Shown in pieces: positions 1 through 64,000 of a stretch of 64,000 nt of DNA (position 1 is the first letter of the stretch; the number at the start of each line of letters is the position of its first letter). The position numbers and the translations under genes are program-made. The DNA comes from Octopus vulgaris. Its lineage: Eukaryota. The DNA lies in the NCBI GenBank assembly GCA_951406725.2, contig OX597828.1, forward strand, positions 37,448,001 to 37,512,000, in the 5' to 3' direction. Under the pieces are notes generated by a model. The model searched no databases. It was not told the origin of the DNA and was given only the letters and a program-made list of their open reading frames with translations.

Positions 1-970
1 CTCTATATATACATATATATATATAGACATACATCATGTGTGTTTATAAATATATATATAATAGATGGATATATAGATATGTATATAGACATGTGTATGG
101 GGAGGTCTTTGGGTTTGCCCTCACCATCCCTTGACAGCCGGTGCTAGTTTGTGGTCGCCTTCATAACTAGCAGATCGGCAAAAACAACCAATAGCATAAG
201 TACAAGACTTCAAAAAAAAAATTATGTAAAAACAAAGTATTGCATTGAATATATTCAACCAAAACCCATTCAAGACGGTGTCCTTGCTTGTTTGTAGTCC
301 AATGACTGAAACCAGTTAAAGTCAGAAGATTAAAGAACGATAGGGGACGGCAATTATATTCAACCTTGGGTTAAACAGCAGCGACGACGAAGAAAATGAC
401 GGAAGACGGCGGGAAGACGAACAGAAAACAAATCAAGATCATGTTAAAGTGTAAGAAGATTTCCAGTAACAATCAAAGACTACTGAGAAACAACAGGTTA
501 CAAACAGCTATTACACCGTTGAGATAATATATGATTAGAGATAATTATAGTGCTGTCAATATATCTGTCTGTCTTCAGAGTCTCAACATACATCAGGACA
601 CTGCTACCGCTACCAATATAACTACGCCACCGCCGCCACTACCACCACCACCACCACCACCAACATTATCCCGATTTCCACCCAGCCCTCCCAATGCACC
701 ACTGCTATCATTACGTTCACCAACATCAATAACGTTACTGCAAACAACAGTGGACGACCCACGCCACCACCGTCAGGCCTTGTTCTTTAACTATCACATC
801 GTTATTGACGGTAAAAGGAAATATGTCTTTCTTCCAGTTATTAATTAACCATTGTACTGCAGACAGATCAGTAGAAATAAACATTCACACATCTTACACA
901 CACACACACATTTACATAGATATACGTATATTCGTATATATGTATATTTATACATGCATATATGTATAAG

Positions 971-1010
<40 letters not shown>

Positions 1011-1195
1011 AACTCTCTCTCACACACACACACATGCGCACACGCACACACACATATTATTGAAATTTAACAGAAGCAGCAGAGTGATACAATAGGTGAG
1101 AGTTTCTTGCCTTATTAAACTTTGATAAATGCTAACGTACGAAACACTCGGCACTTGAATCACTGTTGCTTCTGCTAAATATCAATAATAATAAT

Positions 1196-1408
1196 TGTCG
1201 GAGCCCAGGGAAGAGAGAGTAAAAATCTCGAGAAGTACATGGAACAAATAGAGGCTGCAATAAGAGTGGAGCACTTGCAGAAAACGGCACTGCTTGGAAC
1301 CGCTCGAATAGTCCGGAAGATGCTCGAAAAATAAGCGGTGTTACCTTAGTCCACTGGTAGTGAACAGCTGACATCGTAGTACATCTCCAGCGTTAGAAGC
1401 TGTGCAAA

Positions 1409-1410
<2 letters not shown>
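1196..1410 (+). mobile_element. R4/Dong-clade non-LTR retrotransposon, extreme 3' fragment (RLE C-terminus + 3'UTR)
   Basis: Reads IVGAQGRESKNLEKYMEQIEAAIRVEHLQKTALLGTARIVRKMLEK*, matching the (IV)GALG...LQKTALLGTA.I.R.. terminus of R4/Dong ORFs. Flanked by (AAT)4 at 1184-1195 and (TAA)n at 1411-1463. Confidence 0.75.
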
Positions 1411-1464
<54 letters not shown>

Positions 1465-1465
<1 letters not shown>

Positions 1466-2495
1466 CAACCCGAGGGAAGTACGGCAACTATTGTTGCAAA
1501 TAAGGTGAAAATAATGGCAACGAAAAAAGCGCACGAGAAATAGGCTGATAGGTGGGAGGAGAAATCTCTGCACGGCAAATATGTGGCCTGTAGCAAACAA
1601 GCTGATGTTGACCAGAAGCAAACCCATCAGTGGCTACGGAGCTCAGGGCTAAAAGCAGAGAGCGAAGGTTTCATCCTGGCTGCTCAAGATCAAAGCCTAT
1701 TAACCCGGAACTACCAGGCCAATGTGATGAAAAATGGAGCAGACCCAAAATGCCGATTCTGCAACGACATGATTGAAACAGTGGACCACCTAATCTCTGG
1801 ATGTAAAGTCTTATCCCCAGTGGAGTATAAATTAAGACATGACAGAGTTGGCCAATATCTACACTGGCTAATAAGTCGGCATTACAATATCAAAACTGCC
1901 GACAAGTGGTATAATCACCACCCTGAAGCTGTAACTGAAGGAGAAAATGTAACGATTCTATGGGGCTCTCCAGTACATACAGACCGAACCATCAAAGCCA
2001 ATAAACCGGATATTGTTGTGAAAGACCAAAACAATAAAGTTTGCTTATTGATCGACATGCGCGTCCCCTGTGATCATAATATCTCGGAGAAAGAATTCGA
2101 CAAGCTCAGAAAATATAAAGACTTGCTCATTGAAATTGAGAAAATGTGGCATCTCAAGGCGGTTACAATACCAGTGATCGTAGGAGCACTAGGAATGATC
2201 AAGAAGGGAACCGAAAATTATATGAGAATGATCCCTGGCTTACCATCCCTGCAAGAAGTGCAAAAGATTGTCATAACTGGTACATCACACGTATTGAGAA
2301 GAGCATTGTCGATGTGAGAACTATTACTACCCATGTATTTTAATTTAACTTTATTCCTATCAAAAAAAAAAAAAAAGAACGAACTAGTGAGTTTAGTTTA
2401 ATGGCCTACCAATGTATACAATGAGTTTCTTCGCCCTAGGAGTCGGGAAGACACTCGGCAAGAAATGGAAGCAAATCTGAAAGAAGAAAAACTCG
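1465..2495 (+). mobile_element. 5'-truncated R4/Dong-clade non-LTR retrotransposon inserted in (TAA)n
   Basis: In-frame WEEKSLHGKY upstream of the ORF (one TAG before it), then CCHC and RLE domain, 3'UTR to ~2495. (TAA)n on both sides (1411-1463; 2496-2516). Confidence 0.88.
1583..2317 (+). pseudogene. R4/Dong ORF remnant: CCHC zinc knuckle + restriction-like endonuclease (PD-D/ExK)
   Basis: WL.SGLKAESEGFILAAQDQ, CRFC...ETVDHLISGC, RHDRV, KPDIVV...LLIDMRVP, KYKDL, IPVIVGALG motifs. The GTG start is an artefact of 5' truncation. Confidence 0.88.
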
Positions 2496-2539
2496 TAATG
2501 ATAATAATAATAATAAAAATGCAGGTAGTAAGCCACAAC

Positions 2540-2622
2540 CACATAAATCTCATCTGGAATAAGACCAAACCTGAGCTTTTTGGGGGTAAAAAAGGTGCGT
2601 CTTATAGGCCATCAAATACGGT
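2540..2622. mobile_element. Right terminal fragment of a pogo/Tc1-mariner-like DNA transposon
   Basis: Ends GGTGCGTCTTATAGGCCATCAAATACGG|TA, resembling CCGTATTT..TATAAGACGCAC pogo-type TIRs followed by a TA target site. No partner end seen. Confidence 0.4.
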
Positions 2623-2779
2623 ATATGCTGAGCTGTTTTACACCGTGCAGCACATCAGTCCATCCGTGATCGCCATGTCCTTATTTTCCTTTATTTTCCA
2701 AAGCCTGGAACTTATCCTGTCGGTCGCTTTTGCCGGACCAATAAATTATAGTGATGTAAACACATCAACATGCATATAC

Positions 2780-2820
<41 letters not shown>

Positions 2821-3232
2821 TATAATTATAAAAATAAGTTCTTTTTGCAACAAGTTGCTTAAACCACATACCGAAAATATTAGAAATAGCAGTCAAAGGA
2901 CTACTATTTCTTTTACTACAAAAATAAGTCTCCACAAACAACAATATTTGTAACTCACATGTGGCAAAACAAGAAGGAAAACAACGAAACCACACAGTCT
3001 TCGGATTAATTATGGACGTACGTTTCTGGATTAGAATCGTAAAATTCATTTCCTTATCAACATAATATTTCCTATAAATCTAGAAATGCTAGGAAAAACT
3101 TACCTCCTGTATTTTCGACCAAGCGACATCGAAATGTTTACCGAATATGGTCCTTTTCCATACCCGAAATACTACTAGGTGAAATTTATTGATTTTATTA
3201 AATTAATTATATTTCACCCTTTATCGGTAATG

Positions 3233-3285
<53 letters not shown>

Positions 3286-3505
3286 GTATATGCATTGTCC
3301 GACTTTTAGTTCTTTATGCTACCTTGGCAGTGTCAGATGATTGTGCTAGGACACCAGGCGTGTTAACAAAGCACTGCCTGGCAGGCTCTCAGCTCATGAA
3401 TCTAACAGTAAAACATAAAAACTTATATGGTGTTTATTAAATGATATTTGCTTCTCACCAGATCGAGTACATTTTTATTTATCTTACCATCACGGTACAG
3501 TACAC

Positions 3506-3559
<54 letters not shown>

Positions 3560-4292
3560 TATGAGTGTGTGTATGTGTGTTTACGTATGGTTCTTCTATA
3601 AGTAACGTATGGTTCTTCTAATTACATCATAACCTATATCCGAAGAATGTATATTTTGCACAGGTTCATAAATACTTAATGTGAGGTTTCTCTGATCTGG
3701 CACTATCACCACTTTTGCACCGGACCGGAATCATCATGTCCGCCAGAGTTTGACTCTGTGGCATTCGTCCTTCTTACAACCAAATATTAAGATATTTACA
3801 ATTGGTCGACCAGAACATACAAATTATTACTGGCATACCTTACACTTCCTTACACACCTGTAGTAACGTATCCTTCCGGAATGCATAACAACTTCTGTGT
3901 CTCTGTATGTTTGCATTTCTGTCTGTCCGTTTGTCTTTTTGTCTGTCTGTCCGTATGTATTTAAGAATTAATTTATGTGAGGCTATGATTTATTAGTAGC
4001 TAGGTGTATTATTTTTTCTGTAACTGTGTTCGATATTTCGTGTTTATTCCAACTGACCACCTGCAATGTGGCCAAGATTATTTAGAAAAGAAAAATACGA
4101 GCTGTCATATCTTCCGTTATCTTCCTAACAAGCTCTCATTGAAGTAATACAATCGGAAACAGAGATGTCTTTATATATTTATATATTTCTCAATAAAACT
4201 TCTCGGTCTCTCTTTCAAAATAAACACTCACATATTGTATTATCTAGCACAGATGCTGCATTAATTGCTTACGTTATTAATCACCAACTTAA

Positions 4293-4755
4293 GGCGGCGA
4301 GCTGGCAGTATCTTTAACACACTGGACAAACAGCTTAGCGACATTTTGTTCATCTTGAGGTTCAGAAGTCGAATACCACGAAGGTTGACTTAGTCTTTCA
4401 TCCTTTCGGGGTCGATGAAATGAGTACCAGTGAAGTACTGGGGTAGGCGTCAATGACAACCCTCCTTTCCACAGAATTCAGGCATTGAATTCAGGAAAAA
4501 ACGATTACCAACCATTTCTTGAAGGCGGCGAGCTGGCAGAAACGTTAGCACAGCGGGCGAAATGCTTAGCGGTATTTCGTCTGCCGCTACGATCTGAGTT
4601 CAAATTCCGCCGAGGTCAACTTTGCCTTTCATTCTTTCGGGGTCGATAAATTAAGTACCAGTTACGCACTGAGGTCGATGTAATGGACTTAATCTCTTTG
4701 TCTGTCCTTGTTTGTCCCCTCTATGTTTAGCCCCTTGTGGGTAGTAAAGAAATAA
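4293..4755 (+). mobile_element. Two tandem copies of SINE family A (tRNA-like head GGCGGCGAGCTGGCAG...; core GTCGACTTTGCCTTTCATCCTTTCGGGGTCGATAAA)
   Basis: Head recurs at 4293 and 4524, with a B-box-like GAGTTCAAATTCC. Homologous to 6552-7316 and 47418-47833. Confidence 0.8.
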
Positions 4756-5499
4756 GAATTGATAGAGCATCGGGAGAATGCTTTGCTGTATTTTTCCAGC
4801 TGTTTATAATCCTGGTTTGAAATTCCACAAGGGTCATCTTTTCGTTTTATCGTACTAACAGCAAAAAAGTAAACCAGCACCCAAGTATTTCACTCGATGG
4901 TATCGACTAATGCTCTTTCCTTCAATGTTGCTGCTATTTTGCCTAAAACAGCAACTATCATTAATCATCTATATTTCTGAGAGTTGTAAACAAAACATTC
5001 TGTTATGTTGGAGATTCAGGAACGACATACTCTAACACTGGCCATGTATTTACAACAAGAATCAATGACAGTCTACTACTGTACCAAACAATACAAAACT
5101 AGATACGAAAATATATGTCGGCAAAATATGTTATACCACAGAATTCTGTACAGAAATAGGTGTTGAATGATTGAAACAATACTTAAAACACATCATACAT
5201 AAAAAACAAACACCTCAGAGAAGTATATATTTGACGGTCAAAAACTTAAAAATAGGCCGTAACGTTTACACCAGGCTTATTGGCGGTGATACACTTCGAC
5301 GTCACTTAATCATGAGGAAAAGACTAGGAGCGCATAGAAATGTAAATAATGGACGTGTGATCTTTGATGTTTCAAACCGCGGCGTGGTTGTGGGTCAATA
5401 TGGAAAGTATATATTACAAAAGGCAAAGGCTATTGTCAAATCATATCTAAAAGAAAAACTGTTCTCCATATATACAAACATATACACACAGAGAATACC

Positions 5500-5980
5500 C
5501 TATATATATGTATATATGTATGTATGTATGTATGCATGTATGCATGTATGTATGTATGTATGTATGCATGTATGTATGTATATGTGTATTAACGAAGTAT
5601 ATATACATGTGAGGTGTGTATTTATATTTCTTCATGTGTACGCATATACCTATGTATCTAGCTATAAATCTTTCTATCTATCTATGTATCTGTAGTTATG
5701 TATGTATTTATGTATGTATATATGTATGTATGTATGTGTGTGTATGTATGTATGTATGTATGTATGTATGTATGTATGTATGTATGTATGTATGTGTGTA
5801 TGTATGTATGTATGCATGCATGTATGTATGTATGTATGTGTATGTATGTATGTATGCATGTATGTATGTATGTTTGTATGTATGTATGTATGTATGTATG
5901 TACGTATGTATGTATGTGTGTATGTGTGTATGTATGTATGTATGTATGTATGTATGCATGTATGTAAATGCATGTATATC
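5500..5980. repeat. (TATG)n microsatellite
   Basis: Long degenerate tatg array; source of the spurious YVCM/HTYI ORFs. Confidence 0.95.
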
Positions 5981-6551
5981 TAACTACTGGCAAATTGCCC
6001 TTTTCTTCTGTTCCGACGATGTTAGATTCTCACGTTTCCGTTATGAACACTTCCGGAAGTGACTATCAAAAGTTTTCATATAGAAGTATCAATTCTAATT
6101 CAACCAGCAATTTTGCCATTTTGGCACCAATCATATTTCCATTTATGTTTTGGTCTTCCTCCTTCCTTCCTTTCGCTTCTGGCTGTCCGTTTGGTACCTC
6201 AGTGTATTTACAAATCTATGTTGTCAACTGAAAATAACCTTTGCACATGAGAAAATATATAAATAAAATAACATAAAATAAAATAAAACGATCGACATCT
6301 TTGATTAAATATTAAAAGGCACCACTCTGCGTGGGGTAGCGTAACTAGAAATAGCAGCCAAGACTCCCTCAGATTAAACCCCCACTGTCTTAGAAAATAA
6401 TTCATTGGATAATGTCATTTTTCATGCTCTTAAAAATGAGACAGTATATTAAAAAAAAAGGGATAGCCACGGCTAAAATGTGTTTGATCATAGTACTTGT
6501 CAATCAGAGTTCAGTTGAGCGTAACAACAGCAACAGGAACAGCAACAGCAC

Positions 6552-7316
6552 ATTCTTTTCTACTCTAGGCACAGGGCCCGATATTTTGAGGCAGTGGGAA
6601 GCAGTCGATTAGTACGCAACTGGTATCTAATTTATCGAATCCGAAAGGATGAAAGGCAAAGTCGACTTCGGCGGAACGTAACGGCAGACGAAATACCTAC
6701 TTCTTTATTACCCATAAGGGGCTAAACATAGAGGGGACAAGCAAATACAGACAAACGGATTAAGTCGATTACATCGCCCCAGTGCGTAACTGGTATTTAA
6801 CTTATAGACCCCGAATGAAAGGATGAAAGGCAAAGTCGACTTCGGCGGAATTTGAACGCGGAACGTAAAAGCAGACGAAATGCATTATGCATTTCGCCTG
6901 GTGTGCTAACGTTTCTGCCAGCTCACCGCCTTAGGCACAAGGCCCGAATTTTTGAGGAGGTGGGGCAGTCGATTAGATTGAACCCAGTACGCAACTGATA
7001 CTTAATTTATCGAACCCGAAAGAATGTAAGGCAAAGTCGACCTCGGCGGAATTTGAACTCAGAACGTAAAGACAGACGAAATACCTATTTCTTTACTGCC
7101 TACAAGGGGCTAAACATAGAGAGGACAAACAAGGTCAGACAAAGGGATTAAGTCGATTATATCCACCCAAGTGCGTTATTGGTACTTATTTAATCGACCC
7201 CGAAAGGTTGTAAGGCAAAGTCAACCTCTGCAGAATTTGAACTCAGAACGATACGGCAGACGAAATACCACAAAGCATTTCGCCCGGCGTGTTAACGTTT
7301 CTGCCAGCTCGCCGCC
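6552..7316 (-). mobile_element. Two tandem SINE family A copies, each with an internally duplicated core
   Basis: Reverse-complement heads end at ~6930 and 7316. Core motif repeated about four times. Tail TAGGCACA(A/G)GGCCCG at 6566 and 6932. Confidence 0.8.
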
Positions 7317-8378
7317 ATACAGCAGCAGCATGTTTGATGGCTGTTCTCATTTTCTAGGTTGGCATTTTATTTTATTGACCATGGTAGGAAGTAAGCAAAA
7401 TTAAGTAACGAAGGATTTGAAATGAGAACGTAAGGATCCGTAACAAATGCCGCAAGACAATTTGAGTGCCACTATGACGATTCTTTTACCCACGGCCCTC
7501 AATAACAACATCAAGAAGAATAATGATTGGCTTTATGGGAGGTGATTCGTCAGCGACACCGACCCTAGGATTTAAAAAGATACTTTATTTTCTCGATCTT
7601 GAAAGGGTAAAAGGTAAGGTGGTTTGTGCAAGGATTTAAACTCAGCCCTTGCAGATTAGGAAGAAATGACTGAACGCATTTTTCGAAACTTTAATGATTC
7701 TGCCTATCTACCAACCATGAGACAATCGTCCCTAATTAACGCAAAATGCGAGAAAATTTGAGAGAAAATGTTAGTCGATACAATTGACTCTGGTACTTGA
7801 CTGGTTCTTTATTTCATCGAACCCCGGAAGCCTTAAAGGCAATGTTAACCGAGACAATATTTGAAAGCGCCGAGAGTCATAAGGTATTCTATCCGACGCT
7901 GTAAAAAAATCTGTCAAATTGCCAACCGGAAGTAATTATTTGTATGAGAAAGAATTGAATGCTTTTAGCTTTGACAAGCTCTTTTTTTTTTCCTCATTGT
8001 CAACAAGAACGAAGTTTTATAACTACTATAAACATTCTGCTGAGAATATCAGAAAGATTTCATAGTTGTTTCTTACTACAAAGTTTTCTCTTGTATGCCA
8101 TGCAACAGAGAACTTTTCAAGAAGAGCAGACAACGGAAGCAGGTAAACAAAACATGTCACCTGTCCAACGATATGAATTTCACAATGTTACTATCTTGAA
8201 TACTTTTAAAACACACACACACGCGTCCGCACGTACGCACACACATACACGCACATATTCATACGTGTATGTGTATGTGTGTGTGTATTCCCATATTCTT
8301 TTTTGTGACGCTCATACGCACATACACGTGCTTACACATACGTACAGCTATACATATATGCAGGCCCAGATTTAAATA

Positions 8379-8414
<36 letters not shown>

Positions 8415-8696
8415 TAGATACACCCCCATGCACACACACACACACAAACACAGACACACGCACGTATATACATACATATGTACACACACACATATATGCG
8501 TATCTGGATTAACTTGAGATAGTTAAGATACAGGTAGTTGTATACGGGAAGGAAATTTCAATGCATATGAAATGGGAAATAGGAACTTCCGGCGTTTTAT
8601 AAAGTATGAATGAGGTATATGAAATTGTCGGTCGAGAAGTTACATGATATATATATCTATATCTATATCTATATCTGTATCTATATATATACATAC

Positions 8697-8733
<37 letters not shown>

Positions 8734-8780
8734 ATATTATATATATGTGTATCTATATCTATATCTATATATATACATAC

Positions 8781-8831
<51 letters not shown>

Positions 8832-9274
8832 ATTATATATATATGTGTATCTATATGTATAATATAATGTAATATGATATATATATGATACTATATATTA
8901 TATATTATATAAATGTACATATGTATCTATGTGTATCATAATATATATTATGCAATTGTTATATGCATATTTTTGTATTTTTATATACACACACCATATA
9001 GATATTGATGATATAGGAAGATGTATAAGTGTAGTGGTGGTGGTGGTGGTGGTGGTGGTGTGTGTGTGTGTATGTGTGTGTCTGTATGTAAAAATGTTCT
9101 GGCACAAACTCATGGTAATTCTACATAAATGGTATATTCAAAATATAACATATGTTTTGCATTAGATGCACACTGTGCAAAAAGCAATGTGCGCGTACAG
9201 GCGGAGACACTGAAGTGCACACTCACATACATACTACATAGCCTTCCGCATTAGTATATATGTGTGTATAAATA

Positions 9275-9353
<79 letters not shown>

Positions 9354-9378
9354 ATGTATATGTATATATATATATATC

Positions 9379-9798
9379 TTTCTCTGTTTTACTTGTTTCA
9401 GTCATTTGACTGTGGCCATGTTGGAGCATCGTCTTTTTAGTCGAGCAAATCGACTCCAGGACCTATTCTTTTTTAAGCCTAGTACTTATTCTATCGGTCT
9501 ATTGTGCCGAACCGCTAAGTTACGTGGACGTAAACCCACCAGCATCGGTTGTCAAGCGATGTTGGAGGGACAAACACAGACACAAACATATACTCACACA
9601 CACACATATATATATATACATATATATACATATATACGACAGGCTTCTTTCAGTTTCCGTCTACCAAATCCACTCACAAGGCTTTGGTCGGCCCGAGGCT
9701 ATAGTAGAAGACACTTGCCCAAGGTGCCGCGCGGTGGGACTGAACCCGGAACCATGTGGTCGGTAAGCAAGCTACTTACCACACAGCCACTCCTACGC
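9379..9798 (-). mobile_element. SINE family B (tRNA-derived head, internal microsatellite, tail ...GTCAAATGACTGAAACAAGTAAAA)
   Basis: Reverse complement of the full copy at 39751-40165. Confidence 0.85.
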
Positions 9799-11297
9799 AT
9801 ATATGTATATATACACACACACATATATGTGTGTGTATGTAAATATATGCATATATGTATGTGTGAGGTGTATATCTATCTATCTATCTATCTATATATA
9901 TATATATATCTATCTATCCATCTATCTATTGTGTATATGCATATAGACAGGCAGATGTTTACACACACATCCTTCATCGTAACATCAGTGAAATAACCTT
10001 TTGTTCCCAGGATGAAATCCAAATATTTGGTACTGAAAACCTGAACTCGCTTGGTTTCACATCCAAGCAATGTCTTTTACCTACAAACGTTCATTTATAC
10101 AACTTAGAAATTATTGTTAACCAAACCAGTGCAACGTATCTCTGACCTCAAATTTGCTCTTCATCTTTTCGTTATCGATTGAAACGTAACAACCAAATGT
10201 AGTGTGTAGAAGGGATTGTAAGAATGTCGTATTCGATCTCATACAGCATTTGTACAAAATCTGCGCATTCAAAGTCAAATTCTATATAGGTGCCTAACTA
10301 GCAACCTCTGAATGGAGGCCATGCGTTGGATGTACGGCAAAAAGCTCAAAACAAAAGCAGCGTTAAATAGTTGCCGCTTACCATAACTGAGACAGGAGCT
10401 CCTCCGTTTAGGTACGATCCATTGAATGGGTGAATGAATCCTTTTCTCAGTTAGTAAAAGGGATCTTTCCATCTAACGTAATTAAAACTACCTTATAAGT
10501 TCGTTTACAATTTTACTCGTTTCAGGTAATGGTTACAGCAAACGGTGGCGCACCACTAGAAATACTATAAAACCCAAGCACAGACAGAAATGGAAACTCA
10601 CATCTTTTGCTTCACGAACTGCTGGTTTAACAATTACACAACACAGAAGTTTCAGTTAGAACCCTATGCAAATGGCCAATACAGGCATTATCTATGTATT
10701 TTTTTATAGCATGCGGGTTAAAAATGTTTCTACAGACTCTCATTGCTAAGTAAACTTACGTATGTATATTCTTCCGAGATTAACTAATATATAAATGTCT
10801 GTTGTGGCCATAAAAACTGAACATTTGTGAGAGGGAGCAAGTCGTTTCATTGTCCCCTGTGCTCGACTGGTACCTATTTCAACAACGCCGAACAGATGTA
10901 AGACAAATATTATCTCGGCGGGTTTCGAAGGTAAACATGGCCGATATGCCGCATAGCATTGTGTTCACCGTGCTAGAAATTCTGCCGGTTCCCCGCCATT
11001 ATATGATAATCCTTCTGGTATAGGCGCAAGACCTAAAATTTTACAAGAGGTAGTTGGTCGACTCAGTTGATTCCAGTACTTGACTAGTAATAATTTTCTC
11101 GATCCTGAAAGCATGGAAGGCATAGTCGATCCCGGTTGCATTTGAGCTCAAACAATGCCACTCAGCATTTCATCTGGACTGTTAAGCAATCTACCAGCTC
11201 ACTGCCTTCATATTATAATAATATAATAGAATACGCATTTATTCACAAATACACATGCACGTATATATATATATATATAAACATACATATATGTATG

Positions 11298-11625
11298 TGG
11301 TGATGGTGACCCCCTTCGGTCAGACACTGACCATGGGTTTGCACCTGTCTGAGGCACAAGTCTGGGCAAGGTTGTTTTATGGAAGACCAGCAGTCGCCCA
11401 TGCATACCGGCCTCCCCTCTCCACGTCACCGATGTTGTCCAAGGGAAAGGCAAAGGCCGATACAGCTTGGCACCTGTGACGTCGCAACTCATTTCTACAG
11501 CTGAGTGAACTGGAGCAACGTGAAATAAAGTGTCTTGCTCAAGAACACAACACGCAGCCCGGTCCGGGATTCGAGCTCACAACCTCACGATCGTAAGCTC
11601 GATGCTCTAACCACTGAGCCACGTG
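11298..11625 (-). mobile_element. tRNA-derived SINE, head C + tail type 2
   Basis: A-box TGGCTCAGTGG and B-box-like GCTCGAATCCC on the minus strand, plus a TTGAGCAAGACACTT core. Closely similar to 55901-56224. Confidence 0.8.
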
Positions 11626-11658
11626 CATGTATGTATGTATACATATATGTATGTATAT

Positions 11659-11775
<117 letters not shown>

Positions 11776-12289
11776 AGTATACAGAGAGAATGAGAGAGAG
11801 AGAGAGAGGTATCAATAGGTTGTGGGAGACATTGCCTGAGTATACATCTTTCATTGATAATAGAAACCATTTTCTGGTTGGATCCTGTTGAAATCATTTG
11901 ATCTCTGCTATATGGCCAAATACGCAGATGCAAGTCAGTGTGCGTGTATATGTGTGTGTGTGTGTCATGGTGTGTTTGTATGTGTGAGTGACTGTGTATG
12001 TGTGAGTGATTGTGTATGTGCGTGTATGCGTCTGTGTGTCTCTGTGTCTGTGTGCGTTGTATTTGTGTGCTTAATTAAATCGATGCATTCGTGGCCATAT
12101 ATTAATTTTCAAAGAGGAGAGAATGAATATTAATTGATAGTAATTATGCAAGAAGCTATACAGCATATGAGGTAATAATTTCCATTTAAGATGCATGCAT
12201 GCACGGAAATTAACCGATTTATTAAAACTACCCGGGTATATTAACACTGAGCAGTTAAACATATGTCTCCGAGTCGGTTGTGCGTATAT

Positions 12290-12322
<33 letters not shown>

Positions 12323-12323
12323 C

Positions 12324-12366
<43 letters not shown>

Positions 12367-12432
12367 CATATATATATATATATATATATGCATATTATAC
12401 ATGCACACACACATACACATACATATATATAT

Positions 12433-12505
<73 letters not shown>

Positions 12506-12506
12506 A

Positions 12507-12609
<103 letters not shown>

Positions 12610-13027
12610 GTGTGTGTGTATCAATGCACTGTTAGTGATGGACATGCGTTACATAGAATGCTTTATTTAGTTATTGATCGCCTGAACATCAAAAGGTACA
12701 GAACACGCACACATACTCACACATATACACACACACATATACAAACGCACACGCACACACATACACACACACACCCGTAAGTGCTAGCGTGACTGTATGG
12801 TAAGGAAGTTGCTGCTCAATTACATGGTTTCACGTTCAGTCCCACTGCATGGCACATTGGGCTCGCGTTTTCTACTATAGTTTCAGTCTGTCCGAAGCAT
12901 CGTGAGTGGATATGGTAGTCCGAAACAGGAAAAAGCTTGCCGTATATGTGTTTGCGTTTGTGTGCGGGCGTGTGTGTACCAATATACATTGTACTTCTTT
13001 ATGAAAGTACATATAAAAACAATCTTT

Positions 13028-13149
<122 letters not shown>

Positions 13150-13623
13150 ACTTATATAAATATATATACATATATATGCATATATACACACACTCACACA
13201 CACTCACACACGCACACACACACGCATAAAGATAAAGTACGCAAATGGATCATGGTTGACTAGAGCTGTTTCTGATGCACTTCTTATTGAAGAACAAACT
13301 GATTGCATCATGACGCACTCGGTTTATTCATTAACAAAAACAAACGATTGTGAAACAGCTGTAGGCAAATTCACATCTTCAACCTTCTCTCCATTGGATC
13401 TTGAACTCATACTGGATCGTGGAACTGCATGCCGGCTTGCATGTGTAAATAGTTTCACGTACAAGTATATTTCTATTTGTGTGTATACTGATTTGGGCAT
13501 ATGCATGTATAATGTATATGTAAGTGTTAGGATATATCCATATTTAAATTGATGTATGTCCATATTTATTATATACACGGTCATGCTAATCGGGACCCTA
13601 AATTGGTGTCCTTATTAAAAATA

Positions 13624-13699
<76 letters not shown>

Positions 13700-14448
13700 A
13701 TATTCATAGCCACCATAACGCGAACACACAGTCGCTCGCTAGAAATATATATATTGCGTGAAGATGTGAGCTGCTATCAGCTCAAGCAGAGGTGTCCAGT
13801 ATTGAGGTGTACCAGAATTAGCCCGAAACAAGGACTGCTCTACTGGTTCCGTCGCTAGGAGACGTTAGGGGTTCGCTCCCGTGCTCGCGATTTTACCGGG
13901 TGCAGCTATGTATCGGTAACCAGCTAGAAGAGATGTCCTCTTGGGCTTTAAAATATTGAAGGAGAGACCGCTTGAACGGACAGCCATGTTAAAGTGGTTA
14001 CGAATATTAGTTGCCAGTACAACTACTGCGTTGATCTCTTAGAGAGATTTTAGAAAAAGCATTTTTCTTTTATATATATATATACATGCACATATATATA
14101 TATGCATATATATATATATATACACACATGCACACACACACACAAACACACAATCACATAGGCAACCATTTCTGTAGTTTATTTCTCATGTAAAATGTTA
14201 CCTGTTTACGGATGTAGATATGCTGCAGCATACACCATCTCTCGCTAGCGCGCACGCACGCACAGTCACACAGACACATAGACACATACACTCACACACA
14301 GTCACACACACACACACACGTATACACATACTAACACTCATTCATATATGCAAACATATATTTATATCTGTCTATCTATGTATCTGTCTGTGTACCTACC
14401 TACCTACCCACCTACCTACCTACCTACCTACCTGCCTGCCTGCCTGCC

Positions 14449-14487
<39 letters not shown>

Positions 14488-14491
14488 TCGC

Positions 14492-14531
<40 letters not shown>

Positions 14532-14638
14532 GTACATGTCTATCTATCTATCTATCTACCTACTTACCAACATACGTACCTACCTACCTACCTATCTATC
14601 TATCTATCGATCTATCGACCTACCTACATATCTATCTT

Positions 14639-14710
<72 letters not shown>

Positions 14711-15060
14711 GCTAGCTAGCTAGCTAGCATGTATGTATGATCCGAGTGTGTGTTTGTGCTGTGATAATTGTGTAAGTGTGTATTTTTTGTTGTGCTAAAA
14801 TGCACTTTTATTTTAGTCTGATTAACGACTATAGAAAAGAAAATAGATGCTATTTCAAATATAGAATATAATATAATAGGAAAATAAGAATAACAATATA
14901 TGACAACTACAAAAAACAAGCAAAAGAAGTTTTTATGAAACGTTTAACAAAGAAAGATTTGGATACAGCTACTTCCTCTGATCAGAATCGGGATGGAATT
15001 TTAACGTGAAACGTGATGCGAACAATAAAGCTTGCTTTCGAGCGGTGTTATATATAAATA

Positions 15061-15092
<32 letters not shown>

Positions 15093-15129
15093 CATACACA
15101 TATACATATATATATATATATATATACAT

Positions 15130-15188
<59 letters not shown>

Positions 15189-15199
15189 CACATATACAG

Positions 15200-15250
<51 letters not shown>

Positions 15251-15263
15251 TTATATAGAAGGA

Positions 15264-15312
15264 GCTTCTACAGGACTAGAACTGTTTCATTCAAAAGAAA
15301 TCATCAGGAAGC
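15264..15312 (-). ncRNA. Type I hammerhead ribozyme motif
   Basis: Minus strand: gcuuc CUGAUGA uuuc-uuuu-gaau GAAA CAG-uucuaguc-CUG UA gaagc. Stem I is 5 bp, stem III is A-U + 3 bp, the cleavage triplet is GUA, and there is a U.U mismatch at the base of stem II. Lies in a ~300-bp element (15247-15545) between (TA)n tracts. Confidence 0.75.
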
Positions 15313-15837
15313 AAGTCGACAAGAGTTGTTTTGGCATTTATACATTTAGGCAGGTTTAAATGGGTGGTGGTGAGGGACTTTTTTGGGGGTAGGCATGGCG
15401 CAAAACTGTCATTATTAGGGGAGTGGTCAAAGGAATCGGTGGTAAAGTAGATAAAAGAATAAATAAAAGAATAAAAGATAAAATAAAAATAAAATAAAAA
15501 AATAATAAAATTTTTTTTAGGTAAGTGGGGAGACTCTCACTTGTACATCTACATATATATATATATATATACATACACATATACACACCCGCCTATTCAC
15601 ATATATCTATACCTATACATACATACCCACATATACATACATCTATATACATACATACACATACACATACATATATATATATGTACATATATCTACACAT
15701 ACTCATGTACATACACACAGATACACAAACACATACACATACATACACATATGTATACCCACTCGCACTTCTATATAATAAATTAATTTTACTCTGCTAT
15801 GTATTTACTGTGGTTAACCCCAAATCAACCCGGGACC

Positions 15838-15887
<50 letters not shown>

Positions 15888-15890
15888 CAG

Positions 15891-15938
<48 letters not shown>

Positions 15939-15956
15939 TATGCATATATATATGCA

Positions 15957-15987
<31 letters not shown>

Positions 15988-16906
15988 GCATATATGTGTG
16001 CATATGTGTGTGTATATGTGCATACATATATTTATATACACATACACATACACACACACGCACACACACAAACACACATATATATATCCATGTATATGTG
16101 TATGTGTTTGTGTGTGCGTGAGTGCGTGCGCGCGTCTGTATGTATTCAGTCCGTAAATAGTTGATGTTAATAGATATCGTCGATGCCGCTTATTAAACGT
16201 TGTTTTCGATAATTAACAACAATATGGCGGAGTGAGTATAAGCGAACGTAACGTTGTTCTGCATACGAAATAGAATTAGTCTAGGAGTGTCACGTTTGTG
16301 ACATAATCACTTTGAAATTTTCGATTAACTGAGATTAGCAACAACAAATCTTCCTCTATCTTGTTTAAAATATATATAGAAAAAATAAAAATAAAAGCAA
16401 ACGTAAATGAGAGTGCTTGAATGAATTTATTTTATAAATTAAAATCTTGAATTTTGGAGAAATATAGAATGTGCGGTTTGCTACAGGATATGGCCTTAAA
16501 TTCATTCTTAATTAGTAAATGTAAACGACGTGTTTAGATAGTATTGAATTCCTCAGCAACAAACTTCATTTTAGTTTCGTAAATTATTCAGCAACTTGTA
16601 CACTATGCAAATATGTTAAATATGTAGGATTTTACTATAGCTTGTTAACGTGGTTCAATCAAAAATGCGGGTTTGGTTATATATATTCTATGGTTTCAAG
16701 TTGGTGTTTTATCAGATTCAGTAAGAAGTTGCAGCTTATCAACCTCTATTTATCGGTAGTTGAAGATTACCTATTAAGTTGCTTCCCTTTTAGGAACTCC
16801 TGTTGGGAATTACCGTAAAAACATCTTTACACTGAATTACACCGTTCCATACAAACGCATATGTATTCATACTTAAACACACACACACGCACACACACAC
16901 AAACAC

Positions 16907-16983
<77 letters not shown>

Positions 16984-16985
<2 letters not shown>

Positions 16986-17150
16986 AAACAAAATGGGACA
17001 AGAATGCAAAATATCCAGACAGTTAGGTGATACAAAAAGGGACAACAAAACATCCAGATAGACGATACAAAGAAAACAAGGACGGGTCATTCGAAGTTTT
17101 CTTTCCTCAGTCAAGTACCAGATTGTCTTCGCAATTTCAGTGCAATTTCA
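16984..17150. repeat. Dispersed (TA)n-associated element, homologous to 52660-52915
   Basis: Both loci share GGGACAAGAA..CAA..TATCCAGACAGTTAGGTGA...ATCCAGA.AGACGATACAA.GAAAACAAGGACGG.TCATTCG. Confidence 0.7.
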
Positions 17151-17477
17151 AAAAGAGAAACGAACACTTAGTCAAGCGGAAAATACTTTTCTTGCTGGAT
17201 TAAGTGTTTGTTTCTATTTTTGTCCTCTGCAATTTTAATTTTGGATCTTCTATATATACGAAGAATTATCTTCAGTCTGGCTGTTTTTCTCTCTACAAAA
17301 CGAAAAGTTGCATTATGGAACTGTCATATTAACGAGATTTTATATATATTTATCACCCACCGGATACTCCTGAACCAGTTTTTTGTGTGTCTCACAAGAG
17401 GAGTCGATGCTAAATGTGTCGAAACAATTGTGATTAATAATATATTCTCGTATATTCTATCTTCTGTCTTTCATTTG

Positions 17478-17565
<88 letters not shown>

Positions 17566-17606
17566 ATATACATATATATACATGTGTGTGTGTGTGTGTG
17601 TGTGAA

Positions 17607-17925
17607 GGCGCGTGGCTTAGTGGTTAGGGCATTCGGCTCACGATTGTAAGGTCGTTAGTTCGATTCCCGGAAATGCCTTGTGTCCTTGAGCAAGACACTT
17701 TATTTCACGTTGCTCCAGTCCACTCAGCTGGTAAAAATGAGTTATATTTATATTTCAAAGGGCCGGCCTTATCACACTCTGTGTCACGATGTATCTCCCT
17801 GAGAAGTATGTTAGGGGTACGCGTATCTGTGGATTGCTCAGACACTTGCACGTCAATTTCAGGGCAGGCTGTTCCGTTGATCGTATCAGCTGGGGCCCTC
17901 GTCGTCGTAACCTACGGAGTGCTCC
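17607..17925 (+). mobile_element. tRNA-derived SINE, head C + tail type 1
   Basis: A-box TGGCTTAGTGG, B-box GTTCGATTCCC, core GTGTCCTTGAGCAAGACACTT. Homologous to 21032-21355 and 59333-59648. Confidence 0.85.
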
Positions 17926-18813
17926 TTTTATATACATATATATATACATATATATAGGTATAGATAACAGGAAAATTGAAAGGTACTGCATGAGTGAAAA
18001 TATATAGGGAAGAGGATCTGAAAATGTAGACGCCTTTTAATGATGTTAATTGACTTTAATAATAAACATCTTTAAAAGACCTCCGTATTTTCAAATCCCC
18101 TTCCCTATATGTATATATATTATATACCGAGCTGCTGTACAGTGTCCAGCAATTAAATGTCACTCACAATACAAACATTGTTGTACCGGAATCTGTAGTA
18201 GAAAATACCCAAGAATCACCGAAGCTGGATCCACGTGGTTACAACGCAAATGTTGTTCCTGCTTCGATTTCTAAGCATTCCTAAGTGCAGTTTTGGATTT
18301 AGTATAATATTATTGATTTATTTTGTCGGTGTTCATTTTGGTCTATTTTGCTGCTTAACTGAATTTTCGGCTAAAATCCCCACTGTTCGGGTGTATTATA
18401 TACGACAGTTGTCTCATTGTTTGTCGCCTCCTGTTTTGTGTCAACACCATGGCAGTTATATCGTGTTGCAGACTGAATAAAATGTATATTCAAAGATATC
18501 GGCACCGAATTGAAGAGAAGTCAAGGGATCTGTATGTAAGCATTCCTTCACTTACTTATACCATATTTGCTATCGATCTTTTTCTGTCCTTCTCCCTATA
18601 TTTGGTTCTTCATGTTGTTCTAATTGTTGATGTTATCCGCTAAACACAACTGAGGCAGTATTAAATTAAGCAGTCATCTAAGTAGTTATACATAAATTCA
18701 AATTACGATGAACGTAAACAAACAAACGAAGTTTGCTTTAGAAGAGTTGAGATGTCTTAGAAAAGTTAAAGAAGTGATTTTAAATTCTCAAACGCAGGAT
18801 ATTGCTAATAATG

Positions 18814-19030
18814 TAGCCTGAACAGGATAAGCCACCCCTATTTTGCGGAATAAAAAGTGTTGGCGGCTGGCTGTGAGACTCGAACTCACACCTCCGTGAT
18901 TACGCGTCGCTTTGCTCTAATAGTTCAAAGTACCGCGACGTGCAATCACGGAGGTGTGAGTTCGAGTCTCATAGCCGGCCGCCAACACTTTTTTTCTGCA
19001 AAATAGGGGTAGCTTATCCTGTTGAGGCTA
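18814..19030. repeat. ~97-bp-arm inverted repeat built from two divergent tRNA-like units
   Basis: Arms 18814-18910 and 18935-19030 with a 24-nt loop. Each arm reads outward ...CACGGAGGTGTGAGTTCGAGTCTCA.AGCC.GCCGCCA-ACAC-TTTTT (B box, CCA-like end, oligo-T). Confidence 0.85.
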
Positions 19031-20780
19031 TTTATACATAATTTATGTACAATGCTCTTGGCCCAATTTGTTCGGTATTTGCCCTGAGTTAATATCTCTC
19101 AAGGATGCTAACGTCCATAAAAGATTTTATCAAAGGACAAATACTGCAGCAGTGTATGTTTATTACGTATCATTCATAGATGACCATATTGATTTTATTG
19201 CTGTTGTTGTTTAAGCTAACAGCAAACCCGATCGCCAAAGACTTTCTGTGACCGTTTCATCTTTATATGTATATGTATAGCGGTTCGAGGATTGTATTAT
19301 CCAATGTGTTCTTTTAGTTTTCAGAGCTGTTAGATGTGATTTAAAAGAGATTTGACTGTTGTATAATTACTTTTCTTAGAGGTATTGATAAGAGTCTATA
19401 GTTAAGATTTCCCGATAAGCTTAGAGTCGACGATCTAGATAGATAAACCTATGAATAACTTCTGCCTAAATTAAGATTTTTATGTTGTAATTGTAGTTTA
19501 ACTCACAAATCAACGCTGATCGAGAGTTATCTTAGTTTTAGGTAAACGCTTAGAGATAAGCTTTTATAATTTCATGAGATAGATGTTTTCAAAAGGCCAT
19601 CTCGTGCCACCTAGAAATTTATGACACGTCACTCCTGATATTTGTGACATAGGTTCGCCATCACTGTGAAACAGGTATAAGATTTATTACACCGCTTTCA
19701 GTTTTTATTTTACAATTATATCAATCACATATCTTGTAAATGTTCACAATTCAATTTCTTCTGCAATTAGATCGGGCTTACACTTACATATATTCATGTT
19801 TTTGTCGGTCTACACAGATTCGTTTCCGTTTCTTAAGCTCACCGTTCCTGTAAGTATACTGCTGTTTACTAACGTTATCGGGTTATGTGTTTCGTTGATT
19901 TCACGCTAGGTCTATCTTCGTGATTTATCTTTTCAATGATGTTTATAGTTTTAATGTTTCTATTTTTGTGGTGTGTATTTTGGAGCTTAGCTGCTTCTTT
20001 GTTCATTGCCTTATCTTTATAAGTTCTGTATTTCAAGTATTCTATTTCTAGATGTGATACGTTATCGATTTTAAGTATGTATCACCTTGAACTAGATCAT
20101 CTATTGAGAATCAAAGGTCACTTCAAGATCAGAGTCATTGTCTGTCCAAAGATCATACCCAAACTATATTGATAGTTCATTCAACTGAGAATTTACCTTT
20201 GGTGCGTGCGTTAAAGAAGAAATTAATATTTCATAATTCGTCTACATTTTTATTTCTATATACATATCTATTTTCCGTATGGAACCGTGTAGATGGCCAG
20301 ATGTCTATCCCTGTTGGAATTATAACTGTGTATCTGGGTTCGAAGCACGGATTGGCATATTTGTTAGTGTTTTGGATAGAATGAATACCTCGTGGTGTTG
20401 TTGCGAGTCTCCGTGGGCTGAGTTCAAATTCTGACGAGGTCAACTTTGTTTTTACACGTACCAGTCCAAGCTAATGAATTGTCAAAATTCTTAGACTATT
20501 AGAGTTGGTGGCTTGCCGTATCTGATTTGGTTCTTCTGTTCAAAACGATGACAGCTTTAGATATAACCTTATCAGAAAATTTGAATAACAATCGATAGTT
20601 TCCTTTGTTCGATGGAAGGATCGAGTAGAACTATATGTGCACACATTCACCAGAAAGGTGTTCACGATAGAGTCCTTTCCTATACATGTTGGGTCTTTGT
20701 GCATGTATAAATACTTATTTACGTGCTGTGTGTGTTTGTGAATTTGTATATGCGCGCATAGATAGATAAATAGATAGATT

Positions 20781-20844
<64 letters not shown>

Positions 20845-21031
20845 CATAGATAGATACAGATGAATATGGTACTTAAGCTGAGGCACCAGAATTTAGTACA
20901 GTATTATCCATTCAATTTCAAAGTAAGGTGATAAAAATCAATATAAGCAACAAGGATATGCAGAGGTAATGAAACGATCGTACTGCATTACCTCTGGATA
21001 TTCATTTTGCTTATTTTGATTATATATATAA

Positions 21032-21355
21032 AGGAACGCGTGGCTTAGTGGTTAGGGTATTCGGCTCATGATCGTAAGCTTGTGAGTTCAATTCCCGGCG
21101 ACGCGTTGTTTCCTTGAGCAAGACAATTAATTTCACGTTACTTCAGTCCACTCAGCCGACAAAAATGAGTAGTACTTATGTTTCAAAGGGCCAGCTTCAT
21201 CACACTCTGTGTCGTACTGAATCTCCCTCAGAACTACGTTAAAGGTACATGCGTCTGTGCAGTGCTCAGCCATTTGCACGTTAATTTCACTATCAAGCTG
21301 TTCCGTTGATCGTATCAGCTGGGACCCTCGTCGTCGTAACCGACGAAGTGCTCCC
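21032..21355 (+). mobile_element. tRNA-derived SINE, head C + tail type 1
   Basis: Homologous to 17607-17925. Confidence 0.85.
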
Positions 21356-21376
21356 ACCTAACTATATATATATATA

Positions 21377-21675
21377 CATTGATGCTTCGCTATACGAGTT
21401 AATTTATTCCCGGAGACCGTCTTAGAGCGGAAACTCCGTAACGCAGGTCAATTATTTCCCATAGTAGCAATGAAATTTTATGCCATCATTTTATTCCGTC
21501 GGTGTGTGTAGACGCGTCAGAACCAGTGTTGCCAGATGTGGTAACGTTGCCACACACACACGCACACACAACCACAAAAAAATGGTTGTTTAACCTTTTA
21601 GATTTATTATAAAATAAAAAAAACCTGAAACCCGGAGTCTCCTAAAGTGAGTCCTCGTAAAGTAAGATATCACTG
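21377..21675. mobile_element. Old pogo/Tigger-like MITE
   Basis: Left TA|CATTGATGCTTCGCTATACGAG versus reverse complement of the right end TA|CAGTGATATCTTACTTTACGAG (15/22 identical). TA on both flanks. Confidence 0.45.
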
Positions 21676-21912
21676 TATATATACATACATATATAATATA
21701 AATAATATATATGAATATATACATATATATATGCATATGTGCATATAGTCATGCATATATGTGTACAGGACTTCACAAAACGTAAACAACATGGAATGCA
21801 AAAATAACGTTGGGTATGCAAAGAACAAGAGAAACGAATGGAAAACAAGACAAGGAACATAAAAACGACCCTTCATTAGTTGTCGGCTGTCATTCTACTC
21901 CTTATTTAGAGC

Positions 21913-22778
<866 letters not shown>

Positions 22779-22780
<2 letters not shown>

Positions 22781-22970
22781 GGGAGAGTTAACGAAAAAAA
22801 ACAAAAGAAGAAGACAGGTGGTGTACAAAACAAACAGATGTATTAGTATAACGCTCAGGAATAGAAAAGTCTTTTACGTTTCGAGCCTACGCTATTCTAC
22901 AGAAAAGGACACAGAAAAAACAAGGAGGGAAAAAATGTGTGTAGTGGCTAACGATCTATTATGGCGACTC
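22779..22970 (-). mobile_element. ~190-bp (TA)n-inserted element with a minimal hammerhead-like motif (22870-22907)
   Basis: Minus strand CUGUAGA A uAGC-GUAG-GCUC GAAA CG UA aaaga. Homologous to 49235-49435, 57085-57250 and 63620-63808. Confidence 0.75.
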
Positions 22971-23022
<52 letters not shown>

Positions 23023-23449
23023 TAGTGTCCGACAGAAAGAGAGAGAAAAGAGAGAGAGAGAGAGGGAGAGAGAGATGGATAGTTAAACTCGTACATTACG
23101 GAGGAAAAAGAAATGATCACACACGCACACACACAGAAGATAGCCTGAAGGTTGTACTTAATGGGCAGGTTGTATGCCACTTAAACAAAGGGGCCCATTT
23201 TCTATTTAATATTAAAGTAAAGACACCCATGGAGACACACACTTGCACCTACACGCATGCATGCAGTCATCCATTCATCCATCCATCCATCCATCCATCC
23301 ATCATGCATATATTTGATTTGAAGTGATATTCATATAATAACATGCATGGCGGAGGAAGACAAGCGATAGAGAGAGAGAAAGAGACAGACAGAAAGAGAA
23401 AGGAGGAGATTGTGGGAGGAAGAAATGAAGAATGAAAGAGAGCGAGAGA

Positions 23450-23510
<61 letters not shown>

Positions 23511-24516
23511 TAATACAGAATGAGAAAAGAACTATGAGAGTATTTTGCGGAGATTTCTGATTGTCTTCCAATCCGGGTTGAACACAAAAGCCATCACAAA
23601 GGCTTTCACTGCAACGTAATTCGTCCTGAAGTTGGAGTATTTTGATAAGATTCTGTCGATGTTCTTAGTGGACATCATTTAATGTGATTAGCCGCGATAA
23701 ACTTGTGTTGGGACACACAATCTCTGGAGATTTTCCTCTTCTATTATGTTGCGTTGGTAACATAGTTAAATGCGTTCGCTGTAATGAACGAACGGTCAAT
23801 AGCCTTCCTGTTATAAAATATGGATTTATGCTTCTGTCAAACATCTAAAATACATCTCTTTTCCTTATTGGTTTTTTTCCTTTCTTAATCCATAATACGC
23901 CGTTCTTCTCTCTGGTTCTTTATCGTTTTCCACGTCTCTCAATTTCCTACTCCCCACACGTGTCTCTCTTTCTCTTTCTCTCTCTTTCTCTTAAACCCTG
24001 TTTCTCTCATTTCTGTCTCTTTACATTTATATTTGCCGAGACAGACGTATACACGCAGAGAAAATAGTACAATTCATACATAATTTTGTGCCTGCCTCTC
24101 TGTGTGTGTTATAGGAAGCTGAAGCTTCTTGAACCGTTACCTTTAGTTTCACGTTGCCGATTATTTAAACGATTGTAGGCAAAAGTAACTAATCATTTAT
24201 GAGAAACTATTCCTGAAAACATGGTTAATCATGCAAATTAAGGAAGTACATAGGATACTGCAACTTTTAAAAACATGGATTCTAGCAACATAAGCATACA
24301 TCGCATTTTCAAAATGTCGCATCACCACTTCCCTCTCCAGATATAAAAGAAGCAAAAATCGTTTCGTCCTTTATAGAACACGCATTCATTTGCATGAATT
24401 ACTCCAGGAGATCGGGTTATTATATCACAGATAATTAGATTATCTCATTACTAGCTTAACACCAATTTTTAATGCCTACTAACTTTTCACTCATCCGGTA
24501 TACATACATACATACA

Positions 24517-24662
<146 letters not shown>

Positions 24663-24668
24663 TGTATG

Positions 24669-24791
<123 letters not shown>

Positions 24792-24940
24792 AATATAAGA
24801 GAGTGGTCACTATATGGCTCACTCTAGCACCAGTTAATCCAAAAGGTTTCAACCACAAAAATACATATTTCCCATGAAAGTCAGTACGATTGTTAGCTCA
24901 CACGGACAGGGCAAATAAAAAATAACAAAAATACAGATTA

Positions 24941-25022
24941 TTTTGGGACAATTGTTTCGCTATTAATGAATTAAATGTAATTTTACTTACAAAAAAATCC
25001 ACTTGTAGCTCGTCAGCCAAAA
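24941..25022 (-). ncRNA. Type I hammerhead ribozyme motif (canonical core)
   Basis: Minus strand: uuuugg CUGACGA gcua...uagc GAAA CAAUUG UC ccaaaa. Stem I is 6 bp, stem II is 4 bp with a long loop, stem III is the palindrome ACAAUUGU, and the cleavage site is GUC. Within a ~410-bp element (24787-25200) between (TA)n tracts. Confidence 0.85.
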
Positions 25023-25202
25023 CTATCTGGATGAAATCCACTCAATCACACGCCAGATTTTACCATAACGATAAATACGCGTGTGGTTCAATTGATTACA
25101 TCCGACGTTATAATTCAAATGCCCCAACTAACATCGCGCCAAACTTTCACGGAAAACAAATACAGCATTTAGAAATAAATGCAGCATAATTATAATTATA
25201 CA

Positions 25203-25371
<169 letters not shown>

Positions 25372-25485
25372 ATATTTCGGAATGGTCATATTGCCAGTTT
25401 AGCCAATAAAAACACACGCACTATATATTTGGTGTTATTTTGCTTCAGTGATATTTATTTTTTACATTAATCTTAATCTTATTTC

Positions 25486-25530
25486 GGCCAAAGTTCTTTC
25501 GTCACACTCCTGTGACCGCATCAGTGGTCC
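25486..25530 (-). ncRNA. Variant hammerhead-like motif in the PLE 3' region (left arm)
   Basis: Exact reverse complement of 30155-30199. Confidence 0.5.
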
Positions 25531-26055
25531 TTTGTTTTCTTCTCACTTACTTGTGTCTCTCCTTACTAACCGTCAGCCATTTTGTATTTCTATTGTATGT
25601 CTTCATTTGCGCATGCTTATATCTCTATGTGCGTCTATGTTTATTTAGTGTGTGTGGGGGGGGATGCCTGTAATATTTGTATCTTCTGGTTATATACATT
25701 CTTGTAATTTGTATTTTGTTTTTGTTGTTGTTGCTTTTGTTCTAATTTTATTCATGTGTTTACATCCACCCATTATTATCATTACATATGCTTGTATGTA
25801 TGTATAACAACAATATTAGTAATAATAATAATAAATCTAATCGAAAAAAAAAAAAAAAAAAAGAATATACATATACATATATATATATATACATACACAT
25901 ACATATACATATATATATATATACATATATACATATATACACACACATATACACATATACATATACATATATATACACATATACATATATATAGATATTC
26001 ATTTTTATTTCTTTAATTACCTGTGTATTTATTATGTTTGCAGGATCCACTATTG

Positions 26056-26589
26056 TCATATGTTGTGGTGTGCGCTATTGCTCCATTCTAGTTTTCTATT
26101 CAGGCTAGGTTTATTTTCTATTATATGTGTAGCTTCTGTAATTTGTCTAATTGTTGCATCTGTTCTATGTGTGGACAATATCTTAATCTCTATGTTATTG
26201 ATTGATCCCCCGTGTTCTTGTTCGGCGTGTTGGTACAGAATCGATGAGCTTTTACCTTCCTTGAGTTGTCTCCAATGTTCATTCACCCGCTCACCAATGC
26301 TTCTTGCAGTTTCCCCTACGTATGTTACTGTCTTGTTACTGCATCGTCCCTCTATACATCTTATACTATAGACCACATTTCTGGCTTTACAGTTCGTTTG
26401 TGGGCTAAATCTACATACAGTGCAATAGTTATCCGTACAGAGAGTTCTACTAAAAGGATAGGTTCTACCAATTATAGATCTGATAGGGTTGCCTGGCTTT
26501 TCAACAACCTTAATTCTTAGTTTAAGTTTATCTAGGGTCCTTCTAAAGCGGTACGCTAGTTCACCTCCAGGGGTGGTGTCAACGAACAT
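26056..26589 (-). CDS. PLE GIY-YIG endonuclease domain (C-terminal part of the same ORF as the RT)
   Basis: C..C...[11 protein letters not shown]...C...[16 protein letters not shown]...H...H...RQITEA...LN. The frame runs upstream through IRKANSWYDSHKYQSV to the poly(A) tract. Confidence 0.88.
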
Positions 26590-26611
26590 GACACTCTGGT
26601 ATTTATGGCTA

Positions 26612-28126
26612 TCATACCAAGAGTTGGCCTTCCTTATTTTCTTTTTTTTTTTTTTTTTTTTCTATAGTGTTCCATGACTTGTTCCTATAGAGTGGGCAAA
26701 TCCCATTCCTATCATTACATAATATATTATCAAATTTCTTCATGGCTCCTTTGTATACTCTGATCCTTTCTTTATGGCTGTAACCTGAGAACTGCATGCG
26801 GTGAATGAAATACTGTATGTGTCTCTTTAATTCTGTAGGCTCGCACATGCGTGACACATTTCTCATTATTCTGACGAGGTCTGCCATCAAAATATTGAAT
26901 TTGGCATTGCCCGCAATGGCTGAGTTCCGGTGGATCAGGTATTTTGAGGCCATAGGTTTTGCATAGTATGAATGAAGGATTTGGGTTTTATTTTTCACAA
27001 TTTCTAGCCAGAGTTCAGTGTCTAGTACTGGTAGTCTATGGTTGGGGTGTTTAGTGGGGTAGTCTATTGTGACCTTAATACTCTGGTGGATGGAGTTAGC
27101 TATTTGCTGGATGCTCTCCATAGTATTAGTTTCTATTACTATATCAACAGTACTTTCTTGTGGGGGTGCCTTTACTACTATATTGATATCATCAACATAG
27201 CGAGAGTACATGTTTACTAGTATGGATTTCTGCAGTAGGCATTCTTTAAGCCTTCTGTCCCACCATACCATGAAGAGGTTGGCCACATCACCAGCGATAC
27301 TAACACCGATGGCTGCCCCCTCGTCCTGGGCATATATTTTATTATTAAATTTAAATGTGTGGCCTTTTAGGGTAACTCTTATACTAGCTCCTAGTGCATG
27401 TGCGATCATTTTCTTTACCTGATGGACATTTGCGGGGCTCCGTATGGCTCTGGTCCATCCGCGCCATCTTTCTATATGTGTCTTCCTAGCCATAGAAGTA
27501 ATTGTAGGCGGTCTACCTCTTAAACATCTACTGGGGCAGAAACTACTAAGATTATGTTTATCTAAGTATTCACTATTATATGTCAGTCTAAGTAGGAGGC
27601 CCAGTTCTTCTGTGTCGACATTACAGAACTCCACCTGGCTCTCGTTGATCATCTCCACGCACTTCTCCACTGCAAAATCTACGTCAATCGATGGGTATAG
27701 GGATACCACATCCATGCTACCTACTATACATCCTGTCAAGTCACAAGTTTTGTTACAGTCACTGATCCTGCTTAGGAGATCTTCTGTGCTGTCACATACA
27801 TCAGGTGACATCCTGATTATAGGGCGTATGATCATTGAGAGGAAGTAGGAGATTCTGTAATTGCTAGCGATATTCGCTCCACAGACTGGTCTTGTTGGTG
27901 GTCCTGCTATAGGGTCAGTAAAACCTTTATGGTCCTTGCGAAGTCCATACAGTGCCGGGATATCATTGTTCCAGGCTTGGAAATTCTTTGCAGTACGTTT
28001 CTGAGGTCCCAGAACAATTGTCCACATCATCATGTGGGCATTGAGGACCTTTTCTCTCTCCTCATGCGCCTGTACAGTTGTTACTTTTGTATTGGCGATA
28101 TGAGGTTGCATTGCCTGGATGTAGGA
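26612..28126 (-). CDS. PLE reverse transcriptase (5'-truncated)
   Basis: LYGLRKDHK, RPVCGA, SMDVVSLYPSI, QDEGAAIG, RYVDD, LPVLD and YAKPMAS motifs. Separated from the EN frame only by a frameshift in an A20 run. The first ~16 aa of the listed ORF (28127-28174) are antisense of an inverted segment. Confidence 0.9.
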   Translation of the reverse strand, partial: SYIQAMQPHIANTKVTTVQAHEEREKVLNAHMMMWTIVLGPQKRTAKNFQAWNNDIPALYGLRKDHKGFTDPIAGPPTRPVCGANIASNYRISYFLSMIIRPIIRMSPDVCDSTEDLLSRISDCNKTCDLTGCIVGSMDVVSLYPSIDVDFAVEKCVEMINESQVEFCNVDTEELGLLLRLTYNSEYLDKHNLSSFCPSRCLRGRPPTITSMARKTHIERWRGWTRAIRSPANVHQVKKMIAHALGASIRVTLKGHTFKFNNKIYAQDEGAAIGVSIAGDVANLFMVWWDRRLKECLLQKSILVNMYSRYVDDINIVVKAPPQESTVDIVIETNTMESIQQIANSIHQSIKVTIDYPTKHPNHRLPVLDTELWLEIVKNKTQILHSYYAKPMASKYLIHRNSAIAGNAKFNILMADLVRIMRNVSRMCEPTELKRHIQYFIHRMQFSGYSHKERIRVYKGAMKKFDNILCNDRNGICPLYRNKSWNTIEKKKKKKENKEGQLLV

Positions 28127-28188
28127 ACGGAGAGGTGATATGCCTTCCCACGGATAAGTCCGGCAGGATGTCAATAGACAGCTTACCG
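28126..28188 (+). pseudogene. Inverted 63-bp RT segment NGEVICLPTDKSGRMSIDSLP (PLE DKG-type motif)
   Basis: Joining it to the minus-strand SYIQAM gives DKSGRMSIDSLPSY, the DK-x11-Y spacing of PLE ADKG....DY motifs. Confidence 0.8.
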
Positions 28189-28234
28189 AAGAGCCATACG
28201 GAGCTTACCGAAGACAGCTTACCGAAGACAGCTT

Positions 28235-29635
28235 ACCAGAGCCATACGGAGCCCCGCAAATGTCCATCAGGTAAAGAAAATGATCGCACATGCACTAGGA
28301 GCTAGTATAAGAGTTACCCTAAAAGGCCACACATTTAAATTTAATAATAAAATATATGCCCAGGACGAGGGGGCAGCCATCGGTGTTAGTATCGCTGGTG
28401 ATGTGGCCAACCTCTTCATGGTATGGTGGGACAGAAGGCTTAAAGAATGCCTACTGCAGAAATCCATACTAGTAAACATGTACTCTCGCTATGTTGATGA
28501 TATCAATATAGTAGTAAAGGCACCCCCACAAGAAAGTACTGTTGATATAGTAATAGAAACTAATACTATGGAGAGCATCCAGCAAATAGCTAACTCCATC
28601 CACCAGAGTATTAAGGTCACAATAGACTACCCCACTAAACACCCCAACCATAGACTACCAGTACTAGACACTGAACTCTGGCTAGAAATTGTGAAAAATA
28701 AAACCCAAATCCTTCATTCATACTATGCAAAACCTATGGCCTCAAAATACCTGATCCACCGGAACTCAGCCATTGCGGGCAATGCCAAATTCAATATTTT
28801 GATGGCAGACCTCGTCAGAATAATGAGAAATGTGTCACGCATGTGCGAGCCTACAGAATTAAAGAGACACATACAGTATTTCATTCACCGCATGCAGTTC
28901 TCAGGTTACAGCCATAAAGGATCAGAGTATACAAAGGAGCCATGAAGAAATTTGATAATATATTATGTAATGATAGGAATGGGATTTGCCCACTCTATAG
29001 GAACAAGTCATGGAACACTATAGAAAAAAAAAAAAAAAAAAAAAAATAAGAAAATAAGGAAGGCCAACTCTTGGTATGATAGCCATAAATACCAGAGTGT
29101 CATGTTCGTTGACACCACCCCTGGAGGTGAACTAGCGTACCGCTTTAGAAGGACCCTAGATAAACTTAAACTAAGAATTAAGGTTGTTGAAAAGCCAGGC
29201 AACCCTATCAGATCTATAATTGGTAGAACCTATCCTTTTAGTAGAACTCTCTGTACGGATAACTATTGCACTGTATGTAGATTTAGCCCACAAACGAACT
29301 GTAAAGCCAGAAATGTGGTCTATAGTATAAGATGTATAGAGGGACGATGCAGTAACAAGACAGTAACATACGTAGGGGAAACTGCAAGAAGCATTGGTGA
29401 GCGGGTGAATGAACATTGGAGACAACTCAAGGAAGGTAAAAGCTCATCGATTCTGTACCAACACTCCGAACAAGAACACGGGGGATCAATCAATAACATA
29501 GAGATTAAGATATTGTCCACACATAGAACAGATGCAACAATTAGACAAATTACAAAAGCTACACATATAATAGAAAATAAACCTAGCCTGAATAGAAAAC
29601 TAGAATGGAGCAATAGCGCACACCACAACATATGA
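28235..29635 (+). pseudogene. Second PLE RT(3' half)-GIY-YIG copy, frameshifted
   Basis: Same protein as the left arm. Differences: a 4-bp deletion near 28917 (CATAAAGAAAGG to CATAAAGG), an altered poly(A), and A-to-S and E-to-K substitutions. Confidence 0.9.
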
Positions 29636-30154
29636 CAATAGTGGATCCTGCAAACATAATAAATACACAGGTAATTAAAGAAATAGAAATGAATATCTAT
29701 ATATATGTATATGTGTATATATATGTATATGTATATGTGTATATGTGTGTGTATATATGTATATATATATATATATATGTATATGTATGTGTATGTATAT
29801 ATATATATATGTATATGTATATTCTTTTTTTTTTTTTTCTCGATTAGATTTATTATTATTATTACTAATATTGTTGTTATACATACATACAAGCATATGT
29901 AATGATAATAATGGGTGGATGTAAACACATGAATAAAATTAGAACAAAAGCAACAACAACAAAAACAAAATACAAATTACAAGAATGTATATAACCAGAA
30001 GATACAAATATTACAGGCATCCCCCCCACACACACACTAAATAAACATAGACGCACATAGAGATATAAGCATGCGCAAATGAAGACATACAATAGAAATA
30101 CAAAATGGCTGACGGTTAGTAAGGAGAGACACAAGTAAGTGAGAAGAAAACAAA

Positions 30155-30199
30155 GGACCACTGATGCGGTCACAGGAGTGTGACGAAAGAACTTTGGCC
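30155..30199 (+). ncRNA. Variant hammerhead-like motif in the PLE 3' region (right arm)
   Basis: gga-cca CUGAUGC g GUCACA-GGAG-UGUGAC GAAA G-AA-C UU ugg-cc. Perfect 6-bp stem II, minimal stem III, CUU site. The core deviates at position 9. Confidence 0.5.
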
Positions 30200-30386
30200 G
30201 AAATAAGATTAAGATTAATGTAAAAAATAAATATCACTGAAGCAAAATAACACCAAATATAGTGCGTGTGTTTTTATTGGCTAAACTGGCAATATGACCA
30301 TTCCGAAATATAACAATATCTGTTTCAACACACGACTTCACATAAAAAATCTTGCACAACAAATATTTAAACGTATATATATATAC

Positions 30387-30480
<94 letters not shown>

Positions 30481-30648
30481 TTATATTAATATATATATTC
30501 GCCATGTTGGAGCACTGAACCCAACACTTTCTTTTTATTCTATGTCTACTTCCTCTTATTCCTTTCTGGCGAAGAACCATCCAATTTTCCCCGAGCTTCA
30601 AACTAATACACTTGCTCTTTGTCTTTGTTTGTCTATAAATTTGAACTA

Positions 30649-30684
<36 letters not shown>

Positions 30685-31084
30685 TGTATGTATGTATGTA
30701 TGTATGTATGTATGTATGTATATATACACACACATAATATACGCACATATGTATACGTATGTATGTATATACAGTTATAATCGAAGTTGTGTCTTCATGA
30801 AGTACCAATGCGTATTCCTGTTACCCAAAGTACATCGGTAGGTGTTATGATTCATATCAGAGTTGAGCACACTGGAGAATGTTGGAAAATAATTATTGTA
30901 TCGCATGACAGGAAACTGGACAACAATTTCAATTCTCTATTTGAAAAATTACTTTTAGAAGATTGCTTACATGTTTCTCTACATGCAACACCTATTGGTA
31001 AAAAAAAACATGTAAAATGGAATAAATAATACAAACATTTTTGCATCACACCACACACACGCACACACACGCACATGTGTATGT

Positions 31085-31450
31085 GGAGGTGTGATGGCCC
31101 ATTGTTAGGGTAGCGGGGACTCGCAGTTTCGATCCCCAGACAAGGCGTTGTCAGTGTTTATTCAGCGAAAACACCTAAAGCTCCACGAGGCTCCGGCAGA
31201 GGGGTGGTAGCAAACCTTGCTGTGCTTTTTCACCACAACTTTCTCTTCCTCTTTCTTCCTGTTTCTGTTGTACAAGTATTTCAAAGAGCCAGTCTTGCCA
31301 CAATCTGTGTCTCGCTGAATCTCCCCGAGAACTACGTTAAGGGTGCACGTGTCTGTTGAGTGTTCAGCCACTTGCACGTTAATTTCATGGGCAGGCTGTT
31401 TCGTTGATCGGATCAGCTGGAACCCTTGTCGGCGTAACCGAGGGTGTGCC
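31085..31450 (+). mobile_element. tRNA-derived SINE, head D + tail type 1
   Basis: Head matches 59837-60000; tail (TTTCAAAG.GCC...CGTAACCGA) matches 17755-17925. Confidence 0.8.
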
Positions 31451-31452
31451 AC

Positions 31453-31492
<40 letters not shown>

Positions 31493-31984
31493 GCCATGTT
31501 GGAGCACCGAACGCAACATCTTCTTTTATATATATATATATATATATACGGTTACGTATACAACGTGATGAGAAAATGTACAAATATTTCAATGAATCTA
31601 TATGCATACCTTAGAAATATAAGGATATGCACAAAATGTATTGCATTATTTGATAGCATGCGTTTATCGCATTTTGTGTTAATATACTCGATACTGTATA
31701 TAATAAGAACACTATACTTTTGTAATTATATATTATTTATAAGCTCAATTTCCCGATATACTTGCAAATAATATCTCCTCGTAATTGATGCAATATATAT
31801 TTGTTAAATCGTCATTCTTAAAACTTTTATATCCGTTTTATAATGAGTATTCATTTAATGTTTCTTTCTGACACTGTATCTTTTTCAATTCATTGACTGG
31901 GTGTGATAATATATTTCTTTTGGATTATTAGATAACCAAGTTAATTACTTTTGCTGTTTGGTATTTCTTTTCTAAATGTAGGCA

Positions 31985-32198
31985 TAAGCGATGGGAATTC
32001 TTGGCTTTAAAATTATCGTGAAAGTCCCGGTTGAAGGTCTAAGCTTCCAAATTTTTTTTACAGGGCTTAGAAAAACTGAAGGACTACTGCAATATATGTA
32101 TGAATCAGAGAGAGGAATATGCTGAATAAAATTACAGTTAACTGATCTCCTCTATTTTCTTTTACCCTAAGCCAGGAACTTTTTAGAACCCCCTCGTA
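31985..32198 (+). mobile_element. Internally deleted mariner relic
   Basis: LQGLEKLKDYCNICMNQREEYAE* resembles the mariner C-terminus GI.KL..RW.KC...G.Y.E*. Right TIR ...AACTTTTTAGAACCCCCTCG|TA; degenerate left TIR near 31990. Confidence 0.6.
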
Positions 32199-32798
32199 GA
32201 TGAAATTCGCATACGAACTTGGATACGTAAGTGATCCTTATACTTGGAATGGCGAGTAAATACCCTCTGTAGTAGCTTCCCATTAAGCAATAGTTTGTGA
32301 ATGAAAGCAATATGGATGCTGCAAATTGTGTAGAAACCAGTGAGGGATAGAGGCTATGCAAGCGCAAGGTTTTTTTCTTCTTCCAAGTTAGGAGGGAAGT
32401 GGCACGCATATCAGATTCAACCTCTCTCCTGCAAAATATACAACTAAGCTTGTGTAGGAATGCATAAGATTGTCGGCCAGAGTGGTTGATCAGATCTCCT
32501 GAACTCGCAGCACCATGGAATCTGATGTGTGTGCCGAACGTAAGAATATTTTAACAAATGGTATTCCTCCAACGTGGTTTCTAGCCACGATGCAGCGCAA
32601 GGTTATTGAACGCAAACTCACGCACGTCTGTGCGTGTGAGCGTGTGTGCATGGCTGTCTTTCTGTCAGCCTGGCTGTGTGGCTGTCTCTGCCTCTGCCTC
32701 TCTCTTTCTCTATATGAGTGCGTGTGTGTGTATCTATATTCACATACTCGTATATATGTATATACGTACATACAAATATGTATACACACACACACACA

Positions 32799-34920
32799 CA
32801 GGGCTGCGGAATTTAAAGATCAATTAATCGATTAATCGTTAATTTATCTTAACGATTATATTTTTGTTTTAGTGATTAAAATTTTATTAAACGGTTTCAA
32901 ATTTAATTTTCTACCCATCGTTAATAAATGTACCGGAAGTCGGGAAGCAATAGTAAGAACAGTAAATGGCGGCAGAGAAGAATCGAGTTATGAAATATAA
33001 ACCTATATCAGGTCGTTTACATGAACATTTGGGATTTAAATTGTTGGCTGACGGTAATATCAAAACTGCTGATGACGTTTATTGCATCTATTGCGACAAA
33101 TCGTTCGCATACATTGGATCTAACACATGGCTTACTTATTTACCACCTTCAAAACGAACACTAGCTACGGTATTTGAAACCTCAGCTCACAAAGTCAGCT
33201 TCATTTAGTCAGTATTCAACGCCAGTGTCATCTACCTTCAAGTAGACTGCTTTGAGTCAGTTTTATCGTCAGTCTGATCATCCGGTGAGTTCTACCGTGT
33301 AAAGTGACATTAAAATATCACTTGCAAACTGGATAGCTAATAATGGTAGACCAATATCGATAGTAGAAGTTGATGGTTTTCAGCAAGTATTACGTACAGC
33401 GCTTCAAAACACCAAACATAAACTACCTTACCGACGCACAATTGATAAAACGTTGGCTGATTTTTATAACAGCACAAGAGAAAGTGGCAAAGAAGCAGTG
33501 AAAAATTCAAAGGCAATTGCACTAACATCTGACTTTTGGACATCCTTAAGTAATGAACGTTATTGCAGAATCATTGGCCATTGGGTTGCTGATGACTGGA
33601 ATTTAATAAGTATTATTCTTGAATTTGTGCATGCTGTTGAACGTCACTAATCTAACAATGTTGCTGAGTTATATAAACAATTTGTAAAAGACTGGGATAT
33701 AACAAAGAAGATTCAGGTTCTAGTAACAGACAAAGCATGAAATTTGGTTTCAGCTGTTAATCAAACTAGTTTTGCTCATATTCCGTGTTTGGCTCATAGC
33801 CTGCAGTTGAGCCTATTGCATAGATTTAAAGCCGGAGATACAGAAACATTGTTTGTTAAATGTCGAAAAATCATAGGACATTTAAACATAGCCCTGTCCA
33901 CACAACTGAATTGCAGAATTGTAGTGATTCACCATTGCGTAAGCTACAGCTAGTTGGAACAGTGCTTTTAAAATGCTGCAGAGTCTACTGCAGGCCAGAG
34001 AAGTAATATCCATCTACATGTCAGACGAAGAGAAGCAATATAAAGGTCCAAAACTGTTCGATTCTGATTGGGAAAAGATTTCAAAATACATCAACGTTTT
34101 AGACTTATTCTGTCAAGCCACGGTCCTGCTTGGCGGTGAGAAATATATTTGTCGTGTAGCTGTGTATTGCCACTGTTAATGTCTTTGACAAAGTACATGA
34201 CTGTAAATGGTGGTGATCCAAGTTATATAGTCAGATTCAAGGAAGCATCTGTTAATGATTTCAGTAAAAGTGTAGCTGACATGAAAAGTATTGAAATATT
34301 ACAGATTGCAACAGCACTTGATACACGATATAAAAACTTGAAGTGTCAATCAGATGATTCAAAAGAACAAACGTGGTTACTTATAGGACGACAAATAGCA
34401 GTTGATATTAATGACGATCGGTTGAAGACAAATGCACAAGATGATACTGACAGTGTCAATAAAACTATATGCAAATCCAATGAAAAACGTATTAAGCTGA
34501 TGGAGTCTGACTTAGACTTAGATGAAGATGCCGAAAACGCTTCTGATGAAGTACAGCGATATAAAATCGAGAAAAAAGTTGCTGAATCAGTTGATCCACT
34601 ACAATGATGGAAATTTAATGAACATCAATATCCGAAATTGGAATTTTTTGCTAAGATTGTTCTGTGCAAACCAGCTACTTCGGTTCCACGGGAACGATTA
34701 TTTAGCTTTGCTGGTTACATTGTTAACAAGATGCGCTCATTACTTGAACCAAATGCTGTTAACATGCTTGTGTGTTTGCGTAACTGGTTATCGAACAACA
34801 TCTGAGTGAGAAAACGTCTATGCTGTTTCTTGCTTTTAACTGAATTTTAATTGAAATATCAGAAACTTGTTAATACATGCAACTACAGACGTTTTTGTGC
34901 TTTAATCGAATCGATTCCTT
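32799..34920 (+). mobile_element. Decayed hAT (Ac/ZBED1-like) DNA transposon
   Basis: 5' end CAGGGCTG with subterminal TTAATCGATTAATCG repeats. Right TIR not found. Confidence 0.8.
32966..34806 (+). pseudogene. hAT transposase pseudogene (BED finger, DDE domain, C-terminal dimerization domain)
   Basis: VYCIYC (BED), IALTSDFWTS, HIPCLAHSLQL, ALDTRYK, and YP.L...AKIVLCKPATSVP.ERLFS.AG, spread over several frames with stops. Confidence 0.88.
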
Positions 34921-35146
34921 TGTGGTGTTGTTTTGCATTTATAATTAAATAATTATAAATAAAATATTAAAAAAATAACAATAATAAATATACAATACAG
35001 TACTATCGGTGGGGCTTTAGGAACGTAACACCCCCGCGATAGATGAGCAATTAGAGTATATATATATAATTTGAACTCAGAACGTAAAGTACCGGGAGAA
35101 ATGCCGCTAAGCATTTGTCCCAGCATGCTATCGATTCTGCCATCTT

Positions 35147-35147
35147 T

Positions 35148-35178
<31 letters not shown>

Positions 35179-35282
35179 TGATGATAATGATAATAATAAT
35201 AATAATGATGATGATAATGATAATAATAATAATAATAATAATAATGATGATAATGATAATAATAATAATAATGATGATAATG

Positions 35283-35334
<52 letters not shown>
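35147..35334. repeat. (TAA/TGA)n microsatellite
   Basis: Direct reading. Confidence 0.95.
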
Positions 35335-35335
<1 letters not shown>

Positions 35336-35498
35336 GAAGAATGAACAAATGAAAAAATGGAAGGTAGATCTCTTCTCATGTGACACACTCTTCGGGAAAG
35401 TTAATATCAAAAGAGGAATTTTGTAGGTGGTTTCGTATACATTGGTAGGTGTTGGGAAGAAACTCGGCACAAATGGAAACAGAATTGAAAGAAGACAG
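35335..35498 (+). mobile_element. R4/Dong fragment: RT motif piece fused to a 3' tail
   Basis: MKKWKVDLFSCDTLFGKVNIKRGIL*, the segment that precedes the QGD motif. Then GGGAAGAAACTCGGCACAAATGGAAAC...TGAAAGAAGA, matching the tail at ~2445-2488. (TAA)n on both sides. Confidence 0.6.
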
Positions 35499-35562
35499 TA
35501 ATAATAAAAATAATAATAATAACAATAATAGTCATAATCATAATCATAATAATAATAATAAT

Positions 35563-36012
35563 ATAGAAAGTAAGAAATATAAGATATTGTGGAGTTTTAA
35601 CGTTCAGACTGACAGAGTAATAGAAGCTAGAAGACCTGATTTAGTAGCAGTAGATAAAGGGTATAGAAGGTGACAGATAACTGATTTTACAGTCCCAAAT
35701 GATGAAAAAAAATCCATATGAAAGGTATAGAGAGAAAATACTAAAGTACCAGGACTTAGCCATTGAATTACAGAGACTATAGAAAGTGCGTGTAACATGT
35801 ATCCCAGTAGTTATAGGTGCCCTAAGAACTATCCCTAATACTTTGAACAGATGGGTAGAGGAAAGAGGTGTAAAACCCAGTTTTGTACAGATCCAGATAA
35901 CAGTGTTATAAGGGACAGCTCGGATACTCAGCAGGGTTCTTGGCATCTAAGGTTACTTGTCGTAGCCTGATGTTAGGATTTTTTTTCTTTTCCAACAGTC
36001 TAACTTGTTGTG
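35563..36012 (+). mobile_element. R4/Dong RLE 3' fragment (degenerate)
   Basis: KILWSFNVQTDRVIEARRPDLV...KYQDLAIELQRL..VIGAL...GTARILSRVLGI*. Preceded by (TAA)n and truncated by a SINE B. Confidence 0.8.
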
Positions 36013-36015
36013 TAC

Positions 36016-36374
36016 TCTTTTACTTGCTTCAGGCATTTGACTGCGGCCATGCTGGAGCACCGCCTTTAGTCGGGCAAATCGACCCTCAGGACATTTTCTT
36101 TGTAAGCCTAATAGTTATTCTATCGGTCTCTTTTCCCGAACAGCTAAGTTACGGGGACGCAAACACACCAGCATCGGTTGTCAAGTGATGTTGGGAGGAC
36201 AAACACAGACATATATACATATATACGACGGGCTTCTTTCAGTTTCAGTCTACCAATTCCACTCACAAGGCTTTGGTCGGCCCGAGGCTATAGTAGAAGT
36301 GCCACGCAGTGGGACTGAACCCGAAATCATGTGGCTGGTAATCAAGCTACTTGTCACACAGCCACTCCTGCGCC
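36016..36374 (-). mobile_element. SINE family B
   Basis: Reverse complement of 39751-40165 with small deletions. Confidence 0.85.
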
Positions 36375-37586
36375 TATAAAATATAGAAAAAGTGAAGTCA
36401 ACCTCGGTGGAATTTGAACTCAGAAATTCCGCTAAGTATTTCGCCCGGCGCGTTATCGTCTCTGCCAACACAACGCGTTTTTGAATAATAATAAAAATAA
36501 TAACTAAAATATTAATATAATGTTTGTATTTCTGTGCCTGTATGCCTATATACATGGATGCATATATACATACGTACACGCACACACACACATGCCCATA
36601 GATATAAGCTATTACAAACATATGTGATATTAAACCTTACAGCCGTTTCTAATTTTACTTTCAGTAGTAATACAAGAGCTCATTTCCGTAGTGATTGTGC
36701 CGTGTATGTAATTCCCATATGTATAACTCATGCCATCCGTGACCGACCGACCGACCGACCGACCGATATAATCAGAGGTGTAGTATCACTAAATGCACAG
36801 GAATCAATTTACGAAGTAAAACATCGGGAGCAAGCATAGTGTCCTGCATGACGAATACGAACGAGAGATAACGACACGACAACACACAAACACATATATA
36901 CACGCATATAAACATACATGTCGGCACGCATACATCGTTATAACCCTTCTACAAAATATCTCACTTCAGACTTCTACACAAATGAATAAAAATATCACGG
37001 ATACTACGAACTATCTAGATTATTTTACTGAAATAATATAGCAAGATTCATTCATTAACATTGTACATATTTATTAGAGCAGAATGTGTATTTTTGTTGG
37101 GTTTTTACTCGTTATTATAGTTATTTTTCTTTCCTCGCTTGAGATTCTACGTTTCAACACAGGATGCTTGTCTGATTAAAATGAGATTGTAATATCAAAT
37201 GTTACTCGCTGTGACATATGGAATTTCTTTTATCAATACTCAAGTATATAAATAACTAATCAGTCTTCTGTTTTCGTAAACATTCTCCCGATTAGACTTT
37301 TCATTTATTATTTATACTTGCGTACACACAAGCGCACGCATACACACACGCGCATGCACATGTATACATAAACGTACGCACGCATACACATGCAGATGTA
37401 GTTAAAGTCTTTTGTGACTCAACTAGTTTATATTAATGTGTCTTTTGTGTTTTCGTGTGTAAAAATGGACGCCGTAAACAAGTTTCAGTAAAAACAAAAA
37501 CATTATTTTATTACTAGCTAAAATCTAGCGTGATTTATCAGTCAGTGAGTAAACATTATACATACACATATACATGTGCACACACA

Positions 37587-37667
<81 letters not shown>

Positions 37668-37821
37668 CTGTATATATATATATATGTATATATCTGTATA
37701 TATATATATGTATATATATATATATAGACATATATATCTTTATACATATATATATATATATATGCATATATATATGAATATATATACATATATCTGTATA
37801 TATATGTATATATCTGTATAT

Positions 37822-37867
<46 letters not shown>

Positions 37868-37870
<3 letters not shown>

Positions 37871-37979
37871 CCTGCTCGCTTAGCCAGCGGGGTGGCGTCA
37901 TTCGAAGGCTAAAACAATGCGAACACATTGTGACCAGCGATGTGTAACTACATCTGATGGACTGGTCAGTCACATGATG

Positions 37980-37984
<5 letters not shown>
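37868..37984 (+). mobile_element. Isolated SINE tail type 4 in (TA)n
   Basis: Matches 60010-60123. Confidence 0.75.
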
Positions 37985-38031
<47 letters not shown>

Positions 38032-39026
38032 TACTCACACGTGTACGTACGCACACATCTACATTTATGTATAATTATATTACATCTAATTCGTATATCG
38101 ATCTAGTGAAAGGCGGTGAAGATGTTTAGAGCTTGTGAGATGATATCTTGAAGTTGCCGATGTCTTATTTTTGAAGCTGCTTAACGAACCAAGTCGTAAG
38201 TTCGATTTCCGGAAACGGGACCGTATATGGACAAATTGATAACATATATATTAAAATTGTGTATACGCAAGTACATATAAATGTGCGCTGTATGTACATA
38301 TATATTTATGTACGTGTGTATATGTGAGTGTTTGCGGTGTACAGTTGACTTTCGGTTAGAGATAAAGCTATCTAACTTCGCGGATTTCTTGTCTCCAGAT
38401 CAATAAGTGCAGCATTATTGAATGATTCTTGGCACACGTTATTTCAGCAGAGAGAATCAGGCTTTGCATAGCCGAAAGTTCTCATATTCTTGTTAGATAT
38501 AGGAACTTTGCTGTTCTACTGAATCCTAGATCTGAGATTTTCGTTGAATGAAAGCATCTACAAAAGTTTCTATCTTTGAACTGGCAAATATCACCCCCTT
38601 TTAATTGAAGAAGCAGCCTCACAAAATTTTACCGTTCTGCGTTATATTGATGACATCAACCCTTTATATTCCATTTCTAACCTTTACTTCTCATTTGTTC
38701 TTACTCACTTTTTTTTTCGAAGAGTAGCCATGTTGAATTTCGTATCTGAAAGATTACTTACAAATATTACATTGCATAAGCTAGTCCGAAGATTGTATGT
38801 TCGGATGCGTGAAACTAATTCTAGCTCTTATTCAAAATCCATCCTGTAGATATTATATTGTATGTATAACCCACTGGATGGAGTGGAGCGCGGTCTATTG
38901 ATCACACCAATCACCAATTACGGAACAGTACATAATATATATATATATATATATACATAACATAATAGATATAGATATATATATAGTCTATATATATATG
39001 TGTGCGTGTGTGTGTATGTGTGTGTG

Positions 39027-39080
<54 letters not shown>

Positions 39081-39090
39081 TATATTATAA

Positions 39091-39254
39091 GCGCTGGAGT
39101 GGCTGTGTGGTAAGTAGCTAGCTTACCAATCACATGGCTCCGGGTTCAATCTCATTGCTTGACACCTTGGGCAAGTATCTTTTACTATAGCAACGGGCCG
39201 ACCAAAACCTTGTGAGTGGATTTGGTAGGCGGAAACTGAAAGAAGCCCGTCGTA
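39091..39254 (+). mobile_element. SINE family B, 5' half
   Basis: Matches 39751-39912. Confidence 0.8.
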
Positions 39255-39750
39255 TTATATATATGCATGGATTCATGTATACGTACATGTATACACATTT
39301 ATACATACATAGATACATATATATATATATATATATTATATTTATATTATAAAATTATTGCATATTCAGAAGCTTTCGTAACACCATAATGATCGGCAAT
39401 CGGAAAATGTTTCTTCAACGGGAATCATTAGCCCTTTTCTAAAGCAGGTGAGTTCATAGCTCAACTTCTGAATCTTCAAGTTTGCGGAAAGAAAACTACG
39501 GCATATAGCATAGTAAGTCTAAGAGTTTCCCTCCGATTGGTACTTGGAGTCCCCCAAATAACTAAAATAAAAATTGACGTGGAACAATGCAAGAACTCTG
39601 TGTGTGTGTGTGTACATACACACAGACAGAAAGACAGAGACACACACATACATACATATGGGCAAGTATATTCCAGCAATAATAATTAGGTCTACTGCCT
39701 TAAACAGCTTCTATCACTAATTGTGCACAAAAAATTTCTAGGAGGAGTGG

Positions 39751-40165
39751 CGCAGGAGTGGCTGTGTGGTAAGTAGCTTACTTACGAGCCACATGGTTTT
39801 GGGTTCAGTCCCACTGCGTGGCACCTTGGGCACATGACTTCTACTATAGTCTCGAGTCGACCAAAACCTTGTGAGTGGATTTGGTAGACGGAAACTGAAA
39901 GAAGCCTGTCGTATATATGTATATATAATTATGTATGTGTGTATGTCTGTGTGTCTGTGTTTGTCCCTCCAACATCGCTTGACAACCGATGCTGGTGTGA
40001 TTACGTCCTCGTAATCTAGCGGTTCGGCAAAACAGACCATAGAATAAGTACTGGGCTTACAAAGAATAAGTCCTGGGGTCGATTTGCTCGACTGATAGGA
40101 GGTACTCCAGCATGGCCGCAGTCAAATGACTGAAACAAGTAAAAGAGTACAAAGAGTAAAAGAGA
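39751..40165 (+). mobile_element. SINE family B, full-length copy
   Basis: A-box-like GTGGCTGTGTGG, B-box GGTTCAGTCCC, core CACCTTGGGCA, internal (TA/TG)n, tail ending in AAAAGAG repeats. Confidence 0.85.
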
Positions 40166-40667
40166 GAGATTAAAGATTATTGTACAAAAGTACAATAAAC
40201 GGCGCCGATGACCGGCTTCACCTCGACCTGAATTCTTATAATATTCCGAGCCTTTTCAGCCCGCTAAACCATGACGGCCCTAAACTCCAGTTTCAAATAT
40301 AGAAATCGATATACATCAATAATATCCACAACAGAAAGCATTTAGTGCGCTCTTCTTTCACTCCTTATCAAATATGAATTTGCATATGTGTGCATACTGT
40401 GTGAGTGTGTGTGTGTGCGTGCTGAGTGTGCGCCAGAGCGTGTGCCTGTGCGTACTGTATGTGTGTGTGTCTGAGCGTGTGTCTGAGTGTACGGCGTCTA
40501 CAGAAAAAAAAGTGTCTTAGAATTAATTTTATATCTTTTATATCTTTTGTTGATACACCTGGGCTGTTTTGCATAGGTATTGTTTGTCAGCAATATAGCT
40601 TCAGAAAAATGAAACACAATCTCACCCACAAATACTATTATATACGCGTATGTGTGTGTGTGTGTGT

Positions 40668-40722
<55 letters not shown>

Positions 40723-40975
40723 TATATGTATATATATATACATGTGTATATATATATATGTATATATATGTATATATATATATACCTATATGCATATACA
40801 TATATACCTATATGCATATACATATATACCTATATGCATATATATATACCTATATACATATATATATATATGCATATATACATGTATATTTATATATATA
40901 TATGTATATGTATATATGTGTGTGTGTGTGTATATATATATATGTATATATACATATGTATATATATATATATAC

Positions 40976-41016
<41 letters not shown>

Positions 41017-41819
41017 TAGATACATATAGTTATACAGTTTTGCATGCATATCAGTATTTATAGATATTTCGCGAGGCATATGCACAAAAGAGCACCATAA
41101 AACAAAATATATAGCAATACATATTTATATAATGTTATGAAAGATTACATGTAAAACAAAAAAAGATTATGGTTTGTACGTTGAAATTTACCCGCGTCTC
41201 TGTTTCATATAGATATAACTGTGTGAGTGAGTGGGTGAGTGCGTGAGTTAGAGAGATAGTGTATGTGTGTGTGTGTGCGTGCGTTTGTGTGTGTGTGTGT
41301 TTGTGTATACATATCTATTTATATATATATATATATATATAATATATATATATATATTCTTTGGTCGCTTGAGGGCTAATATATATATATATAGGATTTA
41401 ACATATATACATAATACATTCTTTTGTATATATATATATATATTGAAAAAATGCAATTATGTTCGACATTTTTGATAAAATAGATTTTAAACCGCTGCCA
41501 CTCAAACGTAGAAATACTTTTATGTATAAACCTTGTATTGGATGAACATTTAATATGATAGAGCCAAGCAGTTTAGTATGATGGATGGTTTATCAATAAT
41601 ATCTGTTGTTTGAGATCCTTTCTTTCTCTATCATGGTTAACATGGATTTAATCGATCAATACTTCACATTACATATAGATAGATAGATACTTACATATAT
41701 CTATTTATAATTGCAAATATATATAAATACATCTATCTATCTATCTATCTACCTATTTATGTATCTATATACATATCTATCTATCTATCTATCTACATAT
41801 CTATCTATCTATCCATCTG

Positions 41820-41854
<35 letters not shown>

Positions 41855-41883
41855 GTCTACCTATCTGTCTATCTATCTATCTA

Positions 41884-41930
<47 letters not shown>

Positions 41931-42290
41931 GTATTTATGTGTATATGAATGTGTGTATAAGTGTGAGTGTGCGTTCATATAGAAAATCTCTACCAGAAGA
42001 ACCAATGAACACATGCAATTTTTTGAAGAATATTGCGTTTTTCCTGTCTTTCTTTCTTTTTTTTTCTTTCTCCTCTTTCCTTTACTCATGTGGAATTCAT
42101 ATTCTGAATACTCTGAAAATGTTGCATGCATAGAAATTCCATGTCTGTTATTGTTCTTCAGCCTTTTGATTTATAAATATAGATTTACATATGCTTATTT
42201 GAGTATGTATGTGCGTGTGACATCAACGCACACATACACACTCGTTCAAATACGCTTCAGCGCTGACATATACTTACATGTGTGTGTGTG

Positions 42291-42328
<38 letters not shown>

Positions 42329-42589
42329 TGTATGTGTGTGCGTGTGTGTGTGTGTGTGAGTGTGTGTGATTATAAAAATTTATATACTGGCTAATGACAA
42401 GGAATTTTTGGCGAACAGAATGGTTGATTGTATCGATCTTAATGCCTGGTTTGTAGTCCGAGGAAGAATGAACGTTAATGTCGACATCACTGAGATTTCT
42501 GAGACAGCAAGCACTATAATATATACCTTTACTTCCTCCAACGCTGCCGTTAGCACTCTATGATTTGTATGATGTGGAAAATATTCCGA

Positions 42590-43060
42590 CAGCATTGCCC
42601 CACAGAGTGTAAAGCTAATTGCGAAACTAGAAGCGATCCAACACCACTTCACAAAGAAGATAGACTCAGTAAAGCACATGGGCTTCTGGTAGAGACTGAG
42701 GGAACTGGGACTCTACACTCTGAAGAGGAGACGTGCTATACATGTGGAAAATATTGGAGGGTCTAGCTCCAAATTTCGGGATTGAAATCTTCAATAATTC
42801 CCGAAGTAGATGGCACTGCATAGTACCAAAGGTCCCAGCTTCTCCATCGAGGATATGAACCTAATATTGTAATACTTTGGGATTCAAGGGACCGCAACTT
42901 CTTAGTGCTCTACCACAGAACATTAGGGATCTGCATGGTGTAGAGATGGAAGTCTTCAAAAAACGTCTAGACACCTTTTTATCTGCAATTCCGGATGAAC
43001 CCTCATTGCAGCAGGAAAGCAGAAAGAAGAACGGCAACGTCCAACTTCACCAGAAGCAAT
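42590..43060 (+). pseudogene. CR1-clade LINE ORF2 3' fragment
   Basis: LEAIQHHFTKKI..V....W*RLRELGLYTLKRRR..WKILEGLAPN and GPQLLSALPQNIRD...FKKRLDTFLSAIPDEP. Confidence 0.8.
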
Positions 43061-43161
43061 ATTGGAAAACCCCACAGACGCGGTAATGACGGTGAACAAA
43101 CATGGTCTCAGCCTCTGGCTGAAATCCATAAAAGATCAAAGATAAAAAGTTATATATATAT

Positions 43162-43520
43162 ACTAGCACTATGACCCGGCGTTGCCGGGTCATAATGCTA
43201 ATGCATGCATATAGAGCTGCGTGCGTGCGCACATATACGCGAGTACTGTCCAAATCTCCGACCAATCACATACAGCTAGTGGAATTCAATTGGCGTATCA
43301 AGTTTCGGGCATTTTGATTGGGTTTTGGATAGAAAATTCACAAAAAAGTCAATTCTATTGAATTTTTAATGGTTTTGCGGGGTGACTAGGGAAATGTAAA
43401 GATGTGAACGACCACCCTTGGACGGTTTTGAATGACCATAGAAAGTGCGAGCCCTCTAACTGAAAAACTGTGGATTTGTATGAAGGACACACACACAGAT
43501 ATTTTGCCGTTTATATATAT
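43162..43520 (+). mobile_element. Non-autonomous Helentron/DINE-like element
   Basis: Starts ACTAGC..ATGACCCGGC-GTT-GCCGGGTCAT (5' hairpin). Ends with (AC)n...TTTATATATAT. No coding capacity. Confidence 0.5.
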
Positions 43521-43542
43521 ACATACATATATATATACATAC

Positions 43543-43582
<40 letters not shown>

Positions 43583-43619
43583 CTTTTTATCTATCTATCT
43601 ATCTGTATTTATATATATA

Positions 43620-44212
43620 TGATTGTTGGACACCCTGCAGAACGAAAAATTAGACCCGTCAAAGGGTGGAAGATTACACAGTAGATGGATGATCCCTCAC
43701 ATTGGCTCGTCGGCGACTAAACTGGCAACCCTATCAAAGGAGGGAAATTGTTGGACACCCTGTGAAACGAAAAATAAGACCCATCAAAGAACTGCTGTGT
43801 AATCAACGGCCAGTTCAACACGTACGTTGTCGCGGTGAAGTGCCTGTGTGCTCTATTGATCCGGAGAGCTATGCTGGAGGGAGAGAAATCTTTAGGCAGG
43901 TCTTACCAGGCCAAACAAGTCGAAGGGTAGGAGGCAGATTAAGCCTTAACGACAATAAATAGAAGGATCAGTTGCAGGGCGTGGATTTAGTTATCGGCAG
44001 GACCTTACAAATCAGATTCCTGTCTTTGAACTAGCAGGATGTCATGCAGAGGATCTTCAATACAAGACAATGGATAAGACCCTAATATTCCTAGTTAGAT
44101 GGGAACTGCGAGACCTCATGGAGCAGCGCCCTGTGACTCCTATAGTATGCGCTAACGAAATCCCTATGAATAGGGCGTCCTGTGGGTCGACCAAGATGAG
44201 ATATCTATTCTG
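43620..44212. repeat. Unclassified ~590-bp GC-richer element in (TA)n with an internal 42-bp direct repeat
   Basis: ATTGTTGGACACCCTG..AACGAAAAAT.AGACCC.TCAAAG at ~43622 and ~43747. (TA)n on both flanks. Confidence 0.5.
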
Positions 44213-44268
<56 letters not shown>

Positions 44269-44778
44269 CATCTTTCCATACAGTTTCCATCAACGAAATT
44301 CACACAGACATGGAACCGAGGCTGAAACAGAGTACAGATGTCAAGGTTAACTCGCACTTGGACAAAATACGAACACACATGGTTGTGAAACAAACTTCTC
44401 AATCAAAGAACCATGTTTGTATCTTCTCTTTTTCAACAGGTTAAGATGGAATCGTTTCAATGTTGGGGTTATTATCTTAATAGTATGTTTACTGCTTCAC
44501 TCTGTCCAAGTCTTATAAATTGTTCAGTCCAGTAAGAGATTTAGGATGGTATTCTCTCTTTTGATAAGTGTATGAAAAGTACTTTATTTTTTAAAGTTAG
44601 AATGATTCTCCGAGATCTGCGATAAACTGGGCGGAAGTATAACTTCCATACAGTTTCGTGCAGTCATTTATCATCCACATTGCTTTCCGCAAATTCACAT
44701 TCAGAATCAGAAGTATAATGAAACAAACGGCCGGATCAGCGCGTAGAAGTCAATACACATACATGTACATGTATATAT

Positions 44779-44825
<47 letters not shown>

Positions 44826-44845
44826 GAATGCATGTGTATTTACTT

Positions 44846-45045
44846 TTGACTCTTTTTCTTGCTTCAGTCATTTGACTGCGGCCATGCTGGAGTACCGCCT
44901 TTAGTCGAGCACATCGACCCCAGGACTTATTCTTTGTAAGTTTAGTACTCATTGTATCGGCCTCTTTTGCCGAACCGCTAAGTTACGGGGACGTAAACTC
45001 ACCAGCATCGGTTGGCAAGCGATGCTGGGGAAAAACACAGACACA
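44846..45045 (-). mobile_element. SINE family B, 3' half
   Basis: Reverse complement of 39950-40150. Confidence 0.8.
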
Positions 45046-45083
45046 GGCGCATTTACAAATACGTACATACACACACACACGCG

Positions 45084-45130
<47 letters not shown>

Positions 45131-45228
45131 AAAGACGCACTTAAAAAGGAAGGAAGCGAGCTGTGACAAAATATAGAAAACCGTGTTCGCTACAGACTCT
45201 ACTACTCATACATATAAATGTATACATA

Positions 45229-45262
<34 letters not shown>

Positions 45263-45402
45263 TACACACACGCACACACGCACAGTTGAAGCTCTGATTT
45301 TCTTTTCAACATTTTGTACCCTTTTTATATATAAAAGACTACAATTTGGCGTCATTTTCTGACGGCACAGTGTCAGGTAGCATATATATATATTTAATAT
45401 AC

Positions 45403-45434
<32 letters not shown>

Positions 45435-45523
45435 ATGTATGTATGTATGTATGTATGTAGGTATGCATGCATGTATGTATGTATGTATGTATGTAGATAT
45501 ATATATGTATGTACGTATGTATG

Positions 45524-45566
<43 letters not shown>

Positions 45567-45679
45567 TTATGTATGTAGATATATATATATACATATGTAA
45601 ATATACGTATATCTACCTCTCTCCATCTATCTCTCTTTATATACATACATAACATACATACATATATAGAGGGATAGAG

Positions 45680-45707
45680 AGATAGATAGATAAATAGACA
45701 GACAGAC

Positions 45708-45756
<49 letters not shown>

Positions 45757-45831
45757 CATAGATAGATATATAGAATGATAGATAGACAGATAGATAGATA
45801 GATAGATAGATATATAGAATGATAGATAGAC

Positions 45832-45890
<59 letters not shown>

Positions 45891-45891
45891 C

Positions 45892-45934
<43 letters not shown>

Positions 45935-45939
45935 CAGAC

Positions 45940-45998
<59 letters not shown>

Positions 45999-46050
45999 CA
46001 GACAGATAGATAGATAGACAGATAGATAGATAGATAGTGACAGATAGATA
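45680..46050. repeat. (GATA/GACA)n microsatellite
   Basis: Direct reading. Confidence 0.95.
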
Positions 46051-46198
46051 GATATAATCAGATATTGACACACACACTTTTTCTCCTTCACTCTTTCGCA
46101 CACAAGATCATGCACACGCACGCATAAATGAATGTATGCATGCACATATATACATACTTATGTGTACAAGTGCGTGCGTGTGTCTGTGTACTTCTTCA

Positions 46199-46239
<41 letters not shown>

Positions 46240-47417
46240 ATGTGTGTATGTGTACATGTGTGCGTATGAATCTGTTTGTGTGTACTGATGTAGAATGAAC
46301 CACTTCAGTTACAAAGTTGCGTGCCTTCTTGGATGGTTGATTTCCCAACTCTTAATGGAATCGCAGGGGCGTCGTGACATGCAATATACTAACCTTTTCG
46401 AACTTGCTGCGGCTGCGTGCGAGAACACGTGTTACCAGTGTTCATGCGCCTATCCGTTTTTCCTCTCTCTCTGTCTCTGTTTCTCTCTCTGTCTCTGTCT
46501 CTGTCTCTATCTTTCTATCTCTATTTCTCCTTCTCCCTCTCAGCCTCTCTCGGTCTCTCCATTCTCTTATACAAAAAAGCTTTCTGTTCAACATTCATGC
46601 TCTTTGTTTTTTTTGGAAGTTTTCTTTGAGACTACACCCATCCTTCATGTCCTTGTTCATTCATCTCGGCTCTTTTCTGATTTCCTCTCATTGTCTTTCT
46701 CTCTTCTTCTTAGCCTGCATTGTCTTTCTCTCTTCTTCTTAGCCTGCATCGTCTCATAATTTCCCTTGATACTTCGAGTCTTCTTATTTAAAGTGTGAAT
46801 AGTCTTCGTTGTCCAAGAATTTTGCAGAAGGGTTAAAAGTTAATGTAAAGTGACAATAAAATTTCATGGGCGAAAAGTTTTCCTTTATTAATTGACGATG
46901 GAAATAAATAATTATTTAAATTTACTAAAATCCGTTTACGCTTTATATTTTAAAATGAATAAATAAGTAGTAATACTTAAAATGAATAAATAAGTAGTAA
47001 TACTTATTTAGTAGTAATACTTATTAAGTAGTAATACGTTCAATTTTCAGTCGGGAGAGCAAAAAAAAATGACCTTCCTATTTTTGCTCTGAAAATGTGT
47101 TTCAATTTGAAGTGAGATTAAATCTGAAAGATTTAAAAGAAAAGTCAGAAAATGCAAACATTTGTAGAAGCTAAATAAATGATTATGGATGATGAAACGT
47201 GATGATGATGATGATGATGATGATGGTGATAATAACAGCAATAGCAGCAACAACAACAATAATAATTAATAATTAATACATTCTTTTTTGCTGCCTTACT
47301 CTCCACTGCACCGGGAAAAATGCGTTTACGTTGTTAGTGGAGACGTGTGTTCGTGGGTTCGATTTCGAGACCGGCAAATTGTTGTGTTCTTGCGAAAAAC
47401 ACTTCATTTCACGTAGA

Positions 47418-47833
47418 GGCGGCGAGCTGGCAGAAACGTTAGCATGCCGGGCGAAATGCCTCGCGGTATTTCGTCTGCCGTTACGTTCTGAGTTCTAATT
47501 CTGCCGAGGTCGACTGTGCCTTTCATCCTTTCGGGGTCGATTAAATAAGTACCAGTTTCGCACTGGGGTCAATGTAATCGACTTAATCCGTTTGTCTATC
47601 CTTGTTTGTCCTCTCTGTGCTTAGCCCCTTGTGGGTAGTAAAGAAATGGGTATTTCGTCTGTCATTGCGTTCTGAGTTCAAATTCCTCCGAGGTCAACTT
47701 TGCCTTTCAGCCTTTCGGGGTCGATAAATTAAGTACCAGCTACAAATTGGAGTCCATGTAATCGACTTAATCCGTTTCTCTGTTCATGTTTGTCCTCTCT
47801 ATGTTTAGCCCCTTGTGGGCAATAAGGAAATAG
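47418..47833 (+). mobile_element. SINE family A (duplicated core) inserted into a head-C SINE, with 19-bp TSD
   Basis: AAAACACTTCATTTCACGT at 47396-47414 and 47834-47852. Confidence 0.88.
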
Positions 47834-49234
47834 AAAACACTTCATTTCACGTTGTCACAGTCCTCTCTGATGTAAATGGATAACTTGCGACTCAGGAAAA
47901 TTACGCGAACCACGTTTTGTATTCAGCGATCGAGAGGACGAATAGTATAACCCGTATTTTGAATTCTGTTTGTTTAGGATTGGTTGTTCAGCCGCGTTGA
48001 ATGTCAACGAAATCAAACCTTGTTAGGAGCCAAATTGAAAATTCTATTTCTGCAGCAAAAAAATTGAACGTGTTTTGCTAACTAAATGAAATTGTTCAGG
48101 AATTAGAGTATTTCTGGAAAATAAAATTATGAAGAATTTAAATATTTAATAGTGATTGTGGAGTAAAATATTGGGTGGTAGAGAGAGGAGACAAGAGGCA
48201 TTAAAGGATCCACTGTGAGGAAAGTCTGTTGATTTGCCTTAAAATTTGGCAAAAAGTAAAAAGAAACAATGTACTAGTAAGCATCGCAAACAATTAGGTT
48301 CTTTGTGGATCGGATTTATGTGACGTTACGCCATTGTTGATGACGGTTTGAAGATCGGTTTTTCAATTGTATTCAATAATGACGGATTTGAAACAATTAA
48401 TTTAAGAAATTAGTTATTAAATGTCATGCCCGGTAGACGTAGTTATTACAAGGCAGATAATAATGCCTTCATAATATTAGGTGGAATTATAAATCATATG
48501 AATTTGAAATTTATGGATTTATAACGAAAAAGATGCGTAGAGTTCAAATATTTATTCATCTTATTTCATTTTTGTTTATTGATTACACAGTTCTTAAAAT
48601 TGCTGTTGCATGAAAAAAATCTGTCACTTTTCGACCTTGAAATCGTTTATACATTTTTGCTGCAGGAAACATTTTTCACGTACCATTCTTTCAGCACGTC
48701 GCCGACGCTAACGAGGATGATAATGGTGATGATGATGATGATAATAATAACTATATAAATATAATAAGACGTAACCTTATTGTCAAAGAGAAGCTTTCCT
48801 TTTGGTTATTTCAAAGGAACCCTTAATGTGTAGAATGTACATAGAATCTAACTAGAAAGAACCAAGAGCAGAACAAAATTGCCGCTACGAATGCCATTAT
48901 ACCACAACGAGGATCCTTTGTACACGTAAACGCCATGTAGAGATATACAGATATTATATATATATACACATACATACATATAAACACACACACACACACA
49001 CAAATATATATATATATATATATATATATTTCAACCCGGAGCGAATAATTCAAGAAAAAATATTTGCGAGGATATTATCGACTCTGTTATTATCTAGTGT
49101 AACAATTCAAAATGATAATAACAGAATCAACAATATAGGCGATTGCAGGTCCAAAAGAGCATTAAATAGCTGAAGGATTAAAAATAATCAAAGGACATAT
49201 TTAATATGTCCTCTGATGAATTTTAACCCTGTAT

Positions 49235-49432
49235 ATATGTATGTTGGATCGTTAGCTCTTACACGCATTTTTTTCTCTCCTTGTTTCTTTTCTGTGTATC
49301 TTTCTGTCGAAGAGCGTAGGCTCGAAACGTAAAAGACTTGCTTTATTTTTATTCCTGAGCGCCATATTAATGCAATTGTTTGTTTGTACTCCCCCTGCCT
49401 TCGTCTTTTGTTTATTTTCATAAACCTTCCCG

Positions 49433-49435
<3 letters not shown>
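49235..49435 (+). mobile_element. ~200-bp (TA)n-inserted element with a minimal hammerhead-like motif (49299-49336)
   Basis: ucuuu CUGUCGA A GAGC-GUAG-GCUC GAAA CG UA aaaga. Confidence 0.78.
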
Positions 49436-49471
<36 letters not shown>

Positions 49472-49939
49472 TGTGTGTGTATGCATATACATTATGTGGT
49501 TGCATAATACACATATGCGTGTATCCGTAGCAACAATATAGTGTTGCAAACACAAACATATGCACTCTATCCGGATACAATTTAGCAGCCTTTATTGATA
49601 TATGGACGCAAAGTTCCTAGAATTCTATATCCCTTATCTCTAATCTAATAGCGTGTTATATTCTCCTCTGTTTCATAAGTTTATATTGCCCCAAGCAACC
49701 TTTCTATGTATGTATGTATGTATGTATGTATGTATGTATGTATGTATGTATGTATGTATGTATGTATCTATCTATCTATCTACCTATCTATCTATGTATC
49801 TATCTTTATATCTATCTTCCTATTGATCGTTTTCAAAACACTCACGGCCGCACACACATTATGTACATGTTACAGTATACATATGTATGAATGTATGTAT
49901 GTATGTATGCAAGTATGTATGTACACACACACACACATA

Positions 49940-50036
<97 letters not shown>

Positions 50037-50189
50037 TATTATAATATATATATATGTATATAGAGAGAGAGAGAGACATACGCATGCATACATATATTTA
50101 TATCAATATGTGAACATATTTACACACACATATATATATATATAATCACACATACATTCGTATATAAGCTTATGTCTTCTGTATATATA

Positions 50190-50240
<51 letters not shown>

Positions 50241-50698
50241 TCAGTCACACACACATATATCTATGTAAATGTATATATGTAAATATTATATATATACACG
50301 AACCTGCATACGCATATATGCACGTACATATATACTTACCTGTGGAGACAAAGAGACGGTGATCCTCATCCAAACAACACAAAGAAAACCAACAAAATAG
50401 AATTAAGGAATATTTATGAATAGATCCATGAAAATATAGAAAAAAAAGAAGAAGGAAAAAAGTCTCCGCTCCAACCCGCCTTTGTGTCCTATAAGAAAAT
50501 GACTTAGGGAATGTTTTGCGATATTCGAGATGCATAGAGAAGAGAGCTGTATAACAATAAACTACATTACTTTTATAGTAATAGCGCGTGTAGTCCATTA
50601 AAAGCCTCCCCAATACTGAACTAGCCTGAATTGATACATACATCCATACTAACATAGAGACATACATACATATTTACACACATATATATATATATATA

Positions 50699-50777
<79 letters not shown>

Positions 50778-50952
50778 ACATATGCATATTTATGTTGTAC
50801 TTATGTATGAGTTTGTATGTGTATATGTTTATATATATATATATATGTATGTATGTCAAACAGTTGAACCAGCTGTTGCAAGATATTGCATTATATTGTA
50901 TCTCTGAAATTGTTTCACGAAGGAATTAAACATGAAAATAACAATAATAATG

Positions 50953-50995
<43 letters not shown>

Positions 50996-52029
50996 TAATA
51001 ATAATAATAATGATTAATAATAATAATAATAATAATGCCGAGAATGATGACGATGATGACGATGATGACGATGTTGTTGATGATGATTATGATGACGATG
51101 ATGATGTCTTGTTATAAAGTACAAACGCGAAATACAATAACAATAATAAGAGAATTATGGCGGCAAATACATTAGAGGTATAACCACGACAGCTGCAACA
51201 CACAAACAAAAATGTGTGCTGGGGATAAATAACCCACTTAAAAAAGACACGCCTATACAAAGACAGACGTACACATACGTATATACGTATGTATGCGTAC
51301 ACATGCACATACATAGATGCACACGCACACTCACTGACATCTGAACGCTGTTCTAAAAGTAATGCATAAACGGGTTTTACTTTTTTCTTTTATTTACTGA
51401 CACAGGTCGTTCATTTGGCGCATGCTGTTTTAATACATATTCCGCTACAATAAATCTTGTTTTCTTCTATTTTAGGCAAAAAATACGTTCCAAGGTGAAA
51501 CAAGGTACCGTCATTAAGATAGTGATATATAGAAGGGTTCTAAGCTTTTCGACTCCCACAGAAATCTACAAATTGTTTCCGGAGATGACATCAATCATTG
51601 ACAAGATAAATGCAGGTGACTAAAATGGAGCTAATCAGATTTGAATTCAAGCCATGCAACTCGAGATCACCGCTTCTTATCGCTGTCACGAATCGCCAGT
51701 AACTGGACGAACCGATGCTTGCAGATAGACGGGTCACTGCCCCAGAGCTTACTGCATAATGAACTATGATCAAGATACATTGTAGAAGACGGTTGAAGCC
51801 TTCGGGTGTCAGGTAATATGTACACCGTAGGCATGTAGCCAATTGGCAACCGATTTGAGGGAGAGAAGAGAGCATGTCAGCACAGATCTGCCAAAAGGCT
51901 TTGAAACCCGTCAACATACTTTTCTTTTTCAGGTGAAAATAGGGAATATAGATTTATGGTCCAGAATCGAGGGCTCAGTGTACATAAAGGCATCCAACGT
52001 CTTCTTCAACGTCTAAGTAGTTCACGAGT

Positions 52030-52400
52030 CAGCTGTCAGTGTAAAAAGTCATGGTAACTGCTTTGGAACGCAACAGGGGCGCCATTTTCTTTGATTTTCC
52101 TGGCAATGGTAATCCATACTTTGAGACACTCAAAATGCTTACAGAAATCATTAGGAGGTAGAGACTAAACAAGAGTTTTAAACGGTCAATATTCAGCATG
52201 AAAATGTGTGACCACACGTCTTTGGTAATAAAGCAATCGGCAAATTAGAGTGCTCAGTGGTATCACATCCACTGTAAAATCTCGGTCCGTCTTCCAGCCC
52301 CGAATACCACTTGTTCGGTCCACTTAACCTGGAGACTGTTGAGCGGAACGTTTTTATACAGGAAGCGTTCACAAATATCTGCAATCCGAACGACCTATGC
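52030..52400 (-). pseudogene. Possible decayed L1/Tx1-type 3' end (CCHC knuckle region)
   Basis: Across frameshifts ..GPRFYSGCDTTEH...DCFITKDVWSHI resembles C..C...ET..H....C.....VW. Heavily degenerate. Confidence 0.3.
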
Positions 52401-52659
52401 TATTCAACAGACAAGGTTTGCATGCATGTGTATGCATGTATGTATGTATGTATGTATGTATGTATGTATGTATGTATGTATGTATGTATGTGTAAATACA
52501 TAGATGTATGTATGTGTGTGTGTCTGTGCGCGCGCATTCTATATGTCATATGTGTATTTCTCTTTGTTCATATATATAGATGTTGGGACTTATACTAGAC
52601 GCACATCTGAAGGTAAAATTAATAATTCTTCGTGTTATTATATATATATATATATATAT

Positions 52660-52915
52660 AAATTCAAATCTGGGACAAGAACGCAAGTTATCCAGACAGT
52701 TAGGTGAAACAAAAAAAGGAAAACAAAATATCCAGACAGACGATACAAGGAAAACAAGGACGGATCATTCGGAGTTTTTCGGAGTTTTCTATCTTCAGTC
52801 GAGTTCCACATTATCTTTGCAATTTCGGCTAGTTATACTCGAGATTGCTCCAATCCGCCAGCCCCAAGGAAAAATAAGCTAAGAGCATTACATTCCTTGG
52901 AAGAAAGCAGCGTAT
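52660..52915. repeat. Dispersed (TA)n-associated element, homologous to 16984-17150
   Basis: See 16984-17150. Confidence 0.7.
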
Positions 52916-53712
52916 TTTATACATATAAAATATAGAGGCGTATGTACACTTAGGTCTCTGCTATGTATATATATGTATGTATGTATATATATATATATAT
53001 ATGAACGTTACCGAATAAATTCATTGCTATTTCTCGCAAAATCTCATAATTTATTTACAATCAGATCCTAGATATACGACTCCCAGAGAAAGAACATGAA
53101 AACAATCGGCGTGTTTTTGCTCCAGATATGTAACAATGACGACCATCGCTGTGAGATAGAGATGAAGATACACGATAGAAGGAGACATGCGTCTTTCAGA
53201 TGAAATCGTTTGAAACAAATATCGACGAAGGAAATCTCTCTCTCCCCCTCTTCCTCGCCTCACTTTCCTTCGCTCAAAACAGCCTGTCATTCTACAAGAA
53301 AAAACAAATGAATGAAGACATTGAAAACAATCATATGAGTTTCGTAAAAAATGAAGCTCTGTTAACAGGTATCCGAATGGCTCCTTTTCTGAATTCCTTT
53401 CCTCGCCTTTTTTTCTTGAACACGGATGTTTTGAACAACAGAAATAACATAAAGCAAACAACCAAATGATCATATATTCAACATCCTCGATTATTTATTA
53501 TGAGAGATCAATGAGAACCATGAATATGAACAATGCTTCTCCGTGTCTTTCCGATGTGTGTATTTCGTTATTCATATAAATTAGTGATACGTAGGAAGAC
53601 AATCTGGAAGAGGATACAGATTGTTCAAGAAGATATTGCACACATGTTTCGTGGCAGGACTTACAATATCGTTCACATGTACGTAGTATGTGTGTGAGTC
53701 AATGTAGGATTT

Positions 53713-53751
<39 letters not shown>

Positions 53752-53993
53752 CATATATAATTATACATACATATACATATATATTTACATGCATATATAT
53801 ACACATATATATACATACATATATATATACACATACATACACACATACACACACATATACATACATACACACATACACACACATATACATACATACACAC
53901 ATACACACACATATACATACATACACACACATACATATATACATACATACATACACACACATATATATACATATATATATATGCATACATATA

Positions 53994-54030
<37 letters not shown>

Positions 54031-54063
54031 GCATACATATATATATATATATATATATGCATA

Positions 54064-54100
<37 letters not shown>

Positions 54101-54109
54101 GCATACATA

Positions 54110-54150
<41 letters not shown>

Positions 54151-54349
54151 GCATGCATATATATATATATATGCATACATATATATATATATATATATGC
54201 ATACATATATATATATGCAAACATATATATATATATATATGCATACATATATATATATATATATGCATACATATATATATATATGCAAACATATATATAT
54301 ATATGCATACATATATATATATATATATGCATACATATATATATATATG

Positions 54350-54387
<38 letters not shown>

Positions 54388-54766
54388 GATATATATATAT
54401 ATATATAGATATATATATTTATACATATATATATATACATATATATATATTCATATATATATATAAATATGTATACATATATATTTTCATATATATATAT
54501 ACATATATAAAAATTCATATATATATACATACATATATATATATATATACACATACATACATGCACACACACATATATATAAGTTAGTAGAAGAAACAAA
54601 GATGGCCGATGGTCACGTGGGAGCCACATGAGCAACGGAGGAAGAGTGAGGGAGAGAGAGTGACAGAGTAATAGGATAGAACGGTGGGAGAAAAGGAGGT
54701 AAAAGAATTAGAGAAAGAAGGAAAGTAAAACAAAAGAGAGAAAAGATCGTATAGAGTAATAATATG

Positions 54767-54815
<49 letters not shown>

Positions 54816-54859
54816 CATATATACAAACGTATGTACATACATCTATATGGATATATATG

Positions 54860-55176
54860 CCTGTGTGTGAACAGGACGTCACGAAACGTGTACAACAAAA
54901 ATACGAAGTACGAGTACATGGAATATGAACTATTTTTTTCGAACAACGAAAGACACAAATAGAAAACAAGACAAACAACACAAAATACGACCCTTCATCA
55001 GTTGTTGGCTGCTGTCTAGTCTCGTATTTCGAGCATTTAACAACAATATACGCTTTCGATAAAACAGTTGCTCTCGCAAAGCAAATTAGATAAAATTTGG
55101 AATTTTCTGGAGGGTCAATATTGATAACACAAACAGGACAGTGAAAACAAATAGGAAGGGCTGCTAAGCCACGCAT
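54860..55176. repeat. Dispersed element homologous to 21760-21915
   Basis: Both share TGTG.ACAGGAC.TCAC.AAACGT...CAAC and GAAAACAAGACAA..AACA.AAAA.ACGACCCTTCAT.AGTTGT.GGCTG. Confidence 0.65.
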
Positions 55177-55900
55177 ATAAGATATATAATATTCTTTCTA
55201 GTTTTTGAACCAGCAATTTTAGGTGGAATGGAATTTGATTACAGCTATCCAAGCTCTCCTCTGGTAATTATTTTATCCGTTCTATAAGAATCAAAGGCAA
55301 ATCTGCTGCGGCAGTGTCTTGATATCATAATGTAGAGAGCTTGGACAAAAATACGAATCGTCCGTGTGTTCACATGTGTCTGCTTGCGATAATGTAAACT
55401 TCATTTAATCAGGATACCCTAGGCCCGATGATTAATCTGCAGTACACGCCTCGGTTGGATATCTACTACTTCCGATGTTCCGCTCGCTATGAATCATATG
55501 TATGTATATATATGAGTGTGTGTGTGTGGTATGATATGAAATGCGACACAGTATATATAATATAATATTATACACGTTTGTCTGTGTATATGTGTATATA
55601 TCTATATCTCGATATATACGTATACATGTGTATCTGTCTGTTGCTCTCGCTCTATGTCTGTCTGTCTCTTTATATATACATATATACATTTTTATATATA
55701 TATCTGTGTGTATATATGCATACACTGAGACACACACTCATACACGCACAAATATATATACAAACCATAGACTAAGATCCTTTCACCTTACAGCAATAAT
55801 ACCTTTCTAATGAAAAACCACAATTACCACAAATCTTATTGATTCCTTCAACGTCATTTCTTTTCTTTTCCAGTCCATATATTACCTACACTTATACTAA

Positions 55901-56224
55901 AGGGTAAAGACCCCCTTCGGTCATGAATGACCATGGGATTGCACCTAGAAAGTTACCCTCCTAGACACAAGTCCGGGCAAGGTTGTTTATGGAAGACCAG
56001 CAGTCGCCCATGCATACCAGCCTCCCCTCTCCACACCACCAGTGTTATCCAAGGGAAAGACAAAGGTCGATACAGCTTAGCACCAGTGACGTCGCAACTC
56101 ATTTCTACAGCTGAGTGAACTGGAGCAACGTGAAATAAAGTGCCTTGCTCAAGAACACAACACGCAGCCCGGTCCGGGATTCGAGCTCACAACCTCGACG
56201 CTCTTACCACTGAGCCATGCGCCT
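55901..56224 (-). mobile_element. tRNA-derived SINE, head C + tail type 2
   Basis: Closely similar to 11298-11625. Confidence 0.82.
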
Positions 56225-56973
56225 TCACTTATACTACATTCACATAATTACAGTAGGAAAATATTCTACGCTTTTTCAGAGATGGTACCCTACTTTGGAA
56301 AAATATACTTTTTCTATATTCTATATTTTGATAACCTCCGCTATTCTAAAACTGCCAAACAATGATATAGACAGCAGCCATATTAAATGTGACGTAAGTG
56401 ATGTAAAATAAAATGTTTGATTTTTTCTATCGCATTTACCATCTGTTACACAGATTGCCTCTATGGCTAATCTATCTAATAGTTATTTCAATAAACAGTC
56501 AATAGATATGTTTTATAATTGAAAGTTCACTATTTCTCGCTTTTTATTCTAAATACTCCAAGAGCTTCGTGTCTGGCTTTGACGATGAATGAAATAACGA
56601 ATCAGATGTTATTTTAAAGTGAACTGAACAAACACCGGATTTATTTTCAAAGATCCACGCTTAGCCCCCAAACGTGCGTTTTACATGGAAATGTTAAAGC
56701 CCCAACGTTGTTTCTACAGGCAACTGTAAATGTAACAAGGAGGAAAGTATTTGTTCAAACTGATGAACAGGGTTTACGGGATTTTCAATTATTCACACAT
56801 AGTCAAGCACAAATATATTGCATTACATACATACACATATATACAAACATACATATAGACAGACAGAAACACAGGCAGACATACTGACATACATACAAAC
56901 ATACATGTATACATACGCATATAAATACATACACAGATTCATACATTCATGCATGCATGCATACATATATATG

Positions 56974-57007
<34 letters not shown>

Positions 57008-57027
57008 TACAAACATATATATATACA

Positions 57028-57084
<57 letters not shown>

Positions 57085-57086
<2 letters not shown>

Positions 57087-57250
57087 CAGGAAGCTTTACG
57101 AAAATAAACAAAAGACGAAGGCAGGTGGAGTACAAACAAACAATTGTATTAGTATGGCGCTCGGGAATAGAAATAAAACAAGTCTTTTACGTTTCGAGCC
57201 TACGCTCTTCAACAGAAAGATACTCAGAAAAGAAACACGAAGAGAAACAA
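57085..57250 (-). mobile_element. (TA)n-inserted element with a minimal hammerhead-like motif (57183-57220)
   Basis: Minus strand ucuuu CUGUUGA A GAGC-GUAG-GCUC GAAA CG UA aaaga. Close to the reverse complement of 49270-49435. Confidence 0.78.
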
Positions 57251-58240
57251 TTTATCGTCCCTGAGTCGACGTTGACTTATTTGCTATCAGACTTCTTAAT
57301 GCTACTCACGTTTTAATGTTTCCCTCCTTCTTCACCAAGTCTCACTGTCTACCTATCTGCCTGAACTTCGTCTGCCTCTCTCTTTCTTTCCTTTTCTATA
57401 AACGTGCACGTGAGCATAGTTCTCTTTTTGAGTATGGCGAGAGGGAATGTGCCTATGTCAATAGTTTTCAATTAATAAATTTTAATATATCTTTCTCTCT
57501 CTCTCACTCTATTTGTATGGATAGATGATTCATGCGAGCGCACGCGTCGTGAGTGTTTCTTTCCCTGCCAAAATTGTTGTCTCCAAAGTAGGTAAAATAT
57601 ACAGTCACCTGTGCCAATCGCCAACAACTGAACAACTGCACCCAACCGCCTCAACCCGTGACAATTACATTTATCTAAAGGAACTCAATAACCAAACAGC
57701 AGTGTTAAACTGAGTTGTAGATTAAGTTTACCCGACATAAAGGATTCGGTGTTATTTGAAAACAGATCGTAAATATACAAAATAAGCATATCAAGGCATC
57801 CAGTCTAACGCGCTAAAACCCTTTAATCCACTGGGTTACACAGTCATTTTCTTTATCGAACCCAGGAAGATAAAGGATAATGTCGGCAGTATCGAGATTT
57901 GAACTCAGAAACTAAAAAGAGAGAAAAAATGACGCAACAGATTTCGTCCGACCCTATATGGAGCCTGTTATTTTGCAGTTTAAACATGCGTTACATTGGC
58001 GGTAGAAATACACACATACACACATATTACAATTACACTAATACAAACACACATGCACGCACACACACACACACACACACATACACACACACAAATACTC
58101 ACACACACTCACACACACGCATATGAGCAGCAAACTGAAACTTCGGAGTTACTGTAAGAATTCGATAAACATGTACACTCTTATAAGTATTGAGTTATGT
58201 TTAATATCTAAAATGTTTTTCTATATGACTTGACATAAAA

Positions 58241-58279
<39 letters not shown>

Positions 58280-58678
58280 ATATATGTATATATATATATA
58301 TATATACATACACACAGTCACGTACAAACTTGATTTATATCTGTATATTTATAGAAGTTGTAAAACATTCAAGATCAGATGTTAAAATTTCAGACAAACT
58401 CCATTTATTGTCATGGCTGATAGCTACATGATGTCTCTATATACATTAACTTCACAAAAGAGCAAACATCGCTACGAGACTTAACGACTTGCGATATACC
58501 ATTGCAACACACATGAAACTACATACGCGTTCGCATATACTCATTACAAACGCACAAACATACGCCCGCACAGATATAAACTTACAAATATAAACATATG
58601 TATAAGTGTGGTGGGGAAGGATTGAAGCAGTTTCTGTGCGCCATTGTGTATGTGCACGCACACGTTTGTACATACACC

Positions 58679-58710
<32 letters not shown>

Positions 58711-58821
58711 TGTATTTATGTAGCTATCTATCTATTTATCTATCTATCTATCTTTCTAGCTATGTGTCTGTCTGTCTGCTTGCCTGCATACCTGTCTTTC
58801 TGCCTGCCAGCCTGTCTGCCT

Positions 58822-58856
<35 letters not shown>

Positions 58857-58921
58857 ATATATATATGTGTGAGTGTGTGTGTGTGTATGTGTGTGTGTGT
58901 GTGTGTGCATATAAGTGTAGA

Positions 58922-59163
58922 GGCGCGTGGCTTAGTGGTTATGGTGTCAGCATCATGATCGTAAGATTGTGGTTTCGATTCCTGGACCGGGCGACGCGTT
59001 GTGTTCTTGAGCAAAACACTTCATTTCACGTTGCTCCAGTCCACTCAGCTGTCAAAAATGAGTAACACTGCATTGGACTGACGTCCCGTCCAGCTGGGGA
59101 ACACATACGCCATAGAAACCGGGAAACCGGGCCCATGAGCCTGGCTAGGCTTTAAAAGGCCAC
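58922..59163 (+). mobile_element. tRNA-derived SINE, head C + tail type 3
   Basis: Head as at 17607. After AAAAATGAGTA the tail differs (GACGTCCCGTCCAGCTGGGG...GGGCCCATGAGCC). Confidence 0.8.
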
Positions 59164-59283
59164 ATTTATTTTTCATTTTTATGCATATATATATATATAA
59201 TTATTAAAGTAGATAAGTTATCAAAAAAGCTTTCTCTATTCATAATTTTCAAATCCATATCTATCTATCTATCTATACATACA

Positions 59284-59332
<49 letters not shown>

Positions 59333-59333
<1 letters not shown>

Positions 59334-59648
59334 GGAGCACACCGTCGGTTACAACGACGAAGGTCCCAGCTGATACGATCAACGGAACAGCTTGATCGTG
59401 AAATTAACGTGCAAGTGGCTGAGCAATCAACAGACACGTGTACCCTTAACGCAGTTCGCGAGGAGATTCAGCTTGACACAAAATGTGACAAGGCTGGCCC
59501 TTTGAAACACAGGTACTACTCATTTTTGCCAGCTGAGTGGAATGGAACAACGTGAAATTAAGTGTCTTGCTCAAGGACACAACTTATCGCCGGTAATTGA
59601 ACTCACATCTTTACGATCGTGAGCCGAATACTCTAACCACTAAGCCAC
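59333..59648 (-). mobile_element. tRNA-derived SINE, head C + tail type 1
   Basis: Reverse complement of 21032-21355. Confidence 0.85.
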
Positions 59649-59774
59649 TGAGTGTTATTATTTGGTTGATAACTGGTGAAGAATTAGGGAGCTTCTGTTT
59701 CTGTCTCCCGTCCGGTTGTACTCTTAGTATTCGTTGAATATATTTTACCCTGTCGTTGTTCATTTACAATTCAT

Positions 59775-59836
<62 letters not shown>

Positions 59837-59837
<1 letters not shown>

Positions 59838-60123
59838 GAGGCGCAATGGCCCAGTGGTTAGGTCAGCGGACTCGCAGTTTCGATTCCCAGACCGGGCGTT
59901 GTGAGTGTTTATTGAGCGAAATCACCAAAAGCTCCACAGGGTCCGGTATGGGGTGGTAGCGAACCCTGCTGTACTCTTTCGCCACAACTTTCTCTCAATC
60001 TTTCTTCTGTCGGCCTGCTCGGTTAGCCAGTGGGGTGGCGTCATTTGAAGGCTAAAACAATGCGAAGCGCACTGTGACCAGCGATGTGTAGCAACATCCG
60101 ATAACCTAGTCGGTCACGGTGAT
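59837..60123 (+). mobile_element. tRNA-derived SINE, head D + tail type 4
   Basis: A-box TGGCCCAGTGG, B-box TTCGATTCCC. Head shared with 31085; tail shared with 37868-37984. Confidence 0.8.
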
Positions 60124-61183
60124 AGATATATTTATATGTGTGTATATGTATATATATATATAGAGAGAGAGGGGGGATGAGAAAGAGAGAAAGAGAGCGA
60201 GCGAAAGAATGAAAGAGAGAGAGAAGGATGGATTGATCGATAGATAGGTAGATAGTTAAATACATGAATAGATTTATACATAAATTCTTATTGAAGAAAA
60301 AGCTGCATGGGTATCACGTGACTACATTTACATGCTAATGCAATGATCACTCCATACACAAGACATGCGCTCATTTCAGTGTAAATAAATAAAAATAATC
60401 TATATCCTTTAGAATAAAATATACAATAAGATATTATAATAATATATTAATATATTATGATATATTAAATACATTATAATATAATCGATTATAGGAATTT
60501 GAACTAAAATGGCAAAATTCAAAAGTAGAATGTATATTGAGCAGTCTTTTCCCATTAATAACGCGTTTTGTGTGTGTGTGTGTGTGTGATGCTTGTTTCA
60601 GTAATGGGGCTGCAGGTATGCTGCCCCACTGCTGAAAGCTGTTAGGCGATGGTTCAACCACGGTACTTCATATATATATATTTTTTACTTGACGCTTAAT
60701 TCAACTGTTTTTTTTGCTGAACTCCTAGGTGATAGGAGAGGGGGGGAGAGAAAGAGGGAAAGATAGCGCGAGAATGAAAGAAAGATTGATCGATTGATGG
60801 ATCGATCGATAGATAGGTAGATAGCTAAATACATAGATAGATTTACATATAAATTCTTATTGAAACAAACCTTAATGTAAACAAACCAACATCGATTGTT
60901 GAGTATTACTAGGAGACAAACATAAACACAAAGACACACATACACGCACACGCACACACACACACACACACACAAAAACGCACGCAAAAAGGCCTCTTTC
61001 ATTCCCGCCTACTAAAATCACTCACAAGGCTCTGGTAGTCACGGGCTATAATAGAAGTGATCTGCCCAAGCTACCATCTAGTGGGACTGAACCCGAAACC
61101 ATGTGGTTGAGAAGGAGGCTCCAAATCATACATCCACACTTTTATTAATTTATTAGATAACGCACTTCCTTTTACTACACATA

Positions 61184-61230
<47 letters not shown>

Positions 61231-61504
61231 AACTAAGGTTATAGAACAAACAAATGCAAGGTCATCCACATAACATTTCATAACTCGAACATTTAATCAT
61301 AGAATATACATTTAAACATCACGGAAGATGGAATATAATTCATCTGTACAAGCATATGAGAAAGTGCGAGAAAAAATGTGTGAATTAAAAGTTAATACTT
61401 TAGCGATTAAGAAAAATAAAAAAAAAACAAAAAACATTACAACACCTAGAAGGTAAATACGTAAAAATATGGTATAAAGTAATATTTAAATATATAGGTA
61501 TATG

Positions 61505-61536
<32 letters not shown>

Positions 61537-61891
61537 CATATAAAAATATATAATATATAATGTAGAATAAAATAAAATAAAAGTTCATCGTTTAGAAAAT
61601 CTTCTAAAATTACTTTTTAAATAAGAGAGGCCTTATAGTTAAAAAAGAAAACCATATTTACCAAATTCCCTATGGCCATTTCAGGGGTATATTATTGTGT
61701 TTAAAGCACTAGGGTGCATCACGATAATAACTCTGCGAGAAAAAATGTGTGAATACCGTTCATCACGGTTAAAAGTTAATACTTTAGCGATTAAGAAAAA
61801 AATATATATTTTTTTTAAACCATTACAACACCTAGAAGGTAAATACGTAAAAGTATAGTATAAAGTAATATATAAATATATAGGTATATAA

Positions 61892-61950
<59 letters not shown>

Positions 61951-62080
61951 CATATAAAAAATATATAATATATAATGTAGAATAAAATAAAATAAAAGTT
62001 CATCGTTTAGAAAATCTTCTAAAATTACTTTTTAAATAAGAGAGGCCTTATAGTTAAAAAAGAAAACCATATTTACTAAA

Positions 62081-62162
62081 TTCCCTATGGCCATTTCAGG
62101 GGTATATTATTGTGTTTAAAGCACTAGGGTGCATCACGATAATAACTCCTTCGTCAAGGGAA
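62081..62162 (-). ncRNA. Type I hammerhead ribozyme motif (C3U variant) in the PLE 3' region
   Basis: Minus (sense) strand: uuccc UUGACGA agg...ccu GAAA UGGCCA UA gggaa. Stem I is 5 bp, stem III is the palindrome AUGGCCAU, and the cleavage site is AUA. Confidence 0.78.
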
Positions 62163-62403
62163 GAATAGAGAGACAGACATCTTCGCGTACTAGGCTTAAC
62201 ACAATATTAATATTATATTGTGTGCTTTCTTATTGAAGCAGTCATGCTCAGACGAGCCCAAAAGAAAGAATTAAAGCAGTAAAAAAATTTTTTTGTAAAG
62301 CAGTAGAGAAAAAAAAACAAAAAGAAACATGGGTGTATTAAATTAAATTAAATTAAATCAAATTGAACTTCCGTGGTTTCAAACGCTGCAAGAGCTAAAT
62401 TAT

Positions 62404-63239
62404 TTATTTTCTACGACTTATTTTATTTCTATACACTTTTAAGAATGTAGAAGAAAATTTATGGATACAAAAGGGAATCACGTCAGTAAATTTATTCAAA
62501 ATGTGCGGTCCATAACACCTAACGATGGTAAGGGATTCCCTTATGCACAGCTTACACTTGTTAATATTTCCCTTGAAATTTGGAGTTTTAGAGATAATGG
62601 ACCATTCTAGATAATAATTCTTATTATTTTTCTTCAAGTTGTGTATATGGGATGCAAGTGTTGTTGAATTATAATATTTATCGTTAGAAAATGAGCTCAT
62701 ATGTGATCTATATCTAGCCTTAAAATCTACTGTGCTACCTATATAAAATTTATTTAACTTATCCTCGTCCTTGACTACACATTTATATATAACGTTAGTA
62801 ACTAGACAGGAACCATCTAAAGGACATAATTCGGGGTTTCTACAATTACATTTCTTTCCGGGGCCTTTCCTAGTTTTATTTCTATTGTTACCTTTACATT
62901 TTGTGTCTCCAGTTCTCGACAAGTTTCCCTCTTTCATTCCATCAAATCTTCCCTTATTACATGGGTTCGATAGATCCGGTAAAGGCAGACTGTTTGTACC
63001 ATTGGCATTAGGCGTTACAAAATTATTATACGCAGTTCCTTGGTCATCCTCAAAAGAACTTTTCCAGCTGTTCCGCCCAGCAAGCTTGCTTCTATTGATT
63101 GATGCAATACTCGAAGCAAAGTTAGGCATTACAGAGTAAGAGAACTTGATCGTTGACTTGTTGCAAATGCTATAGTATTTATGATTCTTTGGGAAGTTCT
63201 CCTTCAGAATTCTAAAAAACATTTTTGGTAAGTTCCTTA

Positions 63240-63240
<1 letters not shown>
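62404..63240 (-). pseudogene. PLE linker + GIY-YIG endonuclease (open frame, 5' part lost)
   Basis: FPKNH....NKSTIKFSYSVMPN, CNCRNPELCPLDGSC..NVIYKC...FYIGSTVDFKARYRSH...STTLASHI...CKLCIRE...LNK...C.HK. The N-terminal ~48 aa of the listed ORF are microsatellite read-through. Confidence 0.87.
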
Positions 63241-63304
<64 letters not shown>

Positions 63305-63619
63305 TTAGTGTAAGTAATTATCTGTATACGCGGATGATTCTTTGAAATGGTGTTTCTATATACGAATGATATCGTTTTATACATCAGCGTAAGAATTTTT
63401 ATGAAAAGCGTATTAAAAATACTGAAGCTTTAGAAATTGAAATATAAATTCTGGTTCTTCTTTTAAGAAAGATTATTATTTTTCTCACGCAGGTGGTGGA
63501 CGTAGATCTATATGGGAAAATTTTATCGCTCTTTCTCTTTTTTTTCTCTATCTCATTACAGTTTTTGTGTATGTGCGTGTGTCTTTGTATGTGTGTGCAT
63601 GTATGTATATGTATATGTC

Positions 63620-63808
63620 CGGCCTTCGCTATGATAGATGGCTAGGCACTATACATTCTTTATTTTCTCTCCTTGTTTCTTTCTGTGGAAGAGCGTAGGT
63701 TCGAAACGTTAAAGACTTTTTCACTTCCCGGGCGTTATACTAATACATCTGTTTGTTTTGTACACCAGCTGTCTTTATCTTTTGTTTTTTTCTTTTTTTA
63801 ATTCACCC
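63620..63808 (+). mobile_element. (TA)n-associated element with a minimal hammerhead-like motif (63678-63715)
   Basis: ucuuu CUGUGGA A GAGC-GUAG-GUUC GAAA CG UU aaaga. A G-U pair keeps stem II, and the site is GUU. Confidence 0.75.
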
Positions 63809-63848
<40 letters not shown>

Positions 63849-64000
63849 ATATACACACACACACATATATATATATAAATAATAAAATAACAAAGAAAAG
63901 AGCACAAGAAAAAACAACAACGTGAGGACGTGGTACATGCAAAGTATTAAAAGACGCTCAGGGAAGGAAGGAAAGGGTGTTTTACGTTTCAAGCAAAGCT

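Follow-up and report, generated by a model that had tools for sequence, protein, structure and literature searches.

Two copies of one Penelope-like element (PLE) lie with their 5' ends facing (head-to-head) at 25364-30373 of the window, the stretch of 64,000 nucleotides of Octopus vulgaris DNA analysed here. Between these two copies we observed a joint of two shared bases, a flush 68|69 boundary in element coordinates, a 670-bp gap and inserts copied from the retained ends. In our estimate there is about an even chance that this centre is a deletion scar in a hairpin-derived pair, sealed by priming of the theta type, and not a flipped piece of the element. The hairpin, the cut or block, the enzyme, the order of the steps and their timing are what we infer. 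The junction is real and well resolved, is made of known kinds of event and was seen in one locus, which cannot decide between deletion and twin priming. Its value is that of a lead for a family-wide survey of PLE integration joints. The available text of two papers states as open how PLEs complete integration and form inverted pairs (PMC8557442, PMC11167929). In a young octopus family with many near-identical copies the junctions can be read base by base. Should other copies show flush pieces and stutters at the stem edge again, a survey could put the models of fold-back, twin priming and host repair to the test.

Identity and structure of the paired copies

The element is a PLE with an RT and, at the C-terminus, a GIY-YIG domain. 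Proteins labelled Octopus vulgaris matched the local RT at up to 100%, and the YVDD and QxxGAAIG motifs were found in the element. Pfam RVT_1 (E 0.0006) and GIY-YIG (E 0.0009) gave weak matches, both below the cut-off. RT and C-terminal GIY-YIG are in a single frame in protein P0001 and the long homologues, and the window copy is frameshifted. The position of the DKG motif upstream of the RT core reads DKS(G) throughout the lineage of the element. The linker that separates RT from EN has the CX2-5CxxC form of Neptune and Nematis (CTDNYCTVC). In the EN, two paired Cys ahead of YVGET and two His behind it were seen by eye and were missed by a CCHH pattern of fixed spacing. In Naiad/Chlamys the EN is N-terminal, whereas that of the octopus element is C-terminal. 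As far as the available text goes, 336 recently active PLE insertions in 31 families are reported for O. vulgaris (PMC13282606).

The coordinates of the features are given in Table 1. Element positions were counted from window position 28123, which is element position 1. (TA)n is abundant in the window, which is animal DNA, and no target duplication was readable at the (TA)n flanks of the pair. The left copy runs from element position 69 to the 3' end without a tail, and inverted repeats of about 2.09 kb flank a 780-bp centre. Between the two arms we counted 4 substitutions and 6 small indels, of which 5 fall in simple repeats, indicating a young event. An A-run breaks the frame of the left copy near 26640-26660, between RT and EN. 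An A-run stands in both arms where P0001 reads RTKKK, and both have Ile where P0001 has Thr; as sequence characters, the common A-run and Ile suggest one source for both arms. The right-arm A-run at 29025-29050 also breaks the RT/EN frame, at a place where P0001 is in frame, and a 4-base deletion at 28915 is found in the right arm alone. The pair is dead and its scar ordinary-looking, with no sign of function.

Table 1. Features of the head-to-head PLE pair, in window coordinates
Feature	Position	Strand	Basis or remark
(TA)n target, left flank	25202..25363	.	sequence
Left copy, 5'-truncated PLE (RT then GIY-YIG)	25364..28124	-	P0001 98.6% identical over 499 aa
670-bp stretch found in left copy only, element 69-738	27455..28124	-	comparison of arms
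Head-to-head joint, 2 shared bases	28123..28124	.	loose ends at 28123 in X1, X6, X7, X7 record 20
68-bp piece, element 1-68: RNGEVICLPTDKSGRMSIDSLP + two bases of Asn codon	28123..28190	+	flush with left-copy start
44-base templated insert: B (742-756), A (58-68), A (54-68), A (54-65)	28191..28234	+	parsed in element coordinates
14-base unit, 2.6 perfect copies inside insert	28202..28237	+	tandem-repeat reading
Right arm, element 739 to 3' end	28235..30319	+	self-comparison with left arm
Minimal-hammerhead-like motif, 3' repeat	30161..30214	+ (mirrored in left arm)	stem II present, core position 9 = C
54-base extension, one end only	30320..30373	+	continues frame from ATG 30294, resembling relatives' N-termini
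(TA)n target, right flank	30374..30480	.	sequence

In the available text of PMC8557442, the usual PLE insertion has inverted copies truncated at the 5' end, a tail on one side and a microsatellite target. Like the head-to-head insertions of Penelope, Neptune, Nematis and Naiad, as far as these are described in the portions available (PMC8557442, PMC3846280, PMC11167929), the octopus pair has at its 5' end an inverted copy that is 5'-truncated, 3' ends of the element on either flank, a microsatellite target and a one-sided extension that likely carries on the ORF start. It is unlike the pairs described there in that its extension is 54 bases long instead of 30-40, and in that its centre holds the flush 68-bp piece and a templated insert of four pieces.

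The head-to-head joint

An earlier reading made from the sequence alone (hereafter the sequence-only reading) had proposed a precise 63-bp inversion next to a minus arm ending at SYIQAM (28126). The piece is in fact 68 bp long. Native sequence departs from the window just before 28123, where loose ends were found in 3/3 contig runs, and the left copy begins at 28124. The residue before YIQAM is natively N: all 10 O. vulgaris-labelled proteins holding the motif read ...DSLP-N-YIQAM, and Asn precedes the aromatic residue in 69 of the 74 motif matches among 161 proteins, one match being spurious. When 28123-28190 is followed by the minus copy from 28124, the reading of P0001 is obtained exactly, whereas the join first proposed gives S. 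The supposed native contiguity TTACCG-TCCTAC was thus wrong, and the 63-bp inversion with an S codon was ruled out, since relatives read N. Judged from the sequence, the 'S' of SYIQAM is a chimeric junction codon. An ACGG/CCGT inverted repeat as the cause of the joint was rejected as well, as it rested on the wrong S codon. What did stand was the adjacency itself: the segment with DKSG natively adjoins YIQAM, octopus-labelled proteins reading DKSG...SLPNYIQAM in 10/10 cases. The roughly 670 bp said to be skipped by the right arm and kept in the spacer also stood, at exactly 670 bp.

Whether anything was lost at the joint depends on one base. The claim that nothing was lost holds if the Asn codon ends in C, giving a flush 68|69 boundary; otherwise one base was lost. 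If the native Asn codon ends in T, the joint shares just 1 base. The diverged contig X7 record 20 aligns up to 28124, favouring an Asn codon ending in C.

The 44-base mosaic

The insert is built from A, at the end of the 68-bp piece, and B, at the start of the right arm. The mosaic given by the sequence-only reading was recovered in full, with A at 28177, B at 28191, a partial A, A at 28213, A' at 28227 and B at 28239, and the AGC and ACC microhomologies are indeed shared at two joints. As each piece maps once in native order, the A/B repeats are foreign to the native element, and their reading as native sequence was rejected. The pieces are 11-15 bases long; they end 0, 0, 0 and 3 bases away from the left end, or begin 3 bases from the right end. 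No donor lies more than 18 bases away from the two joined ends, and 1-3 bases are shared. When 8-mers were taken from 30 bases on each side of the join, they covered 44/44 insert bases, compared with 25 in the best of 20,000 shuffles, indicating a mosaic beyond chance.

The bases shared at the five joints number 1, 3, 1, 1 and 3 when counted against native donors, and 1, 3, 3, 3 and 3 when counted against the chimeric end. At the two A-to-A joints AGA (3 bases) is common with the already chimeric A+B end, and 1 base with the native one. The 17-mer 28176-28192 recurs at 28212-28228, two bases past native A, and a chimeric DNA end therefore fits as the template. The two extra matching bases have a chance of about 0.07, from a per-base match rate of 0.26. 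As a sequence argument, the AGA match speaks weakly for chimeric DNA rather than element RNA as the template, and the second AGA joint may have arisen from the first by slippage. Bases native to both ends were retained (66-68 and the register of 739-741), so both ends were free when the mosaic formed, and a late rearrangement of a simple A-to-B joint was excluded on the same ground. The proposal of repeated microhomology-primed template switches during the joining of two ends was thus borne out.

The enzyme to which the stutter had been ascribed, the PLE RT, fared less well. In the available part of a study of C. elegans theta scars, single-base priming, inserts <25 bp and repeated cycles are described, about 85% being primed within 10 bp of the ends (PMC5068794). 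The octopus stutter matches these scars in insert size, donor distance and 1-3 base priming, its flank-templated inserts being <25 bp and near the ends. The centre as a whole is like theta-mediated end joining in that a putative deletion is sealed by short flank-copied inserts in several cycles; it is unlike the scars described there in that its ends are retrotransposon DNA and one breakpoint lies at a predicted stem-loop edge (PMC5068794). From these scar traits polymerase theta, as the putative enzyme, likely had a role at the mosaic.

A likeness to telomerase had also been suggested. The 14-base unit in 2.6 copies offers an analogy, and host end-joining reproduces the same pattern. We found no dedicated conserved RNA template of the kind used in telomerase-like repeat addition: the unit is ordinary coding sequence, and terminal redundancy exists only in the chimeric end, so that a telomerase-style dedicated template was rejected. 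In the literature searched, which was covered in part and in main texts, no iterated templated inserts at PLE head-to-head joints were described; the supplements of PMC8557442 and PMC13282606, outside this scope, may hold the family.

Origin of the centre

The 68 bp had been explained as a piece inverted by twin priming. If it is taken as the tip of the right arm, a flipped piece is unnecessary, since this tip together with a 670-bp deletion gives the same sequence and the same two junctions. The original insertion would then have been a palindrome with 2.76-kb arms, forming a predicted hairpin in which the 68 bp were the tip of the right copy plus the loop. Both target ends would have been primed at the two start sites of the element, or one cDNA would have folded back, leaving one tailed and one tail-less arm. 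In the portions of the literature available, purified Poseidon protein cuts and extends both target strands, with two start sites that bracket the tail (PMC11167929), palindromic head-to-head PLE joints prompted a self-priming proposal (PMC3846280), and fold-back priming with a 35-bp spacer was seen in yeast (PMC10622511). The arms would have met via two shared bases with a loop of 66 bases between them; a cut or block at the edge of loop and stem would then have cost the right arm element 69-738. With one base of pairing, the left end would have primed on the right and copied 14 bases of B, after which the right end would have primed three times on the extended left end (ACC, AGA, AGA), and the ends would have closed through AGC.

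With a deletion, the boundary would be flush because the loop meets the stem at that point. The predicted pre-deletion centre, with the stem closing at element 69-70 and 68 unpaired, restates this flush boundary and is no separate test. The deletion model requires the two arm ends to lie within 68 bases of each other, and a counterpoint is that this is a single locus of which an undeleted allele was not seen.

A different account of the boundary is a broken and flipped fragment, which we consider quite unlikely. The first cDNA (or a hybrid) would have run past position 1 and broken at 68|69, the loose 68 bases would have been recaptured backwards via two shared bases, and the new end would have been joined to the second cDNA by theta-type repair. 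A single break would account for the flush boundary, and at the DNA level the mosaic reads just as it does with a deletion. However, zero loss at either new end and a reverse recapture are required, and the break site is left unexplained, as it differs from the ATT motif that the single PLE protein examined prefers in the available part of PMC11167929.

As to the timing of the deletion, spacers of 35-52 bp suppress palindrome breakage in duplex DNA, and asymmetric central deletions stabilise long palindromes, according to the portion of a review available (PMC8701086). Mre11 attack in yeast is confined to loops <9 bases in the available text of PMC8053094. A late chromosomal break is less likely given such stable spacers and loop limits. 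The octopus centre is like the revised centres of long palindromes in having a putative asymmetric deletion beside the centre, with a spacer that would have gone from 66 to 780 bp; unlike the perfect transgene palindromes described there, its predicted 66-base loop would already have been fairly stable in duplex (PMC8701086). Integration, with its single strands, is therefore the stage that the event fits best, and the cut or block in the right arm would most likely have come then or shortly afterwards, as long as single strands lay exposed.

Twin priming with re-priming by the PLE RT, the sequence-only reading in corrected form, is possible though rather unlikely. The second cDNA would stop at 739, jump to the first RNA at a point immediately upstream of where the first cDNA ended, slip back several times to 68 and once to B, copy 68 to 1 and anneal to the first cDNA. 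The topology is the same as that of an L1 5' inversion, and three pieces of the mosaic end exactly at 68. One-base jumps onto template ends are made by R2 and group II intron RTs. On the other hand, three one-base jumps and a return to B on already copied RNA are required, where a chimeric DNA template gives 3-base matches instead.

The comparison with L1 is mixed. Like L1 twin priming as it is described in the text available, the octopus junction has a short inverted 5' piece opposing a long 3' piece, with adjacent breakpoints (flush) and a short microhomology of 2 shared bases. In classic L1 twin priming a genomic DNA end is the second primer. Unlike in such insertions, where the second primer is a target end with a duplication, the octopus piece joins an element arm between (TA)n flanks: its far-end partner is a second element copy and not target DNA, the junction is without poly(A) priming, and it shows the iterated A/B stutter. 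The second primer in the octopus case would be a 2.1-kb second cDNA. Published L1 data, in the portions available, also cut both ways. The second priming adjoins the end of the first cDNA (PMC11702581), and flush points are not rare, at 300/1703 by our own arithmetic, in inverted insertions of which 66% have an internal deletion and 17% a duplication (10.1101/2024.08.27.596794). Twin priming with switching has been described, but in 23/3,598 L1 insertions (10.1101/2024.08.27.596794). For PLEs, the available text of PMC11167929 describes a protein that extends both strands and is a predicted dimer.

A further reading, which we regard as unlikely, is that PLE head-to-head insertions would have a hairpin or two cDNAs as an intermediate, the stem-loop edge of which would set the place where synthesis stalls, the telomerase-related RT itself realigning there and recopying the 14-base unit. 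If it were true, the second half of PLE transposition would be preserved, like a fossil, in such junctions across the octopus genome.

Other copies and relatives

The three contig runs gave the native context around the junction, and among 15 joints listed from them neither the native 28124/28190 link nor the mosaic was found. Nor was the mosaic junction seen in independent samples among the 24 listed of about 4,000 contig pieces. This absence would fit an artefact of assembly or polishing in the middle of a long inverted repeat, as would the depth over 28182-28234, which is about that expected from native matches to 28182-28190 alone. Against this, the arms differ at 10 places, the flanks differ and the tail is one-sided, both joints have short shared bases in exact native register, and the sequencing runs compared need not carry a young insertion. 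We consider an artefact very unlikely, and it ranks with the broken and flipped fragment among the less likely readings.

In one contig run (X1) a loose end was the reverse complement of a tail-less 3' end joined at 28709, with 2 shared bases. This is a second head-to-head joint of the family, and no stutter was found in the 23 bases visible. Ten relative loci were also compared, too few for a rate. Terminal direct repeats were present in four of them, and a head-to-head joint in one (L008, 892/893), with no templated piece of at least 10 bases. The joints of L008 and X1, being without stutter, speak for the deletion model and against twin priming with re-priming. Stutters are not a fixed trait of PLE head-to-head joints, though two joints give no rate.

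A joint 27851/28180 (X1, X6) links element 342 to 58 in another copy, with unreadable orientation; element 58 in this joint is the AGC spot also used in the mosaic. In L008 (1-1040) a long minus arm reaches the N-terminus of the ORF, the arms being 95% identical. The N-terminal coding region of L002 (1-2400) has a long in-frame array of tandem repeats of about 105 bases. A PLE-like contig was found in a bacterial metagenome-assembled genome (L010, JAAELB010000961.1) and is likely animal contamination. An exact 28-base pattern had 0 matches among contigs from metagenomes and 0 among those from prokaryote genomes.

Ends of the element

The 54-base extension is likely a PLE tail. A profile of the N-termini of 4 relatives ranked it 1/2519 segments (E 0.047), whereas pairwise comparisons gave nothing significant, and the tail peptide had 0 matches among 1.8 billion proteins. 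The frame from ATG 30294 has a [FY][ND]TR motif that also occurs near the start of L001, P0126 and P0129. With this motif as a marker, the ORF would truly begin upstream of where the annotated octopus proteins start.

Minimal hammerheads are described in PLE repeats in the available part of PMC4209133. In the motif at 30161, core position 9 is C in place of A, and an Rfam search gave no hammerhead match, the only matches being microsatellite-driven or due to chance. Relatives L001 and L007 have a canonical hammerhead core at the same place, 3' of the ORF.

Other observations

Fragments of the element ORF are spliced into gene models in P0076 and other octopus entries, probably as annotation noise; one such octopus gene model is named a dynein regulatory complex subunit 6-like isoform. 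Elsewhere in the window, two open frames at 33303-34607 (+) resemble pieces of a hAT-type transposase by eye. A dispersed repeat of 350 bases is present at 6967-7316 and 47418-47767 in opposite orientations, the two copies being 87% alike.
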